A stretch of 64,000 bases of DNA from an uncultured Chlamydiae bacterium (lineage in GTDB: Bacteria; Chlamydiota; Chlamydiia; Chlamydiales; JAJFMB01): contig CAVOJR010000001.1 of NCBI GenBank assembly GCA_963696295.1, forward strand, positions 2,720,001 through 2,784,000, written 5' to 3'. A program made the translations under genes and the position numbers. Shown here piece by piece: positions 1 through 64,000 of this stretch. Below the pieces are notes generated by a model. It ran no database searches, had not been told where the DNA came from, and was given only the letters and a program-made list of their open reading frames with translations. The stretch's first letter is position 1. Each line of letters begins with the position of its first letter.

Positions 1-39
1 TGAAATGTGAGTTTAAGATAGCCATTCCATCGTTCCAAT

Positions 40-684
40 TCATCGCCTGTGCCGCCCGAGGTGAGACCTTTCACCCTTTTTATGCCTTTGCCCGATATTG
101 GGGGATAGTTCCCCATACCCATAAATATGGTGCATCTGATTATCAGTCGTCTTGATCCATAATCCAATGAGGAATTTCGTTTCCTGACACTCTTTTTCAT
201 TCACATTCTCCATGGATTGGATCAGACTTTGTTTCATTTTTTCCTGATAGGAAACGCCGTTATTCGAGTTTTCATGAGAAGTTAAAGCGGGGACATTAAG
301 GGAATTAAATACATAATCATGATATGTACTCTTATTGTTATGAGTTATAGTTGTGAATAATTTAACTGCCTTTATATCCTTTATTTTTTTTGCATCGAAG
401 TTTAGAAAGAATTCCTGCGTAAATTCAGAGGCCAGAACGCGTATACGATCTTTAAAAGCCACCACATTTTCGTTTGTATCAGCTATCCCGGGGTTTTTTT
501 TGGCCCTGCCGAACAAAGAACCTATATAGTACAACGCCTTGCAAAAGAAAATGGCAAGATAGGCAAAGGGGGAGGCAACTGCCACAGCGATGCGATGGGA
601 CAATTCACCCTTATCGGAAAGGGGGCTGAACATCGTCTTCCATTCGTTATTGAGATAATTTAGGGCAATGTCTGGATAATTCAT
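40..684 (-). CDS. hypothetical protein with N-terminal hydrophobic segment (Inc/effector-like orphan)
   Basis: 214-aa ORF, SD-like cagga upstream, hydrophobic stretch IAVAVASPFAYLAIFFCKALYYIGSLF; no family recognised. Confidence 0.6.
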   Translation of the reverse strand: MNYPDIALNYLNNEWKTMFSPLSDKGELSHRIAVAVASPFAYLAIFFCKALYYIGSLFGRAKKNPGIADTNENVVAFKDRIRVLASEFTQEFFLNFDAKKIKDIKAVKLFTTITHNNKSTYHDYVFNSLNVPALTSHENSNNGVSYQEKMKQSLIQSMENVNEKECQETKFLIGLWIKTTDNQMHHIYGYGELSPNIGQRHKKGERSHLGRHRR

Positions 685-827
685 ATTTCTCCTGAATTTT
701 TTGATAATAATATCATTTCACTTTAAATTAAGTCTATAAAAACTATTTTTTACGGGCGCTCCGTTTCTTCTTTGAAGAAATAACAGGAATTCCTAAAATA
801 AATGTTTTGAATTTGAGGAGAATGACG

Positions 828-2108
828 ATGAGCGCTGTTGAAGCCAGATGCCTGTTTGGCGGTATTCCTGTTAATAGAGCTGTTTTAAAGGAGGACTGGT
901 TAGGCCGAAAATTGGAATGGCTGACCGAACCGGGCCACTCTTATTGGGTGATTGAGGCGGTGGGATTCACTGCGCTCAGGTGTATTGCTTCCGTTGTTCC
1001 GTCAGTCCTGGATAGCTCCATCTTTGAATCATTATGCAGGAGCGGTTTTTGCCTTTGGTGCAGCCATGTCGCCTTGCGTTTTTTTGGTGTTCACAGAGAG
1101 CTTAACCAAAAAGTGGATGGCCTGGCGGCCAGACTGACCTGGCAGCATGTTTTTGCAGCGACAGCTCTGGAGGATTTAAACTATACACAAAGAGAAGGCT
1201 TGCTCTCCTCTTTAGGGGAGCCCCTGGCTTTAAGCAGCGAGGTTCAGAGCGCTTATCTTCGCGTGTCGGGGATAGATGCAAAAGGAAATGCCTGCCGCGG
1301 CTATTGGTTTAAAGAACTGTGCAAAAGGGCGGTTTATGCAGAGGATCTGTCGCAAGCCCCCCTCCACACAAAAATTTCCCGGGAAGCCTATGCGTATGCC
1401 GTGCATGTGGAGGAAATGGTTCGTTTTATGCGGATGAAGCATGTGGTATCCACCAGTTTGGAGTTCCCCTTTAATAGGGGACTTACAAAAGGGCTTGAGA
1501 TATCTAAAGAGCGATTTGGGGCGATTTTTTCCGTTGTCAACAGGGGTTGCTTAAAGGATTTTTATCAACATCTGCTTGACGTTTTGAAGGAACTTGTCGA
1601 TGAGGCTGCGCAAGATTGTAGCAAGAAAATGCTTTTCCTCGCCGCCCATTCTTTAATCCGCTCTTATCATTCTGAGACTGAAACCGAAGAAGATCTGCTG
1701 GCGTATTTGCATAATCTCGCTTTCACCAATGAGCTGGATTCCCTTTTCTCCATCACCGGATCGGCGCAAAAATTAAGGAAAAACTCTGACGGGACTTTTC
1801 TGGAGTTGATCGAGGCGTTAAATACCCGCCATGCCCTGCAGGTGTTTTTTGAATGGACTACCCTGACGACCATGAATGAACTGATTCTTTTGCAAGAGGA
1901 GCAAAGCCTGGTTAGAAAGCATTACGAAGTTTTAAATATTTCAATACAAGATGGCCTGGATGTGGACGGGGAAGCCGGAGCGTTAAAGGGAAGGCTGGAA
2001 AAATGGGCGCAATCGAAACCTGAAAAAGAGGTTGTCTTAGAAAAATCTGATAAACCAGCTACTGTTTCTGCGACGATAACCGAGGATGACTGGGTCACAG
2101 ATTTTTGA
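828..2108 (+). CDS. hypothetical protein
   Basis: Long ORF (track start 807); ATG at 828 follows GAGGAG at 815-820; no recognisable motif. Confidence 0.65.
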   Translation: MSAVEARCLFGGIPVNRAVLKEDWLGRKLEWLTEPGHSYWVIEAVGFTALRCIASVVPSVLDSSIFESLCRSGFCLWCSHVALRFFGVHRELNQKVDGLAARLTWQHVFAATALEDLNYTQREGLLSSLGEPLALSSEVQSAYLRVSGIDAKGNACRGYWFKELCKRAVYAEDLSQAPLHTKISREAYAYAVHVEEMVRFMRMKHVVSTSLEFPFNRGLTKGLEISKERFGAIFSVVNRGCLKDFYQHLLDVLKELVDEAAQDCSKKMLFLAAHSLIRSYHSETETEEDLLAYLHNLAFTNELDSLFSITGSAQKLRKNSDGTFLELIEALNTRHALQVFFEWTTLTTMNELILLQEEQSLVRKHYEVLNISIQDGLDVDGEAGALKGRLEKWAQSKPEKEVVLEKSDKPATVSATITEDDWVTDF

Positions 2109-2113
2109 AAGCT

Positions 2114-2371
2114 TTACCTTCGGCTATTATCCAAACGCCTTTGGTCATCTATTTGTCTCTGGCGGCGCAAGTCTGCTTGTCTTTGATCCTCGCGCCTTTG
2201 ATTATACGCTTTGTTCGCTTGTTGTTGATCCTGAAGCTGTTGGTTATAAATCCTTTGATCCTGCTGCTGATTCTCGAGCTGCTGCTGATAAGCTCTTTGA
2301 TCTTCTGCTTGATCTGCAACCAGATATGTCTGGATAAAGCATATAAATAAGGCTGTAATGATATATTTCAT
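2114..2371 (-). CDS. small secreted Gln/Arg-rich repeat protein
   Basis: GGAGG SD upstream, signal peptide MKYIITALFICFIQTYLVA, then about four 14-aa repeats (DQRAYQQQLENQQQ-like). Confidence 0.7.
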   Translation of the reverse strand: MKYIITALFICFIQTYLVADQAEDQRAYQQQLENQQQDQRIYNQQLQDQQQANKAYNQRREDQRQADLRRQRQIDDQRRLDNSRR

Positions 2372-2477
2372 ACCTACCTCCTTTGAAGTAACATTCTTAT
2401 TATCTTATATTTGAAATTTATATCCAATAAAAAACTTTCTTAATTTACTCTTAACATTTGTCTGCTATAAGGATAGC

Positions 2478-3062
2478 ATGAAGTGTTTATCAGTTATTTT
2501 ATTTTGTATGGCTATCTCCTCGGCTTCCGCGGCGATCGAGAATCTGATTTGGAAGAGCTTGCCTTTGGAAAACGGCTGTTCGATGCTCATTGTAGATGAT
2601 CCGGCGCGTACAGTTTATATCAGCGAAGTTCCTTTGGCTAAAGAGTGGCAGAAAGGAGATTTTCTGACCCTTGACGACCCTTATCCGAGGGCTGACAGGG
2701 AAACGGTTCTTAAGAATGAAACCGCAGATGAAACCGTCAAGACAATATGCCGGGGAGGGCTGGTCGCTGAAAAATTATTCCTCATCGATAAAATTACCGA
2801 TTGGGGGAAGAGTTTAATCGTGTATCTGAAAGACCGCTCAGGCGTTGAGGGCATCAAGATTTATGTCGATAAAGATTTGTTTTGCAGCCAGTTTCATGAA
2901 GGGGACACTGTTTATCGCGTGACATCGCCCCACCCCATGTGGCCAGCTTACGCCGAGTTCGCTCCCTCTAAAGATTCAGACCCGAGGAGAATGGATTTCC
3001 TGGTTAACCCCTCGTCGGGAGCTGTCAGCCAAAGTTTCTACGTCTGGGATCCTTGTTGGTAG
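2478..3062 (+). CDS. secreted hypothetical protein
   Basis: Signal peptide MKCLSVILFCMAISSASA; 194 aa. Confidence 0.7.
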   Translation: MKCLSVILFCMAISSASAAIENLIWKSLPLENGCSMLIVDDPARTVYISEVPLAKEWQKGDFLTLDDPYPRADRETVLKNETADETVKTICRGGLVAEKLFLIDKITDWGKSLIVYLKDRSGVEGIKIYVDKDLFCSQFHEGDTVYRVTSPHPMWPAYAEFAPSKDSDPRRMDFLVNPSSGAVSQSFYVWDPCW

Positions 3063-3068
3063 GGCTCA

Positions 3069-4406
3069 TCAAAGCGGCTGAATAAAATCAGCATAGCGCA
3101 CGACGGTGAACATCCCCGCTTCCAAATGATAGAGAACATGGCAATGGAAGGGCCATACTCCCGGATTGTCGGCGTCAAACTGTATGGACAAAGTGGAGTT
3201 TGGCGTTACAAGGACGGTATCCCTCATCGCCCCGTCAATGGGAACTCCGTTGATCGCTTTGACCTGAAAGACATGGCCATGCAAATGCATGGGATGGGAC
3301 ATGCCCGTTTTATTGCGAATCAGGAACTCCACTCTCTCCCCTTTCCCAATGAGGATGGGTGTCGATTCCGGCCATGCCTGCCCATTTATCGTCCAGGCGT
3401 AATCGGCCATATTGCCCCCCAATTCCACCACAATGTGCCTGTCGACGGCTTTTTGCTGGAGGGGGTTGAGCGCTTTTAGCTTTTTCTCCTGATCGTTGGT
3501 CAAAGCCCCCGCTTTCACCGGACACTTTTCTTCTAATTTCGGTATCTTGGAATTTTTTGTGGCCAGGATCAGCCCGGTCTGCTTATCGGTGCCCTCCCCT
3601 TGAGCTAAAACGGGAAAGACCCCGTCTTCTGGAATTTTCACGACGATATCAAGCCGTTGCGCGATGGCGATTTCAAACTGCGTCTCTTGCAAAGTCCTGA
3701 CAGGGTTTCCGTCGACGGCGATCAGGTCCCCTTTGAGTTTGTCCAATTGCACGAAAAAATTAGTGGCGCTGCTGCCGTTGATGATGCGGAGCCTCACTTT
3801 TTTGTTTGGCTGCACTTCGATCACTTCGGGGTTTTGCAGTGTCCGGCTGTTTGTTAAAAATGCGTCGTAATCGACTTCAACGAGATCGGGTCCGGACATT
3901 TTCATCTTCGGGCTAAGGAGGTTTCGATAGATCGCTGATGGGTCTTTAAAGGAAAAATCGGCAAGCATAAGAATCACTTCCAGATCCGCGATTTTATCGT
4001 CGTCAGGCCCATTGATGATCAAAGGAGCCATGAGGAGCCTTTGCTCCTGAAGGCCGTAATGGGCATGCATCCAATAAGTGCCGCTTTGCTTTAATGGAAA
4101 TTCGTAATGATAGGATAGGTTTGGATAGAGGGGAAATTGAGTAATAAAAGCGACCCCGTCCTGATTGTTCGGCAAAATGAGGCCGTGCCAGTGGATGCTC
4201 GAGGGAACTTTTAAGCTGTTTGTTAAGAGCACGTCAAACGGCTGTCCATAGGGGATGCGGATCCCCGGAGTGCCGTCGGGCTGCTCAACGGCGTAAACGG
4301 CGGCCACTTTGCCGTTCACCACGATTTTCTTTTCGCTTATGCGCAATTCCGCGGCGGCTAAGAACGACGCGCTGAGTAGTAAGAAGAGGAAGAAAGAGAA
4401 CTTCAT
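3069..4406 (-). CDS. multicopper oxidase
   Basis: Copper motifs HWHG, YWMHAH, HPMHLHGH, HCHVLYHLEAGM; signal peptide. Confidence 0.95.
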   Translation of the reverse strand: MKFSFFLFLLLSASFLAAAELRISEKKIVVNGKVAAVYAVEQPDGTPGIRIPYGQPFDVLLTNSLKVPSSIHWHGLILPNNQDGVAFITQFPLYPNLSYHYEFPLKQSGTYWMHAHYGLQEQRLLMAPLIINGPDDDKIADLEVILMLADFSFKDPSAIYRNLLSPKMKMSGPDLVEVDYDAFLTNSRTLQNPEVIEVQPNKKVRLRIINGSSATNFFVQLDKLKGDLIAVDGNPVRTLQETQFEIAIAQRLDIVVKIPEDGVFPVLAQGEGTDKQTGLILATKNSKIPKLEEKCPVKAGALTNDQEKKLKALNPLQQKAVDRHIVVELGGNMADYAWTINGQAWPESTPILIGKGERVEFLIRNKTGMSHPMHLHGHVFQVKAINGVPIDGAMRDTVLVTPNSTLSIQFDADNPGVWPFHCHVLYHLEAGMFTVVRYADFIQPL

Positions 4407-4489
4407 AAATTTTCTTATATAGAATAAAATTTAAAAATAGCAATAAAATTGCTCCCTTAGATAAATTGGTTCTTTTTATAGGTTTGGCG

Positions 4490-5623
4490 ATGTTGAAAAA
4501 ATTAGCTATTCTGGGCAGCACCGGATCCATTGGAAAAAATTGTTTGAATGTCGCGAGGCACCTGGGCCCGGAAAAGGTGCAAATTACGGCCCTGGCTGCC
4601 GGATCCAGCATCGATTTGCTCGAGCAGCAGGCTAAAGAGTTCCACCCGAGCCTGGTGGCTGTCTATGAAGAAGAGGGCGCCCTGGCATTGCAGAAAAGAT
4701 TGCCGGGCATCCCCGTCCTCGGCGGGATGGAGGGATTAGAGGCTGTAGCGACCCATGCAGGGGCTAACCTGGTGATAGCGGCCATCAACGGCGCCATCGG
4801 ATTGACGCCAACAGTGGCGGCGATCAAAGCGGGAAAGAATATCGGCTTTGCCAGCAAGGAAGTGCTGGTTTCCGGTGGGGCGATCGTAATGGATCTCGTG
4901 CGGAAGCACGGCGTCGATCTGATCCCCATCGACAGCGAATTAACGGCAATTTTTCAATGCCTCAACGGGGCGAAAGAGAAGGTTGTCAAGAGGCTGATCA
5001 TCACGGCTTCGGGCGGCCCGTTTAGAAATTTCTCTGCCGAGCAATTGGAAAACGTGACCATAGAAAACGCACTCAATCATCCCAACTACCGGATGGGCCC
5101 TAAAGTGACGATCGATTCCTCAACCTTGATGAATAAAGGGCTGGAAATGATCGAGTCGCATTGGCTCTTCGACATGCCCCTGGAAAAGATCGAAGTGGTG
5201 GTGCATCCTCAGCAAATTATCCACGGAATGGTCGAGTTTATCGATAATTCGATGCTGGCGCAAATGTGCGATCCCGACATGCTGGTTCCGATCCAATACG
5301 CCATCACTTATCCAGACAGATATGAAGGGAGTTTAGCCCCTTTTGATTTTATCCGGAACAGCACCTTGCAATTTCTCGTTCCCGATCTCAACAAATTCCG
5401 CTGTTTGAAACTCGCCTATGATGCCGTGCGCTGCGGCGGCAGCATGCCCTGCTATATGAACGCGGTGAATGAAATTTTGGTGCAGCGGTTTTTGAAGAAG
5501 GAGATCGCCTGGAAGGAGATCGCCACACATCTGGAAAGACTGATGGCCCGCCATCAGCCGGTGCCAATGAAAACTTTAGAAGATTTATACGCCATTGATC
5601 AAATGGCGCGAAGGGAAGTTTAA
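4490..5623 (+). CDS. dxr: 1-deoxy-D-xylulose-5-phosphate reductoisomerase
   Basis: ILGSTGSIG, PIDSE, LIITASGGPF, MGPKVTIDSSTLMNKGLEMIE motifs; ATG at 4490. Confidence 0.97.
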   Translation: MLKKLAILGSTGSIGKNCLNVARHLGPEKVQITALAAGSSIDLLEQQAKEFHPSLVAVYEEEGALALQKRLPGIPVLGGMEGLEAVATHAGANLVIAAINGAIGLTPTVAAIKAGKNIGFASKEVLVSGGAIVMDLVRKHGVDLIPIDSELTAIFQCLNGAKEKVVKRLIITASGGPFRNFSAEQLENVTIENALNHPNYRMGPKVTIDSSTLMNKGLEMIESHWLFDMPLEKIEVVVHPQQIIHGMVEFIDNSMLAQMCDPDMLVPIQYAITYPDRYEGSLAPFDFIRNSTLQFLVPDLNKFRCLKLAYDAVRCGGSMPCYMNAVNEILVQRFLKKEIAWKEIATHLERLMARHQPVPMKTLEDLYAIDQMARREV

Positions 5624-6049
5624 ATGGAGCAAAGAATAAGCGTTATCACATTAGGCGTTAAAGACTTGAAAGCATCAAGCCAATTCTACCAGGATCTGGG
5701 ATGGAAGCGCTCTTCCGCCAGCAATGAAATGATCACCTTTTTTCAGTCCGGCGGAATGGTCCTGTCGCTCTATCCTGCTGATTTATTGGCTGAGGACGCC
5801 TTAACTTCTCCTGAATTTAAAGGCTTTAGGGGCGTGACATTGGCGCAAATCGTTCCTAGCCGGGAAGCGGTGAATCAGGTTTTAGAGCAGGCGGTCAATG
5901 CCGGAGCCAAGTTGGTCAAAGCGGCCCAGGATGTTTTTTGGGGAGGCTATAGCGGCTATTTTGCCGATCCAAGCGGCCATCTCTGGGAGATCGCCTGGAA
6001 TCCCCATTGGCCCCTTCTCAATGATGGATCGGTTCAGCTGCCGAAATAA
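5624..6049 (+). CDS. VOC (glyoxalase/bleomycin resistance) family protein
   Basis: RISVITLGVKDL...FY; FWGGYSGYFADPSGHLWEIAWNP. Confidence 0.92.
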   Translation: MEQRISVITLGVKDLKASSQFYQDLGWKRSSASNEMITFFQSGGMVLSLYPADLLAEDALTSPEFKGFRGVTLAQIVPSREAVNQVLEQAVNAGAKLVKAAQDVFWGGYSGYFADPSGHLWEIAWNPHWPLLNDGSVQLPK

Positions 6050-6118
6050 TTTCTTTGCCTAAAAAATGACTTTTCAGATAAGCTCGGGCCCGTTTTTTTC
6101 AAAACCCGAGGTCTGAAA

Positions 6119-7102
6119 ATGAATAAATTTATTTTGTTAATAATTCTGCTTGGAAGTGTTTCCGCCGAAGATTATTCCAGTCGCGACTATCATATTTTCA
6201 GCGGCAAATCGCATGGAGAGCTGGCTCGGGCGATCGTCAAAGAATTAGGCGCCGAACTGGAACCGGCCCACATTAAAAGCTTGAAGGATGGATCCCGCAG
6301 CGTCTTCGTAGAAGAAAAAGTGAATAATAAGAATGTGTTCCTCATTCAGCCGGTCTGCGGATCGGACGGGGCCTCCATTAATGATAATCTGATGGAGCTG
6401 TTTATGATGATCCGGGAATTGAAACGCTCCTCCTGCCGCAAGCTCAACCTCGTGATCCCATATTTTGGTTATACCAAAGACTCGTTGGAGCTGAATGTCG
6501 AAGATGTGGCTGCTATTCTGGAATCCGCCGATGTGGACCGGGTGGTGTGCCTCGATCTGTCCAGCAGGGATCTGCAGGCCTGTTTTCATAAAGCCACCGT
6601 GGATCACCTTTCCGCCTCTCCCCTGTTCGCCGCCTATTTTGCCAAAATTGCTTTGCTGGATCCGGTCGTTATCGCTTTCAAAGAGACCGGAAAAGTTTTT
6701 TTGGAAAAGCTTGAGGCTTGCGGAGTCGAGGCTGACTTCGCTAAAGCCGTTCAGAAAAAGGGGAAGGGAATTAAGATCGACCCGATCGATTTTGCCGGCG
6801 GTTTTGAGCAAAGAGACGTGATTCTGGCAGACGATGTGTGTGACGCCGCTGCATTGGTTAACGCGGCTTTGCTTTTAAAAAAAATGGGCGCCCGGCAGAT
6901 CTATGCCTGTCTGACCCATCCCGCGTTTTCTCCTGAGGAGCTGGAGGCGTTGAAAAACGCGCCCTTCGAAGAGGTTGTAGTTATGGATACCTTGCCGCTT
7001 AGGGGGTCTTTACCGGGCAATTTCAAGCAACTATCGATTGCCCCGTTGCTGGCTGAAGCGATATTTAGAATAGAAACAAACCGCTCGCTTAAAGAAATTT
7101 GA
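6119..7102 (+). CDS. ribose-phosphate pyrophosphokinase-like protein, degenerate active site, with signal peptide
   Basis: NDNLMEL, VIPYFGY, GARQIYACLTHP, EEVVVMDTLPL match Prs; catalytic motifs altered (see findings). Confidence 0.85.
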   Translation: MNKFILLIILLGSVSAEDYSSRDYHIFSGKSHGELARAIVKELGAELEPAHIKSLKDGSRSVFVEEKVNNKNVFLIQPVCGSDGASINDNLMELFMMIRELKRSSCRKLNLVIPYFGYTKDSLELNVEDVAAILESADVDRVVCLDLSSRDLQACFHKATVDHLSASPLFAAYFAKIALLDPVVIAFKETGKVFLEKLEACGVEADFAKAVQKKGKGIKIDPIDFAGGFEQRDVILADDVCDAAALVNAALLLKKMGARQIYACLTHPAFSPEELEALKNAPFEEVVVMDTLPLRGSLPGNFKQLSIAPLLAEAIFRIETNRSLKEI

Positions 7103-7133
7103 TTTAAATTGTGATTGCTGTAAAGATGAGCCT

Positions 7134-7589
7134 ATGAAAGAAGTTGAAGAAGAGAGCCTCGTCGGCGATAAACACGACCCGTTTTTAAATAGCCTCAACA
7201 AAGTGGTCCTTTGGTGCGTCAAGGGCCTTACTCTAGTGATGGTGCTGGTCATCATATGGGCCTTTGTCGATGTTTTATTCCATGTTTATACCGAAGTTAC
7301 CAAATCGATCGATACGGCTTTTTCTGTCGACGTCTTATTTTCCATTATCGGTTCGATTCTATTTTTTCTAATCGCCATTGAAATCTATTTGAATATCGTT
7401 TTCTTTCTTCAGAAGGACTCGATCAACGTGGCCTTAGTGGTGGCCACCGCCTTAACCGCCATATCGAGGAAAGTCATTATTCTGGATTACACGGCCACGT
7501 CAAATGAAGATGTTTTTGCCATGGCCGCCTTGATTTTTGCTGTAGGCGTCACTTTTTGGGTGGTCGCCAGACAGCATTCCCATCAGTAG
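7134..7589 (+). CDS. phosphate-starvation-inducible PsiE-like membrane protein
   Basis: 4 TM segments, LIAIEI and ALTAISRKVIILDY motifs. Confidence 0.85.
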   Translation: MKEVEEESLVGDKHDPFLNSLNKVVLWCVKGLTLVMVLVIIWAFVDVLFHVYTEVTKSIDTAFSVDVLFSIIGSILFFLIAIEIYLNIVFFLQKDSINVALVVATALTAISRKVIILDYTATSNEDVFAMAALIFAVGVTFWVVARQHSHQ

Positions 7590-7640
7590 ACATAAAAAGG
7601 GCAGGGCGCTATATTCCAAAAGGAGTTTTTTTGGAGGTAT

Positions 7641-8252
7641 TTGGTGAAGAAATTATACTTTTACTTTTCTGCTATGAATGCCGGGAAAAGCACGACGCTT
7701 CTGCAATCAAGCCACAATTACAAAGAAAGAGGGATGGAAACGTTACTTTTTGCTCCCGCTATCGATACCCGTTTTGGGAAGCCGACCATTTATTCGCGCA
7801 TCGGCCTGATGGAGGAGGCGGCCCCTTTTGATGATCGCTTCGACTTTTTCGCCTATGTGAAAGAGCGTCAAAGCGAAATGTCTAACTTAGGCTGCGTCTT
7901 GATCGACGAGGCTCATTTTTTGAAAAAGGAGCAAGTCGCCCAGCTGACCGAGATCACCACAAAATTGAATTTGCCCGTCCTGGCCTATGGCCTCCGCTCA
8001 GATTTTTTAGGGATGCCCTTTGAGGGATCGGTCTTTCTGCTCGCCTGGGCGCAGGAGATCACCGAGATCAAAACCATCTGCTACTGCGGGCGGAAAGCGA
8101 CTATGAACATGCGCATTGACGCTTCTGGAAAAGCGGTCACTGAGGGGGAGCAAATACAGGTTGGCGGAAATGAGAGTTATCAGGCAACCTGTCTTTACCA
8201 TTTTAAAGAGAGCGTTCCTTTTTTTGCAAAACCTGTACTGGAGAGAGTCTAA
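7641..8252 (+). CDS. tdk: thymidine kinase
   Basis: YFYFSAMNAGKSTTLLQ, VLIDEAHFL, YGLRSDF, IKTICYCGRKATM, GGNESY. Confidence 0.97.
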   Translation: MVKKLYFYFSAMNAGKSTTLLQSSHNYKERGMETLLFAPAIDTRFGKPTIYSRIGLMEEAAPFDDRFDFFAYVKERQSEMSNLGCVLIDEAHFLKKEQVAQLTEITTKLNLPVLAYGLRSDFLGMPFEGSVFLLAWAQEITEIKTICYCGRKATMNMRIDASGKAVTEGEQIQVGGNESYQATCLYHFKESVPFFAKPVLERV

Positions 8253-8253
8253 A

Positions 8254-9504
8254 ATGAACCAAAATGTCAGAGCCTGGGTTGTCTGCCTTTTAGCCGCCCT
8301 CTATTTTTCCTACGAACTTGTGCAGCTGCATATGCTGAACGCGATTTCCCCTTTTCTTTTAAAGGATCTTCGATTAAACGCGACCGACTTCGGCACGCTT
8401 TGCTCCACCTATTTAATGGCCGATGTGGTTTTTTTGATGCCCGCCGGAATGCTCCTGGACCGCTTTTCGACAAGAAGAGTGATTCTCATAGCCTTATCGC
8501 TTTGCATCGCCGGCACGATCGGATTCTCTTATGCCGAAACCCTTTTTACGGCCGGAATCTGCCATTTCCTTTCGGGAATCGGTAACGCCTTTTGTTTTTT
8601 AAGCTGCATGATGCTGGTTTCCCGTTGGTTTCCCAAAGAAAAACAGGCGTTTGCGATCGGCATGGTAATTACGATTGGCTTGTTTGGCGGAGTGATCGCT
8701 CAAACTCCCTTTTCCTTCCTGGCACAGGCGTTGCATTGGCGAAATGCCCTGCTGGTTGACGGCTTGATCGGCATTGGAATATTTCTGGCTGTTTACGGCT
8801 TTGTTTATGACCCTCCTGGAGAATCGAAAGGGAATGTCATCCCGTTGCCGATCCCATTTTTCACCGGCCTGAAGCGGGCATTGCTGAACCGGCAAAATAT
8901 TTTATGCGGCCTCTACACCGGTTTGATGAATCTGCCGGTGATGATCATCGGGGCGATGTGGGGTTCCCTGTTCTTAACTCAGGTGCACCACCTCACCTTA
9001 TCGCACGCTTCCTTTATTTCCGGGTTGATTTGCCTCGGGACAATCGCCGGCTCCCCGATAGTGGGGCGCCTGGCCGATTCCTGGGGGGAGAAGCGTTCGC
9101 TGATGATGCTGGGCGCCATTCTTTCTTTTCTTACCATGCTGGTCATCATGTACCTGCCTAATCCCTCCCCTTTGTCACTGATGACCCTTTTCTTTTTGCT
9201 GGGCTTCTTTTCCAGTTCGCAAGTGCTGGGTTATCCTTTAGTGACCGAGAGCAATCCTCCAGAATTAACAGGCACCTCCATGGGAGTGGCCGGAGTGATT
9301 ATCATGGGTCTCGCGGCGATAGCGCAACCTCTATCCGGCTGGTTGATGGAAGCTGGCTGGGAGGGGAAATGGGTGGATCAGGTGCCCTTGTATGGACAGG
9401 GGGATTATCTGCTTTGCTTTTGGATGTTCCCGATAGGATTTGCCTTGTCGCTGCTGCTGGCCTATGCGATCAGGGAAAAGAGGGTTCTCTTGGCAAAAGT
9501 CTGA
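8254..9504 (+). CDS. MFS transporter
   Basis: About 12 TM, GMLLDRFSTRR and GRLADSWGEKR motif-A-like loops; ATG right after tdk stop. Confidence 0.9.
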   Translation: MNQNVRAWVVCLLAALYFSYELVQLHMLNAISPFLLKDLRLNATDFGTLCSTYLMADVVFLMPAGMLLDRFSTRRVILIALSLCIAGTIGFSYAETLFTAGICHFLSGIGNAFCFLSCMMLVSRWFPKEKQAFAIGMVITIGLFGGVIAQTPFSFLAQALHWRNALLVDGLIGIGIFLAVYGFVYDPPGESKGNVIPLPIPFFTGLKRALLNRQNILCGLYTGLMNLPVMIIGAMWGSLFLTQVHHLTLSHASFISGLICLGTIAGSPIVGRLADSWGEKRSLMMLGAILSFLTMLVIMYLPNPSPLSLMTLFFLLGFFSSSQVLGYPLVTESNPPELTGTSMGVAGVIIMGLAAIAQPLSGWLMEAGWEGKWVDQVPLYGQGDYLLCFWMFPIGFALSLLLAYAIREKRVLLAKV

Positions 9505-9510
9505 GAAGGA

Positions 9511-9539
9511 GGACATAGAGAACTGAATTCTCTATGTCC
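9511..9539. terminator. perfect 12-bp hairpin between convergent genes
   Basis: ggacatagagaa-ctgaa-ttctctatgtcc; no clear U-tract. Confidence 0.55.
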
Positions 9540-9553
9540 AATACATCAAATGA

Positions 9554-10090
9554 CTAATATCTGTTTCCGTTGTTGTTGTTGTTGAAGTTGCTGTAGTTGT
9601 TATCATCATCTTCATCGTCATCATCCATCGAGATGCCGCCGCCGCCATGGCCAACAAAGCTGCTGCTGCTGCTGCTGCTGTGATGGTGGTGCACGTGGTG
9701 GCTCTCATCGCCATCGTTATCGCCATAGTCGAAACTGTTGTTCCTAAATCCAAAGACAGTGGATCCTAAATTGCATAGCATGCCCACGCTTGCGATCATA
9801 CCTACCGTAGTTCCTGCATAAAAGCCTAGGCTGCCGATCCGGTTAAGAGAGTTGGAACCGACCACACCGGCAAAAAGCTTAAGGGCCACTGAAGAAATTA
9901 ATGTAACGAGCGCGCCGCCGGCAACGTTGGCTCTTATTTGAAATTCTGCCCTGGAATCGCCGCGTCTGCACTTTACTGACCTGATGTTTTTTAAATCAGC
10001 TAAAGTATCGGATACTAAAACAGTTTTATACCTATTTACTTCATGAAAAGCAGGTGCAACATAATTATTATATAAAGATGATATTGACAT
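9554..10090 (-). CDS. Inc-like membrane protein with low-complexity His/Ser/Gly/Asp/Asn tail
   Basis: AGGAGG SD before ATG 10090; two hydrophobic segments; tail HHVHHHHSSSSSSS..GGGG..DDDDEDDDNNY..NNNNN. Confidence 0.65.
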   Translation of the reverse strand: MSISSLYNNYVAPAFHEVNRYKTVLVSDTLADLKNIRSVKCRRGDSRAEFQIRANVAGGALVTLISSVALKLFAGVVGSNSLNRIGSLGFYAGTTVGMIASVGMLCNLGSTVFGFRNNSFDYGDNDGDESHHVHHHHSSSSSSSFVGHGGGGISMDDDDEDDDNNYSNFNNNNNGNRY

Positions 10091-10224
10091 AATTCCTCCT
10101 GTCATTTTATTGTTAAGAATTTACAAGTATACGTAAGCCATTTAATTTTGTCAATTTTAATGCTTGTAATGGTTTAAAAAATAGTTTAACCTAAAAGGAA
10201 ACTATAAACAATAAGGGGGTAACC

Positions 10225-10650
10225 ATGGCACAGGCAAAAGAGGGGGACAAGGTAAAAGTTCATTTAACCGGAGTGACCAGCGATGGGGTCGAATTCACTT
10301 CCACTGCGGAAGAGGAACCTATCGAGATTAGCTTAGGGGGCGGGGAGATCTGGCCTTCTGTGGAAGCTGCTATCCTGGGAATGAAAGAGGGGGAGTCTAA
10401 AGATGTGATTTTAAAGCCGGAAGAATCAATCCCTTATGTCGAGGAACTGGTTTTTGAAGTGCATAAAAGCCAGTTGCCGGATGATATCCCGCTTGAAGAG
10501 GGCGTCATGGTCAAATTGCTCCAGCAGGATGGCCGGGAAACCTATATGAAAATTCTCAGCATCGAGGGCGATAATGTGACTTTGGACGCCAATCACCCTT
10601 TTGCGGGAGAAGAGCTCAAATTCGTTGTTCAGCTGATAAAAATTATTTGA
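10225..10650 (+). CDS. FKBP-type peptidyl-prolyl isomerase (SlyD/FkpB-like)
   Basis: GDKVKVH..G, GMKEGE, VTLDANHPFAGEELKF. Confidence 0.92.
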   Translation: MAQAKEGDKVKVHLTGVTSDGVEFTSTAEEEPIEISLGGGEIWPSVEAAILGMKEGESKDVILKPEESIPYVEELVFEVHKSQLPDDIPLEEGVMVKLLQQDGRETYMKILSIEGDNVTLDANHPFAGEELKFVVQLIKII

Positions 10651-11254
10651 ATGTGTCTTTGATGGTATGCCTGATAAACGAAGTGCCTAGTTTTTCCGAG
10701 CGGTTTGGCACAAGCAGACCGTTTTTGACCAGATGATCATACTCTTCAGCAATTTCCGCAAAGTTTTCTTTGATAAAACCTTGCAAAGAGAATCTATTGC
10801 GGCTATAGCTCACCTGATTGCCCACAAGCGTCAATCCCGGAAATTTTTTAAGTTGTCTAAGTATTTTTTTATGCAGGGCGGCCGTCAATTTCGCCGACTC
10901 GGCCAAAATAGGCTTGATGGTTTCCTCCGCCAGCTTTTCCAACTGCTCTTTTTCATCAGAATCTTCGATACAGAGGGCAGCGATTAGGCGGATTTTCTTC
11001 ATCAGGCGGTTAAGTTCCGTCCGGTTCAGCTTTTTTAAGTGCTTCTCATAAAAAGACCGTTTCTGGCTTTCCTGATCTCCGGCCTCGCTTTCGAATACAA
11101 CGAGCATGAGATTTTTAAGGGCGGTTCTAGTCCTCTCTTCTACCTTTGGCAAAGTTATCCCTTCTCCGGATAACCTTTGCAGAGGGGTTTTGAATCCCAT
11201 TACCTGACTGTAGAACTTATTAGAAGGGGCAACCATAACTCCAACAACTAACAA
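10643..11254 (-). CDS. hypothetical protein
   Basis: 203-aa charged helical ORF; true start may be 11236 or 11200. Confidence 0.6.
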   Translation of the reverse strand: MLVVGVMVAPSNKFYSQVMGFKTPLQRLSGEGITLPKVEERTRTALKNLMLVVFESEAGDQESQKRSFYEKHLKKLNRTELNRLMKKIRLIAALCIEDSDEKEQLEKLAEETIKPILAESAKLTAALHKKILRQLKKFPGLTLVGNQVSYSRNRFSLQGFIKENFAEIAEEYDHLVKNGLLVPNRSEKLGTSFIRHTIKDTFK

Positions 11255-11262
11255 AAAAGGAA

Positions 11263-11793
11263 TTATTTGTCTAATGTCATTATAAACAAGGGAGATTGAT
11301 AGTTTTTATTCAGCGGGCAGGGACCGGCGCCGATCTGCCTGGCGCCCATTTTGCGGTAAAAGTTAGCCGCAAAGGGATCGCTCTCCCACAATATGGCCTG
11401 CCATCCCAACTCCTCTTTGGCCACCCGCATAGCCTCCTGAAATAAAATCCTGCCATACCCTTTGCCGATGCGGTCTTTTTTGAGGAATAAAAAACTCAGC
11501 TGATTAACTGTTTTTAAATATTTGTTTTCCTGGTTTCTCAATCCAAAGAAACCGATGATTTCATGATTTTCCACCATCAAACGGATGGTATCGCTTCTGA
11601 TGTGCTCTTTTGTAACGCTAAGTACTTGATTAACAATTTTTTGAGGAACATTGCGGTAGTTCCAGTGAGCGTTGGAATCAAGCGATAGCTTTGTCAGCAG
11701 TTCCGCATGATGGGGCATAGCAGGCTGAAAGTTGATATTCTCGGTGCACCAGCCATAGGAGAAAATCAGAATAAGGAGCAAAGAGACTTTCAA
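11263..11793 (-). CDS. GNAT family N-acetyltransferase with signal-peptide-like N terminus
   Basis: IGKGYGRILF motif A, ESDPFAANFYRKMGA. Confidence 0.88.
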   Translation of the reverse strand: MKVSLLLILIFSYGWCTENINFQPAMPHHAELLTKLSLDSNAHWNYRNVPQKIVNQVLSVTKEHIRSDTIRLMVENHEIIGFFGLRNQENKYLKTVNQLSFLFLKKDRIGKGYGRILFQEAMRVAKEELGWQAILWESDPFAANFYRKMGARQIGAGPCPLNKNYQSPLFIMTLDK

Positions 11794-12163
11794 AATTTAG
11801 CCTTACAATTAAGAAATACTTTATCACCCGATATAACACATGACAAGAAAAAAATATTTCACCTCGTTTTAGGGAAAAAATGGTATTTTATAAGTAGCAC
11901 AAAACCAGTGTCCTAATGATTTTCCGTTGCCTTTTGGAAAAAAAATACACCAATTTACAAACAATGCTTTGAGTTTACTACCATTTTCAGGCATTATTGT
12001 ATGCCGTTTGAATATGGTGGGAATGTACCCCTTTAGCGGTAAAACCAATGAATATGGCAGGCAGGGTTGATCACTAAATTTGCGAATGCGCCGCCGAACT
12101 TTTAAGGGCGAACAAAAACCACGTCATGTCCTCAAGCATGACTTGAGGGAAGAGGAGTGTGGA

Positions 12164-15100
12164 ATGACTAACAATAAAATTGAGTCTGGGCTTCTAAAAG
12201 TTAAATCGGATTTTCAACGTTTAACTTACTCAAAAGACATAGAAGACCATATGAATGTCTTGCAATTGAAACTGGAACATTTGATTCGCGACGCCATTAC
12301 CAATGACGATCAAACACTGAGAGACGTATTAGATCGCGAATTGCCTATTATACAGCATCATTTAGACCATCAAAATGGTCAATTTCTCTCATTGTCTCTA
12401 TTATGCCATTCCCAGGAAAGGTTGTCTTTAAATGACTTTATCTATGATCTATTCCGATTTCATCTGATACCGGGCCGCAGCCAATACCCTTCTGTGTTTC
12501 ACAATATCACATTCACCCCTGCCGATTACGGCAAGCCCCTCTATCTCGTGCATATAGTTATCATGATCAGAAATGAAAGGCAATTTGATCAAATCGAGTC
12601 CAATTTGTCCTTTTTTCTGCAAACGCTCGAAAGAGGGATAAAAAACTATCACTTTGCTCAAAGTGTATTGAATAGGCAATTGACGATTCCCGATCAAAGA
12701 GGGAATTTGATGCATGAAAGTTTGATCCGGGTAATCAGCCGCTATCCTTTGCATGCCGAGATCATTCTGAATGAGGCGGGGCTTTTTACGGTTCAAAGCT
12801 CGGAGAACTTTAGAATACTTCGCGATCCGAAGAAACTGGCCTCCATTATATGCTCCCTGGCCATACTGAGAAAAAGCGTTCGGGAGTCGCCAAGGCTTTA
12901 CGACAGCCAGCCCCGTATCCATTTCCGCCTCATGCCGATGACATTAAAATTGACATTTGGCGAGAAAAACACATTGGGATTGTGCATGGCTATCAGCCAT
13001 CTCGATGCCTATCAGCTATTCAATGAGGGCTGCGTGCTGCAGGCTGTGCGCACTTACTTTCTGGATGCCCAAACTGTAAAAGGCTCTTTTATCTCCTATA
13101 AGCATCCCCAGGATTTTTCTTATGGGATGTATATCGAGCTGGAAAAAAAGAAGGGAGAGCCCTTCACGCTCGAGGAGCTGAAATACCTGAAAATGCATCT
13201 TTCCCGAAGTCTGGAAGCCAGCGTTGAAGATGTGGTGCCTTCCATTTTCATGAACAGTAATGAAGAAGAAATCATGAAAAACATCATCATCTTAAGAAAC
13301 GAGCTGGAGTCGATCGATGATTTGACTCAGGTGATGATTACTTTCGAAAGGCAATCCTTTTCTCACTTGACCTTTGTCATCATTCTTTTGAGGATCCTCG
13401 AGCAAAATAATTTTTCCCTGCATGAAAGGTTTACCCAGCTTGGCGATAAGTGGGAGTTTATTCCGGAGAGAACGCGCATCGTCAGCACAGAAAATGATGA
13501 AGTGACGAAAGAGGCTCATGTATTTCGCCTGCGTTTGAAGAAATCCCGAGCCTTTGTCCGCACCGATTCTTCCGTCAACCTGCATCAGGCCAGACAGCAT
13601 GTGGTCGATTTCTTAAGAGAGCGGATCGGCCCCATCCGCGATTACACAGGAAGTTTGATAGATTTGCAAAACGTTATGTTTAGGCAATTTAAAGAAAAAT
13701 ATCGCGATCTGGCCCGAAAATATCCCAATGTATTGGAAGACTTTTTTTATACCATTAGCCCGGCAGATGTTAAGATCACACTCCCTCTTGCTTCGATCGA
13801 AACTCTTTTTGAACACTTTATGGAGCTGATCGAAATTACCTCCGATGCTCCCGAACAATATATTGTCAAAAGAAGCGAAACAGACGACTTTGCCTTCGCC
13901 ATGCTGCGCATGAAATCCTCATTCACCAACCTCTTAGATCAGAAGATCAGGATGAACGACACATTGTCGCCATCCTTGATATCAAACAAGCTGCAGCTTG
14001 GGGAATACACCTATATCGGGTATATTTATAGAGGAGAAGACACGCATAAGCGCTTTGTCTTTTTCCAGCAGCTGCAATCGGCAATCCTCTTTTGTGTCCA
14101 AGAGGAGCAGGGGACGCAAGTCTTACGCCTTGGAACCCAGACATTCCCCACATCGCTCGATCCGCGCAGCACCTTGTATCCCACCACAAACTACATCTTC
14201 AAATTGCTTTTCGACGGCCTTATGCGGATAAACCTGGATGGCACTCCAGTTTGCGCTGTGGCAGAGTCTTACACTCTTTCCTCCGACCGCAAAACCTATA
14301 CTTTCCATTTGCGGGAAAGCTACTGGAATAACGGCGATCCAGTCACGGCCGAAGATTTCGCCTATTCCTGGAAAAAGATTTTATCACCTTCTTTCAATAC
14401 CCCTTTTGTGCATCTTTTGTATCCGATCAAGAATGCAAAAGGGGTAAAAAATGGGGAAAAGTCCCTCGATTGCCTGGGTGTTCATGCAGAAAATCCGAGA
14501 ACTCTTGTGGTGGAATTGGAATACCCCGTGCCCCATTTTCTGCAATATGTCGCACTAAGCGTATTTTTTCCCGTAAACAGAAATATCGATCGGCTACATC
14601 CCGACTGGCCCTTCCGTTCGATGCAAGAATATGTCTGCAACGGTCCATTCACCTTGGAAAAGGTAACGACCGGGCAGCTGCTCCAGTTTGAGAAAAATCC
14701 GCTTTACTGGGATCATCAACACATCCGGTTGGCTAGTATAAACATCGTGTTTAATAATATTGACACGATCTACCACAAATACCAGCGAGGGGAAATACAT
14801 TGGCTTGGAGCGCCTTTTACTCCCTGTGAAAAGCGTTTCTTGAATTGCATGGGAGAAAAGAGGACCCTGTCTTACTCCACCTTAAACTGGATTGTGGTCA
14901 ACACGGAATCGGGACCCTTTAAAAACAAGAAATTACGCAAGGCGCTCAAATACGCTTTGAATCTGGAAGAACTTGTGAAAGAGTTAACCATTGAAGCGCA
15001 GCCGGCTTATAGTGCTCTGCCGCCTATCTATTCCTGTTTGGAGCAAAATAATATCAGAGGCAATGCCGTTAAGGCCAGACAGCTTTTCCATGAAGCGCTG

Positions 15101-15649
15101 GAGGAGATGAATATCACCGTCAAGGAGCTCCCCAAATTAACGATTATCCAGGGTAATTTGATGTTTGACGTCCGGGAGGGGATGCTGGAGAAAATGCGGG
15201 ATCAGGTAAAGGAGGCCCTGGGTGTGGATCTTAGTATCGAGGTTATGCCTTGGCGTCTTGCCTATCAAAAGAATGTGCAGGGGGATTTCCAGTTGATTGT
15301 TGTGAGTTGGAAGTTCTTAAGCCATACACCTTTTTATCTTCTTGATACGTTTGACTCCATGGAGCATTTGAACATGTTCCGCTGGTCGGATGACCGCTAC
15401 AAACAGGCGCTATACCTGGCTCAGCAGGAAGAAGATGCGGTGAAGCAAAAAGAGAAGATCGCTCTTGTTGAGGAAATATTGGATGATGAAGTTCCGGTTA
15501 TTCCTCTTTATTACGAGGGGGAATACTACATACGGAATGAGCGCTTGAAGGGAGTTGTGATCGACAGCAGAATAGGCTCTATTGACTTTAAGAATGCTTA
15601 TTTCAAGTCTGTGAAGCCCGATATGGATCAGCTGGTTAAATGGATCTGA
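12164..15649 (+). CDS. large protein: about 650-aa unknown N-terminal region fused to a family-5 (OppA-like) solute-binding domain
   Basis: From about 14117: SLDPR, LFDGLMRI, TYTFHLRESYWNNGDPVTAEDFAYSW, NGPF, EKNPLYWD, VIPLYY; GAGGAG SD before ATG 12164. Confidence 0.85.
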   Translation: MTNNKIESGLLKVKSDFQRLTYSKDIEDHMNVLQLKLEHLIRDAITNDDQTLRDVLDRELPIIQHHLDHQNGQFLSLSLLCHSQERLSLNDFIYDLFRFHLIPGRSQYPSVFHNITFTPADYGKPLYLVHIVIMIRNERQFDQIESNLSFFLQTLERGIKNYHFAQSVLNRQLTIPDQRGNLMHESLIRVISRYPLHAEIILNEAGLFTVQSSENFRILRDPKKLASIICSLAILRKSVRESPRLYDSQPRIHFRLMPMTLKLTFGEKNTLGLCMAISHLDAYQLFNEGCVLQAVRTYFLDAQTVKGSFISYKHPQDFSYGMYIELEKKKGEPFTLEELKYLKMHLSRSLEASVEDVVPSIFMNSNEEEIMKNIIILRNELESIDDLTQVMITFERQSFSHLTFVIILLRILEQNNFSLHERFTQLGDKWEFIPERTRIVSTENDEVTKEAHVFRLRLKKSRAFVRTDSSVNLHQARQHVVDFLRERIGPIRDYTGSLIDLQNVMFRQFKEKYRDLARKYPNVLEDFFYTISPADVKITLPLASIETLFEHFMELIEITSDAPEQYIVKRSETDDFAFAMLRMKSSFTNLLDQKIRMNDTLSPSLISNKLQLGEYTYIGYIYRGEDTHKRFVFFQQLQSAILFCVQEEQGTQVLRLGTQTFPTSLDPRSTLYPTTNYIFKLLFDGLMRINLDGTPVCAVAESYTLSSDRKTYTFHLRESYWNNGDPVTAEDFAYSWKKILSPSFNTPFVHLLYPIKNAKGVKNGEKSLDCLGVHAENPRTLVVELEYPVPHFLQYVALSVFFPVNRNIDRLHPDWPFRSMQEYVCNGPFTLEKVTTGQLLQFEKNPLYWDHQHIRLASINIVFNNIDTIYHKYQRGEIHWLGAPFTPCEKRFLNCMGEKRTLSYSTLNWIVVNTESGPFKNKKLRKALKYALNLEELVKELTIEAQPAYSALPPIYSCLEQNNIRGNAVKARQLFHEALEEMNITVKELPKLTIIQGNLMFDVREGMLEKMRDQVKEALGVDLSIEVMPWRLAYQKNVQGDFQLIVVSWKFLSHTPFYLLDTFDSMEHLNMFRWSDDRYKQALYLAQQEEDAVKQKEKIALVEEILDDEVPVIPLYYEGEYYIRNERLKGVVIDSRIGSIDFKNAYFKSVKPDMDQLVKWI

Positions 15650-15664
15650 GCGGCTTTGTCCTAT

Positions 15665-15736
15665 TATACCCAAACAACCTCAAAATTTGGTATTTCGGCT
15701 TTGCCAAAAACCAAATTTTGAGGTTGTTTGGGTATA
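15665..15736. mobile_element. 72-bp palindromic MITE-like element with TATACCC...GGGTATA ends
   Basis: Perfect 27-bp inverted repeat (15665-15691 / 15710-15736) around an 18-nt loop. Confidence 0.6.
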
Positions 15737-16063
15737 CACAATCGTTATATGTTTTCTTGCAAATAGCGCTGTGTCTATTTGCCGCGAACGGAAAACCTAT
15801 TCACGTAAAAAACCATCCACTCAAACAGCACAAAAAATCCATAAGTGATAATGCGTAAAACACTGATTATAAAATCAAATCGGATGATGAAAAAAAATGC
15901 ATCAAAAAATACTTGTTTCCACATTGGAAATGTTGTATGATCCTTACCTTCGCATTTTTAATTAACCTTCTCTGGATAGTGGATAGGTTTACATAATAAA
16001 ATAAATTAGACCGAATTGAATGAACAACTTAAAAAATGTAAGTTTAAAGGATGACGAATCATT

Positions 16064-16609
16064 ATGTTAACAACAAAGTTATATACAAACCCAGCACTAA
16101 ATTGTCATTTACAAGGTGCATTTGACACTCAAAAAAGCACAAGCCCAGCAGCAAACATTGCTTGTTGCGCACTTAGTGCCGCTAAAGCACCATCAGAAGC
16201 AAGAGAACTGAACAGCCATTCATTCCCAGTTTCGAATTGGGTCTTTGAAGTAGAAGGACATAAATTTACTCTGATGATGAAAGATGGACAGTTAGTTGGA
16301 AAACCTTTCCAAGTTGAGCATCAAGAAAAAGAGTATTACGGATTTATTGCAAGCTCTTTATCTCAAGCGATTGAATCAGTTATGCGGGGAGAGAGAGATT
16401 TTTCTTTGGTAGCCAATGAAAATAATCTTAACTATACCCACTCTATTGTTTTTATGCATGAAGGTGAAGTGAAAGCGCGCCCGGTGAATTTCACTCAATA
16501 TGGTGAAAAGAATACTGGCGAGTCCATATTCCCTAATCTCAACGAATTTTATAGACATTCTGTTGCATACGCCAATAAGTATGCCGTGCCTGTTTCAGCT
16601 GCCGTATGA
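16064..16609 (+). CDS. hypothetical protein, possible SH2-like domain
   Basis: 181 aa; C-terminal ~85 aa follow the SH2 residue pattern by eye; AAGGA SD. Confidence 0.6.
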   Translation: MLTTKLYTNPALNCHLQGAFDTQKSTSPAANIACCALSAAKAPSEARELNSHSFPVSNWVFEVEGHKFTLMMKDGQLVGKPFQVEHQEKEYYGFIASSLSQAIESVMRGERDFSLVANENNLNYTHSIVFMHEGEVKARPVNFTQYGEKNTGESIFPNLNEFYRHSVAYANKYAVPVSAAV

Positions 16610-17973
16610 GTGCTTATAGCAAATTGCTAGGTATAAAACCTCTTCACAACGACTTAACGAGTGTGAGGGGGTTTTTTTTACTTAGTCTACCTTTGATCTT
16701 ACTTGCCTCCTCTCAGAGTATTGCCAATGCACTCAATGGCTTCTTTTTAGCCCATTACTCTACATCTGTACTGCAGGCGCATGCAATTGGAAACGCCCTT
16801 ATCGCTCTTTTTCAAAGCGCCTGCATGCGCATGTCCGCGGAAGCGCAAATTTTCATTAGTCAAGCGAGTAATTCAAAAAATGAAAAACAGGTTGGAGTGT
16901 ATTTATGGCAGATGATCTGGCTGTCTATCCTGTCGATTTTCATCACTTTGCCAATCGGTGTGTTTGTCTCGAATTATTATTTCGATAATTCGCTTGTCCA
17001 GCAGGAGGCAAAAGAGTATTTCCGCTTATTCATGTACGGTAATTTTCTCTTTCCTCTCTCCACTGCCTTAAATGCCTTTTATTCCGGAAGAGGCAAGCAA
17101 AAGGCTCTGCTATTTGCCTCTGCAGGATACATTTTTATGCATACGATCCTGGCAAAATTTATGATTTCCAGCTATGGCTTAAAAGGAGCGGCTTTAAGTC
17201 ACATTCTTTCGCAACTGATCTACAGCGCCTCATTTCTCTTTTTGATTCTTCGGAAGAAAAATCGGGAACGGTTCGGGACGAATCAATGGAAAATCAAACT
17301 TCTTCCGATATTGTCTTCAATGAAGGTAGGGGCGTTTAACGGAATGTCCTCAGCTTTAATGAGCTTGAGCTGGACAGTGATTGTTAAAATGGTCGCCACC
17401 AAAGGGCCCGATTATTTGACTATTGTCGCTTTCGGAAACAGTTGCGCCGTCTTTTTATCGTTCCTAAATTTGGGTATTGGGCAAGCGCTTTCAATCAAAG
17501 CCTCCGGCTTAATTGGGAAGAAGGAATTTCATGGGATTTGGGTGCTCGTGCGCTCAGCTTCTTTCATGGTTATGTCGATTCTCATCCTGCTGATCCCTCC
17601 CCTTGTCCTTTTTCCTGACAGTTTGCTGTCGATTTTTTTTCGGGATTACCCCGCTCAATTTTCAAAAGAGATGTGCGATATGCTGCGCTTGAGCTGCCGT
17701 TTGCTTTGGATTTTTGAATTTATAGGGGGTGTGGACCGCATCACGAGGGGACTCCTTACGGCTACTGGAGATACGGTATATATGTTTTTTAATTATGTGT
17801 TGCTTTTAAGCATCGGGTGTTGCCTGCCCTTTTATTTTGCGATTAACATTTTAAATTTTGCGCCTGGTTCCTTTTGGGGGATCATGTCGCTCACCATTTT
17901 GCTGCGAAACATTCCGCTTTTTTTCCGATTAAAAAAAGAGTTATGGAAATCCAGGAAACCCATTTTAACATAG
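16606..17973 (+). CDS. MATE family efflux transporter
   Basis: 455 aa, about 12 TM, LSLPLIL, FYSGRGK, LLTATGDT repeats typical of MATE. Confidence 0.88.
   Translation: MSAYSKLLGIKPLHNDLTSVRGFFLLSLPLILLASSQSIANALNGFFLAHYSTSVLQAHAIGNALIALFQSACMRMSAEAQIFISQASNSKNEKQVGVYLWQMIWLSILSIFITLPIGVFVSNYYFDNSLVQQEAKEYFRLFMYGNFLFPLSTALNAFYSGRGKQKALLFASAGYIFMHTILAKFMISSYGLKGAALSHILSQLIYSASFLFLILRKKNRERFGTNQWKIKLLPILSSMKVGAFNGMSSALMSLSWTVIVKMVATKGPDYLTIVAFGNSCAVFLSFLNLGIGQALSIKASGLIGKKEFHGIWVLVRSASFMVMSILILLIPPLVLFPDSLLSIFFRDYPAQFSKEMCDMLRLSCRLLWIFEFIGGVDRITRGLLTATGDTVYMFFNYVLLLSIGCCLPFYFAINILNFAPGSFWGIMSLTILLRNIPLFFRLKKELWKSRKPILT
16635..16679 (+). terminator. intrinsic terminator-like hairpin inside the 5' end of the MATE gene
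   Basis: aaaacctcttcaca ... tgtgagggggtttt (two G-U pairs) with a T8 tract. Confidence 0.65.
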
Positions 17974-18008
17974 CTATATAATCACCTTTTTGATATAATT
18001 CACCACTT

Positions 18009-19373
18009 ATGCTAAAAATAGTTCGAGAAACACAGCTTTTCAACGTTCAAGGTAACCAGGTCTACTTTATCAGTCTGGGTTGTCCACGCAACTTGGTGGA
18101 TACAGAGGTGATGTTAGGTATTCTTTTAAAAGCCGGATACCAAGCGGCCCAGCAGCTGCAAGAAGCGGATTATATTGTAATCAATACCTGCGGTTTTTTG
18201 GATGCTTCGCGAAAGGAATCATTAGATACCATTCGGGCAAGTTTAGAGGAACGGAAAAAAGGGGCCAAAGTAATTGCCACCGGCTGCATGGTTCAAACGC
18301 ATCACGAAATGATCAAAAATGCCTGCCCTGAAGTAGATTATATGCTGGGATCGGGGGATGTGGAAAAGATTTTAACCGCTGTCCAGTCGCAAACAGAAGG
18401 CTCCCACATCACTTCAGCCAGGAGCTATCTCGAAGCCGGCGAGGTACCCCGGACATTTTCAACTCCTAAGCACTACGCCTATTTAAAGATTGCAGAAGGG
18501 TGCCGCAAGCGCTGCAGCTATTGTATTATTCCCGATATCAAAGGTCCTTTGAAAAGCAAACCGCTTGAGCGTATTGTTCATGAGTTTCGCCTGTTGCTGA
18601 AAAGCGGGGTGAAAGAAGTGATCCTCATCGCGCAGGATTTGGGAGACTGGGGTAAAGATATCGGTTTGCGAAAGGGGGAAGGACTCCTTCTTTTGCTGAA
18701 AGAGCTCCTTAAGGAAAAAGGGGATTTTTGGCTTCGCCTGTTATACCTCTATCCCGATGAAATCACCGATGACTTGATTCATCTGATTAAAAGCGATTCC
18801 CGCATTTGCCCCTATCTCGATATGCCCATTCAGCATATCAATAATACGATTTTGAAGAGCATGCGAAGAACCACTTCGAAAGAGGAGATTATAGATATCA
18901 TCCTTAAGCTCCGTAAAGAGATACCCGATATTTCCATCAGAACAAGCTTGATTGTCGGCTTCCCCGGTGAAACAGAAGAACAATTTAATGAGTTAAAGGA
19001 TTTCCTTAAGAAATATCCTCTGGAGAATGTAGGTATTTTCGCCTTCTCCCCTGAACCGAACAGCCATGCGATTACTTTGCCTGATCAGGTTGATGAAAAA
19101 ACAAAAGAACGCCGGCAGAAGCAGCTTGCTAAAGTGCAGCAAAAAGTCCTGGAGCAGACACAACAGAAACTGGTAGGCAAGAAGTTACAGGTTATTGTTG
19201 AGGGATACCATCCCGATTCCAATCTGTTGATGCGCGCCCGTCATAGAGGGCAGTGCCCTGAAATCGACGGCCAAGTAATCATCAACGACTGCCGCAAGGT
19301 GAAAGCCTTTGGCGAGTGGTACGAAGCTGAGATCACAGGCGTGGCCGGCTACGATCTGATTGCTTCGATCTGA
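18009..19373 (+). CDS. rimO: ribosomal protein S12 methylthiotransferase
   Basis: SLGCPRNLVDTE, NTCGF, AYLKIAEGCRKRCSYCIIP, PEIDG TRAM domain. Confidence 0.96.
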   Translation: MLKIVRETQLFNVQGNQVYFISLGCPRNLVDTEVMLGILLKAGYQAAQQLQEADYIVINTCGFLDASRKESLDTIRASLEERKKGAKVIATGCMVQTHHEMIKNACPEVDYMLGSGDVEKILTAVQSQTEGSHITSARSYLEAGEVPRTFSTPKHYAYLKIAEGCRKRCSYCIIPDIKGPLKSKPLERIVHEFRLLLKSGVKEVILIAQDLGDWGKDIGLRKGEGLLLLLKELLKEKGDFWLRLLYLYPDEITDDLIHLIKSDSRICPYLDMPIQHINNTILKSMRRTTSKEEIIDIILKLRKEIPDISIRTSLIVGFPGETEEQFNELKDFLKKYPLENVGIFAFSPEPNSHAITLPDQVDEKTKERRQKQLAKVQQKVLEQTQQKLVGKKLQVIVEGYHPDSNLLMRARHRGQCPEIDGQVIINDCRKVKAFGEWYEAEITGVAGYDLIASI

Positions 19374-20554
19374 GGGAGTTCTTCCACTTCCTCCAGCGCC
19401 TCTTGATATCTCTCCCCATTCCACTCCAAGTCATAGGTAAAGGTCGAAGGAACGCGAATTCCCAGGCGTTTGCTCAGCGCCATATAATGCACGAACAAAA
19501 ACGGCACATAAGCCACGGGTATGAGATCGCTGAATCTCAGAATCACATCCTTAACGGTGAGCAAATTTTTAAGGAAATCTAAAAAGGTCTTATTCTCAGG
19601 GAGTTGGCGCCATCCATAAATCAACATTCCGACAGCCAGCTGCCTTTTAGCTCCAGGAGTTGGTACGATCGTCTCATTCATTGGCTGGAAAAGGGCTTTA
19701 TCAATATTTTCTCTGGTGAAAAGGTGCGCCCCGCTAGTGGCTCTTGGATTGCATTCAATAGCAAATAGCCCTCTCTCATCTTCAATAAAATCAAAGGCGA
19801 TTTGCCCGGTAAAATTGATTTTTTGGACAAACTCTTTCACCCAAGCTAATATTCCCTTATGGTCGATCGACTCAAACATCACGCAGCTGTTTCCATCCAC
19901 GGCAAAGCCAACCGGATATATGGAGTGCGCGCTTAAGACTCCGTTGTGGCATATCCCGTAAGTGCAATACCTTTTCCCTTCGATCCATTCTTGAGCCACC
20001 CATGGATTGAAAGACTCGATTTCGAGTATAGGGGGTTGTTGGGGCGGCGTCACTTTTTTGATTTTTTGGGATCCCCTGGAGTAGCAGGGTTTTAAAATGT
20101 AGGGTTTTTTAAAGGGGATATTTTTTAAATCTTCTCGGCAGGTGATGAGATGGGTTTCGGGAGGATTCATATCCAAATCCTTCAACAATTGCATAAATCT
20201 CCATTTGTTATGCAGGGTATGCATGATGTCAAAGGGAGAGCACATCACAGTGCAATGGGAAGGAAAGCGATCCAGGGATTTGGAGATATAGAAGATTTCT
20301 TCGCATATCGGCAGCAAAAAGTCTATTTTTTCCCTCTTGACAATATCGACGAGGGAGTCGATGAATTTTTCCGGCTCAAATCGCGGACTGGGCACAATAA
20401 ATGATTTTTCCACGGCTTTTGAGAGCCGGCAGACATGATAATTTGAAGTCTCGGCTATATAAATTTTGTGTCCTGCAGCATGGAGTTGTCGTGAAAGATC
20501 CAATGTCACCCAAGACCGTCCGGCTGTCATCAAAATTTTTTTCTGTTTACTCAT
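19349..20554 (-). CDS. ATP-grasp domain-containing protein
   Basis: YILKPCYSR, WVAQEWIEG, FTGQIAFDFI, AIECNPRATSG. Confidence 0.88.
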   Translation of the reverse strand: MSKQKKILMTAGRSWVTLDLSRQLHAAGHKIYIAETSNYHVCRLSKAVEKSFIVPSPRFEPEKFIDSLVDIVKREKIDFLLPICEEIFYISKSLDRFPSHCTVMCSPFDIMHTLHNKWRFMQLLKDLDMNPPETHLITCREDLKNIPFKKPYILKPCYSRGSQKIKKVTPPQQPPILEIESFNPWVAQEWIEGKRYCTYGICHNGVLSAHSIYPVGFAVDGNSCVMFESIDHKGILAWVKEFVQKINFTGQIAFDFIEDERGLFAIECNPRATSGAHLFTRENIDKALFQPMNETIVPTPGAKRQLAVGMLIYGWRQLPENKTFLDFLKNLLTVKDVILRFSDLIPVAYVPFLFVHYMALSKRLGIRVPSTFTYDLEWNGERYQEALEEVEELPQIEAIRS

Positions 20555-20667
20555 GTTATCCTTTATCGTATTGGGCCAAATGTAAAGCTTGACCATGGCT
20601 TCTTAATAAAGAAGAGACAAAATTATTTGCAAATCAAAAAAACAAAAATAGCAATTATATTGGGGGA

Positions 20668-21312
20668 TTAGGATGCGTTGTTGTAAAATCGTTGAGAGAC
20701 TGTGTTCCAATCGATATTTTTAAAAAAGGCATCCACATAAGCTGCTCTGTCTAGCTTATATTCCGTTATGTAGGCGTGTTCGAAAACATCCATGATGAGA
20801 ATGGGTTTGGCGCCTGAGAGATGACCCAAGTCATGCTCATTGATCCAAGTGTTGATCAAACGGCCCTGGCCAGGTTCCAGGTATAGCACAGCCCATCCAA
20901 TGCCGCGAATGAGACCCGTTGCGATAAAATCCTCTTTCCACTTGTCGAAGCTTCCAAAGTCTTTAACAATTTGCTGGTAGAGGGAGTCTTTTTGATCCAA
21001 GGGTGTTTTACCACCTAAATTTTCGAAGTAGTATTCATGCAGGCGCATGCCGTCAAATTCCCAGCCGAACATTCTTTTGAGGCCGGCAAATTCCGGTCCG
21101 CGGTTATTGCCGCTCGCATCTAAGTCCTGAATCATTTTCAGGAGCTTATTGCTGTTTGCCACATACCCCTGGTAGAGCTTAAAGTGCATTTTCAGCAAAT
21201 CGTCGCTAAATCCGGGAGTATTGCCGATGAGCTTGTCAAAGTTTTTGGGTTCATATTCGGCATAACAGCAAATAAAGAGTGAGATGAAGAAAAGTAAAAA
21301 GGTATTTTTCAT
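20668..21312 (-). CDS. Fe/Mn superoxide dismutase family protein with signal peptide
   Basis: HFKLYQGYV, MRLHEYYFENLG, GIGWAVL, MDVFEHAY. Confidence 0.92.
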   Translation of the reverse strand: MKNTFLLFFISLFICCYAEYEPKNFDKLIGNTPGFSDDLLKMHFKLYQGYVANSNKLLKMIQDLDASGNNRGPEFAGLKRMFGWEFDGMRLHEYYFENLGGKTPLDQKDSLYQQIVKDFGSFDKWKEDFIATGLIRGIGWAVLYLEPGQGRLINTWINEHDLGHLSGAKPILIMDVFEHAYITEYKLDRAAYVDAFFKNIDWNTVSQRFYNNAS

Positions 21313-21752
21313 TTGTTTCCTTTATTATAAGTGCCCATGAGTTCTGTTTGTGCCAAAATGTGATTCTTGATCGCGGCAAGCACTTCATTTTTTCCCGCAT
21401 TGGCCGCAAGCGATAAAGTGGTATCTAAAGCATAAAGCTTAAAGAAGTAGCGATGCGTTCCAGACGGGGGACAGGGGCCTCCGTACTTTTGTTTTCCCCA
21501 GCTATTTTTCCCTTGCACGGCGCCTGGAGGGACGGTGTTTTCTTTGATTACCCCTGTTGGAGAGATGTTCCAGACGACCCAATGATCCCAAGTGCCGTTT
21601 GGAGCGTCGGGGTCATCCATGATCAGCACTAAAGACTTGGCTTCTTTGGGAATTCCCGCAATATGCAAGGGAGGGTTGATATCATCCCCTTGGCATGTGT
21701 AACGAGTAGGTATCGTCTGGTGGTGTGCAAAAGCCGGACTGGTAAGTTCCAT
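21309..21752 (-). CDS. YbhB/YbcL family (PEBP, Raf kinase inhibitor-like) protein
   Basis: DDPDAP..WDHW, YGGPCPPSGTHRYFFKLYALD. Confidence 0.95.
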   Translation of the reverse strand: MELTSPAFAHHQTIPTRYTCQGDDINPPLHIAGIPKEAKSLVLIMDDPDAPNGTWDHWVVWNISPTGVIKENTVPPGAVQGKNSWGKQKYGGPCPPSGTHRYFFKLYALDTTLSLAANAGKNEVLAAIKNHILAQTELMGTYNKGNK

Positions 21753-21817
21753 GATCTAACCTGTTTGAAATAATTAAAAAGTTGTATACCCTAAATGAAA
21801 CCCTTTGTCAATACTGT

Positions 21818-22219
21818 ATGAAGTTTATTTGCGATCAGATGTTAGTCCGCCTGGGAAGATGGTTAAGAGCTGCGGGATACGATACGGTCATTATCGACAG
21901 ATCGATGCCGGATACAGAGATTCTCTCCAGGGCGCTTGCTGAAGGGAGGATTCTTTTAACGCGCGACCGTTTTTTTGTGGGAAAGGAAAACTCGATTTTT
22001 TTGACTGCCAACACGGTCGAGTCCTGCGCGGAAGAATTGAGCAGAGAAATAAAAATAGACTGGCTGGAGGCGCCATTTACGCGCTGTCTGGAATGCAACG
22101 CTATTCTCGAACCCGAAGATTTGGGCACATTTTGTCCACAATGTCAGAAGCATTATTGGGAAGGCAGCCATACCCAGCGGATGCTGGCTACCTTAACCCG
22201 TTGGAATGCTATTACATGA
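21818..22219 (+). CDS. Mut7-C RNase domain protein (PIN-like plus Zn ribbon)
   Basis: FICDQML.RLGRWLRAAGYD, RILLTRD, RCLECN, CPQCQKHYWEGSH. Confidence 0.9.
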   Translation: MKFICDQMLVRLGRWLRAAGYDTVIIDRSMPDTEILSRALAEGRILLTRDRFFVGKENSIFLTANTVESCAEELSREIKIDWLEAPFTRCLECNAILEPEDLGTFCPQCQKHYWEGSHTQRMLATLTRWNAIT

Positions 22220-22394
22220 AGTCGCGATCCATTACGGTTTTGCGGTTGTTGCGCTTAGCGTTTTCGCTAGCTCTTTCACACTCCCGCATAACGACTTTAG
22301 TGAGTTCATCCATCACTGCCGCTGAGGTATTTAACCCATATTTGCCTTTGATGAACTCTTTGACTTTACTCGATACAACAAGTTTTTCACTCAC
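22212..22394 (-). CDS. bacterial histone-fold protein (Bd0055/HBb-like)
   Basis: 60 aa, GTG start after AAAGGGGG SD; LVVSSKVKEFIK..LNTS and AKRNNRKTVMDRDF match the short bacterial histone pattern. Confidence 0.88.
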   Translation of the reverse strand: MSEKLVVSSKVKEFIKGKYGLNTSAAVMDELTKVVMRECERASENAKRNNRKTVMDRDFM

Positions 22395-22623
22395 GGTTTC
22401 CCCCTTTCTTGGTATGCTCTCTTTTTTCTAAATAGCACGCTGCCCGTTCAACTGAAAAGGAGAAACGCACTGAGGGGTAAAATAAATTTATATGTATGAC
22501 AATCAATGAGATGCGTTTTAATCTTTTGTAAAGAAGATTATTTACTGGATTTTAATATAATCTTTATAGTAAATTAATGGTTATAATGTATTGTTGGGCT
22601 TTTAATAATTAGAGGAGGGGAAA

Positions 22624-23022
22624 ATGACGATCACCCAATTTATCAAGGATTTTTGTTCAGACATTAACACCATCGGCGAACAAGGCGATTATCTGCAGGC
22701 TTTTGCTGAGCAAAGAGCGAAATCCCTGGTCTTCCGCGGGGTTGGGGTTTATCTTGTGGTTTCCTCAGGCCTCAATATTCTCGCCATGCCCCATTTGAGA
22801 GTCGCTTCGATAGTATGGCAGCTATTTCGCATGGCCATCGGACACGATCTGATCGTGATAGGAATTAACCAAAGGGCCGAGATTGGCGGATCAGCGAGGC
22901 GCGCTGCCGGTAATCTATTCTCCGCCTGGTGGAATGAAGGGCACAGGCACTTTGAGGGAACTCTTATTATCCAACATATTTATAGGGAATTGCAACATCT
23001 GGCAAATCTATCAAAGTCCTAG
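22624..23022 (+). CDS. hypothetical membrane-associated protein
   Basis: GAGGAGG SD, 132 aa, central hydrophobic region. Confidence 0.65.
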   Translation: MTITQFIKDFCSDINTIGEQGDYLQAFAEQRAKSLVFRGVGVYLVVSSGLNILAMPHLRVASIVWQLFRMAIGHDLIVIGINQRAEIGGSARRAAGNLFSAWWNEGHRHFEGTLIIQHIYRELQHLANLSKS

Positions 23023-23023
23023 A

Positions 23024-23366
23024 AGAATCCATGAGGAGCTCTACAAAAGTTCCAGTAGCTTCCAGTAGAATCCATAAGGGGCCAGACCCTGCAGATTCCA
23101 TTAGAATCCATGAGCAGCTCTACAAAAGTTCCAGTAGAATCCATGAGGAGCTCTACAAAAGTTCCAGTAGCTTCCAGTAGAATCCATGAGCAACTCTACA
23201 AAAGTTCCAGTAGAATCCATGAGGAGCCAGATCCTGCAGATTCCAGTAGAATCGCTCTACCAAAACCCCAGTAGCTTCCAGTAGAATCCATGAGCAGCTC
23301 TACAAAAGTTCCGGTAGCTTCCAGTAGAATCGCTCTACCAAAACCCCAGTAGATTCCAATAGAATC
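23024..23366. repeat. mosaic tandem array of nine 33-43 bp units derived from the 3' end of the DASS gene
   Basis: agaatc anchors at 23024, 23067, 23103, 23136, 23179, 23212, 23248, 23283, 23326, 23361. Confidence 0.9.
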
Positions 23367-24738
23367 CCCCGATGAACAGCCAGATAAAGAAATTGAGCAG
23401 GCTCACGATCAAACCCACTCTCCACCAGTCGCTGACTGAAACATACCCCGCGCCGAATAATACGGCTGCGGGTCCCGAACTGTATTGCGTGAGGCCGCCA
23501 AAGAGGCTGCTGAAAAAGGCCAGGGTATAAGCGGCAAGGCCTTGCGGCGCGCCGAGCGAGATCGCGGCCGCTAAAAAGGCACAGTACATCGCGCCGACAT
23601 GGGCGAGGTTGCTCGCGAAAAAATAATGGGTGTAAAAGTAAATGACAGCCAAACAGAAGAAGGCCGCCGGCCAGGCGAGGCCTTGTATATGACTCGTGGC
23701 AAATGAGCTGAACCAATGGGTTAAGCCGAGCTTGTTCAGTTCAGAGGCCATCATCAGTAAAACAGCAAACCAGACCAGCGTTTCCCAGGCATCCTGCTCC
23801 CCCCGGATATCCTGCCAGGTTAAGACGTTTGTGATGAGCAGGATGACGAGTCCGATCAACGCGGTCACGGTCGCTTTTATATCCAATAGGGGGCCTGCAA
23901 TCCAGAGCCCCACCAGAAAAACAAATACGGATAACATGATCCATTCGTTTTGTTTTATCGGACCCATTTTAGCGAGCTCCTCTTTGGCAAAGGCCGCGGC
24001 ATTCGGCGTCTCTTTGACTAGGGGAGGGAAGATGCGATAAATCAAATAGGGCACCAGAATCAGGCTGATGATTCCGGGAACGAAAGCGGCGACAGCCCAG
24101 CTGCCCCAGGTGAGTGAGACCCCAAAATTGCTCGCGATCTCGACAATGAGGGGATTGGCCGCCATGCTGGTTAAGAACATGGCGCTCGTAATGCAGGCCG
24201 ATTGGAAGGATACTGTCGTTAAAAAAGCGCCCACCCGCCTGGCTGTGGGCTGGTGCGGGCGGCTTTCAAAGGTGTTGGAGAGGGATTTGATAATGGGCAA
24301 AATGATGCCTCCGGCGCGGGCCGTCGAGCTGGGTATGGCCGGAGCGAGCAAAAGGTCGGTCAGGGCGAGACCGTAGCCGAGGCCCAGCGTTTTTTTGCCA
24401 AACAGCAGCATGAAATAGAAGCTGAGCCTGGCGCCAATGCCGGTTTTGATGAAGCCGCGCGAAATAAAATAGGCAAAGACGATCAGCCACACAATTTCAT
24501 TGCTAAAGCCGCTAAAGGCATCGGCAAATGTCAGGGTTTTAGTGATTAGTGTAAAAGTCAGACCCATCAAAGCCATGCAACCCATCGGAAAAGGGCTTAA
24601 GACAATCCCGACGATTGTGCCGACAAAAATAGCGAAAAGATGCCAGGCGCGCGGATCGACGTTTTCAGGAGGGGGAAGGAACCAGAAGAGGGATCCTGCC
24701 AGGAAAGCGATGAGCAGATAGAGATATTTTCTATTCAT
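23335..24738 (-). CDS. DASS family di/tricarboxylate (2-oxoglutarate/malate-type) transporter
   Basis: AWHLFAIF, PAIPSSTARAGGI, TSAMFLTSMAANPL, YTHYFFASNLAHVGAM. Confidence 0.94.
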   Translation of the reverse strand: MNRKYLYLLIAFLAGSLFWFLPPPENVDPRAWHLFAIFVGTIVGIVLSPFPMGCMALMGLTFTLITKTLTFADAFSGFSNEIVWLIVFAYFISRGFIKTGIGARLSFYFMLLFGKKTLGLGYGLALTDLLLAPAIPSSTARAGGIILPIIKSLSNTFESRPHQPTARRVGAFLTTVSFQSACITSAMFLTSMAANPLIVEIASNFGVSLTWGSWAVAAFVPGIISLILVPYLIYRIFPPLVKETPNAAAFAKEELAKMGPIKQNEWIMLSVFVFLVGLWIAGPLLDIKATVTALIGLVILLITNVLTWQDIRGEQDAWETLVWFAVLLMMASELNKLGLTHWFSSFATSHIQGLAWPAAFFCLAVIYFYTHYFFASNLAHVGAMYCAFLAAAISLGAPQGLAAYTLAFFSSLFGGLTQYSSGPAAVLFGAGYVSVSDWWRVGLIVSLLNFFIWLFIGGFYWNLLGFW

Positions 24739-24838
24739 AGGGAGCTATTTCAACAGAAAGGGGCTTTTGCTGTCCAGAAAATTTATAAAATGGGTTCCTC
24801 TGTTGATTTAAAAAGCGATTTTTGTCAAATCTGTATTT

Positions 24839-26071
24839 ATGAGGCAAAGAGAGATCAATAGCTGGGCCCTTTATCAATTTGCCGGCAACGGCTTCTCTGT
24901 GGTAGTCCTTACCACTTTGCTTCCGGTCTATTTCAGCCAGGTGATCGCTTCCCCCCTAACCCATGTTCAATCAACAGCTTATTGGGGGTATGTCAACGGC
25001 TTATCGCTGCTGTTGGCCTCTATTCTTTCTCCGCTCGCGGGCGCGTTAGCCAATCACTTTTGCATCCGCAAAAAAATGCTCCTGCTCTTCACCCTCATCG
25101 GGGTGGTGTTGACAGGATCGCTCTTTGCCATGACCGCCGGTCACTGGCTGATGACGCTGTGGCTTTTTTGCGCCGGCAATCTGGCGTACACTTTAGGGGA
25201 TATGCTGCACGACGGCTTTCTGCCCCATTTGGGGGGGAAGATCGACGCCGTCTCCTCCAGGGGATATGCCTTTGGGTATTTGGGCGGGGGACTCCTTTTA
25301 GCCTTCGATGTGGCGATGATCGCCTTAATGCAGGACAAGGATTTGGCTATCCGCCTCTCTTTTCTTTCAGTCTCTCTTTGGTGGGCGGTTTTTACGATCC
25401 CTCTTCTGCTATACGTGAGGGAGCCGGTGATCGAGGGGTGGCAAAGCCGGGGGATCCGGGAGGGATTTTCCCAGGTGGTGAAAACCTTCGAACGGATCAG
25501 GCAGTACCCTCAATTATTGCTCTTTTTACTCGCCTTTTGGGTCTATAACGATGGGATTGGGACGATCATAAAAATGGCGGCGATTTACGGCAGCGACGTG
25601 GGGATCGGCCGCAATACTTTAATCGGCGCTATCTTGATGACTCAATTTGTCGGCATCCCGTTTTCTCTCGCCTTCGGGACTTTGGCTGAAAGGATCGGAG
25701 CCAAGCGGTGCATCTATTTTGGGCTGTTGGTTTATACTTTGATTTCGGTCGGCGGCTATTTTATGACCCGGCCGCTCCATTTTTGGCTCCTCGCTTTTTT
25801 CGTGGGAACGGTGCAGGGAGGGACGCAAGCTCTCAGCCGCTCTTTGTATGGGAGCATGATCCCAAAAGAGAGGACGGCAGAGTTTTTCGGCTTCTATAGT
25901 TTGAGTTCCAAAGTGGGGGGGATTTTTGGCCCTCTGGTATTTGCCCTGGTGACTCAGCTCACGGGCAACAGCCGTTTGAGCATTCTCGCGATCATTGCTT
26001 TTTTTCTGTTTGGCGCCTATATCTTAACTTTGGTAGATGTCGATAAGGGAAAGAGAGAGTCTAAGAAATGA
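24839..26071 (+). CDS. MFS transporter (UMF1/BtlA/Atg22-like)
   Basis: SWALYQFA, VSSRGYAFGYLGG, YNDGIGTII, QGGTQALSRS, EFFGFY. Confidence 0.92.
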   Translation: MRQREINSWALYQFAGNGFSVVVLTTLLPVYFSQVIASPLTHVQSTAYWGYVNGLSLLLASILSPLAGALANHFCIRKKMLLLFTLIGVVLTGSLFAMTAGHWLMTLWLFCAGNLAYTLGDMLHDGFLPHLGGKIDAVSSRGYAFGYLGGGLLLAFDVAMIALMQDKDLAIRLSFLSVSLWWAVFTIPLLLYVREPVIEGWQSRGIREGFSQVVKTFERIRQYPQLLLFLLAFWVYNDGIGTIIKMAAIYGSDVGIGRNTLIGAILMTQFVGIPFSLAFGTLAERIGAKRCIYFGLLVYTLISVGGYFMTRPLHFWLLAFFVGTVQGGTQALSRSLYGSMIPKERTAEFFGFYSLSSKVGGIFGPLVFALVTQLTGNSRLSILAIIAFFLFGAYILTLVDVDKGKRESKK

Positions 26072-26136
26072 TTTGTTAAATTTTCTGTACAATTATGAGA
26101 TTTTTTTTTAATATCATTAAAAAAAAGAGGATCCTC

Positions 26137-26781
26137 ATGATTTCATTTTTTCTCATCCTAGGCATCTTCTGGACGGCAACAAGTGAGTGCCGCTCGCTCG
26201 ATAATGAAATAAAACTCGCCATTGTTCAAGCCGCTTACGATGGTGTCAAAATGGCCGATGATTTGATCGGCCTTTCCGACAACTATTTTTATTCCATCCA
26301 AGATAAGCAACAAGCCGGGGCAGTTTATAATCAAGATATTGAACTTCAAATAACTTCAATCAACAAGAAAATAAGTTCTCTGACTCCCCATGCTTCAAGA
26401 TCGGCTGATGTGATCTCAAATACCTTGCTGCGATTGAATGAAGCGATTAATCAATTGATTGTGGACTCCTCATCTAATTCTCCCTCTTCAGTTATAATAG
26501 AGGATAATAAGCAAATCCAGGAAGTCGTAAAAAGCTTTAAAGAATCTTTCTCTAAAACTGTGGAAAATGAAGAGCAAGTTCACAAGGCCATTCACTTGGC
26601 AGAAGGCTATCTTCGAGATTTTGTTTTTAATATGGAAAAGTACATTAGAGAATTAAATTTGCTGGTCTATCAATCCAATGACGCCAATATAAAGTTGTTA
26701 CGATCAAATACGCATCTCGTGGCCTATTTGAGGAAATTTGTCGAAGCATCTGCCTTAGCTACTTATTTTGGAAATTTATGA
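26137..26781 (+). CDS. secreted alpha-helical hypothetical protein
   Basis: Signal-like MISFFLILGIFWTA; ATGA overlap with next gene; track start 26095. Confidence 0.7.
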   Translation: MISFFLILGIFWTATSECRSLDNEIKLAIVQAAYDGVKMADDLIGLSDNYFYSIQDKQQAGAVYNQDIELQITSINKKISSLTPHASRSADVISNTLLRLNEAINQLIVDSSSNSPSSVIIEDNKQIQEVVKSFKESFSKTVENEEQVHKAIHLAEGYLRDFVFNMEKYIRELNLLVYQSNDANIKLLRSNTHLVAYLRKFVEASALATYFGNL

Positions 26782-27503
26782 GATTTTTATTTTGGTTTTC
26801 TTTTATTTGCCTGCCCCTTTTTGTTTATGGTGAAACGGAAGCATACAGCCCTTCCATCCCGGGTCAGCCTTTAATTTTTCACACTACAACCCCATCGCTG
26901 ACACTTCTTCAAAAAGCGATATTGGAAAGGCTTTCTACTTGCCAACAATATAAGTTTGTGGCGTTATCCCGAGTGAGCCTTAAGCTGACTGATTTGTATA
27001 TGGGTTTGGCAGGAGCCTCATTTATCCCCCTCGATCCCGCACAAAAGCAAAGAGTGACAGCTCTATATACCCTTAATATCGGCACCTCGATTCACAAAAT
27101 TCACAGGCTGTTTGTTTCTGCGAATGGCCATCAGGCAGAAGAAATCGCGCAGTTGATCACACAAACTTTGGCCAACTTCACAAAAGTAGCCCTTCAGATG
27201 ATTGATGATGCTGTTCTGGGAAATAACGCACAATTCCAACAAGATTTTCAGAATATGCAAACCGAGGTGATCAATTTTTATGAAAGAGGCGTTCATAAGC
27301 TTTCCAAAAATTCCGCTCTCATAGCTGAAGCTGAAAGCTCTTTGGAAGGGTTGATTAGCAATTTCTCCTTGTTTCTCGCCAATACCAACAGCTCAGTGAA
27401 TCAGGGGCAGCCGGTCTCCACTAGCACAGTGTTAGCTAGACAACAAGTGAACAAAAATTTATTAGCCTTTATTGAAAGAACATTTGGACTACAAATTTTA
27501 TGA
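26778..27503 (+). CDS. secreted alpha-helical hypothetical protein, probable distant paralog of the upstream gene
   Basis: Signal peptide MRFLFWFSFICLPLFVYG; ATGA overlaps at both ends. Confidence 0.7.
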   Translation: MRFLFWFSFICLPLFVYGETEAYSPSIPGQPLIFHTTTPSLTLLQKAILERLSTCQQYKFVALSRVSLKLTDLYMGLAGASFIPLDPAQKQRVTALYTLNIGTSIHKIHRLFVSANGHQAEEIAQLITQTLANFTKVALQMIDDAVLGNNAQFQQDFQNMQTEVINFYERGVHKLSKNSALIAEAESSLEGLISNFSLFLANTNSSVNQGQPVSTSTVLARQQVNKNLLAFIERTFGLQIL

Positions 27504-28744
27504 TTCTATTATTTCTATTTGCTTTTTCATTTTTACATGGCGCAAATTATCCCTTTCCGACGCATAATACTTATTATGCCGGCGTGATCAAACCCCAAGT
27601 CGGCCAAGGGGCTATGGATCAAGCGGTTGAGCAGCTTTATCAAGAGTGGAAGGATACCTATCTCGCCTATCGTCCTAATTATCCCAATCAATGCTATATA
27701 TCGTATAATCAGGATGGTTCCTCCGAACCGGCAAACGCCGTAAGTGTTTCTGAGGGGCATGGGTATGGGATGATCATTACCGCTTACATGGCAGGATTTG
27801 ATTCAGAGGCGCAAACAATTTTTGATAATCTGTTCCGTTATTATCAAGCTTTTCCCAGCGTGATCACGACTCCTTTAATGGGTTGGCAGCAAGTGCTCAA
27901 GAATGGCCAAATCATCGCAAATCCAAAAGGCGGAAACGATTCGGCAACCGATGGGGATATGGATATCGCTTTTGCCCTTTTACTCGCGGATAAACAATGG
28001 GGCAGTCAGGGCAGTATTAATTATTTAAGTTATGCCAATATCATGATAAACGCCATCTTATCAGGCGATGTCAATCAGGAGATGAACACTCTGAAATTAG
28101 GGGATTGGGTAGATAACGATGATGAAGATTTTGGAACGGCAACGCGCCCTTCCGATTTTATGTTAAACCACATAAGAAATTTCCGAGTCGCCTCCAATAA
28201 TCCCAAGTGGGATTCAGTGATGACCAAGACTTATTCGATCATAAACGAGTTATTTGATCACTTTAGCCCGCAAACAGGACTCTTACCCGATTTTTCTGAA
28301 TTTATCGATGGGGCCTATATTCCGGCAACCGAGGAATTTTTAGAGAGGGTAGAGGATGGCTATTATAGCTGGAATGCCTGCCGCACTCCTTGGCGTATCG
28401 CCGCAGATTATATTTTGTCCGGGGATACGCGCGCATTTAATCAGTTGACAAGACTAAATAACTGGATTCTCGAAGAAACAGATGAGGACCCTGAAGAGAT
28501 TAAAGCGGGCTACAAGCTAGATGGAACTCCCTTAGTTGAATATTCGGATTTGGCTTTTACCACCCCTTTTGCCGTCAGCGCCATGATCCATTCATCAAAT
28601 CAGAAATGGTTAAATGACCTTTGGGATTATACGAGTTCACAGCCTACCTCCGAGTCCAACTATTTCAACAATACAGTGCGTCTTCTCTGCCTGATTATGG
28701 TATCGGGAAACTGGTGGACTCCTCTAAACTTGCCCGGCAAGTGA
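27500..28744 (+). CDS. glycoside hydrolase family 8 (chitosanase/endoglucanase/lichenase-like)
   Basis: VSEGHGYGM, DSATDGDMDIAFALLLADKQWG, TRPSDFM, TGLLPDF, YSWNACRTPWR; signal peptide. Confidence 0.93.
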   Translation: MILLFLFAFSFLHGANYPFPTHNTYYAGVIKPQVGQGAMDQAVEQLYQEWKDTYLAYRPNYPNQCYISYNQDGSSEPANAVSVSEGHGYGMIITAYMAGFDSEAQTIFDNLFRYYQAFPSVITTPLMGWQQVLKNGQIIANPKGGNDSATDGDMDIAFALLLADKQWGSQGSINYLSYANIMINAILSGDVNQEMNTLKLGDWVDNDDEDFGTATRPSDFMLNHIRNFRVASNNPKWDSVMTKTYSIINELFDHFSPQTGLLPDFSEFIDGAYIPATEEFLERVEDGYYSWNACRTPWRIAADYILSGDTRAFNQLTRLNNWILEETDEDPEEIKAGYKLDGTPLVEYSDLAFTTPFAVSAMIHSSNQKWLNDLWDYTSSQPTSESNYFNNTVRLLCLIMVSGNWWTPLNLPGK

Positions 28745-28774
28745 AAAAATTATCGGTCGGAGATGAATCGGTTA

Positions 28775-28803
28775 AAAAATGAGATGGCGCCTTACGGCGC
28801 CAT
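28775..28803 (-). terminator. hairpin terminator between GH8 and LRR genes
   Basis: atggcgcc-ttac-ggcgccat preceded by an A-run on +. Confidence 0.55.
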
Positions 28804-28808
28804 TCGTA

Positions 28809-29597
28809 TTAAGCTTTGGAAAAAAGGTAAACATCGGGGCGCATTTCACACAGCTCCTTAAACTCCTGTTCAGATACAGATGTATGGCTGATGGAGACAG
28901 TTTTCAGCGGATTGCCGCTTTCCAGCAAAGCCTTCACCCCTTGAAAGGTGATCCCCGGATTCAGATCCACAACTGCCGACCGAAGTTTATTGCTGTGCTC
29001 AGCAAGGGAAAGCAGGCTTTGATCAGTGAGTTTTCCAGGATCGTTTTTATCAAGGCCGGCGACACACAAGTATTCTAATTCAGGACAATGTCTGGCAAGC
29101 GCTTCGATCGCTACGTCAGTGATCTCTTGTCCATCGAGAGTGATACTTTCTAAAAGAGGACAACCGGCAGCTATTTTTTCTACCCCTCTATCAGTGACGT
29201 GCCCTTTTAGCATCTCCTCGGAAAGATTGTGCATATAATTAATATACCTGGAATTAATGCACAAAATTCGAAGATCAGGACATCCTGAAGCTAATGCTGT
29301 GAGTCCTTCATCGGTGATCGTAGCTCCGCTCACCATCAGAATTTGAAGGGCCGGGTATAGCTCGCCAATTTTTTGGAGGGCTTGATCAGTGACTGCTATA
29401 CCATCTCTTAATTCGATGCACTCCTCTGACGTTTCCGTTTGCGCAAAGGGTCCGACGATAATTCGTGTGATTTTTTCCGGCTCGGAATAAGTGCTGACTA
29501 TTTGAGCCATTTCGTCGGTTTCTTGGCCATGCAGGCATACAAACGAACAGATAAAGGCTAACAAAAATATACATATTTTATTCATAATAAGCTCCAT
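28809..29597 (-). CDS. Cys-containing leucine-rich repeat protein (F-box/LRR-like repeats) with signal peptide
   Basis: Repeats ITDEGLTALASGCPDLRIL, VTDRGVEKIAAGCPLLESI, ITDVAIEALARHCPELEYL. Confidence 0.9.
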   Translation of the reverse strand: MELIMNKICIFLLAFICSFVCLHGQETDEMAQIVSTYSEPEKITRIIVGPFAQTETSEECIELRDGIAVTDQALQKIGELYPALQILMVSGATITDEGLTALASGCPDLRILCINSRYINYMHNLSEEMLKGHVTDRGVEKIAAGCPLLESITLDGQEITDVAIEALARHCPELEYLCVAGLDKNDPGKLTDQSLLSLAEHSNKLRSAVVDLNPGITFQGVKALLESGNPLKTVSISHTSVSEQEFKELCEMRPDVYLFSKA

Positions 29598-29714
29598 GTT
29601 TGGTTGGGCATAATCAAGTGTAAATTAAACGGACACTAAGTTTCAAGATTTTTATTATAAAGAGATTATAAAGAAAAGGGAGGGGGTCTTGCTTTTTTTC
29701 TGTTCGGGGCCTAT

Positions 29715-30680
29715 ATGTTAACTATGATTGATTATTTCTATTTTGCCTCATTTTTTTTGTTGATAGCCTTTTTGGTGTTTCTCGATCTCAAAGTCATTCA
29801 TAAAACTCCAAAAGCGATGAAGATAAGAGAGGCTCTAGCCTGGAGCCTGTTTTGGATCGCTCTCGCCCTTCTCTTCAACGTGGCGGTCTATTTTATCTAC
29901 GAAAATGGCTCCTTTGACGAGAAATTCCTCTTATTGCCTAAATCGGGCAGCGAGGCAGCGCTCCAATTTTTCACAGGCTATTTGCTGGAAAAAAGCCTCA
30001 GCCTGGATAATATCTTCGTGATTTCGATGATTTTCTCCTCCTGTAAAATCCCTCCCCAATACCAGCAGAGGGTGTTGAGCTGGGGGATATTAACAGCAGC
30101 CCTGCTCCGGGGAATCATGATCCTGGTGGGCATCGCCCTGGTCGACAGCTTTTCCTGGATTCTCTATCTCCTCGGATTATTTCTGCTAATCAGCGGGCTC
30201 CGCCTCCTTTTTTTTGGGGGAGAAGAAAAAAAAAAGGAAAATGGCCTCGCCCGATTCTTAAGCAGTTTTTTTCCCATTACGGAAAAGCTGCATAAGGAAA
30301 ACTTCTTCGTTAAAGAAAATGGCGTCTGGAAGATGACCCCGCTGTTCCTGGCGCTCTGTCAAATTGAAACAGCCGATCTGGTCTTTGCCGTCGATTCCAT
30401 CCCGGCGATTTTTGCCATCACGCTAGATCCCTTTATCGTCTTCACTTCGAATATTTTTGCCATTTTGGGGCTGAGGTCCCTTTATTTTGCCCTGGCTTCA
30501 ATGATAGAGCGCTTTCACTATCTCAAACCGAGCCTGGCGATTATCTTGTGCTATATCGGCCTGAAGATGCTGATTGCCGATATCTACAAAATCCCGAATT
30601 TAGGTTCGCTGGCCATCATCATCGCCATACTCGCCGGAGGGGTCATTTTGTCTCTACTAAAAGAGAAGACTTCTTCTTGA
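29715..30680 (+). CDS. TerC/Alx family membrane protein
   Basis: GYLLEKSLSLDNIFV, IETADLVFAVDSIPA, TSNIFAILGLRSLYF. Confidence 0.95.
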   Translation: MLTMIDYFYFASFFLLIAFLVFLDLKVIHKTPKAMKIREALAWSLFWIALALLFNVAVYFIYENGSFDEKFLLLPKSGSEAALQFFTGYLLEKSLSLDNIFVISMIFSSCKIPPQYQQRVLSWGILTAALLRGIMILVGIALVDSFSWILYLLGLFLLISGLRLLFFGGEEKKKENGLARFLSSFFPITEKLHKENFFVKENGVWKMTPLFLALCQIETADLVFAVDSIPAIFAITLDPFIVFTSNIFAILGLRSLYFALASMIERFHYLKPSLAIILCYIGLKMLIADIYKIPNLGSLAIIIAILAGGVILSLLKEKTSS

Positions 30681-31644
30681 GGATCTCCTCGGCTTGCTGA
30701 TTCAGAACTGCTAAAACCTTCGCTTGTTCAACAATCTGATCTTTAATCTGTTTGAGTTCTTGGCGGGCGTTGGTTAACTGCTGGGCATGGGCGGCGAGGG
30801 AGTCATCTATGCGCTTGAGCTTGCCAATTTTTGTTTCCAGCTCGGCGAGCTCCTTCTGCCTTTGCTGGCTGCTCTGGATAATACTGGCAACTAATGAGCT
30901 CAGCTTTTCCGTTTGTTCTTTTAGCTCCACATTCTCTTGGTCAAGGCGATTGACGTCGCTCGTCGTGGTTGCGGCATCCTGGGAGATTTCACTCGAGGTT
31001 TTGCTCAAAGTCGCCAGTTGCGTTTTGAAATTAGAGACTAGCTCTTTAAGCGCGTCATTGTCCTTATCCATTCCCTGCAGGGTTGCGACCAGGGCTTCAG
31101 AACATGCTTTGAGCGGTTTGATTTTCGCGTCAAGCTCTTGATTGGTTTTTTTAAGGTCTTTGAGCAGAGCCTCGGTCTGTTCCCGCTCCAGTCTGATTTG
31201 AGTTAATTGAGCCGTTAATTCTATATTCTTCTGCTTTTCAGCTGCCAGGTCCTCTTCTAACTTTTTCCTCTGATCATCCAGCCTAGTCGTTTGCTGGTCA
31301 AGACGATGCTCAACGATAGAAGCCTGATCGACATCCTGGGTGAAATGATTGACTGATGATTCAAAGGCTGCGATAGGAAGGCACACAATCACTTCTGCGG
31401 CAGAAGATATATTGAGGGTGCCGGTGATAGCTAAAATGGGGCCGACGATATGATATCCTTCCAAGTAGGCATACCCGCAACCTGCAAAGGCTATCACCCC
31501 TCCCACTCCATAGGCCGATGCCGTAAATAGCTTAAAGAATCTCTCCTTAGAGCATGGAGTTCTTTCGCGATTGGCTTCCAGATCGCGTTCGCGCGCGGCA
31601 GGGGCCACACTGTTATATCCGCAGAGTCTATTGAATATTATCAT
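30643..31644 (-). CDS. IncA-like protein (bilobed hydrophobic domain plus long coiled coil)
   Basis: Hydrophobic stretch at about residues 40-93, then heptad-rich tail. Confidence 0.7.
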   Translation of the reverse strand: MIIFNRLCGYNSVAPAARERDLEANRERTPCSKERFFKLFTASAYGVGGVIAFAGCGYAYLEGYHIVGPILAITGTLNISSAAEVIVCLPIAAFESSVNHFTQDVDQASIVEHRLDQQTTRLDDQRKKLEEDLAAEKQKNIELTAQLTQIRLEREQTEALLKDLKKTNQELDAKIKPLKACSEALVATLQGMDKDNDALKELVSNFKTQLATLSKTSSEISQDAATTTSDVNRLDQENVELKEQTEKLSSLVASIIQSSQQRQKELAELETKIGKLKRIDDSLAAHAQQLTNARQELKQIKDQIVEQAKVLAVLNQQAEEILKKKSSLLVETK

Positions 31645-32630
31645 TTTTTTATTTCCCTAAGCTTCGTTTTTGATTTCTCAATGAGTTTTTCTAACTCTGC
31701 CTGGTTTTTGGCCGATTTGGCTATTTCTGCTTTGGCTTCTGCAGTGGCCTGGCTGATTTGATCGGCATCTGCTCCCTCTTTTTCCAATACCGAGATTAAC
31801 TTATCGATTTGCAAGGATTTGATCTCTTCTTTTAACTTTTCTATCGAGGCTTCCACCTCTTTATAGAGGGACAGGATCGAGTTGACGACATTTTCCAGAC
31901 TATCGATCAATTTTCCCAAGATAGTCAGATGCTGCCCCGTTTCACTATTTTCTTTATCTAAACGGGAGAGGGAATCTTTTAGGGCGGCATTGCTGGTTTG
32001 TATCGTTGACTTTTGCTCTTCTATCGATTTTTTAAGGTCATCATTGAGTTCTTTCCGGTCTTTGGTAAAGTCGCTGATTTTTCCGGCCAACTGTTCTATG
32101 CGGTTGCCAAAAGTGGAAGGGATCTCTTTGAGCGTCGCAACATTTTTTTGCAGAATGGTTATTTGAGCCCCTGTCTCGCTCAATTGTTTGGTTAAGAGGG
32201 AAAGCTGGTTGTCCCTCTCTTTCATCAGCTGCTCGTTACTTGCGTTCATTTTCTGAAGCTGATCTACATCAGATTTGAGTTTCGTGATTTCGCCAGACAA
32301 TCTCTCTGTATCTGCTTTGTACTTCTTTTCAATTTTATCCAGATTTGCTGTGTCAATTTCAATGGAGCGGAGGAGGGAGTAGTGCTTGACGACAAAAGCG
32401 CCTATGAGGGCCGTCGGGGCTAAAGTCGCCGCTAAATAGAAAGCAACCCCGGTTGTAAAAATGGCTGTTACTGTTCCTTGAATGGTTCCGGCTATCATGG
32501 CATAATGGGTGAGCGCATAAATTTTTTTCTCATTCCATTCCCCTTTTGGCCAGGAGAGGGGTGTGAGAGCATCGACGACAAAAGCGCCAGCAGCTACGAA
32601 GGCTTCGCCTTTCAGGATATAGGAAACCAT
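31641..32630 (-). CDS. IncA-like protein (hydrophobic hairpin plus long coiled coil)
   Basis: AMIAGTIQGTVTAIFTTGVAFYLAATLAPTALIGAFVV then coiled coil; ATGA overlap with next gene. Confidence 0.7.
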   Translation of the reverse strand: MVSYILKGEAFVAAGAFVVDALTPLSWPKGEWNEKKIYALTHYAMIAGTIQGTVTAIFTTGVAFYLAATLAPTALIGAFVVKHYSLLRSIEIDTANLDKIEKKYKADTERLSGEITKLKSDVDQLQKMNASNEQLMKERDNQLSLLTKQLSETGAQITILQKNVATLKEIPSTFGNRIEQLAGKISDFTKDRKELNDDLKKSIEEQKSTIQTSNAALKDSLSRLDKENSETGQHLTILGKLIDSLENVVNSILSLYKEVEASIEKLKEEIKSLQIDKLISVLEKEGADADQISQATAEAKAEIAKSAKNQAELEKLIEKSKTKLREIKK

Positions 32631-32660
32631 GACAACCTCATTGGTTAAATTGGCAGATCT

Positions 32661-33710
32661 TTATATAGATGATGGGTCATGGATGTCAATAAAAAAGGCG
32701 CCACAGGTTTCGCTGCGAGGTCCCGGAAAGCTGGATCCCGGCCCTCCCGCAGCTCCTATGGCCAACATAGCCTTTCTGTAGATTCCGCAATGTTGAGGAC
32801 AGGGATTCCACTCATCAAAATATCCATATTTACCCTCTAGCTGGACGAGATGGGATTTGCAGATATATTTTCTATTGCGGGGCCCTTTAGCGAAGAGTTC
32901 CAAAGCCACATCATTTGTGGATAAGTTGTAAGGAAGAGTCCAAAGCGTGCATCCAAAAGCCATGACACACACTTCACTAGGCTCGAATTTTTTGAAGCGG
33001 CCCGCTTTGCAAAGACCCACCATTAATGCGATCTCAATGCATCGGGAAGATTTCCCGCACTGACATGCCTCTTCGCAACGCAAAGGCTGGATGCATCGAT
33101 GGGTGAGCCCATTATTTGGCTTGCTGAACCAATTTGGGCGAACTTGACTATTTACCTTCATCCATTCCTTCCGTTCAACGGAATTTGAGGCGCTCCATTG
33201 AATTGGGCTTAATATCTCTTTTGGGGCTTCCTCATCAAGGGGGGTTCGCAAAGCGAGAGTGCGCAGGAGGAGATATTCCGATTGGGTGGGGATGCGGGTT
33301 AATTCGTAAATCCATCGTTCAGTGGATTTATTTATTTTGTTGATTAATTGCAACATATGGTTTCGTAGGGGCTCGTCTACTTCAGGGCATTTATCATGAG
33401 AAACCGCAACCAGCACTAATCGAGTGCGCGGCACGACTGCCATTCCCATGCATCTATTGTATTTGGATAAGGGAAAGGGTTCATTTACAGAAATGGCTAA
33501 ATTCCAAAAATCCCGAACCGCCTGCAGGGTCGCCGCTTTAGCTGTTTCTGAAGGTTCTAAGGTGGAGCCGGAATTGTAGTGAAACTTGGCAACAGACCTG
33601 ATGCAGCGTAAAGCCCCTCTTTCTCTCTCTGAAGGCATTCCATAAATCCAAAGCGGATTAACGCTTTTTCCAAACCAATCCAATTCTTTTGGAAGAGTGA
33701 TTGCGTTCAT
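32661..33710 (-). CDS. Cys-rich hypothetical protein, possible Zn-dependent deaminase fold
   Basis: GGAGG SD; CxE (RCIEIAL) and PCxxxC (WNPCPQHC) motifs. Confidence 0.6.
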   Translation of the reverse strand: MNAITLPKELDWFGKSVNPLWIYGMPSERERGALRCIRSVAKFHYNSGSTLEPSETAKAATLQAVRDFWNLAISVNEPFPLSKYNRCMGMAVVPRTRLVLVAVSHDKCPEVDEPLRNHMLQLINKINKSTERWIYELTRIPTQSEYLLLRTLALRTPLDEEAPKEILSPIQWSASNSVERKEWMKVNSQVRPNWFSKPNNGLTHRCIQPLRCEEACQCGKSSRCIEIALMVGLCKAGRFKKFEPSEVCVMAFGCTLWTLPYNLSTNDVALELFAKGPRNRKYICKSHLVQLEGKYGYFDEWNPCPQHCGIYRKAMLAIGAAGGPGSSFPGPRSETCGAFFIDIHDPSSI

Positions 33711-33773
33711 AGATCCTCCCGATTATGGAGACGAAAGTATGCCAGGTTTAGAGATTATCGCGAAAGAGATTTA

Positions 33774-33798
33774 GGCTTCACCCGGGAAGGGTGAAGCC
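33774..33798. terminator. 10-bp hairpin downstream of the DAO-like gene
   Basis: ggcttcaccc-gggaa-gggtgaagcc. Confidence 0.55.
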
Positions 33799-33804
33799 AT
33801 ATAT

Positions 33805-34977
33805 TTAGTTGTAAGGATGGCCGTGGAAGAATTCTGAGTTTCTATCCAGCAGGCGCTTAAATTCCTTTTTATTCAACTCATCCTGCTCTGATTGGGACAA
33901 TTTATCCACATTGGGGATGAATGTGCCGCCCAGAACGCCAACGCAAGGAATTCCATCAACGTTTTCAGGTGTCACAGAGAGATTTTTTGGGAACATGTAA
34001 ATATATTCCTCTTTGCCCCCTTGTTTTACCTTCGAGTAGATCATGTATTCCATGTGTCCGCTTCCGGAGGAGGCGTTCAAAGTGACCAGGTGCCCTCTGA
34101 CAGGAATCATATTGGTGTCGGAATTCAACTCTCTGCCGCCGAGGCCGGAACAGTTGAAAATCACGCTCTCATCAATATCGTCGAAAGAATTAACCACGTT
34201 TTGTTCCACACTGATTCCCAGCTTATTCACTTCGGCATTGAGCTGCTTCATCAAAGTGGAGGTGTTCATAAAGTAGGTCATAAACTTGACATAACCGGGT
34301 TGAGTCACGCCGTTGCCGAAGTCTAAGGTGACATATTCCCGTGGAGGGATCATGCCGCGCGCTTCCAGATCTTCCACGCCGGCATCGGTTTCGACGCTGC
34401 AGAAAACAGGCATGAAATTGACGGCGTCGCTAGTGATGTAGGGGTGATTGCCCTTATCGATCTGCTGATAGGTTAAGAAGGTGTTCAAACCGATTTCATT
34501 GAGATTGGCTTGCTCTTCTGGCGATGTCTTTACAGATACTAAGGCGAAATAGCCGGCAGCTCTCCAGGAGGGGATATTGTAGAGGTCTTTTGTGTAAATG
34601 CCTGAAACAGTATATCCTAAGTTAGTCAGTTCAATTGCGGCGGTCAGTCCCATGCAGCCCGATCCGATAACGCGGATAGGCGTGGCTTTGTTCGGATTGC
34701 CATTTTGATAAAGTTCGATGGCTTTATTGACCGAGCCAAAGAGGGTGGTCCATCCGGAGCCGCCATGGCCGTAGCAGTTCACAACAGTTTTGCCATTGGA
34801 ATTTTCCAGGGAAATATTGAATTTCCCTTCGCGCATAGGCCTTGTGCAGACAAGTTCTTCCGAAATTGTTTCGGGAGTGAGTTGAGGGGGGGTGAGTTTT
34901 ACAATTTTAGGTTCATTGGCCTCAAGAGCGAATGAACATAGCATAACGGCGAATGTCATTTTGACATATGTTAGCAT
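33805..34977 (-). CDS. FAD-dependent D-amino-acid oxidase-like protein (permuted order), signal peptide
   Basis: CTRPMR, NCYGHGGSGW, IRVIGSGCMGL, IFNCSGLG, PVRGHLV, LGGTF. Confidence 0.88.
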   Translation of the reverse strand: MLTYVKMTFAVMLCSFALEANEPKIVKLTPPQLTPETISEELVCTRPMREGKFNISLENSNGKTVVNCYGHGGSGWTTLFGSVNKAIELYQNGNPNKATPIRVIGSGCMGLTAAIELTNLGYTVSGIYTKDLYNIPSWRAAGYFALVSVKTSPEEQANLNEIGLNTFLTYQQIDKGNHPYITSDAVNFMPVFCSVETDAGVEDLEARGMIPPREYVTLDFGNGVTQPGYVKFMTYFMNTSTLMKQLNAEVNKLGISVEQNVVNSFDDIDESVIFNCSGLGGRELNSDTNMIPVRGHLVTLNASSGSGHMEYMIYSKVKQGGKEEYIYMFPKNLSVTPENVDGIPCVGVLGGTFIPNVDKLSQSEQDELNKKEFKRLLDRNSEFFHGHPYN

Positions 34978-35128
34978 AAAAAAATTCTCCTTGGGTTAAA
35001 GCTGCTTTTTTGAAAGCAGGCTCTGGACTATAGTTTAGGATGTGTAAACAGGTCAATGTTAAAATTGCGGTTGTGAAAAAATTTCCAATCATCAATAGTA
35101 GTAACATTTTGAACTGAAATCAGGTTAT

Positions 35129-36883
35129 ATGGAACTTTTGCCCTCTTTTGTAATTATCTTCAGCCTCTCTCTTCTTATCGTCCTTATTTGCGACCGGTTA
35201 AGACTGCCCACAATCTTGGGGTTTCTCGTTACGGGAATCATCAGCGGTCCTCATGGCTTGAAGTTAGTCAGCCATGTCGATGACGTGCAGCAAATCGCCG
35301 AAATTGGGGTACTGCTGCTGCTTTTCAGGATAGGTATGAAGCTGAAAATCGGTAAAATCGCCGACATCAAGAGGTATTTCTTTATTGCCGGGCCCTTGCA
35401 AGTTTGCTTTACGGCCCTTGCCGGCTTTTTGATCGGGGCCTGTCTTGGCAAGCCGGTAGGAGAATCGGTTTTCCTGGGGTTTCTCCTCTCGCTAAGCAGC
35501 ACCGCCGTGGTTTTCAAAATCCTGGAAGACCGGGGAGAGTCGATCACCCCACAGGCTAAAGTGATGTTGGGGATATTGATCTTTCAAGACATAGCTGCGG
35601 TTCTGATGCTTCTCATTACCCCCCACCTGACTTCATCAGGACTCGAACAAATCAATTTTGCCTTCCTTCTGGATCTGTTAAAAGGGCTGTCGACTTTAGT
35701 GGTAGTCTTCCTGTGCGCCGAAAAGATCGTGCCCAATCTGCTCTATTACATCACCAAAACGCACCACAACGAGCTGTTTCTTTTAAGTATCTTAACGATC
35801 TGCTTCGGGGTAGCCTGGATGGCCTCAAGCTTAGGTCTGTCTCTCTCTTTGGGCGCTTTTATGGCCGGTCTGATTATTGCGGATTCGGAGTATAGCAGCG
35901 AAGCTTTGGGCGGGGTGATCCCCTATCAGGAGATGTTTACCAGCTTCTTTTTTGTCTCAGTGGGGATGCTGTTTCAGCTTGGATTCGTCCTGCTGCACCC
36001 CTTGGAAATCGCTTTTTTTACTTTGGGAATCATCGCCTTAAAAACCTTCATTGCCGTTGCCGCTATCATGCTTACGGGCATGCCGCTTAGAACAAGCATA
36101 CTGGCCGGCATCAGCATCTCCCAAATCGGGGAATTTTCCTTTGTTTTGATGCGCCTTGGCAGCCAAGTCGGCATCGAGTCGGAGTCGTATGGGCAGTGCT
36201 TCATGGCTGCATCGGTGTTGACAATGTTTCTGACCCCGGCCCTGATGTATGCCGCCCCCGCGCTTGCGGCATGGGCTCTTCGCCTGCCACTTCCTCAAAG
36301 GCTGCGAAATGGGTTCAGTCCCATCGATGCTCCCCAAGAAAAAGCGGAATTTAGCGACCACTTGGTCATTGTGGGTTATGGGTATAACGGCAGCCACCTG
36401 TCGCGGGCCGCTAAAGAGGCCAAAATCCCTTATGTGATTTTAACGATGAATACCGAAGTCGTGCGCGCCGGGAAGTTGAAGGGGGAGCCGATCTTTTTTG
36501 GCGATGCGACCCATGACGCTGTACTCAGCCATGTCAATATAGAGAAAGCCAAAGGCTTGGCCGTCATCATCAACGATCCTGTCGCTACCGAGCGGATCGT
36601 TTCCCATGTCCGTTCCCTCAATCCCGAGATCTATATTATCGTCCGGACAAAGTATATGCATGACGTATCGGCGTTGGTGCAATCCGGGGCAAACGTCGTT
36701 GTTCCCGACGAATTTGGGGTATCGGTAGAGCTTTTCAGCCAGGTTCTGCACCAGTTTGAGGCGTCTCAGGAACAGATTGCAAAAAGCGTTCAAGATGTAA
36801 GAGAGGAGGGATACCGGATCATCCGTCCCGCACTCAAAAAGGTGATCCCAAACCAGGCCGAACCCGCAATTTTTCCCTCTTAA
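35129..36883 (+). CDS. CPA2 (Kef-type) cation:proton antiporter with TrkA-N domain
   Basis: AEIGVLLLLF, SLSSTAVV, GILIFQDI, SQIGEFSFV, IVGYG, FGDAT. Confidence 0.94.
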   Translation: MELLPSFVIIFSLSLLIVLICDRLRLPTILGFLVTGIISGPHGLKLVSHVDDVQQIAEIGVLLLLFRIGMKLKIGKIADIKRYFFIAGPLQVCFTALAGFLIGACLGKPVGESVFLGFLLSLSSTAVVFKILEDRGESITPQAKVMLGILIFQDIAAVLMLLITPHLTSSGLEQINFAFLLDLLKGLSTLVVVFLCAEKIVPNLLYYITKTHHNELFLLSILTICFGVAWMASSLGLSLSLGAFMAGLIIADSEYSSEALGGVIPYQEMFTSFFFVSVGMLFQLGFVLLHPLEIAFFTLGIIALKTFIAVAAIMLTGMPLRTSILAGISISQIGEFSFVLMRLGSQVGIESESYGQCFMAASVLTMFLTPALMYAAPALAAWALRLPLPQRLRNGFSPIDAPQEKAEFSDHLVIVGYGYNGSHLSRAAKEAKIPYVILTMNTEVVRAGKLKGEPIFFGDATHDAVLSHVNIEKAKGLAVIINDPVATERIVSHVRSLNPEIYIIVRTKYMHDVSALVQSGANVVVPDEFGVSVELFSQVLHQFEASQEQIAKSVQDVREEGYRIIRPALKKVIPNQAEPAIFPS

Positions 36884-37274
36884 TCAACTTCCCTTAGAGC
36901 CAGGTTCTGCACCAGTCCAGGCCGAACCTGCAATTGTTCCCTCTTAATCAACTTCCCTTAGAACCAGGTTCTGCACCAGTCCAGGCCGAACCGGCAATTG
37001 TTCCCTCTTAATCAACTTCCCTTAGAGCCAGGTTCTGCACCAGTCCAGGCCGAACCGGCAATTGTTCCCTCTTAATCAACTTCCCTTAGAACCAGGTTCT
37101 GCACCAGTCCAGGCCGAACCCGCAATTTTTCCCTCTTAATCAACTTCCCTTAGAACCAGGTTCTGCACCAGTCCAGGCCGAACCTGCAATTGTTCCCTCT
37201 TAATCAACTTCCCTTAGAACCAGGTTCTGCACCAGTCCAGGCCGAACCGGCAATTGTTCCCTCTTAATCAACTT
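36853..37274 (+). repeat. 64-bp tandem repeat (6 full units plus 38-bp partial) derived from the 3' end of the antiporter gene
   Basis: Unit starts 36853, 36917, 36981, 37045, 37109, 37173, 37237. Confidence 0.95.
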
Positions 37275-37349
37275 TCTGTACTAAGTTTATTCACCCTTAA
37301 TTAAATAATATTATATTAATAGTGGGTAACTTTGTTAGGAGATATAAAT

Positions 37350-37853
37350 ATGGGTTTTTTAGGGGCCTTAAGAACGGAGGCTGTAAGTTTATTAGAAAGT
37401 GTTTCCAAGGTAGCAGGGGGATACGCCGCCGGCGTGGCCAAGGCTGTGCCTCAGATGTCAGAAAATGCTTCGCAGATATTTAAAACCTTGGTTGAGCAAA
37501 ATAGAGAGGCGCTGAAAGGAATACCACAGGAGAGTATCCTTGGATTTCACAGGACATCACCGGAAAATGCCATCAACATTTTAAAAACGCAAGAGTTTAT
37601 CTCGCGACGGGGGGGGTTGCACTACGGGGAAAATCCTCAGGCAAACCAGTCATTTGGTCCCTCTATTCTTATGGTGACAAAGAGAGGGGGTCAACTTCAT
37701 GAACAAGTGTTTTCTAAGGATAATAAGAAGATCTTTCCCTCAGAATTCGAAAATGTCTCTTTCACGCCCTATCGCTATGATGATTCGGCGGAAAATGGCA
37801 TGAGGTTTAAACCAGGATATGAAGATTTCGAACAGACATTTTATGGAGATTAA
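37350..37853 (+). CDS. hypothetical protein, possible ADP-ribosyltransferase-like fold
   Basis: AGGAG SD; GFHRTS..NA..I, GLHY, SFGPSILMV, HEQVF...IFP. Confidence 0.6.
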   Translation: MGFLGALRTEAVSLLESVSKVAGGYAAGVAKAVPQMSENASQIFKTLVEQNREALKGIPQESILGFHRTSPENAINILKTQEFISRRGGLHYGENPQANQSFGPSILMVTKRGGQLHEQVFSKDNKKIFPSEFENVSFTPYRYDDSAENGMRFKPGYEDFEQTFYGD

Positions 37854-38016
37854 CATGTTCTCTACGTTGGCATTCGGAAAAAGAGGGATGTTTGCGGAAG
37901 TTTCGCGTATGGCGGCCTGCCTTGCCGTGCAGGCCGTGCGAAAAAAGAAAGAGCAAGTCAGAGTTGTTCCTTCAAGGAAGTCTTCACCAATAAATAAATA
38001 GTCATTATACTCCCGG

Positions 38017-38403
38017 ATGATACCGGAGAGTATGATGGAAAAACTGATCAAAAAAGCCGAAGAACTAGGCATAAACCATATCAAGAGGCACATATTTCTA
38101 TGTGCCGATCCAACCAAACCCAAATGCTGCAGCCATGCTGACGGATTAGCCTCCTGGGAGTATCTCAAGGGCAGGCTGAAAGAACTCAATTTGAGCGAGT
38201 CGGGCGGAATTTATCGAACCAAAGCCAATTGTTTGAGAGTGTGCCTGCAGGGGCCGATCGCTGTGGTATATCCTGAAGGGGTCTGGTACCATTCCTGCAC
38301 GCCTGCTGTTTTGGAGCGGATCATTCAGGAGCACTTGATAGGGGGAAAACCGGTTCAAGAGTATGTTTTTTTCAAAATGAATGGACAAATGAGATTAGAA
38401 TAA
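38017..38403 (+). CDS. thioredoxin-like [2Fe-2S] ferredoxin
   Basis: [48 protein letters not shown]. Confidence 0.93.
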
Positions 38404-38434
38404 TTAAGATTTACTTGAAACCTAGGAGTCGCCA

Positions 38435-38908
38435 ATGTCATCTTTTATAATGAGAATGTCAACGAGTATCATAAGACCCGCTTTGCAACTGGTAAAACCT
38501 GATCAACCTGATTGGTTATCTTTTGTGTATCTCACCCTGGAGCAAGGAAAGGATCATTGTACAAAGGGGCCGTACGAGGCAGAATTTAAGCTAAAAGAGA
38601 GAGAGTCAGAACTAATAGCGAGAATTGACAAAAGCGCCTTTTTTTTATATGGATCTCCAAGAGGTATTGTCGGAGGGGCGGACGCTGTCATAGATAAGCA
38701 GACGCTGCTCATCGAACAATTTATTATCAAAGTGCGGTTAGGCCATCTCGGATTTGAGGATGGTTTAGCAAATGATCTTCAACTGTGGGCAAAAGGAAAG
38801 GGGATCAAGCAGATTCTCGTTCCCGAACGGCCTTCGCTTTTGAACGTGTTTAAGGCTTCGCGAGAGGAGCTCGATGGAAAAGTGATTTATCGAAAGGAGT
38901 TAGTATGA
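38435..38908 (+). CDS. hypothetical protein, divergent GNAT-like
   Basis: IVG..., GHLGFEDGL...WAKGKGIKQI resemble GNAT motif A/B; AGGAG SD. Confidence 0.5.
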   Translation: MSSFIMRMSTSIIRPALQLVKPDQPDWLSFVYLTLEQGKDHCTKGPYEAEFKLKERESELIARIDKSAFFLYGSPRGIVGGADAVIDKQTLLIEQFIIKVRLGHLGFEDGLANDLQLWAKGKGIKQILVPERPSLLNVFKASREELDGKVIYRKELV

Positions 38909-39705
38909 TGTTAAAATTTTCATCCGCCCTTGTTGCGGGATTTATTTTTGTTTGCCAGTCGGTTTTTGCCAACCCTTGCTGCTGCGATTCTGACTGGGGA
39001 ATGGGGTACATTAAGGTCTCCCCAGGAGCTACGTTTCCTTTAAAAGCGGATATTTGCGCCAGGCAGCCGGTTTGGGATCCTGCTATTCAGGGGTATAATT
39101 CTAAATTTGATACCCGCACCAACTTTGGGTTGGCTGTAGGCTATGAATTTTGTCCCTGGATGGCTGTGGAGGCAAATATCACCTATCGGGGACAGTTTAA
39201 GTATAAGAAGTTTCAAACACCTCCAGCCGGTGCGACCACTGACTTGCCGGCCAAAACGCGCCGCTTTAACATGGACCTCCTCACTACCATGGGGTCCCTA
39301 GTTTTACAAGGCCGCTATTTTGATTGCTGTACCTGTGAATGTGATACAATATCTGTCTATCCCATCATCAGCGGAGGCGTTGGAACAAGCCGCATTATCA
39401 TCTGGGATTTCCGTTCAACCGGACTTGCCCCGACCGATGATAATGCTCCGCTCCTTTCTTTTGCCTCTGAAAATCAGTATTCTGTCCGCTGGAATTTCAG
39501 CTATCAGTTAAGCGCCGGGTTGGAGTGCCGTTACTGCGACAACTGGGCGATAGCCGTCAGCTACCGCTGGTTTGATGCCGGAAGGTTTAGGGGCCCCCGC
39601 TATTTCAGAGACCAGGACGGAAATGCGTTTGATGTCTGCAATGAGACCTGGAGAATGCACTTGCAGGCCAATGAAGTCGTCGTAGACCTTAAAGTATTCT
39701 TCTAA
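38905..39705 (+). CDS. Cys-rich outer membrane beta-barrel protein
   Basis: Signal peptide, GLAVGY, FSYQLSAG, SYRWFDAG, terminal Phe. Confidence 0.85.
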   Translation: MMLKFSSALVAGFIFVCQSVFANPCCCDSDWGMGYIKVSPGATFPLKADICARQPVWDPAIQGYNSKFDTRTNFGLAVGYEFCPWMAVEANITYRGQFKYKKFQTPPAGATTDLPAKTRRFNMDLLTTMGSLVLQGRYFDCCTCECDTISVYPIISGGVGTSRIIIWDFRSTGLAPTDDNAPLLSFASENQYSVRWNFSYQLSAGLECRYCDNWAIAVSYRWFDAGRFRGPRYFRDQDGNAFDVCNETWRMHLQANEVVVDLKVFF

Positions 39706-39710
39706 TTCTG

Positions 39711-39739
39711 ATGAGTCCATAGACTTACTATGGACTCAT
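39711..39739. terminator. perfect 12-bp hairpin between convergent genes
   Basis: atgagtccatag-actta-ctatggactcat. Confidence 0.6.
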
Positions 39740-41221
39740 TTATTCATGCCAGCCGTTCTTATCCAGGAATTCCTCATAGGTGCCCAGATGGAGTTCCTGT
39801 CTTCCCTCATGGCAGATCACGATTTTATCCAGACACATTCTCTTTAGAATCAGTTCGCTGTGAGTGACGATGATGACAGCGCCCTCAAAATCTTCGATCG
39901 CGTCGATAAGAGCCTCAATCGACTCCATATCAAGGTGATGCGTGGGCTCATCGAGCAGAAGCAAGTTGCAGGGGGTGGCGACGATCTTTCCAAGCAGGAC
40001 GCGGCTTTTCTCTCCGCCTGAGAGGATCCCGTTCACTTTTTTGGATTTGTCGCCGCTGAACATCATCAGGCCGCAAATCGCTTTAATTTGAGTGACATTC
40101 AATTTGTGGTTGGCAGAGGCGATCTCCTCTTCGATCGAGTGTTTCGGATGGAGCCGGTCGATGTTGGTTTGTCCGAAATAACCGATCGCCAGGTTGTCTG
40201 AAACTTTGCGCGACCCTTTATTTGGAGTAAGCTCTCCGGCAATCAGGCGCAAGATCGTCGACTTTCCCCGCCCGTTTTTACCGATGATGGCGATTCTCTC
40301 CCCCTTTTCAATAGCAAGCGACAGGTGTTCAATCAAAGGGTCGGTGTAGGCGAAAGAGAGGTCGTTGACTTCCAGCATTTTTTTGCCCGGAAAATTCGCT
40401 TCGTTGAATTGGAAATCGAGGTGGTAGAGGTTTTTCAGGTTCTCGAGAACGGGAATGCGGCTCAACATTTTCTGTTTCGATTGAGCTTGGGTGGCTTTGG
40501 AGGCTTTCGCGCCAAAGCGAGTGATGAAATCCTGCAAATGCTCTCGCTTTTTCTCTAAGTTAAGGCGCGTTTTTTCATGGATCTCTTCCTTCTGCATGAG
40601 CTGTTCAAAGAAATGGATCGTATTGCCCTTCACTTTGGTCACTTTTTGGCGATGAATGCCCATCGTGTGCGTCGTGACGCTGTCGAGGAATTCCCGGTCG
40701 TGGGAAATCAGAATGAATTCGCCGCCCCAATCGCGCAAAAATTCGGTAAACCAGCGGATCGAAACGATGTCGAGGTAGTTTGTCGGCTCATCGAGCAGCA
40801 GGCAGTCGGGCTCTCCAATCAGCACCTTGGCAAGATGGAGCCTTAGCTGGTAGCCGCCGGAAAATTCCTGAGGCGCCCGCTCCAAATCTTCTTCTTTGAA
40901 GCCCAAGCCGAACAGGATGGTCTCTGCCTTGTAGATGCACTCTTTTTCATCCGGACGGAGGCCCAGGGCCGCTTCCTCAATCAAGGTCGGGCGAGTGAAA
41001 ACGATATGCTGATCCAGAGTGCCTATAATGTAATTTTTTCTTTTGGAAATAGTGCCTTTGTCCGGAGCTTCTTTGCCGATGATCAGGCGAAAAAGGGAGG
41101 ATTTCCCGGTTCCGTTGCGTCCTACAAGAGCGATCCGCTCTCCCGGTTGCACGCTGAAGGAGGCCTCTTCGAATAAGGGCTCCCCGTGATAAGCCAAAGT
41201 CAAACCATCTATCTGGATCAT
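39740..41221 (-). CDS. ABC-F family ATP-binding protein
   Basis: Two NBDs (GRNGTGKS, FSGG, LLLDEPTNYLD; GKNGRGKS, LSGGEKSR, LLLDEPTHHLD), no TM. Confidence 0.95.
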   Translation of the reverse strand: MIQIDGLTLAYHGEPLFEEASFSVQPGERIALVGRNGTGKSSLFRLIIGKEAPDKGTISKRKNYIIGTLDQHIVFTRPTLIEEAALGLRPDEKECIYKAETILFGLGFKEEDLERAPQEFSGGYQLRLHLAKVLIGEPDCLLLDEPTNYLDIVSIRWFTEFLRDWGGEFILISHDREFLDSVTTHTMGIHRQKVTKVKGNTIHFFEQLMQKEEIHEKTRLNLEKKREHLQDFITRFGAKASKATQAQSKQKMLSRIPVLENLKNLYHLDFQFNEANFPGKKMLEVNDLSFAYTDPLIEHLSLAIEKGERIAIIGKNGRGKSTILRLIAGELTPNKGSRKVSDNLAIGYFGQTNIDRLHPKHSIEEEIASANHKLNVTQIKAICGLMMFSGDKSKKVNGILSGGEKSRVLLGKIVATPCNLLLLDEPTHHLDMESIEALIDAIEDFEGAVIIVTHSELILKRMCLDKIVICHEGRQELHLGTYEEFLDKNGWHE

Positions 41222-41314
41222 AAATAAGTACAATATTGTTTTTAAAAAAAATCATTATACCATAAACGGGATCAAAAAGAAAGAAAAATTATTAAAAAAG
41301 TAATAGAGCACGTT

Positions 41315-42610
41315 TTAAGTTTTTGTTTGAGTTATGTTCATCTTCGCTCGCGGCATGTAGGCATCCTCTGGAGCGCCGAAGAGGGGAATAGAGAATCTCA
41401 CGTTTTTCATGAGTTTATAGAAGTTTTCCCTGGATTCTGGACCAATTACAGCCAAATTGCGTTTTTGAAGAGCCTTAGGATCAAACTTGACGGAAGGATC
41501 GTGCTCGCTCGCTTGATCGCGGGTATGCTCTTCGAAGCTTACTAAGCCGTAAAGAGATGTAATCAAGCCTTCGTCAAATTTCATCCCTTTCAACGAAAGA
41601 CGTTCACAGTCATTGAGAGTTATGTTAATGACCAAATCACTGGCGTCCGTTTGAATCGACGGTCTGTTGCCCTCATGATGACCATGAAGTGAATTTGACC
41701 AATCCCCTTGGATTATATTGATCTGGGTGATCTGTGAGCCGAAAAGTTTCTCAATAGACTGGAAGGTAAATGATTGGTTGGAATTATCAGCGCCGAGATA
41801 TTTGGCAAGAGATGGGTATTCTGTAGCTAAATTATTTAATTCATACAATTGAAATGTTCTATTCTCATGGGTGATTGAGGAACCTTGCATTCTTTTCTTC
41901 AGAAGCATCTGAATGAGGTAGGAATTTTCGAGCTCAGTTCTAGAGTTCCATTGATCAATTGCGTTAGGGTTTTCTATGTTCGCTATGCGTTCTAAGTATG
42001 CCGCCCGGTCTTTTCCAATACCATTGATCATCGTTTGTTTTGCATCGCGTTGGAGGGTGATGCGTCTCTCAGCAGTCTTGCGGGCATCCGCCATCTCCTC
42101 TTTGCTGATGGGGCGTTTCACGACGCTCACCCAGCGATAGATGACATCGTCAACGGCATCTTCGATAGAGATCTCTTCAGAATATTCGCGAAAGCTGACG
42201 AGCGCAGCCGTGTTGGAAGTGGTTTCGGTAATGAGGTTCGCGTCTATAAATCCATCGATTGACGTATATTCATCATCATCAACAATACTGACGGGGGCAG
42301 CTGTGTTGGGGGTAATGAGGTCATCCGCGTCCATGAATTCATCATCAATTTCTTGGCGCGCGTTTTCTGGCGAATTTTGTATACTTTTGTTAAATACTTC
42401 TGTAGCATTTGTAGCATCTTCTTCAATCGGCTCTATCTGTTTTTGTTTATAAAGTTTAAATCTTAAATCATCCGGCTGGTCTAATTTTGACATCATTAAT
42501 TCTGGAACAATTTCCAACCCTGCTGCTGGGTTTTGCATACGGTGAACTATATTAGTACTATACTTTGTTGAATCAATTGGGGTTTTTGAATAATCGCTAT
42601 AATCGCCCAT
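41315..42610 (-). CDS. hypothetical protein with acidic low-complexity N-terminal half (effector-like orphan)
   Basis: 431 aa; two similar segments ending LITPNTAA / LITETTSNTAA. Confidence 0.7.
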   Translation of the reverse strand: MGDYSDYSKTPIDSTKYSTNIVHRMQNPAAGLEIVPELMMSKLDQPDDLRFKLYKQKQIEPIEEDATNATEVFNKSIQNSPENARQEIDDEFMDADDLITPNTAAPVSIVDDDEYTSIDGFIDANLITETTSNTAALVSFREYSEEISIEDAVDDVIYRWVSVVKRPISKEEMADARKTAERRITLQRDAKQTMINGIGKDRAAYLERIANIENPNAIDQWNSRTELENSYLIQMLLKKRMQGSSITHENRTFQLYELNNLATEYPSLAKYLGADNSNQSFTFQSIEKLFGSQITQINIIQGDWSNSLHGHHEGNRPSIQTDASDLVINITLNDCERLSLKGMKFDEGLITSLYGLVSFEEHTRDQASEHDPSVKFDPKALQKRNLAVIGPESRENFYKLMKNVRFSIPLFGAPEDAYMPRAKMNITQTKT

Positions 42611-42818
42611 ATAAACACACTTTAATTTAGGCCTATATAAGTATTATACTTCGAATGTATTAAACAATTAAATTAATTTATTATTAACTTGGTTGTGTTA
42701 ATTTTTTATTAATTTATGTATGCATTTAATATGGAGTGGATCAAAACAAGAGAAAATGCAAACGGTTTTTCCGTTAAAATGGTACTCGAGATGCGATCTT
42801 AGGACATTCTTTGAGGTG

Positions 42819-43874
42819 TTATGATTTTTCTTCCGAGCGGATTTCCCCATTCTCCGACAAGAGGATGGCTATCGGCTTTGTCTGGGGAAAATTCGCTAAA
42901 ATAATGTTCGCGATCACCATGATCGGGACACAGAGGAACATGCCGGCGATGCCCCAGATATGCCCCCAGACCGCTAAGGAAAGCAGAATCACTAATGCAC
43001 TTAAGTTAAATGACTTACCCATAAATCTCGGTTCCAGTATGTTTCCTATGAAAAACTGCAGGGAAGTCAGGCCGATAGCCACAATCAGAAATGGAGTCCA
43101 GCTGTCAAATTGCACTATCGTCAAGATGCAGGGAAAAAGGGTGGCGATGATCGAGCCAATGGTGGGAATGAAGTTAAGCAGGGCGATCATAAGGGCCCAA
43201 AAGTCGGCGAAATCAACGCCGACAGAGGCGAGCACGAGGTAGCTGCAAAAACCGGTCAGCAGGCTCGCCAAAGTCTTAATTTTCACATAGGTTTGCACTT
43301 GGCGGCCGATCTGCTGAATCAAGGAGCGGGCTTTTTTGAGCTTCCCCTCATCATGGATTAAAGCTGCCAATTTTTTATCATAGGAGTGGTGCTCCATCAG
43401 CATGAAAAGGACATAAATGAGGATAATTCCGGTGCTGCTGGCAATGTCGGTTGCCGTCTGGGCGAAGCTTGCCGCGATCTGATTAAAGTTTAATTCCTGG
43501 AAAGTGGTGGATAAGTGGGGCGGATGCTCTATCCCAAGGTAGCGGAAAATATGGCCGCTGATTTGCTCAAGCCGCTCCTGGTACGCTGGAGCTGCGCTTA
43601 CAATCGCTGCGATATTCGACTGAATTAAGGCGACAAGCAGGCATAGAATGCCAAAGCAGACCAGGATGGCCAGAAAAAAGGCGAGCTGAGAGGAGAGATG
43701 CTTCCCCAGAATCGGAACTCCCTGAATGGATTGCGCAATAGTGATGATGAGATACCAGATCACGATAGCGACGACTAAAGGGATTAACAAGGTTCTGCCG
43801 TAAATGAGGAGGAAAAGAGAGAGGGCAATAATAATTAAGGTGAGGGTGAAATTGACGAGTTTGGGTAATTTCAT
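42819..43874 (-). CDS. AI-2E family transporter
   Basis: LLNFIPTIGS, QFFIGNILEPRFMG..FNLS, WGHIWGIAGMFLCVP. Confidence 0.93.
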   Translation of the reverse strand: MKLPKLVNFTLTLIIIALSLFLLIYGRTLLIPLVVAIVIWYLIITIAQSIQGVPILGKHLSSQLAFFLAILVCFGILCLLVALIQSNIAAIVSAAPAYQERLEQISGHIFRYLGIEHPPHLSTTFQELNFNQIAASFAQTATDIASSTGIILIYVLFMLMEHHSYDKKLAALIHDEGKLKKARSLIQQIGRQVQTYVKIKTLASLLTGFCSYLVLASVGVDFADFWALMIALLNFIPTIGSIIATLFPCILTIVQFDSWTPFLIVAIGLTSLQFFIGNILEPRFMGKSFNLSALVILLSLAVWGHIWGIAGMFLCVPIMVIANIILANFPQTKPIAILLSENGEIRSEEKS

Positions 43875-45385
43875 ATCTTCTCCACTCGCTTAATTCCGGT
43901 TTTGTCGATCACTACGCGAAATTTATCGATTTCCACGTTCTTATTCTGGTAGATGTTTCGAATGATAATATTCAAGTGATAAACTTTAGGCAGATATTCG
44001 TGCAATAGGGAGAGATTTCTTTCATCCAGAGTCAGGTAGGTCTGCAGAGAATCATTCGCCTTTTGGATGAACCTGTGCACGTTAAAACGAAATAGAGTGA
44101 CCAGACTGTTTCGACGGCTATCCATTTTATGCGGATGGTAATAGAGCTGCACTTCCCTTCTATACTCAATGATCGATTCATGCCGCTTTAAAGTCGGCAG
44201 CTCTTCATGAAATTCGCTGGCCCGCATCTCAAGAATGTTTTTGGGCACATCCTTCTCATTAATGAAGGAAAAGTACTCTTTAATCTCGCCAAGCAGTTCT
44301 CCTTTTGGAGTTTCGATTTTGGTCGAATAATCGGGAAACCAGCGAAAGGCTTTGTGCTTATAAATCACTTTGAGGCCCTCCTTAAGGCGGTCCTTCAAGA
44401 TATACAAAACGACAGCTATCAGGATGATGGGAAAGGAGGTAAAAACAAAAGGGGGATTAGCCCAGGAAAGCAGGGCGATGGCAAAGAGCGTCATATAGAC
44501 AAACATCGCAATCCCTGCAGCCAAAGACCCAATGGCTTGCCCGTATCGCTCCTGCAAAGCCAGCCGGTCGGTCTTTAGCCTCAACGCTTCTTTGACAAAT
44601 TTACTGAGCAGACTGAGTCTGTGCAAGATCGATTCCCGGTAAATTTCGGGCTCTTCCGTATTGCTTGGTTCTAAGTGATTGACTTTTCTATAGTTGTTAA
44701 CAGAAATTAACAAGGAGCGGATCTCATTTTGAATTTCTTTATCCTCAGCGAGGAAAATTTTTAAGCGGTCCAGATATCCCGTGAGATAGTATTCCAGGGT
44801 GTCGATGAAATACTCGTCAATATGGTTTAAATGATCGAGAAGTTCCTGATTGTGAATCGTTTTTCTAAATGTCGCTTTGAAGGCATTAAAAAAATCGATC
44901 ACTTTTTTAATGTCCGTCAGCATGATGCGGGTGTCTTCAATACATCGGGTGTATTGCTGATGTTGCAGATCCAAAACCAGACGTCGCATCTGCTTTCTTA
45001 ACGCGCTTCGAAAAATGGAGGCAAAAAGCTGCAATTCGTCAACGATTTCCGCTTTGACTGCAGAATCATTCAATATAGACTTTAAGTGATAGAAGGGTGA
45101 TCTTCTGTATTGATTATCAATGAGTTCTGGTAGGGTTAGCACCGGTGTTTGATACCGGATCAAATTGGTTTGATCCATATAGAAAAAGTCATTGAGATAG
45201 GTCTGGCGGTTAATTTGCAAGGCATCTGGAATAAACATGTAAATTTCTTGGCGGAAGGCGTTTTTTTCACTTTCCGTAGTGATAGGGAATTCCGACTTCA
45301 GTTCAAACTGCAAATTGTCGCGAAAATTAATATCCCCTTCATTGAGATCCCGCCAAAAAGAACTGTTCCAGAAATCATCCATCAA
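43871..45385 (-). CDS. hypothetical membrane protein (2 TM)
   Basis: 504 aa; SLAAGIAMF, YILKDRLKE; overlaps AI-2E start. Confidence 0.8.
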   Translation of the reverse strand: MMDDFWNSSFWRDLNEGDINFRDNLQFELKSEFPITTESEKNAFRQEIYMFIPDALQINRQTYLNDFFYMDQTNLIRYQTPVLTLPELIDNQYRRSPFYHLKSILNDSAVKAEIVDELQLFASIFRSALRKQMRRLVLDLQHQQYTRCIEDTRIMLTDIKKVIDFFNAFKATFRKTIHNQELLDHLNHIDEYFIDTLEYYLTGYLDRLKIFLAEDKEIQNEIRSLLISVNNYRKVNHLEPSNTEEPEIYRESILHRLSLLSKFVKEALRLKTDRLALQERYGQAIGSLAAGIAMFVYMTLFAIALLSWANPPFVFTSFPIILIAVVLYILKDRLKEGLKVIYKHKAFRWFPDYSTKIETPKGELLGEIKEYFSFINEKDVPKNILEMRASEFHEELPTLKRHESIIEYRREVQLYYHPHKMDSRRNSLVTLFRFNVHRFIQKANDSLQTYLTLDERNLSLLHEYLPKVYHLNIIIRNIYQNKNVEIDKFRVVIDKTGIKRVEKI

Positions 45386-45462
45386 GGCCCGACTACTTAA
45401 AAATTCACATTAGAGGATGGAGATTATTTTGTAAACGGAACGAATCAATGGTGAGGCAATCA

Positions 45463-45661
45463 CCGACTTCAGTTCAAACTGCAAATTGTCACGAAAATTT
45501 CCGTACTACTTCAGGGAGGACTACTTATAAATCGATATTCATATCCTGAGGCTGAACTACTCCTGGGCGGACTACTTATTCATATCCTGAGGCTGAACTA
45601 CTTCAGGGCGGACTACTTATTCATATCCTGAGGCCGAACTACTTCAGGCCGACTACTTAAA
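45463..45661. repeat. 37-bp copy of the 5' part of the 43871-45385 gene followed by three ~41-bp tandem units
   Basis: 45463-45499 matches 45292-45328 (1 mismatch); units start 45536, 45577, 45618. Confidence 0.88.
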
Positions 45662-45681
45662 TTTGGAGAAAACGAGCGAAG

Positions 45682-45731
45682 AAAAAAAAAGACCGTTGCA
45701 AAGGGTCCCTATAACAGATCTTGCAACGGTC
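45682..45731 (-). terminator. intrinsic terminator of the MOMP-like gene
   Basis: gaccgttgcaa ... ttgcaacggtc with A9 on + (U-tract on -). Confidence 0.85.
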
Positions 45732-45745
45732 AACTCTGAAAAATG

Positions 45746-46861
45746 CTAGAATGAGAATCCAGCACCAACTGTAACGCCTTGGAGTGTTAAGTCACCCTTA
45801 GCATAATTTGGGCTCAAATCAACCAAATGGCCATGGTTAAACCATATTTGTTGTTCCCAAGCCAGATTTAAGTAGAAACCGTAGTCTCCACAGCAAAGAT
45901 CGGTATCCCAGCGAAGACCAAAGCTGGTCTCTAATACTGGAGTTACGCGATATTCGCAATGTCTAGCGCAAACAGTAGCAACAGCATCGAAATGATCAGT
46001 ACTGTCATTGTTAATAACAAGATCATTTCTTCTTGATTGATATTGTCCCCAAAGAGTGCTGAAGCCTAAGTTACCATATAAGCTAAAGCTTTCAAAAAGA
46101 GTAGCAGAAGCTGTTAAAGCAAATTTAGGACCAACTCCCCAGAAACGTTGTCTATGATGAGTATCATAGCCGTCTGGAAGTGTTATACCAACAACATCGT
46201 CATCAAAAGCGTACAAAACATTGAACTTTTGTTGAATCCAAGCACCTTTCAAACCAAAGCTTGGTCTAAAAGTGAAGCAGTTGTTGACGCAGAACTCATT
46301 TGTGATAAGCGCATCGATATTGTTGAAATTCAATTTCCAACAGGAATCTGCTCTATCTAAAGTTACATCAAAATCAGAAGCGGCATCTCCGAGGAAATCA
46401 TCGAAGTAACCCCATACTGGGAAAAGATCGCAATCTCTTCTTTCATGATGTCTTTTTGGGTTTGCTTGATAATAGGTGTATTGAACAAAAAATTCCCAGT
46501 CGCAGCAAGGGTTGGCCATGCCAGCGCCTACTTTGAAACCGGAATTCCAATCATGATCAATATTTCTGCATCTGTCCGAAGAAGAGCTTCCGCAACCGCA
46601 AGATTCGTGTCTTTCTTCGCAGCAAGCTTCACCAATACCAGTTTGAGTAAACGTCAATCCGTCTTGATGAGCAGCCCAATAAATGTAGTCTACTTCTCCG
46701 TAGAAACATCTGTTAGGTGAAGGGCAGCAAGGATCGAAAGTGGTGCAGCATGGATTGCATGGGTTGCAGCAATCTGATCCTTGGTATGCGTTGACAGAGG
46801 TCATCACAGTGAAGCTTGTCAACGTAATTAAGAATTTTGCAATTCTTGTTTTCATATTCAT
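45746..46861 (-). CDS. Cys-rich MOMP-like / Lpg1974-type outer membrane porin
   Basis: Signal peptide, CCNPCNPCC..DPCCP, WNSGFKVG, FWGVGP, WEQQIWFN, GDLTLQGVTVGAGFSF. Confidence 0.88.
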   Translation of the reverse strand: MNMKTRIAKFLITLTSFTVMTSVNAYQGSDCCNPCNPCCTTFDPCCPSPNRCFYGEVDYIYWAAHQDGLTFTQTGIGEACCEERHESCGCGSSSSDRCRNIDHDWNSGFKVGAGMANPCCDWEFFVQYTYYQANPKRHHERRDCDLFPVWGYFDDFLGDAASDFDVTLDRADSCWKLNFNNIDALITNEFCVNNCFTFRPSFGLKGAWIQQKFNVLYAFDDDVVGITLPDGYDTHHRQRFWGVGPKFALTASATLFESFSLYGNLGFSTLWGQYQSRRNDLVINNDSTDHFDAVATVCARHCEYRVTPVLETSFGLRWDTDLCCGDYGFYLNLAWEQQIWFNHGHLVDLSPNYAKGDLTLQGVTVGAGFSF

Positions 46862-47275
46862 AGTTGATTACTCCCGTAGTTATCATCTAGGGTTGTCATT
46901 ACTGAAAGATCAACAATAACAACTCTCTCCCGAGGATTCAGCAAAAAGATAGCTCTCAATGCCTTCTCAGCGGGGTGGCGAAAGTATGATCATTCAGACC
47001 TTTCAATGCTTCTTAATGTATTGTTCCTTTGCATTTTTGACAAACACTTTTTGCACCGAACCCATAAATTTTCAAAAAAAATCGATTTTCAGCTCATTCT
47101 CAATCGACTTTCAACAATCTGAAAGATCATGAAAATCCGCATTAATATTGATTATGAGTTGTTTATGATGGTCGAGCGAAAATTGGCGAAAAAAGGGGCG
47201 CGTATCAAACAAATTGAAATTTTATGTGGCGATCGATATGTTGGTTTCTTAAGCAATTATTTGTTGGATTGAATT

Positions 47276-48649
47276 ATGAACTGGTCTCTTATGCTCACCT
47301 TCCTCGCGATGGGAATCGCTGTTCTTATGCTGGCAGGCGATTATGCCGCAATCAATGTATCGTTGTCGGCCATGAGCAATACAGTGAGGAGTCATTGGAT
47401 TATCAACGCCTATATTTTAGCCTTTTCCATGTTCCTTGTGGGCGCCGGCAGTTTAGCCGATATATTCGGGCGGAAGAAAGTATTTCTTTCCGGTCTCAGC
47501 CTGTTTGCTTTTATGTCATTTTTGGGCGCTGTGGTCACATCGTATGACGGGTTGATAGCCGCAAGGTTTTTGCAGGGAACTGGCGCCGCCTTGATGTGGC
47601 CCTCCATTGTAGGGATTTGCTATTCCTCCGTACCTGCGGAAAAAAAGAGTTTTTCCATCGGGCTATTACTCGGCGCAGTCGGCATCGGTACGGCCGCAGG
47701 ACTCGTTATGGGGGACTTTCTGACCCATTCGATCGGCTGGCGGGCTGTTTTGTGGATCAATCTGCCTCTCTCTTTATTGGCAGGAGGTGTGGCTTATTTT
47801 AAATTGGATTCCTGTAAGCCAAGCGGGGAAAAAAAACTGGATTATGCGGGAATGGCTCTCCTTTCTCTTGCCGTATTGATTCTCATGTATGCGTTGCAGC
47901 ATTCCCATCTGCTGGGTTTTTATTCCATTAAGCTTTGGGGGTTAATCGCTTTCGCCTGTTTTTTGATTTTCCTGTTTTTCCTTATTGAAGCCAAAACGTC
48001 ACAGCCGTTGATACCCCGGTATATGATGAAAGACAAATTATTCATCGCATCCACCCTGACAGTCGCCCTTATCTCTCCGGCCTTTTTTGCAACGCTGCTC
48101 TATTTGCCTCAATTTATGCAGAAATTTCTCGGCTTCTCTATTTACGAGGCCGGCTTGGGATTGACGCCAATACTATTGATTTGGGCTTTTGTATCCCCGA
48201 TAGCTGGCGATTTATCCCACTATGTCGGCGCAAAAATGATCACTTTTATCGCAACCTCGGCTATAGCCGTCGGCACTTTTTTATTGGGCTTTGTGGGGGC
48301 TCAGTCCGATTACTACTTCTTGCTGCCCGGTATGATCATTACGGGACTTGGCTATGGTTTTGGCTTTTCATCCATCACTACCGCAGCTGTCAGCAGCGTT
48401 GACGAAAAAGAGGTGAGTACGGCGGCCGGAGTGGTCTATCTTTTTTTTGTCGTCGGCGGCGCGATCGGTCTGTCTTTGGCTTTTGGCATTTTTTATCTTT
48501 TTGGAGAAAATTACTTAGGCGCTTTTCAAGGCCAATCCTATACACGCGGCTACTTCTTTACCATGCTGATTACCGCGCTGCTCGCTGCAGCAGGCGCCCT
48601 GTTAGCTTTGCTTGGCATGAAGAAAAAAATGCATGAAAATAAAATGTGA
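47276..48649 (+). CDS. MFS transporter, DHA2 (14-TM) family
   Basis: WIINAY, GSLADIFGRKK, ARFLQGTGAA, GWRAVLWINLP. Confidence 0.92.
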   Translation: MNWSLMLTFLAMGIAVLMLAGDYAAINVSLSAMSNTVRSHWIINAYILAFSMFLVGAGSLADIFGRKKVFLSGLSLFAFMSFLGAVVTSYDGLIAARFLQGTGAALMWPSIVGICYSSVPAEKKSFSIGLLLGAVGIGTAAGLVMGDFLTHSIGWRAVLWINLPLSLLAGGVAYFKLDSCKPSGEKKLDYAGMALLSLAVLILMYALQHSHLLGFYSIKLWGLIAFACFLIFLFFLIEAKTSQPLIPRYMMKDKLFIASTLTVALISPAFFATLLYLPQFMQKFLGFSIYEAGLGLTPILLIWAFVSPIAGDLSHYVGAKMITFIATSAIAVGTFLLGFVGAQSDYYFLLPGMIITGLGYGFGFSSITTAAVSSVDEKEVSTAAGVVYLFFVVGGAIGLSLAFGIFYLFGENYLGAFQGQSYTRGYFFTMLITALLAAAGALLALLGMKKKMHENKM

Positions 48650-51153
48650 GTCTGTTTGTGAACTGGTCGTTTGATGAGCTGTTTCAATTAATCGAAGTCG
48701 AGGGTCTCGCTTATTTCAAAGGATCAAAGCACGGCATAGAAAAAGAGTGCCTCCGCGTGGATCCTACCGGATGGCTCGCCAAAACACCCCATCCCAAAGC
48801 ATTAGGCTCCGCGCTTACTCACCCGTATATCAGCACAGATTTTTCTGAGGCCCAGCTAGAGTTTATCACGCCCGCTTTTACTCATGAAGAAGACGCCTTG
48901 AAATTTTTATATCAGCTTCATGCTTATGTCTATCAACATATTGGCTCTGAGCAGCTGTGGCCTTTCAGCGTACCGGGAGTGCTGCCGGATGAGGTGGAGA
49001 TTCCCCTCGCAGAATATGGAATGTCGCAGCGCGGTCTCGAAAAGCATATTTATCGAAAAGGACTAACCTACCGGTATGGAAAAAAAATGCAAACGTTATC
49101 GGGCGTGCATTACAACTTCTCCTTTTCTCCGGCGTTCCTCGATTTTTTGCACGCCCGTTATGCCCACCTGATGGAGAAGAAACTCTTTATTTCCGAAATG
49201 TATTTGAAGATCGTGCGCAACTTTTTGCGTCTGGGATGGTTGAACACCTATCTTTTTGGAGCGACACCCGCAGCGGACAGATCATATTTTCATAAACCGG
49301 AGCCTCCCTTGAAGGCTTTGGATCCCCATACCCTCTACGGACCTGCCGCGACCTCCCTTCGGATGAGCCATCTCGGCTATTATAGCAAGATAGAGTGGCA
49401 GAAACCGATCTCTTTCAATTCCTACAAGGAATATGTCGAAGATTTGGCTTTTGCGGTGTCAACTCCCTATCCCCCCTTTACTAAGATGGGGTTATATCGG
49501 CGAGGAGAGCAGATTCAATTAAACGATCATTATCTGCAGGCTGAGGCGGAACACTACACCAGAATACGTCCAAAGCCTCATTTGCGCCATCGGGAACGCC
49601 CGCTGACTGCTTTAACGCAAGACGGGATTCAGTATGTAGAGGTGCGCTCGATCGACATTGATCCTTATAGCTGCCAGGGAGTGGATGTGGAGCAGCTTTA
49701 TTTCTTGCATGTTTTTCTTAATTTGTGCCTGATTGAGCCGAGCCCGCCGCTGGATGAGAATGAAAGCCGGATGATGAAAGAGAATCAGAATATGACGGCC
49801 CTTTATGGGCGCAATCCCCGTTTACAGCTTAATTATCAAGGGCGCCAATATTCCTTAAGGCATTGGGCGCAAGATATTTTGACTAAAATGGAAGGGGTTG
49901 CAGGATTATTGGACCGAGCCTTTAAGTGCGATAAATACCTCAAAACAATAAGCCGGCAAAAAGAGAAGCTCGTCTCGCCCGAACTTTTGTTATCGGATAG
50001 GATTATGCGCGATTTAGCTGAGGGCCATTTGTCTCTTCAACAACTCGGCTGCCAGCTCGGCAAGAAATGCAAAAAAGCCTTTCAAAAGCGCCCCCTTTCC
50101 AAATCCTTTGAGCAGAGAATGACTCAAACAGCGATTAAGTCCATTGAAAGCCAAGAGTGTGAAGAGATTTTAGACGATCTTAGCCTTCGGGGTTACGAAA
50201 CCCTTGAAACCTCAACCCAAACCCTTATCCGCGAAGCCAAAAACCGGGGTATTAAAGTCGAAATATTGGATTGGGAAGACAACCTCATCCGACTGACCAA
50301 AGGGAAGAAAGTGGAGATTGTGAAGCAGGCGACAAGAACATCAAAAGATTCTCTGATTGCTTTCCATCTCATGGAAAATAAGCACGTGACGAAACAGATT
50401 CTCAAAGAGAACGGTTTGCCTGTGCCTTCCGGGGGAGTTTATGCCGGTTTTGATAAAGCCTTAAACGAGTATGGGCAATATTCAGAAAGATCTATCGTGG
50501 TAAAGCCTAACCTGACTAATTACGGAATAGGTATTTCGTTCATTTCTCCCGGCGATGAAGAGGGGTATAAGAGTGCCCTGAAGGAAGCTTTTCAACATGG
50601 AGGGCAAGTGATTGTCGAAGAGTATTGCCGGGGGGATGAGTATCGGTTTCTTGTCATCGGAGATAGAGTCGCAGCCGTGTGTCAAAGGATTCCGGCCAAT
50701 GTCGTCGGAGACGGGGTGCATACGATAGCGGAACTCGTCAGGCAGAAAAATCACAATCCTCTAGCCTTTCGAAAGTTTTCCCCGATCAAATTGGGCGCTG
50801 TGGAAAAAAACTATCTGCGGCAATTTGGAATGACTCCTCAGTCGGTGCCAATGACCGGAGAGCGGATATTTTTAAGAAAAAACAGCAATGTCTCAACGGG
50901 CGGTGAATCGATCGATTTTACCGAAGAGGGACACGAAAGTTATAGGGCATTGGCCTGCAAGGCGGCAAAAGCGGTCAAAGCGGCGATTTGCGGAGTTGAC
51001 ATGATCATTGAAAATATCCATGAACCCCTCTCTCATGGGAATCCCGCTATTTTGGAGCTGAATTTTAATCCGGCCCTCTACTTGCATCGCTTTCCTGCTG
51101 AGGGAAAAAAACGGCATGTCGAAAAAGACGTCCTCGACTTCCTGGGATTTTGA
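48646..51153 (+). CDS. gshAB: bifunctional glutamate-cysteine ligase / glutathione synthetase
   Basis: GIEKECLRV, HPYISTDFSEAQLEFITP, YGKKMQTLSGVHYNFS, YVEVR, then ATP-grasp KQATRTSKD, VVKP..TNYGIGIS, RIPANVVGDG, NSNVSTGG, LELNFNP. Confidence 0.94.
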   Translation: MSLFVNWSFDELFQLIEVEGLAYFKGSKHGIEKECLRVDPTGWLAKTPHPKALGSALTHPYISTDFSEAQLEFITPAFTHEEDALKFLYQLHAYVYQHIGSEQLWPFSVPGVLPDEVEIPLAEYGMSQRGLEKHIYRKGLTYRYGKKMQTLSGVHYNFSFSPAFLDFLHARYAHLMEKKLFISEMYLKIVRNFLRLGWLNTYLFGATPAADRSYFHKPEPPLKALDPHTLYGPAATSLRMSHLGYYSKIEWQKPISFNSYKEYVEDLAFAVSTPYPPFTKMGLYRRGEQIQLNDHYLQAEAEHYTRIRPKPHLRHRERPLTALTQDGIQYVEVRSIDIDPYSCQGVDVEQLYFLHVFLNLCLIEPSPPLDENESRMMKENQNMTALYGRNPRLQLNYQGRQYSLRHWAQDILTKMEGVAGLLDRAFKCDKYLKTISRQKEKLVSPELLLSDRIMRDLAEGHLSLQQLGCQLGKKCKKAFQKRPLSKSFEQRMTQTAIKSIESQECEEILDDLSLRGYETLETSTQTLIREAKNRGIKVEILDWEDNLIRLTKGKKVEIVKQATRTSKDSLIAFHLMENKHVTKQILKENGLPVPSGGVYAGFDKALNEYGQYSERSIVVKPNLTNYGIGISFISPGDEEGYKSALKEAFQHGGQVIVEEYCRGDEYRFLVIGDRVAAVCQRIPANVVGDGVHTIAELVRQKNHNPLAFRKFSPIKLGAVEKNYLRQFGMTPQSVPMTGERIFLRKNSNVSTGGESIDFTEEGHESYRALACKAAKAVKAAICGVDMIIENIHEPLSHGNPAILELNFNPALYLHRFPAEGKKRHVEKDVLDFLGF

Positions 51154-51323
51154 CATCCCCGCTTTTTGGGCTACTGGTTTAATTTCGTCCAGTGGCATAC
51201 ATTGTTCGTCGTCCATAGCTAAAGCTATGAACTCCTCACAAGTTTTGCGATTCCTTGGTCTCGCTCCGAAATACCAAGTGGACGAAAATAAACCAATAGC
51301 CCCTTTTTGCAGGGGCGTCAAAA
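51148..51323. mobile_element. palindromic MITE-like element, copy 1 (supplies the gshAB stop codon)
   Basis: ttttgac...gtcaaaa ends, ~50-bp imperfect terminal IRs, central gtccatagc-taaa-gctatgaac hairpin. Confidence 0.75.
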
Positions 51324-51383
51324 CTTGATTTTTGTGCTGGTGCTAGAGCATCTCTAATTGTATCAGAGGCTTTAATTCCGATA

Positions 51384-51570
51384 TTTGACACCCCCGCTTT
51401 TTGGGCTACTGGTTTAATTTCGTCCAGTGGCATTTCGGGTCGCAAACCTTGTTCGTCGTCCATAGCTAAAGCTATGAACTCCTCACAAGTTTTGCGATTC
51501 CTTGGTCTCGCTCCGAAATACCAAGTGGACGAAAATAAACCAATAGCCCCTTTTTGCAGGGGCGTCAAAA
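51384..51570. mobile_element. palindromic MITE-like element, copy 2 (more complete)
   Basis: Near-identical to copy 1 but with ttcgggtcgcaaacc in place of aca. Confidence 0.75.
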
Positions 51571-51575
51571 CTACT

Positions 51576-52001
51576 TTATTTCTGTGCTGGTGTCAGAGCA
51601 TCTCTGATCGTATCAGCGGCTTTAATTCCGATATATGTTGCCGGTAAGGTTTTAAAGACTGTAATAAACAGAACCGTAACATTCAAGGGTATCAAAGCCA
51701 ATGGGGTCAATTGAGCGGCTATGAGCGTTTTAGAAAGCGTTCCCGCTGCCTTATCGGTTTCTTTAAAGCATTTATCCATAACATACTTGGTCACTGCTTG
51801 AGCGATATAGAACGCGCCTCCAATATAGGCGTAATCTCTCAAATTCGCGGGGTAGGCATATTCATGACCCGATAGGGCGGCATAGGCAGCGCCAACTGCA
51901 ATTTTTCCTGCATAGGTGGCTCCGGCACAGGCCAGGGTATTTTCCACGTGTTCAAAAAATTGTCCTGCGTGTGAATTACGTCCAACGATAATACTAGCCA
52001 T
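51576..52001 (-). CDS. hydrophobic hypothetical protein
   Basis: AAGGAGG SD, 141 aa, several hydrophobic segments. Confidence 0.7.
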   Translation of the reverse strand: MASIIVGRNSHAGQFFEHVENTLACAGATYAGKIAVGAAYAALSGHEYAYPANLRDYAYIGGAFYIAQAVTKYVMDKCFKETDKAAGTLSKTLIAAQLTPLALIPLNVTVLFITVFKTLPATYIGIKAADTIRDALTPAQK

Positions 52002-52140
52002 TACATACCTCCTTAGTTGTACAGCAGTTTTCTGTGAGACAAAAAATTTCGTTTATATCAAAGAGGGAGAATTTTCCCAAAGAAAAAAATTCACTTTTTT
52101 TAATGACTGTGGTAAACTACCTGCTTTTAAATGAGGTGAT

Positions 52141-52596
52141 TTGATGTTCAAAAAAAGTTTAAATTTTCTTATGTTGTTGCAATTCTGTCTGTTCGGTTCT
52201 GAGACAGCCACTTTTTCCCATTATGATCTGGCCACAAAAAAAGAGACGGTCGATTTAGAATGGTTTAACTGGTTTTCTTCCACACCCGAGAATGCGGTTT
52301 CTGCGATTGTGAAAGAGATCCGCCAAAGCGCTTATCTTTATTATACGTCTAACAACTTAGCCGATTTGAATCAGCTGGCGATTTCCACCTTTCGGCTGAA
52401 AAAAGTTTATCTGGATGCGGGATTTGAGGTTCAAATGGCGATTACTTCAATTTATGATGGCTCCCGGTACTATGAAGGTTTTTCTCAAGCCTGCCCGACA
52501 AACCCGGTCTATTCGCTAAAGGAAGAGGTGTGGAAGGAGATGGATGGAAAGGCAAAGGAAATGGCGCTCATTTCCTATCAAATGAGCGCAGGCTGA
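52141..52596 (+). CDS. secreted hypothetical protein
   Basis: GAGGTG SD, signal-like N terminus. Confidence 0.65.
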   Translation: MMFKKSLNFLMLLQFCLFGSETATFSHYDLATKKETVDLEWFNWFSSTPENAVSAIVKEIRQSAYLYYTSNNLADLNQLAISTFRLKKVYLDAGFEVQMAITSIYDGSRYYEGFSQACPTNPVYSLKEEVWKEMDGKAKEMALISYQMSAG

Positions 52597-52605
52597 CGCC
52601 TCTTT

Positions 52606-53136
52606 TTAACGTTCTTCGGGCATAGATCCTAGACCCAGGAAAATTTGGCTGAAGCCCAGGAAAAGCAGATTGATGCCGACTAACAGCCCTATGACCCAGG
52701 CGGCTGTACCTGGCCATCCGCTCCAAATTAAGGCCGCCAAAATAATACTGATGATTCCGCTGAATAACAGCCACGCCCAGTTTCCAAAAGCGCGCATTTC
52801 AAAAGAAAGGACCAGTTTCGCCACACCTTCAATCAAGAAGAACAGGGCTAAAAGCAGGGTTAAAGTCAATACGCCTGACAATGGATAGGCCAGCAGAATA
52901 ATACCCGCTGCCAGATAGACTAATGCGCTGATGATTGACCACACAATTTCACCAGCTCTATGAAATTGAAAGGTGCGTACAAATTGTATTATCCCGCCGA
53001 TAATAAATAACCAGCCGATTAGCAGTTCAACGCTTAAGGTTGACAATTTGGGCAACGCGATCGCCAGAATTCCCAGGATTACAAATATAATCCCTTCTCC
53101 GATCAATGCCCCGCGATATTTCTTCATGAGTTCCAT
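52606..53136 (-). CDS. HdeD family acid-resistance membrane protein
   Basis: EGIIFVILGILAI..P, GWLFIIGG, WPGTAAWVIGLLVGINLLF.G. Confidence 0.93.
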   Translation of the reverse strand: MELMKKYRGALIGEGIIFVILGILAIALPKLSTLSVELLIGWLFIIGGIIQFVRTFQFHRAGEIVWSIISALVYLAAGIILLAYPLSGVLTLTLLLALFFLIEGVAKLVLSFEMRAFGNWAWLLFSGIISIILAALIWSGWPGTAAWVIGLLVGINLLFLGFSQIFLGLGSMPEER

Positions 53137-53176
53137 ATAAACCTCAACTTAAAATTACATTCCAAAATTTTTTCCT

Positions 53177-53668
53177 CTACGGAAGAAGAACATTATCGAT
53201 GACGTGAATCATCCCGTTGGATGCTTCGATATCACCACCTACCACTTGAGCCCCGTTTACTTTAATGCCTGAACCGGTCACTTGAATTTTGAGTTCCTTG
53301 CCGTTTGCTGTTTGGGCGTTCATGGTTTGCAAGCCGGTTGTCATAATTTTTCCTGGCACGACATGGTTGAGAAGAATTTCTCTTAGCTGCTCCTTATTTT
53401 CCGGTCTTAACAGGTCGGCCAATTTATCCCTTCCCATTTTTTTGAATGCCTCATTATTCGGTGCAAAAAGGGTATAGGGTCCGGGTCCTTCAAGGAGAGA
53501 TGCCAGCCCGGCTGCTTGCAAAGCAAATACAAACGTTTGTATATCAGGATCCTGCGCAGCAGTCTGGACGACATTTTCTTGTATGTATGGCGGATTTGCT
53601 TTCTCCATGGCGTAAGTAAAGGCGAACATGAGAGCAAATGTTAAAAATAGTAATTTTATAATTGCCAT
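53177..53668 (-). CDS. fasciclin (FAS1) domain protein
   Basis: GPYTLFAPNNEAF, IL.NHVVPG, DIEASNGMIHVIDNVLLP. Confidence 0.95.
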   Translation of the reverse strand: MAIIKLLFLTFALMFAFTYAMEKANPPYIQENVVQTAAQDPDIQTFVFALQAAGLASLLEGPGPYTLFAPNNEAFKKMGRDKLADLLRPENKEQLREILLNHVVPGKIMTTGLQTMNAQTANGKELKIQVTGSGIKVNGAQVVGGDIEASNGMIHVIDNVLLP

Positions 53669-53791
53669 GATATAATCCTCTCCATATGTTTATTGTCTAA
53701 ACCAATTATATTAAAAATAATAATTATAATCATTAAATCAAAATAACTAAGTTTAACCAGTTAATAATAAATGAGGTGAGCTTAGGGATTA

Positions 53792-54439
53792 TCAGACTTT
53801 GAAATGATGCTTGAGCCAACCTGAGGCGAGGCGGGCAGCTTCTTCCAGAGTACCCGGCTCTTCAAATAGATGGGTAGCCCCTGGAACGATCTCCATTCTT
53901 TTTTTACTGTTCAGCAGAGCATAAGCCTGTTTATTCAGGTCGATGACCACGCTGTCCTCACCCCCTACAATGAATAGAGTGGGGGAGACCACTTTTGAGA
54001 GCGCGGCAAAAGCCAGATCGGGACGACCTCCGCGGGAGACTACTGAGGCGATCTCCTCCCCGCGCTCCGCAGCGGCGATTAAGGCCGAAGCGGCCCCTGT
54101 GCTGGAACCGATATAGGCCACTTTGAATTGTTTTGTTCTTTTGTCCTGGCTGAGCCATTTTGTGACATGCTCCAACCGGGAAGCCAGCAGAGGGATGTCA
54201 AAGCGGTATTCGCGGGTGATTTGATCGATCTTATCCTCTTTAGGGGTCAGCAGATCGATGAGGAGTGTAGCCATTTGATTTTCATTAAAAACTTCTGCGA
54301 CATATTGATTGCGAGGGCTAAACCGGCTGCTTCCGCTGCCGTGAGAAAAAAGAACCAGCCCTATAGCATCTTCCGGGATGGTTAATATGCCGGTTAATTG
54401 TTCCTTTCCGGACGGAACATGGACTTCTTCTTTTATCAT
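53792..54439 (-). CDS. alpha/beta hydrolase (dienelactone hydrolase-like)
   Basis: FSHGSGSSRFSPRN, GSSTGAA, VSRGGRPDLA, PGATHLFEEPG. Confidence 0.92.
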   Translation of the reverse strand: MIKEEVHVPSGKEQLTGILTIPEDAIGLVLFSHGSGSSRFSPRNQYVAEVFNENQMATLLIDLLTPKEDKIDQITREYRFDIPLLASRLEHVTKWLSQDKRTKQFKVAYIGSSTGAASALIAAAERGEEIASVVSRGGRPDLAFAALSKVVSPTLFIVGGEDSVVIDLNKQAYALLNSKKRMEIVPGATHLFEEPGTLEEAARLASGWLKHHFKV

Positions 54440-54525
54440 GATATTCTCCAAATATCATACCTGTAGAATTATTGACAAATAAAATATGAAATGTTAAGCA
54501 GCTATAAAAAGCAAGGGGATATTTT

Positions 54526-55455
54526 ATGCATCTTTGTCTCAAGTTCATTTGTCTATTTTTATTAGTCTGCTGTCACATCGAGGGGTGTACGCGTATCTAT
54601 TGCAATCAGGACTCTTCGCATCTGCGGTTTGCAAGAACCATGGATCTCTTTGTCGACGACAAGCCTCAATTGACTGTCTATCCCAGGGGGGTATTAAGAC
54701 ACGGGCAGACGGCAGATAACACCAAAAGATGGAAATCAAAATATGGCAGCGCCGTCGTTACGGCTTTCCATCAAGCCTTTGTCACTGACGGAATTAATGA
54801 AGCGGGCTTTGGTGCCCATCTCCTTTTTTTGGAGGAGGGGGCATTTCAGGAGAAAAATCCCGACAAACCGGCTCTTTCAAGTTTCTGTGTGGCACAATTT
54901 CTGCTTGACAATTGCAAAACGGTTACTGAAGCTATAGAGCAATTGACTCTTTGCCAGGTGGTAGGGGGGATGCTCGCGCAAAAAGAGTGGCCGGTGCAGA
55001 TAGCGATCGAAGATCTCTTAGGGGATTCGGCTGTTGTGGAATTCATCGGCGGGAAAATTGCAGTGCATCAAGGGCCTCAATACAAAGTGGTTGCGAGCAG
55101 CGGTCATTATGAATCTCAATTAAACAGATTGAAAGAGTTTCAAACTTTCGGCGGCAAAATGCCTCTTCCCGGAGGCGCGGATTCTTTAAGCCGTTTCGTC
55201 AGGGCATCCTCATTTTTAGAGACTTTGCCAAAAGCGCATGATGAGTCGGAAGCTGCAGCGGGAATGTTCAGTTTAATCCGCACCGCTCAAATTCCTTTCG
55301 GGGCAAAAGGGGTGTGGGAAACCCGCTGGATTACCGTAGGGGATCTCTCCAAAAGGGTGTTTTATTTTAGCAGCGCGGCAAAAGGCGATGTCATTCGCGT
55401 AGATTTAAAGCAATTCAATCTTGCCGAAGGGAGCCCGGTCAGGGAACTGATTTAA
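54526..55455 (+). CDS. linear amide C-N hydrolase (penicillin V acylase/choloylglycine hydrolase family)
   Basis: Signal peptide then CTR, ARTMD, WKSKYGS, DGINEAG, LPGG..S.SRFVRA. Confidence 0.9.
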   Translation: MHLCLKFICLFLLVCCHIEGCTRIYCNQDSSHLRFARTMDLFVDDKPQLTVYPRGVLRHGQTADNTKRWKSKYGSAVVTAFHQAFVTDGINEAGFGAHLLFLEEGAFQEKNPDKPALSSFCVAQFLLDNCKTVTEAIEQLTLCQVVGGMLAQKEWPVQIAIEDLLGDSAVVEFIGGKIAVHQGPQYKVVASSGHYESQLNRLKEFQTFGGKMPLPGGADSLSRFVRASSFLETLPKAHDESEAAAGMFSLIRTAQIPFGAKGVWETRWITVGDLSKRVFYFSSAAKGDVIRVDLKQFNLAEGSPVRELI

Positions 55456-55457
55456 CA

Positions 55458-56525
55458 ATGCGCGTTCTCTCCATTAATGGCGGGTCATCAAGCCTCAAAT
55501 TCGCTCTCTATGACGATCAGGAGACATTAATCTTAATGGGTAAGGCTGACCGGATCGGTTTGAAGGAGAGCCAATTTTCTCTTTGGGGCCCCCGCGGCGA
55601 GCTGCTTTCGCAGAAGACGCAAAAGATTGCAGACCACAAGGAAGCTTTGCAAATACTGTGTGATCAGAAGCTGCAGTTCGACGCGATCGGGCACCGCATT
55701 GTGCAGGGCGGTCCGGAGTATGTGCGCCCCTGCAGGATTACCCCGGAAGTGATTGCAGCCTTAAAAAAACTGGCGCCCTTCGATCCGGACCATTTGCCGC
55801 TTGAGATTGGCGCGATCGAATGGGCCTTGCAGCACTATCCGGGCCTGCCTCAAATTGCCTGTTTTGACACCTGTTTTCATGCGGAAATCCCTTCAGTGGC
55901 AAAACATTTTGCCATACCGCGCCGATTTTGGGGCCATGGACTTCACCGGTACGGTTTCCATGGCTTATCCTACGAGTACGTGATGCAGGAACTTAAAAAA
56001 ACCGATCCGAAAATAGCCTCTGAGGGCAAAATCGTCATCGCCCACCTCGGCAACGGGGCGAGCATGGCGGCAGTTAAAGCGGGGAAATGCATCGACACCT
56101 CGATGGGGTTCACGCCGCTTGGCGGATTGATCATGAGCAGCCGCTCAGGAGACCTGGATCCCAGCGTTTTGCTCTTTATGCAGAAAGAATTGGGATTAAG
56201 CCTTGAGGAATTGAGCCGGATTTTGAATAAAGAGTCGGGCCTGCTGGGCATTTCGAATTTAAGCGGCGACATGCAGGATCTCCTGAAAGCCAAAACCCCC
56301 TTTGCGGCAGAAGCTGTCGAGATGTTTTGCTACCAGGCTAAAAAATTTCTCGGAGCCTATCGGCAGGTATTAGGCGGGCTTGACCTTCTGGTTTTCACCG
56401 GTGGAATAGGGGAAAATGCCGAAAGCGTTCGCAATCGGATTGCTGACTCGTTATCAGACGTAAAAATCATTAAAACAAACGAAGAACTAATGATAGCTCG
56501 ACACACATTTTCTATTTTAGTATAA
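55458..56525 (+). CDS. ackA: acetate kinase
   Basis: INGGSSSLKF, GHRIVQGG, FDT.FH, RYGFHGLSY, HLGNGAS, DTSMGFTPL, FTGGIGEN, TNEELMIA. Confidence 0.95.
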   Translation: MRVLSINGGSSSLKFALYDDQETLILMGKADRIGLKESQFSLWGPRGELLSQKTQKIADHKEALQILCDQKLQFDAIGHRIVQGGPEYVRPCRITPEVIAALKKLAPFDPDHLPLEIGAIEWALQHYPGLPQIACFDTCFHAEIPSVAKHFAIPRRFWGHGLHRYGFHGLSYEYVMQELKKTDPKIASEGKIVIAHLGNGASMAAVKAGKCIDTSMGFTPLGGLIMSSRSGDLDPSVLLFMQKELGLSLEELSRILNKESGLLGISNLSGDMQDLLKAKTPFAAEAVEMFCYQAKKFLGAYRQVLGGLDLLVFTGGIGENAESVRNRIADSLSDVKIIKTNEELMIARHTFSILV

Positions 56526-56536
56526 TAAAACTAAAA

Positions 56537-57673
56537 ATGGGGGTGTTTATGGCTTCTTTGTTAAAACTTATAAACTGTGGTCAAAGTTATTGGCTGGATA
56601 ATTTAACGCGCAAATTAATTCAATCGGGGGAAATAGAAAAGCGGGTGAAAGAGCAGGGGCTCCGAGGTATCACATCAAATCCTGCCATTTTTGAAAAAGC
56701 GATTGTGAAGAGCCATGATTATGATGAGCAGATTCTGCACTTATCGGGAAAGGGGGCGGAAGAGATCTATGAGGCTTTGGTCATCCAGGATATTCAAGAT
56801 GCCTGCGATCTATTAATGCCTGTCTTTGAGGAATCCAAGGGCTTGGATGGATATGTGAGTCTCGAAGTTTCTCCCCATTTGGCTCACGACCGGGAAGGGA
56901 CGGAAAAAGAGACGCGCCGTTTATTCAAATGGGTGAACCGCCCGAATTGCCTCATAAAGATTCCCGGCACCAAAGAGGGGATTGCCGCTGTGGAGCAGAT
57001 GCTCTACGAAGGGATTAATATCAATATCACGTTGCTTTTTTCCGTCGATGTTTATGAGCAAGTGGCTAAAGCCTATATCAAGGCTTTAAAACGGAGAGCC
57101 GACGAGGGTAAGCCAATCGATAAGATCGCCTCAGTCGCGAGTTTCTTTTTGAGCCGCATCGATGTTTTGGTCGACACACTTTTAGAGCAAAGAATATCGG
57201 GACAAAATAAAGAGCATGACCAAAAAGTGAAGGCCCTTTTAGGCAAAGCCGCTATCGCCAATGCCAAGCTCGCCTATCAGAGGTTTTTGAAAATCTTTCA
57301 CGGAGAGGATTGGGATGCGCTGAAGAAAAAGGGAGCCAGGGTGCAGCGGCCTCTTTGGGCAAGCACCAGCACCAAGAATCCCAATTATAACGATGTGATG
57401 TATGTTGAGCCTTTGATTGGGGAACACACCGTGAATACCCTGCCCGATCAAACCATTGAAGCTTTTGCCGACCATGGCAAAGTGGAGAAGGACACCATTT
57501 TACAAAATGTCGCCGAAGCCAAAGAAAACATCGGGCATTTAAAGCAATACGATATCGATATCGATTTTGTGACCGCTGAGTTGGTGAATGAGGGGATACA
57601 AAAATTCATAGACCCTTACGACACCTTGATTAAGTCAATCGAGGAAAAGGCGGCCTCCTTGAAAACAGCTTAA
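56537..57673 (+). CDS. tal: transaldolase (long, actinobacterial/plant-like type)
   Basis: GQSYWLDNLTR, GITSNPAIF, GYVSLEVSP, IKIPGT, SVASFFLSRID, QRPLWASTSTKNP. Confidence 0.95.
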   Translation: MGVFMASLLKLINCGQSYWLDNLTRKLIQSGEIEKRVKEQGLRGITSNPAIFEKAIVKSHDYDEQILHLSGKGAEEIYEALVIQDIQDACDLLMPVFEESKGLDGYVSLEVSPHLAHDREGTEKETRRLFKWVNRPNCLIKIPGTKEGIAAVEQMLYEGININITLLFSVDVYEQVAKAYIKALKRRADEGKPIDKIASVASFFLSRIDVLVDTLLEQRISGQNKEHDQKVKALLGKAAIANAKLAYQRFLKIFHGEDWDALKKKGARVQRPLWASTSTKNPNYNDVMYVEPLIGEHTVNTLPDQTIEAFADHGKVEKDTILQNVAEAKENIGHLKQYDIDIDFVTAELVNEGIQKFIDPYDTLIKSIEEKAASLKTA

Positions 57674-58184
57674 AGTTTCTTAAAGAGCTTCTGCAGCCTT
57701 CCGAAGGTTTTTTCGGACTGATTTTCGAAAAGCCTGAGGAGGCTCTTAATCTTTGCCGGTTCTTGGGAGCGGAACAGGTCGGCGATCTTTTGCAGCTCCT
57801 CAGGCTTTCTCTTGGCGATCAATTCATAAGCTCTTAATATCAAGTGATTTCGTTCGATAAAAGCGGCTTTGACAAGGTCTGTCTCCCCGCATGCCTGAAG
57901 GGTTTCTGTCAGGTAGAAATGCTATACCGTTCCTGGCAAGTCAGTCTAAAATCATTGACTATGCGGATCACGCCCTCTTCAACTTCTCTCTTTTTTTTCG
58001 TGGTATTCGCAAAATTGACGGCAACTTTGTGAATAATATTCTTATTCTCTAATTTGAAACCGCTCTCCTCTCTCTTTTTAAAAAAGTCGAGAATGGTGTT
58101 CTGATGGGGAAAGGTTATTTTTGCCTCACCGCGTTGTACAAACGGCTGAAGCATGGGAGCAAATGATTTAAGTACTGTAAGCAT
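57670..58184 (-). pseudogene. frameshifted hypothetical gene (or single-base sequence error)
   Basis: ORF from ATG 58184 stops at 57909; an 83-codon open frame continues from about 57921 to TAA at 57670-57672. Confidence 0.65.
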
Positions 58185-58332
58185 GATAAAATCCTCGAAA
58201 AATTTAGGAATATAACGGAATGCGCCGATGAAATCCATAAAAATCTCTTTAATAAAAATTTGATTGACAGTATCCTGGACCTATCGATTTTATCGATACT
58301 AGAACGATAAATTTTAATTCTTTAAAGGAGAT

Positions 58333-58947
58333 ATGAAAATGAAATTATCGAGAAGGTTTTTATCTTTATTTTTCTTGTTTTATATTTGGTTGCCTTACGA
58401 AGCTATAGCAATCAATAACAATACGCCATCTATTGGTGTCTCTAATACATTAGCAGCGGGTAATACAGTATTAGCGGTGTGGACTAATTGGGACCTTAAC
58501 ATTATAGAAGCGGCGAACTTTGATATCGGCACCAATCCTCCCACGTGGACAAATTTAACACAACTTTCTTCCTCAGGTGTATTTGCGCAACGCCCGTTGC
58601 TTAGCATGGATCCATTTACCGGAACGGCAGCCGTTATTTGGCTACAGCAGAATACCGCTGGCGGCGAAACATTCTTTAACGTTTATGGCATGTTCTATTA
58701 TGGAGGTCAATGGCAGCCATCAACTTTCCAAAACCTGACGGATACCTCGGTTGCACGTGTTGTTATTGCTGATTCCGTGGTGATAGATAAAACCGTCGAT
58801 GATGCAGTTGGTGTTACCTGGGTGGTTGCCTGGTGTGAGTATAGACAGGATACTAGTGATCGTGTAATCAGTTCAACTTATGGACAATATAATGGGTCAA
58901 CAGCACAGTGGGTTACCCCTGCTGTTCAAGGACCAACCGCCGGATAA
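58333..58947 (+). CDS. secreted beta-rich hypothetical protein
   Basis: AAGGAG SD, signal peptide, Trp/Thr-rich repeats (AVW, VIW, VAW). Confidence 0.7.
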   Translation: MKMKLSRRFLSLFFLFYIWLPYEAIAINNNTPSIGVSNTLAAGNTVLAVWTNWDLNIIEAANFDIGTNPPTWTNLTQLSSSGVFAQRPLLSMDPFTGTAAVIWLQQNTAGGETFFNVYGMFYYGGQWQPSTFQNLTDTSVARVVIADSVVIDKTVDDAVGVTWVVAWCEYRQDTSDRVISSTYGQYNGSTAQWVTPAVQGPTAG

Positions 58948-58957
58948 TTTTATCTTG

Positions 58958-58977
58958 GGAGCGGGAGTGCCCGCTCC
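58958..58977 (+). terminator. GC-rich hairpin after the 58333-58947 gene
   Basis: ggagcggg-agtg-cccgctcc. Confidence 0.55.
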
Positions 58978-59003
58978 TTCATTATTTAAGCAAAAGAGTT
59001 GTT

Positions 59004-60242
59004 ATGAATTTTTCTGAAAAGCTGGAGATGTATGCGGACCTGCTGGTTTGCCATGGCCTCAATGTGCAGCCGGGGCAAATCGTCAATATCACGGCGGAGT
59101 GTTTTCACCGGGAGCTGGTCGAAAAAATGGTCAGGGCGGCTTATCGAAGGGGCGCGAAGTATGTGAATGTCGACTATATTGACCCCGCGATCGCCAGGCT
59201 GCGCATCCAGGAGACAAAGAACGAGGCGGATCTGAAATATGTGCCGGGCAGCGCGGTGGCCAAATACGAGAGCTTCATCGACGATGGCGCTGCGGTGATC
59301 CGGATTGTCGGCAGCGAAAATCCCGACTCGCTCGCCGATTTGCCAGCTCTTAGGGTCAATGATATGCAGAGCGGTTTCCGTCAAGCGCTCAAGCGGTATT
59401 ATGCGGAAGGGATTGGCATGTCAAAGGTGCAATGGACTGTAGCCGCCGCCGCGACGCCGCAATGGGCGAAGAAAATTTATCCCGAGCTTTCTGAAAAGAA
59501 GGCGTATGAAGCCCTTTGGGAGGCGATTTTTACCATTTGCCGGGCTGACCGCAAAGATTGTCTGCAAATTTGGGACAAACACCAAAAGCATTTGAGAGAG
59601 CGGGCAGAAAAGCTCACGGAGCTTAAAATTAAGGAACTTCATTTTACCGGCAGGGGCACCGACTTAAAAGTATTCCTCTCCCCGAAGGCCATTTTTAAAG
59701 GGGGCGGCGAAACTTCGGCCAAAGGGTTTGACTTCGAGGCGAATATTCCGACCGAGGAGTGCTTCACGACGCCCGATTACCGCCTGACTGAAGGGAAAGT
59801 GCGCGTGACAAGACCCGTTTTTGTGAACGGCAGGCTGGTCAAAGATCTGCAGCTCGAGTTTTCGCAAGGAAAAATAGTCCAATTCACGGCCTCCGAAGGG
59901 AAAGAGCAGTTTGCCGCCTACATCGCGAATGATAAGGGGGCGAGTTATTTGGGCGAAGTCGCCCTGGTAGGCATCGATTCCCCCATTTATCAAAGCGGGC
60001 GGATTTTTGAGGAAATTTTGTTTGATGAGAATGCCGCGTGCCATATCGCCGTGGGCTTTGCTTACCGCTTTTGCATCGAGGGAGGGGCCAAGATGAGCCC
60101 GGCGGAGCTCGACGCTGTCGGCTGCAACGACAGCAGCGTCCACACAGACTTTATGATCTCCTCCGAGGAGATAGATGTTAGCGCCCTTACCTTTCATGGG
60201 GCTCATATCCCTCTCATTAACAAGGGTAAGTGGGTATTTTAA
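59004..60242 (+). CDS. aminopeptidase, M29 (AmpS/T) family
   Basis: GLNVQPGQ, ANIPTEECFTTP, YLGEVALV, LFDENAACHIA.G.AY, NDSSVHTDFMI. Confidence 0.95.
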   Translation: MNFSEKLEMYADLLVCHGLNVQPGQIVNITAECFHRELVEKMVRAAYRRGAKYVNVDYIDPAIARLRIQETKNEADLKYVPGSAVAKYESFIDDGAAVIRIVGSENPDSLADLPALRVNDMQSGFRQALKRYYAEGIGMSKVQWTVAAAATPQWAKKIYPELSEKKAYEALWEAIFTICRADRKDCLQIWDKHQKHLRERAEKLTELKIKELHFTGRGTDLKVFLSPKAIFKGGGETSAKGFDFEANIPTEECFTTPDYRLTEGKVRVTRPVFVNGRLVKDLQLEFSQGKIVQFTASEGKEQFAAYIANDKGASYLGEVALVGIDSPIYQSGRIFEEILFDENAACHIAVGFAYRFCIEGGAKMSPAELDAVGCNDSSVHTDFMISSEEIDVSALTFHGAHIPLINKGKWVF

Positions 60243-60254
60243 GGAGATCTTTGT

Positions 60255-61319
60255 ATGTTTAGGCTGTTGTTTCTTTGCCTGGCTGCCTCTCAAGGGGTAT
60301 TTGCGGTGATCAACCATCCCGCGCGTCCTTTAGACGCTTCACCGCAGCTTCCGTTGGAGGTTTATGACGAGGAGTTCGCCAAGATTTTGGGCGTGCGTCC
60401 AAAATTGCATCAGCTGGCGACCGGGTTTGGATTCACGGAAGGGCCGGTCTATTTTTCCGAAAAAGAGGGCAGCGATACCGGCTACCTGATTTTTACCGAT
60501 CAGCTGCACGATAATATCAATATGATCCGCTGGCATGGGCTGCAGCCCTTTAATGAAATCAGCACCCTTTCCTGGAGCGATGCCGCGGTATTCCGCCACC
60601 CATCCAGCATTGCCGACGGGCAGACTTTCGACTATCAGGGGCGTCTGCTGACGGCTGAAACGACGGGGCGGCGCGTTTCTATTACTGAAGCGAACGGCGA
60701 GGTCAAAACGCTGGTGGGCTTTTATCAGGGCAAACCCCTCAACTCCCCGAATGATCTGGTGGTGAAAAGAGATGGCACCGTATGGTTTACCGATCCAAGC
60801 TATGGCTGTCTGCAATTTCCGCAAATATGCTATTTACCGAACAACGTGTACCGCTTTGATCCTAAAAGCGGGGAGCTGACGGCGGTGGTAGAAGGGCTGC
60901 AGATGCCGAACGGGATCGCCTTTTCTCCCGATGAAAGCATCCTCTATGTGATCGACAGCGGAGCGATTCAAGCCCCCATGACTTATTATGAGCAGAACCA
61001 CCACGCTATCTATGCCTACGATGTCGTGGAAGGGAAAAAATTGAGTAATCAGCGCCTTTTTGCCGTGGTATCACCGGGTTTTCCCGACGGGATGCGCCTC
61101 GACGAACGGGGCAATATATATGTCGGCGCCTATAACGGGGTGCATGTGATCAATCCCAAAGGGAAAACTATCGGCAAAATTTTGCTTCCCAAACAAACCG
61201 CGAACTTAACTTTTGGGGGTAAAGATAACAATGTGTTGTTTATCTGCTCTTCCGATTCGGTCTGGGCGATCAAACTCAACACAAAAGGGGCCGTGCCCGT
61301 GCCTGTATTGGCGAGATAG
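60255..61319 (+). CDS. SMP-30/gluconolactonase/LRE family protein
   Basis: FGFTEGPV, LNSPNDLVV, WFTDPSYG, PNGIAFSPDE, PDGMRLDERGN, ANLTFGG. Confidence 0.95.
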   Translation: MFRLLFLCLAASQGVFAVINHPARPLDASPQLPLEVYDEEFAKILGVRPKLHQLATGFGFTEGPVYFSEKEGSDTGYLIFTDQLHDNINMIRWHGLQPFNEISTLSWSDAAVFRHPSSIADGQTFDYQGRLLTAETTGRRVSITEANGEVKTLVGFYQGKPLNSPNDLVVKRDGTVWFTDPSYGCLQFPQICYLPNNVYRFDPKSGELTAVVEGLQMPNGIAFSPDESILYVIDSGAIQAPMTYYEQNHHAIYAYDVVEGKKLSNQRLFAVVSPGFPDGMRLDERGNIYVGAYNGVHVINPKGKTIGKILLPKQTANLTFGGKDNNVLFICSSDSVWAIKLNTKGAVPVPVLAR

Positions 61320-61703
61320 CGCTGTCATATGAATCCGATTCGGTCTTGGTGATCAAACTCAACACAAAAGGGGCCGTGCCTGTATTGGCGAGATAGCGCT
61401 GTCATATGAATCCGATTCGGTCTGGGCGATCAAACTCAACATAAAAAGGGGCCGTGCCTGTATTGGCGAGATAGCGCTGTCATATGAATCCGATTCGGTC
61501 TGGGCGATCAAACTCAACATAAAAAGGGGCCGTGCCTGTATTGGCGAGATAGCGCTGACATATGAATACGATTCGGTCTGGGCGATCAAACTCAACACAA
61601 AAGGGGCCGTGCCTGTATTGGCGAGATAGCGCTGACATATGAATCCGATTCGGTCTGGGCGATCAAACTCAACACAAAAGGGGCCGTGCCTGTATTGGCT
61701 TAG
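61251..61703 (+). repeat. 77-83 bp tandem repeat (5 units plus terminal variant) derived from the 3' end of the gluconolactonase gene
   Basis: Unit starts 61251, 61334, 61411, 61489, 61567, 61644. Confidence 0.95.
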
Positions 61704-63156
61704 TCTTGCGCTGACATAATTTCTGCTTCAGTTCTTCGAAAAATGACGGGGGTTTTGGCAAGGAATTGAACTGGGCAAGTTGCTGAGGGGTGAGCAACCC
61801 TTGGCTTTTGGCCTCTTCAATTCTTTTTTGCCAGCGGCTAAGACCCGTGTATTGCGCTTTATTTGACTCATGCTCTCTTTTTTTGCACCATTTGATCATA
61901 AATTTGAAGTTCTCCGGCTCTACGGCCTGCTGGATCTCGATATGGCGCTGCAGATAGTGGTTTTTGGCGCAGGATAGCGCGAGGGAGGCCACTAAGCAGA
62001 CAATGTAGGCGCTGATGGCGATAAGATTGATGCCGGGAACAAAAAGAGAAGCGACAATAACAGCTGCTCCCACGACGTTGCACACAAGCTTTGCGACGCA
62101 TAACATTTTTACTTTTTTGGGCAAATTGGGGTTGTTGACAGCTTGAATGGTGGAATGGATATCGGAAATCAGGGAAACAGCGGCAAAGATGGGTGTGGCA
62201 AACTTCAAGAGAGCGGCAACCAGGGGAGTCGCATGCAAAAATAACTGGGTGGCTATAGCGGCAATGCGCATTGCTATGTAGCCAAGCGAGCCGGCCAGAG
62301 ACAGGCTTGATAGGACTTTTTCTTTGCGGGTGAGAGGTTTGGCGCTTTTAATACTACCGATCATCTCATTTTTGATGTCAGTCAATTGGCTTTTGGGAAT
62401 ATTTTCTATCAGAAAAAGGGTAAAACGGTCAATGTCCTCCTCGGTTTCTAAAGTACCCGGATATTTTTCTTTTAGCTCATTAAATTTTTTGGGGTCGCTT
62501 TGAGCCTTTATTAGCCATTCACGGAAAGCGGCAAAGTCGGAAATGACGTTGGATTCCTGAGCTCTATTGGAGATATACCATGTTAGCAGAACAAGCGGAA
62601 TTAGGGCTGTCCATGCCACTGCGTCGACAACGGCAACGGTTTTTAAGGAAATTCCCGTCAATTCATGCAGCTGCAGCGCAGAGTTCGCAAAGTCATGTCC
62701 ATGTGCGGCGGCCCTTTCGATTCCGGAAGTTGATTTCAAGGCGGCTTGCCAAGGCTCGATGCAGGAGATGGCATGGCTCGTCATTCCATAACCGGCGAGC
62801 GCCAGGCCAAGGTTGGGGTGCTTTTTATACATGTTGACCCCGCCGGTCACTGCCAAGGTATTGCAAACTAACCCGAGAACGGAGCTGGAAAAAGATAATA
62901 TAGCCTTGAGTTCGCTCTCATCAAACCCTTTTCCTAGAGGATTAGGGGTTTGGTCCCGGTTCAAAAAGATGGGCTCGATGATTTTTTTGCCCCCCTTCGC
63001 CAAAGTTTCATTGAAGCCGGAAACATGGGAAGTCACAGAAAGAATTTCTCCGGCCACCACCATCCGCTCGTCTTTGGAGAGACTGCGCTGCTTCACTTCC
63101 CTGCGGGTCGAGGCGATGAGCCTGGGAGCTAGGTCGTTATAACTGTTAACTTCCAT
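61669..63156 (-). CDS. hypothetical multi-hydrophobic-hairpin protein (Inc/effector-like)
   Basis: 495 aa, several bilobed hydrophobic regions; last codons PIQARPLLC lie within the repeat. Confidence 0.7.
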   Translation of the reverse strand: MEVNSYNDLAPRLIASTRREVKQRSLSKDERMVVAGEILSVTSHVSGFNETLAKGGKKIIEPIFLNRDQTPNPLGKGFDESELKAILSFSSSVLGLVCNTLAVTGGVNMYKKHPNLGLALAGYGMTSHAISCIEPWQAALKSTSGIERAAAHGHDFANSALQLHELTGISLKTVAVVDAVAWTALIPLVLLTWYISNRAQESNVISDFAAFREWLIKAQSDPKKFNELKEKYPGTLETEEDIDRFTLFLIENIPKSQLTDIKNEMIGSIKSAKPLTRKEKVLSSLSLAGSLGYIAMRIAAIATQLFLHATPLVAALLKFATPIFAAVSLISDIHSTIQAVNNPNLPKKVKMLCVAKLVCNVVGAAVIVASLFVPGINLIAISAYIVCLVASLALSCAKNHYLQRHIEIQQAVEPENFKFMIKWCKKREHESNKAQYTGLSRWQKRIEEAKSQGLLTPQQLAQFNSLPKPPSFFEELKQKLCQRKTKPIQARPLLC

Positions 63157-63321
63157 AATATAATTACACGGTTTCAGTATTTTAAATTTAATATTACTCT
63201 ATTTTTATTAGTTTATAATAAAGAATTTATTAGCGTTTGACAGGCCTCCATGCAAAAAATTGCTTGATATGATGTCCATTTTGAGTTAAAAATAAAAACT
63301 TCCAAAATAAGGGAGCGTTTT

Positions 63322-63774
63322 ATGGCAAAAGCCTTGTTTGGGGCGGGTTGTTTTTGGGGAGTGGAGGCGGCTTTCAAGAAAGTCCCCGGAGTGATCCACA
63401 CCGCGGTCGGCTATACCGGCGGACTCCTGGAAAATCCCACCTATCAGGCGGTTTGCTCAGGAAAGTCGGGACATGCCGAGGCCGTTCTGGTCGAGTTTGA
63501 TCCCCAAAAGGTCAGCTATGAAAAACTGCTTGAGGTTTTCTGGTCCATACACGATCCGACCACGCGCAACAGGCAAGGGGTGGACGTGGGGCATCAATAC
63601 CGGTCGGCCATTTTTTTTCAAGATGCCGAGCAAGAGCGTTTGGCCCTGAAATCTAAAGAGAACTTGCGGGCTTCCGGAGTGGAAGCGGTCACGGAAATTG
63701 TCCCTGCCGGCCCTTTTTGGCGGGCTGAAGAATATCATCAATGCTACTTGGAAAAGGTTCGTAAAAATAAATAA
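63322..63774 (+). CDS. msrA: peptide-methionine (S)-S-oxide reductase
   Basis: [43 protein letters not shown]. Confidence 0.97.
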
Positions 63775-63844
63775 AAGATTTATCAACAACAAAAATTGAG
63801 ATTATGCTAGACTCTTTCTCGAAAACCTTAAGAAAAGGAGGAAT

Positions 63845-64000
63845 ATGATAATTGTGGGGTTGGGCATCTACATAGTTGTGATTATGTTGATCGGGTTCAA
63901 ATCCGGGAATAAGATTAAAACTGTAGATGACTACTTTGTCGCCGGAAGAAAGTTCTCTTATTATCTAGCAATACCTACAATTGTCGCCAACTGGTACGGA
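63845..64000 (+). CDS. sodium:solute symporter family protein (5' part, runs off window)
   Basis: AGGAGG SD; MIIVGLGIYIVVIMLIGF..NKIKTVDDYFVAGRK..IVANWYG. Confidence 0.85.
   Translation, partial: MIIVGLGIYIVVIMLIGFKSGNKIKTVDDYFVAGRKFSYYLAIPTIVANWYG

Follow-up and report, generated by a model that had tools for sequence, protein, structure and literature searches.

The closest described relative of the protein considered here is the histone Bd0055 (HBb) of Bdellovibrio bacteriovorus, which is represented by PDB entries 8FVX, 8CMP, 9EZZ and 9F0E. HBb binds throughout the genome without specificity and bends DNA in the manner of HU and IHF (PMC11317129); a bend of about 84 degrees over 36 bp has been described, as has coating of the DNA as a filament, and the two HBb studies disagree on whether the DNA is held straight or bent. 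Stand-alone histones of the same subfamily are present in the cultured chlamydiae Waddlia chondrophila (ADI38622.1, UniProt D6YWW1, wcw_1270/WCW_RS06135; 62 aa) and Simkania negevensis (CCB88880.1). HLp of Leptospira (PDB 9QT0) and HTkC of Thermococcus (PDB 9F2C) have an α3-truncated fold like that of our protein (TM 0.70-0.74). Hc1 (hctA, PF07432) and Hc2 (hctB, PF07382) are likewise small, basic and tied to the nucleoid of the elementary body (EB), with a similar late mRNA in Waddlia, but they are Lys/Ala-rich, H1-like proteins, unrelated to the histone in sequence and fold and encoded elsewhere in the genome.

Neither this histone class nor its presence in chlamydiae is new, and the novelty implied by the first-pass annotation of this DNA was overstated, since papers already describe chlamydial histones and show the Waddlia one to be highly expressed. 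The Chlamydiota belong to the phyla for which "bacterial dimer" histones are reported (PMC11390915), and the DNA contacts are described as conserved in them (PMC11317129). High expression of the W. chondrophila histone appears in Fig. 6a of PMC10627809, which also gives sequences from Waddlia, Simkania and other chlamydiae and whose supplementary PDF appears to hold a Chlamydiae tree, and a preprint on HLp aligns the Waddlia and Simkania proteins (10.1101/2025.05.08.652872). A literature search that covered few subscription papers returned no study of what a histone-fold protein does as chlamydiae develop. What gives the present locus its value is a late-gene pattern open to test and a family with two histones, not the existence of the gene.

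Within the window (the whole stretch of 64,000 nucleotides that was analyzed), the histone gene occupies positions 22212-22394 on the minus strand and encodes a protein of 60 amino acids, 6.9 kDa and pI 9.5, of the α3-truncated "bacterial dimer" (Bd0055/HBb) type. Translation of the minus strand from the GTG start to the TAA stop gives exactly the protein originally proposed. The ribosome-binding site, described at first sight as strong, is indeed so: a Shine-Dalgarno sequence (22400-22407, minus strand; placed from the sequence and the 16S 3' end), with AAGGGGG at 22400-22406, lies 5 nt before the GTG and can pair, with one G:U pair when read by eye, with the 16S 3' end CCUCCUU that is present twice in the genome. 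A purine-rich tract occupies the same position in related loci. All 29 other extracted histone loci have an ATG in the same register, and the start codon is therefore correct. The chain comes from a single ORF enclosed by stops and bears neither a further histone fold nor a fused domain, which rules out a pseudodimeric, ZZ or Rab-fused histone. Doublet (pseudodimeric) relatives do exist among the collected sequences (P0013-P0015, 135-158 aa, 52-56% identity to the window protein), in which the HBb-like fold occurs twice. The expectation that so short an ORF would be easily missed was not borne out, since the identical 60-aa protein is already in a public collection, though none of the 4 members of its cluster carries a name; the gap is one of annotation, with neither Pfam nor NCBIfam naming this histone.

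Sequence and fold both point to HBb. The best PDB match by phmmer is Bd0055/HBb (E 1.5e-11), gapless over residues 1-59 at about 50% identity, followed by weaker matches to HLp (E 0.002), HmvA and HTkC (E 0.029). An AlphaFold2 model built from a 36-row alignment (mean pLDDT 89.2) places helices at residues 3-19, 27-48 and 56-59, so that α2 is shortened and α3 is reduced to four residues, and the R-K-T-V-x-x-x-D motif reads R51-K52-T53-V54...D58 with the R51-D58 clamp intact. This agrees with the histone-fold pattern, truncated α3 and signature noted on first reading, and with the close likeness to Bd0055 proposed there. HBb chains make up the five best Foldseek hits (E 1.4e-4 to 5e-4, TM about 0.7), with no others at E≤0.001, and the next structural match is HLp at an equal TM (0.74). 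Residues S9, K10, K12, R51, K52, T53 and D58 are invariant in all 36 aligned proteins and K16 is kept in 35. Nine of the ten DNA-contact residues given for HBb (PMC11317129) are identical in the window protein, the exception being T8, which is replaced by serine; the S9-K10 pair, the RKT motif, the R-D clamp and the lack of a histidine at position 48 are also shared. With these contacts kept and a pI of 9.5, the window protein probably binds DNA.

A model of two copies, proposed earlier as a comparison with Bd0055, predicts a head-to-tail dimer as in HBb. It scores 0.81, against 0.00 for the best of 3 controls, with separate runs agreeing on at least 98% of contacts and a pLDDT of at least 89. 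This passes a mark that 20 of 30 solved homodimers attain, as does 1 of 23 single chains; with the structure of the HBb dimer already solved, the result shows likeness only. The best-predicted contacts between copies join residues 21-24 to 53-54, which is the L1-L2 pairing of histone dimers. One further check that had been suggested, a search with histone-fold profiles, did not succeed: Pfam, including CBFD_NFYB_HMF, gave no family at E≤0.1, and the NCBIfam profile archaea_histone (NF043032) scored 17.2 bits against a cut-off of 50. Membership of the archaeal nucleosomal histones (HMf/HTkA) was rejected on that score and on the lack of a full α3, the chain ending at residue 60, and of the tetramer histidine, position 48 being arginine. 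The protein also has no match to PF07432 or PF07382 and so is not an Hc1 or Hc2. All of this makes it nearly certain that the window gene encodes a stand-alone bacterial histone of the HBb/Bd0055 type. We place it in the "bacterial dimer" class of α3 histones, with a small chance of higher assembly, because its sequence and fold are HBb-like and both the archaeal histidine and the arginine of the face-to-face interface are absent, while the asparagine of that interface (N49) is present; the class criterion, close clustering with Bd0055/HBb (PMC11390915), was applied here through phmmer.

The timing of expression can be followed in the Waddlia orthologue. The protein extracted from locus L015 is letter for letter the published Waddlia sequence; it is 65% identical to the window protein and differs in its gene neighborhood and its ATG start. 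Because D6YWV8 and D6YWV9 correspond to wcw_1267 and wcw_1268, D6YWW1 should be wcw_1270, a gene of 189 nt (62 codons and a stop) that shares its coordinates with WCW_RS06135. In the source data of PMC10627809, where the protein column of the Waddlia rows carries a Thermus tag that was evidently carried over, the histone RNA stands at percentile 50.3 in reticulate bodies (RBs) and 89.8 in EBs. WCW_RS06135 has a log2 RB/EB ratio of -2.06 (padj 3e-36), that is, 4.2-fold higher in EBs, close to the -2.01 of WCW_RS00975, a "histone-like developmental protein" that we take to be hctA (PMC6090853). In iron-starved aberrant bodies wcw_1270 falls 3.5-fold (log2 -1.81, FDR 4.6e-17), compared with -1.27 for hctA, -0.61 for wcw_1268 and -0.79 for wcw_1269 (PMC7760296). 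The gene thus moves with hctA in both sets of public data, where the tables name it only as a hypothetical protein.

The likeliest account of these observations is the following. The protein would pair head to tail as a homodimer, contact the DNA backbone irrespective of sequence through its L1-L2 loops and α1, and bend or coat DNA, forming no nucleosomes, as extrapolated in each case from HBb. Judging from the Waddlia orthologue, its gene would be transcribed late, in step with hctA and at a lower level, and the product would be loaded during RB-to-EB differentiation as an accessory nucleoid protein adding to Hc1 and Hc2, dispensable in many chlamydial lineages. To this account as a whole, an HBb-type histone acting as a late, accessory, DNA-bending nucleoid dimer, we assign a probability of roughly 0.55. 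Of the part in EB condensation suggested by the first-pass annotation, the link with EBs has indirect support from RNA-seq of the Waddlia orthologue; the protein may take part in condensation itself. All the stage data are mRNA measurements from a family other than that of the host.

The most serious competitor is that the histone is a housekeeping DNA bender, similar to HU or IHF, that acts throughout the cycle and has no special role in the EB, a reading that we regard as possible but unlikely. It would accord with the genome-wide binding and HU/IHF-like bending of HBb (PMC11317129), with the single HU/IHF match in the host genome and with a Waddlia gene still at the median in RBs. Enrichment in EBs is moreover not specific, because the genes flanking the Waddlia histone rise nearly as much (-1.87 and -1.65) and 479 genes in all are up in EBs; IHF (-1.09) and Dps (-2.19) shift the same way (PMC6090853). 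The histone mRNA of Bdellovibrio reaches its highest rank during growth, at the 98th percentile versus the 64th in the condensed attack phase (PMC10627809), and mRNA timing therefore need not track condensation. Late-promoter motifs are not enriched upstream of 30 homologues when patterns for σ54, σ28 and σ66 are used: the σ54 pattern occurs in none of the 30 regions (2 in a loose form) against a shuffle mean of 0.2 (loose, 1.6), the σ28 pattern in 2 against 1.2 and the σ66 pattern in 12 against 9.6. Against a housekeeping role, two independent Waddlia datasets move the histone in the same direction as hctA, and the shift under iron starvation exceeds both that of hctA and those of the two upstream neighbors. 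Heparin proteomics of Waddlia EBs includes neither wcw_1270 nor any "hct" entry among its 685 proteins (PMC6426960), and the 8 supplements of PMC4989314, with its tables of Euo ChIP, yield no hit for wcw_1270, RS06135 or "hctA", the last of which may bear another tag there; neither result weighs on the question. The Waddlia histone gene WCW_RS06135 also contains the centre of a ChIP peak that is specific to Wcw_1456 (PMC6426960, supplement 5).

A late accessory dimer also has to be set against a different assembly, in which the protein forms a face-to-face tetramer that wraps DNA like Leptospira HLp, by means of an N49 that HBb lacks. N49 and R51 correspond to HLp N53 and R55, N49 also matches N45 of D4GZE0, and HLp is, as noted, the next structural hit with an equal TM. 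Of the three interface residues that mark histones of the face-to-face (FtF) type, HLp R49, N53 and R55 (PMC11390915, section 7; 10.1101/2025.05.08.652872), the first is however replaced here by N45, and membership of that group was rejected on this ground, the other two being present. The RKT motif, in place of the RxT of face-to-face histones, and the lysines of α1 are typical of bacterial dimers, the sequence is far nearer to HBb than to HLp, and of the 36 aligned relatives only 9 have N49, all of which makes a tetramer improbable for the window protein.

Further candidates for a face-to-face assembly are found elsewhere in the phylum. Twelve of the 35 genomes of one family (f9) have a second, weaker histone match. 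Eight of these were extracted and form their own well-supported clade in a quick tree, and seven (L036:9620-9850, L037:1013-1216, L038, L039, L040, L041, L043) were aligned, one at a contig end being left out. All seven carry both face-to-face residues, with arginine where the window protein has N45 and asparagine where it has N49, and six have a Lys-rich N-terminal tail; the one that was tested is nearer to HLp (E 4.7e-7) than to HBb (E 1.9e-5). About 8 kb separates the two histone genes of L036. Simkania likewise has a second, tailed histone, whose sequence is already in Table S1 of PMC10627809, whereas the host genome has one histone only, the next-best profile match being at E 1.8. As a tentative extension, doubtful in its full breadth, about a quarter of chlamydial species might add a true histone to the EB nucleoid as its third component, loaded in the course of development, beside Hc1 and Hc2. 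Family f9 would then run two histones, one an HBb-type dimer and the other a face-to-face-type tetramer with a lysine tail and the potential to wrap DNA, and the Chlamydiaceae and several other families would have lost this layer or never had it. If true, a bacterium would have a histone chromatin state under developmental regulation, and cultured Waddlia and Simkania are available for tests.

The gene is patchy across the phylum. A search with the single protein found the histone in 92 of 401 genomes of the phylum, and a profile search in 93 of the 400 scored (72 of the 334 that are well completed; 59 of 212 genera). It is near-fixed in f9 (31/35), f5 (5/5) and f13 (5/6), patchy in f7 (19/69) and f10 (9/90), and not found by the profile in f4 (0/29), f6 (0/46) or f3 (0/23). 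We read f4, with genomes of 1.0-1.4 Mb and strong Hc2 matches, as the Chlamydiaceae; in agreement with this, Table S1 of PMC10627809 lists no Chlamydia species among the 21 of 34 places covered, although its Table S4 gives them as searched. The 307 genomes with no profile match include many from lineages that presumably make EBs. The description "abundant, essential" has been shown to hold for the histones of Bdellovibrio and Leptospira only, and need not carry over to chlamydiae. Two of the chlamydial histone matches are truncated or interrupted, by an in-frame stop in L046 (G183:C123) and by fragmentation over three contigs in L047 (G038:C80), and are possibly pseudogenes or assembly breaks.

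Hc1, in contrast, is near-universal (339 of 400 genomes), and this bears on the idea that in carrier lineages the histone is the main EB-condensing protein and replaces the H1-like Hc1 and Hc2. It is kept in 79 of 93 histone carriers, the same share as in non-carriers (260 of 307; Fisher p = 1, with kin not independent and G005 left out), and the histone is thus an addition to Hc1, not a substitute. PF07382 is a less reliable guide, being a low-complexity family that matches 80 of 400 genomes, 29 of 29 in f4 and elsewhere weakly, in some cases on the tail of Hc1. The host genome (3.43 Mb, 97% complete) itself has both H1-like genes, as a check proposed at the outset revealed: hctA (PF07432, E 3e-21) and a gene for a 212-aa Lys/Ala/His repeat protein that is Hc2-like (PF07382, E 1e-15) and possibly orthologous to hctB. 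The contrast first drawn between this histone and the Hc1/Hc2 of Chlamydiaceae accordingly finds no support, the histone being independent of Hc1 across the phylum, while the assignment of the genome to a chlamydia is upheld by Hc1 and accompanied by an OmcB-like match below the cut-off. In Waddlia, hctA transcripts outnumber those of the histone in EBs (10,700 versus 1,148, about 9-fold, or about 4-fold per base), in a study that removed RNA below 200 nt and may undercount the short histone transcript. The EB-enriched Waddlia mRNA would suit a main condensing role, as would the finding that C. trachomatis still condenses its DNA when hctA and hctB are knocked down, which implies that other factors take part (PMC13317200). 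Set beside the retention of Hc1 and the transcript counts, these make replacement very improbable. Since the histone has no match in the family read as Chlamydiaceae, it is not the missing condensation factor of C. trachomatis. How EB chromatin is organized is a live question after that knock-down, and the histone offers a testable handle on it in environmental chlamydiae, with no answer for Chlamydiaceae, where it was not found. The Hc2-like protein (L004:1465-2103; G000 C1:3091814 region) consists of near-perfect 10-residue Lys/Ala/His repeats. The ORF beside its gene may encode an IS200/IS605 transposase.

The gene is under purifying selection: against an 82%-identical relative (L049), dN is 0.095, dS 1.53 and dN/dS about 0.06, and pN is well under pS in all 8 pairs tested, dS being saturated in 5. 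That it might be a functionless spurious ORF, recent horizontal passenger or assembly contaminant, as the lack of a Pfam match, the patchy distribution and the intermixing of chlamydial with Bdellovibrionota and Myxococcota copies might suggest, is largely refuted by selection and synteny and scarcely credible for a gene that sits on a 3.3-Mb contig amid chlamydial genes, has the same neighbors in relatives, is carried by 93 genomes in 59 of 212 genera and has an expressed orthologue in Waddlia. The intermixing itself has low support in a quick tree (101 rows by 61 columns, 56 of 98 inner branches open).

The neighborhood is informative mainly about inheritance. The gene is carried by all 3 genomes of the host's family. 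Genes for a RimO-like radical SAM protein (plus strand; the name is our own reading of UPF0004, radical SAM and TRAM domains), an ATP-grasp protein (minus) and an Fe/Mn superoxide dismutase (SOD, minus) at 18009-21312 are common to the window and to the same-family genome G206, where the order is histone-SOD-ATP-grasp-RimO-like. In L049 the histone is directly preceded by a gene for a DASS anion symporter, which in the window is found at 23335-24738 (minus), upstream on the histone strand. Such shared neighbors, together with carriage by the whole family, indicate vertical inheritance within the family and not a functional operon; one with Mut7-C, YbhB or SOD was rejected, as any one neighbor recurs in at most 5 of 30 loci and SOD is near in 3 of the 30. 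Genes for YbhB/PEBP and Mut7-C (21309-22219) separate histone from SOD in the window, the two being adjacent in G206, and the RimO-like gene is oppositely oriented there.

On its 3' side the histone converges on the gene for a Mut7-C RNase domain (21818-22219, plus strand; PF01927, E 1.5e-28), which is not conserved beside the histone. The 8-bp overlap noticed earlier, at 22212-22219, is exact, the PF01927 ORF ending at 22219. On the 5' side lies an AT-rich intergenic region of 229 bp (22395-22623), presumably the promoter region. The AT-rich character reported for it is real, with 35% GC in the 150 nt upstream of the histone against 46% for the locus; it is not the histone's own, being shared with a divergent 132-aa ORF (22624-23022, plus). 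It contains no promoter-like site on the histone strand, the two sites found both lying on the plus strand, with 1.9 expected by chance. The leader (22380-22480, minus) can fold with the Shine-Dalgarno sequence paired (pairing 0.92, a level reached by 3 of 120 other genes of the genome; z -1.8 to -2.3). Such a hairpin was rejected as a family feature, z≤-1.8 being found in 4 of 31 homologues versus 16 of 120 other genes of the genome, and as the fold is not kept in 30 homologous leaders it would serve at most for local translational control.

The 132-aa ORF has no Pfam or NCBIfam match and is followed by a tandem array (23013-23366; periods of 33, 43 and 112 bp) that overlaps the end of the DASS gene; ORF and array look inserted, because the histone and DASS genes are adjacent in L049. 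Farther along, two ORFs without assignment (26095-27503) lie upstream, on the same strand, of a gene for a glycosyl hydrolase of family 8 (27500-28744; E 1.9e-25) with a signal-peptide-like start.
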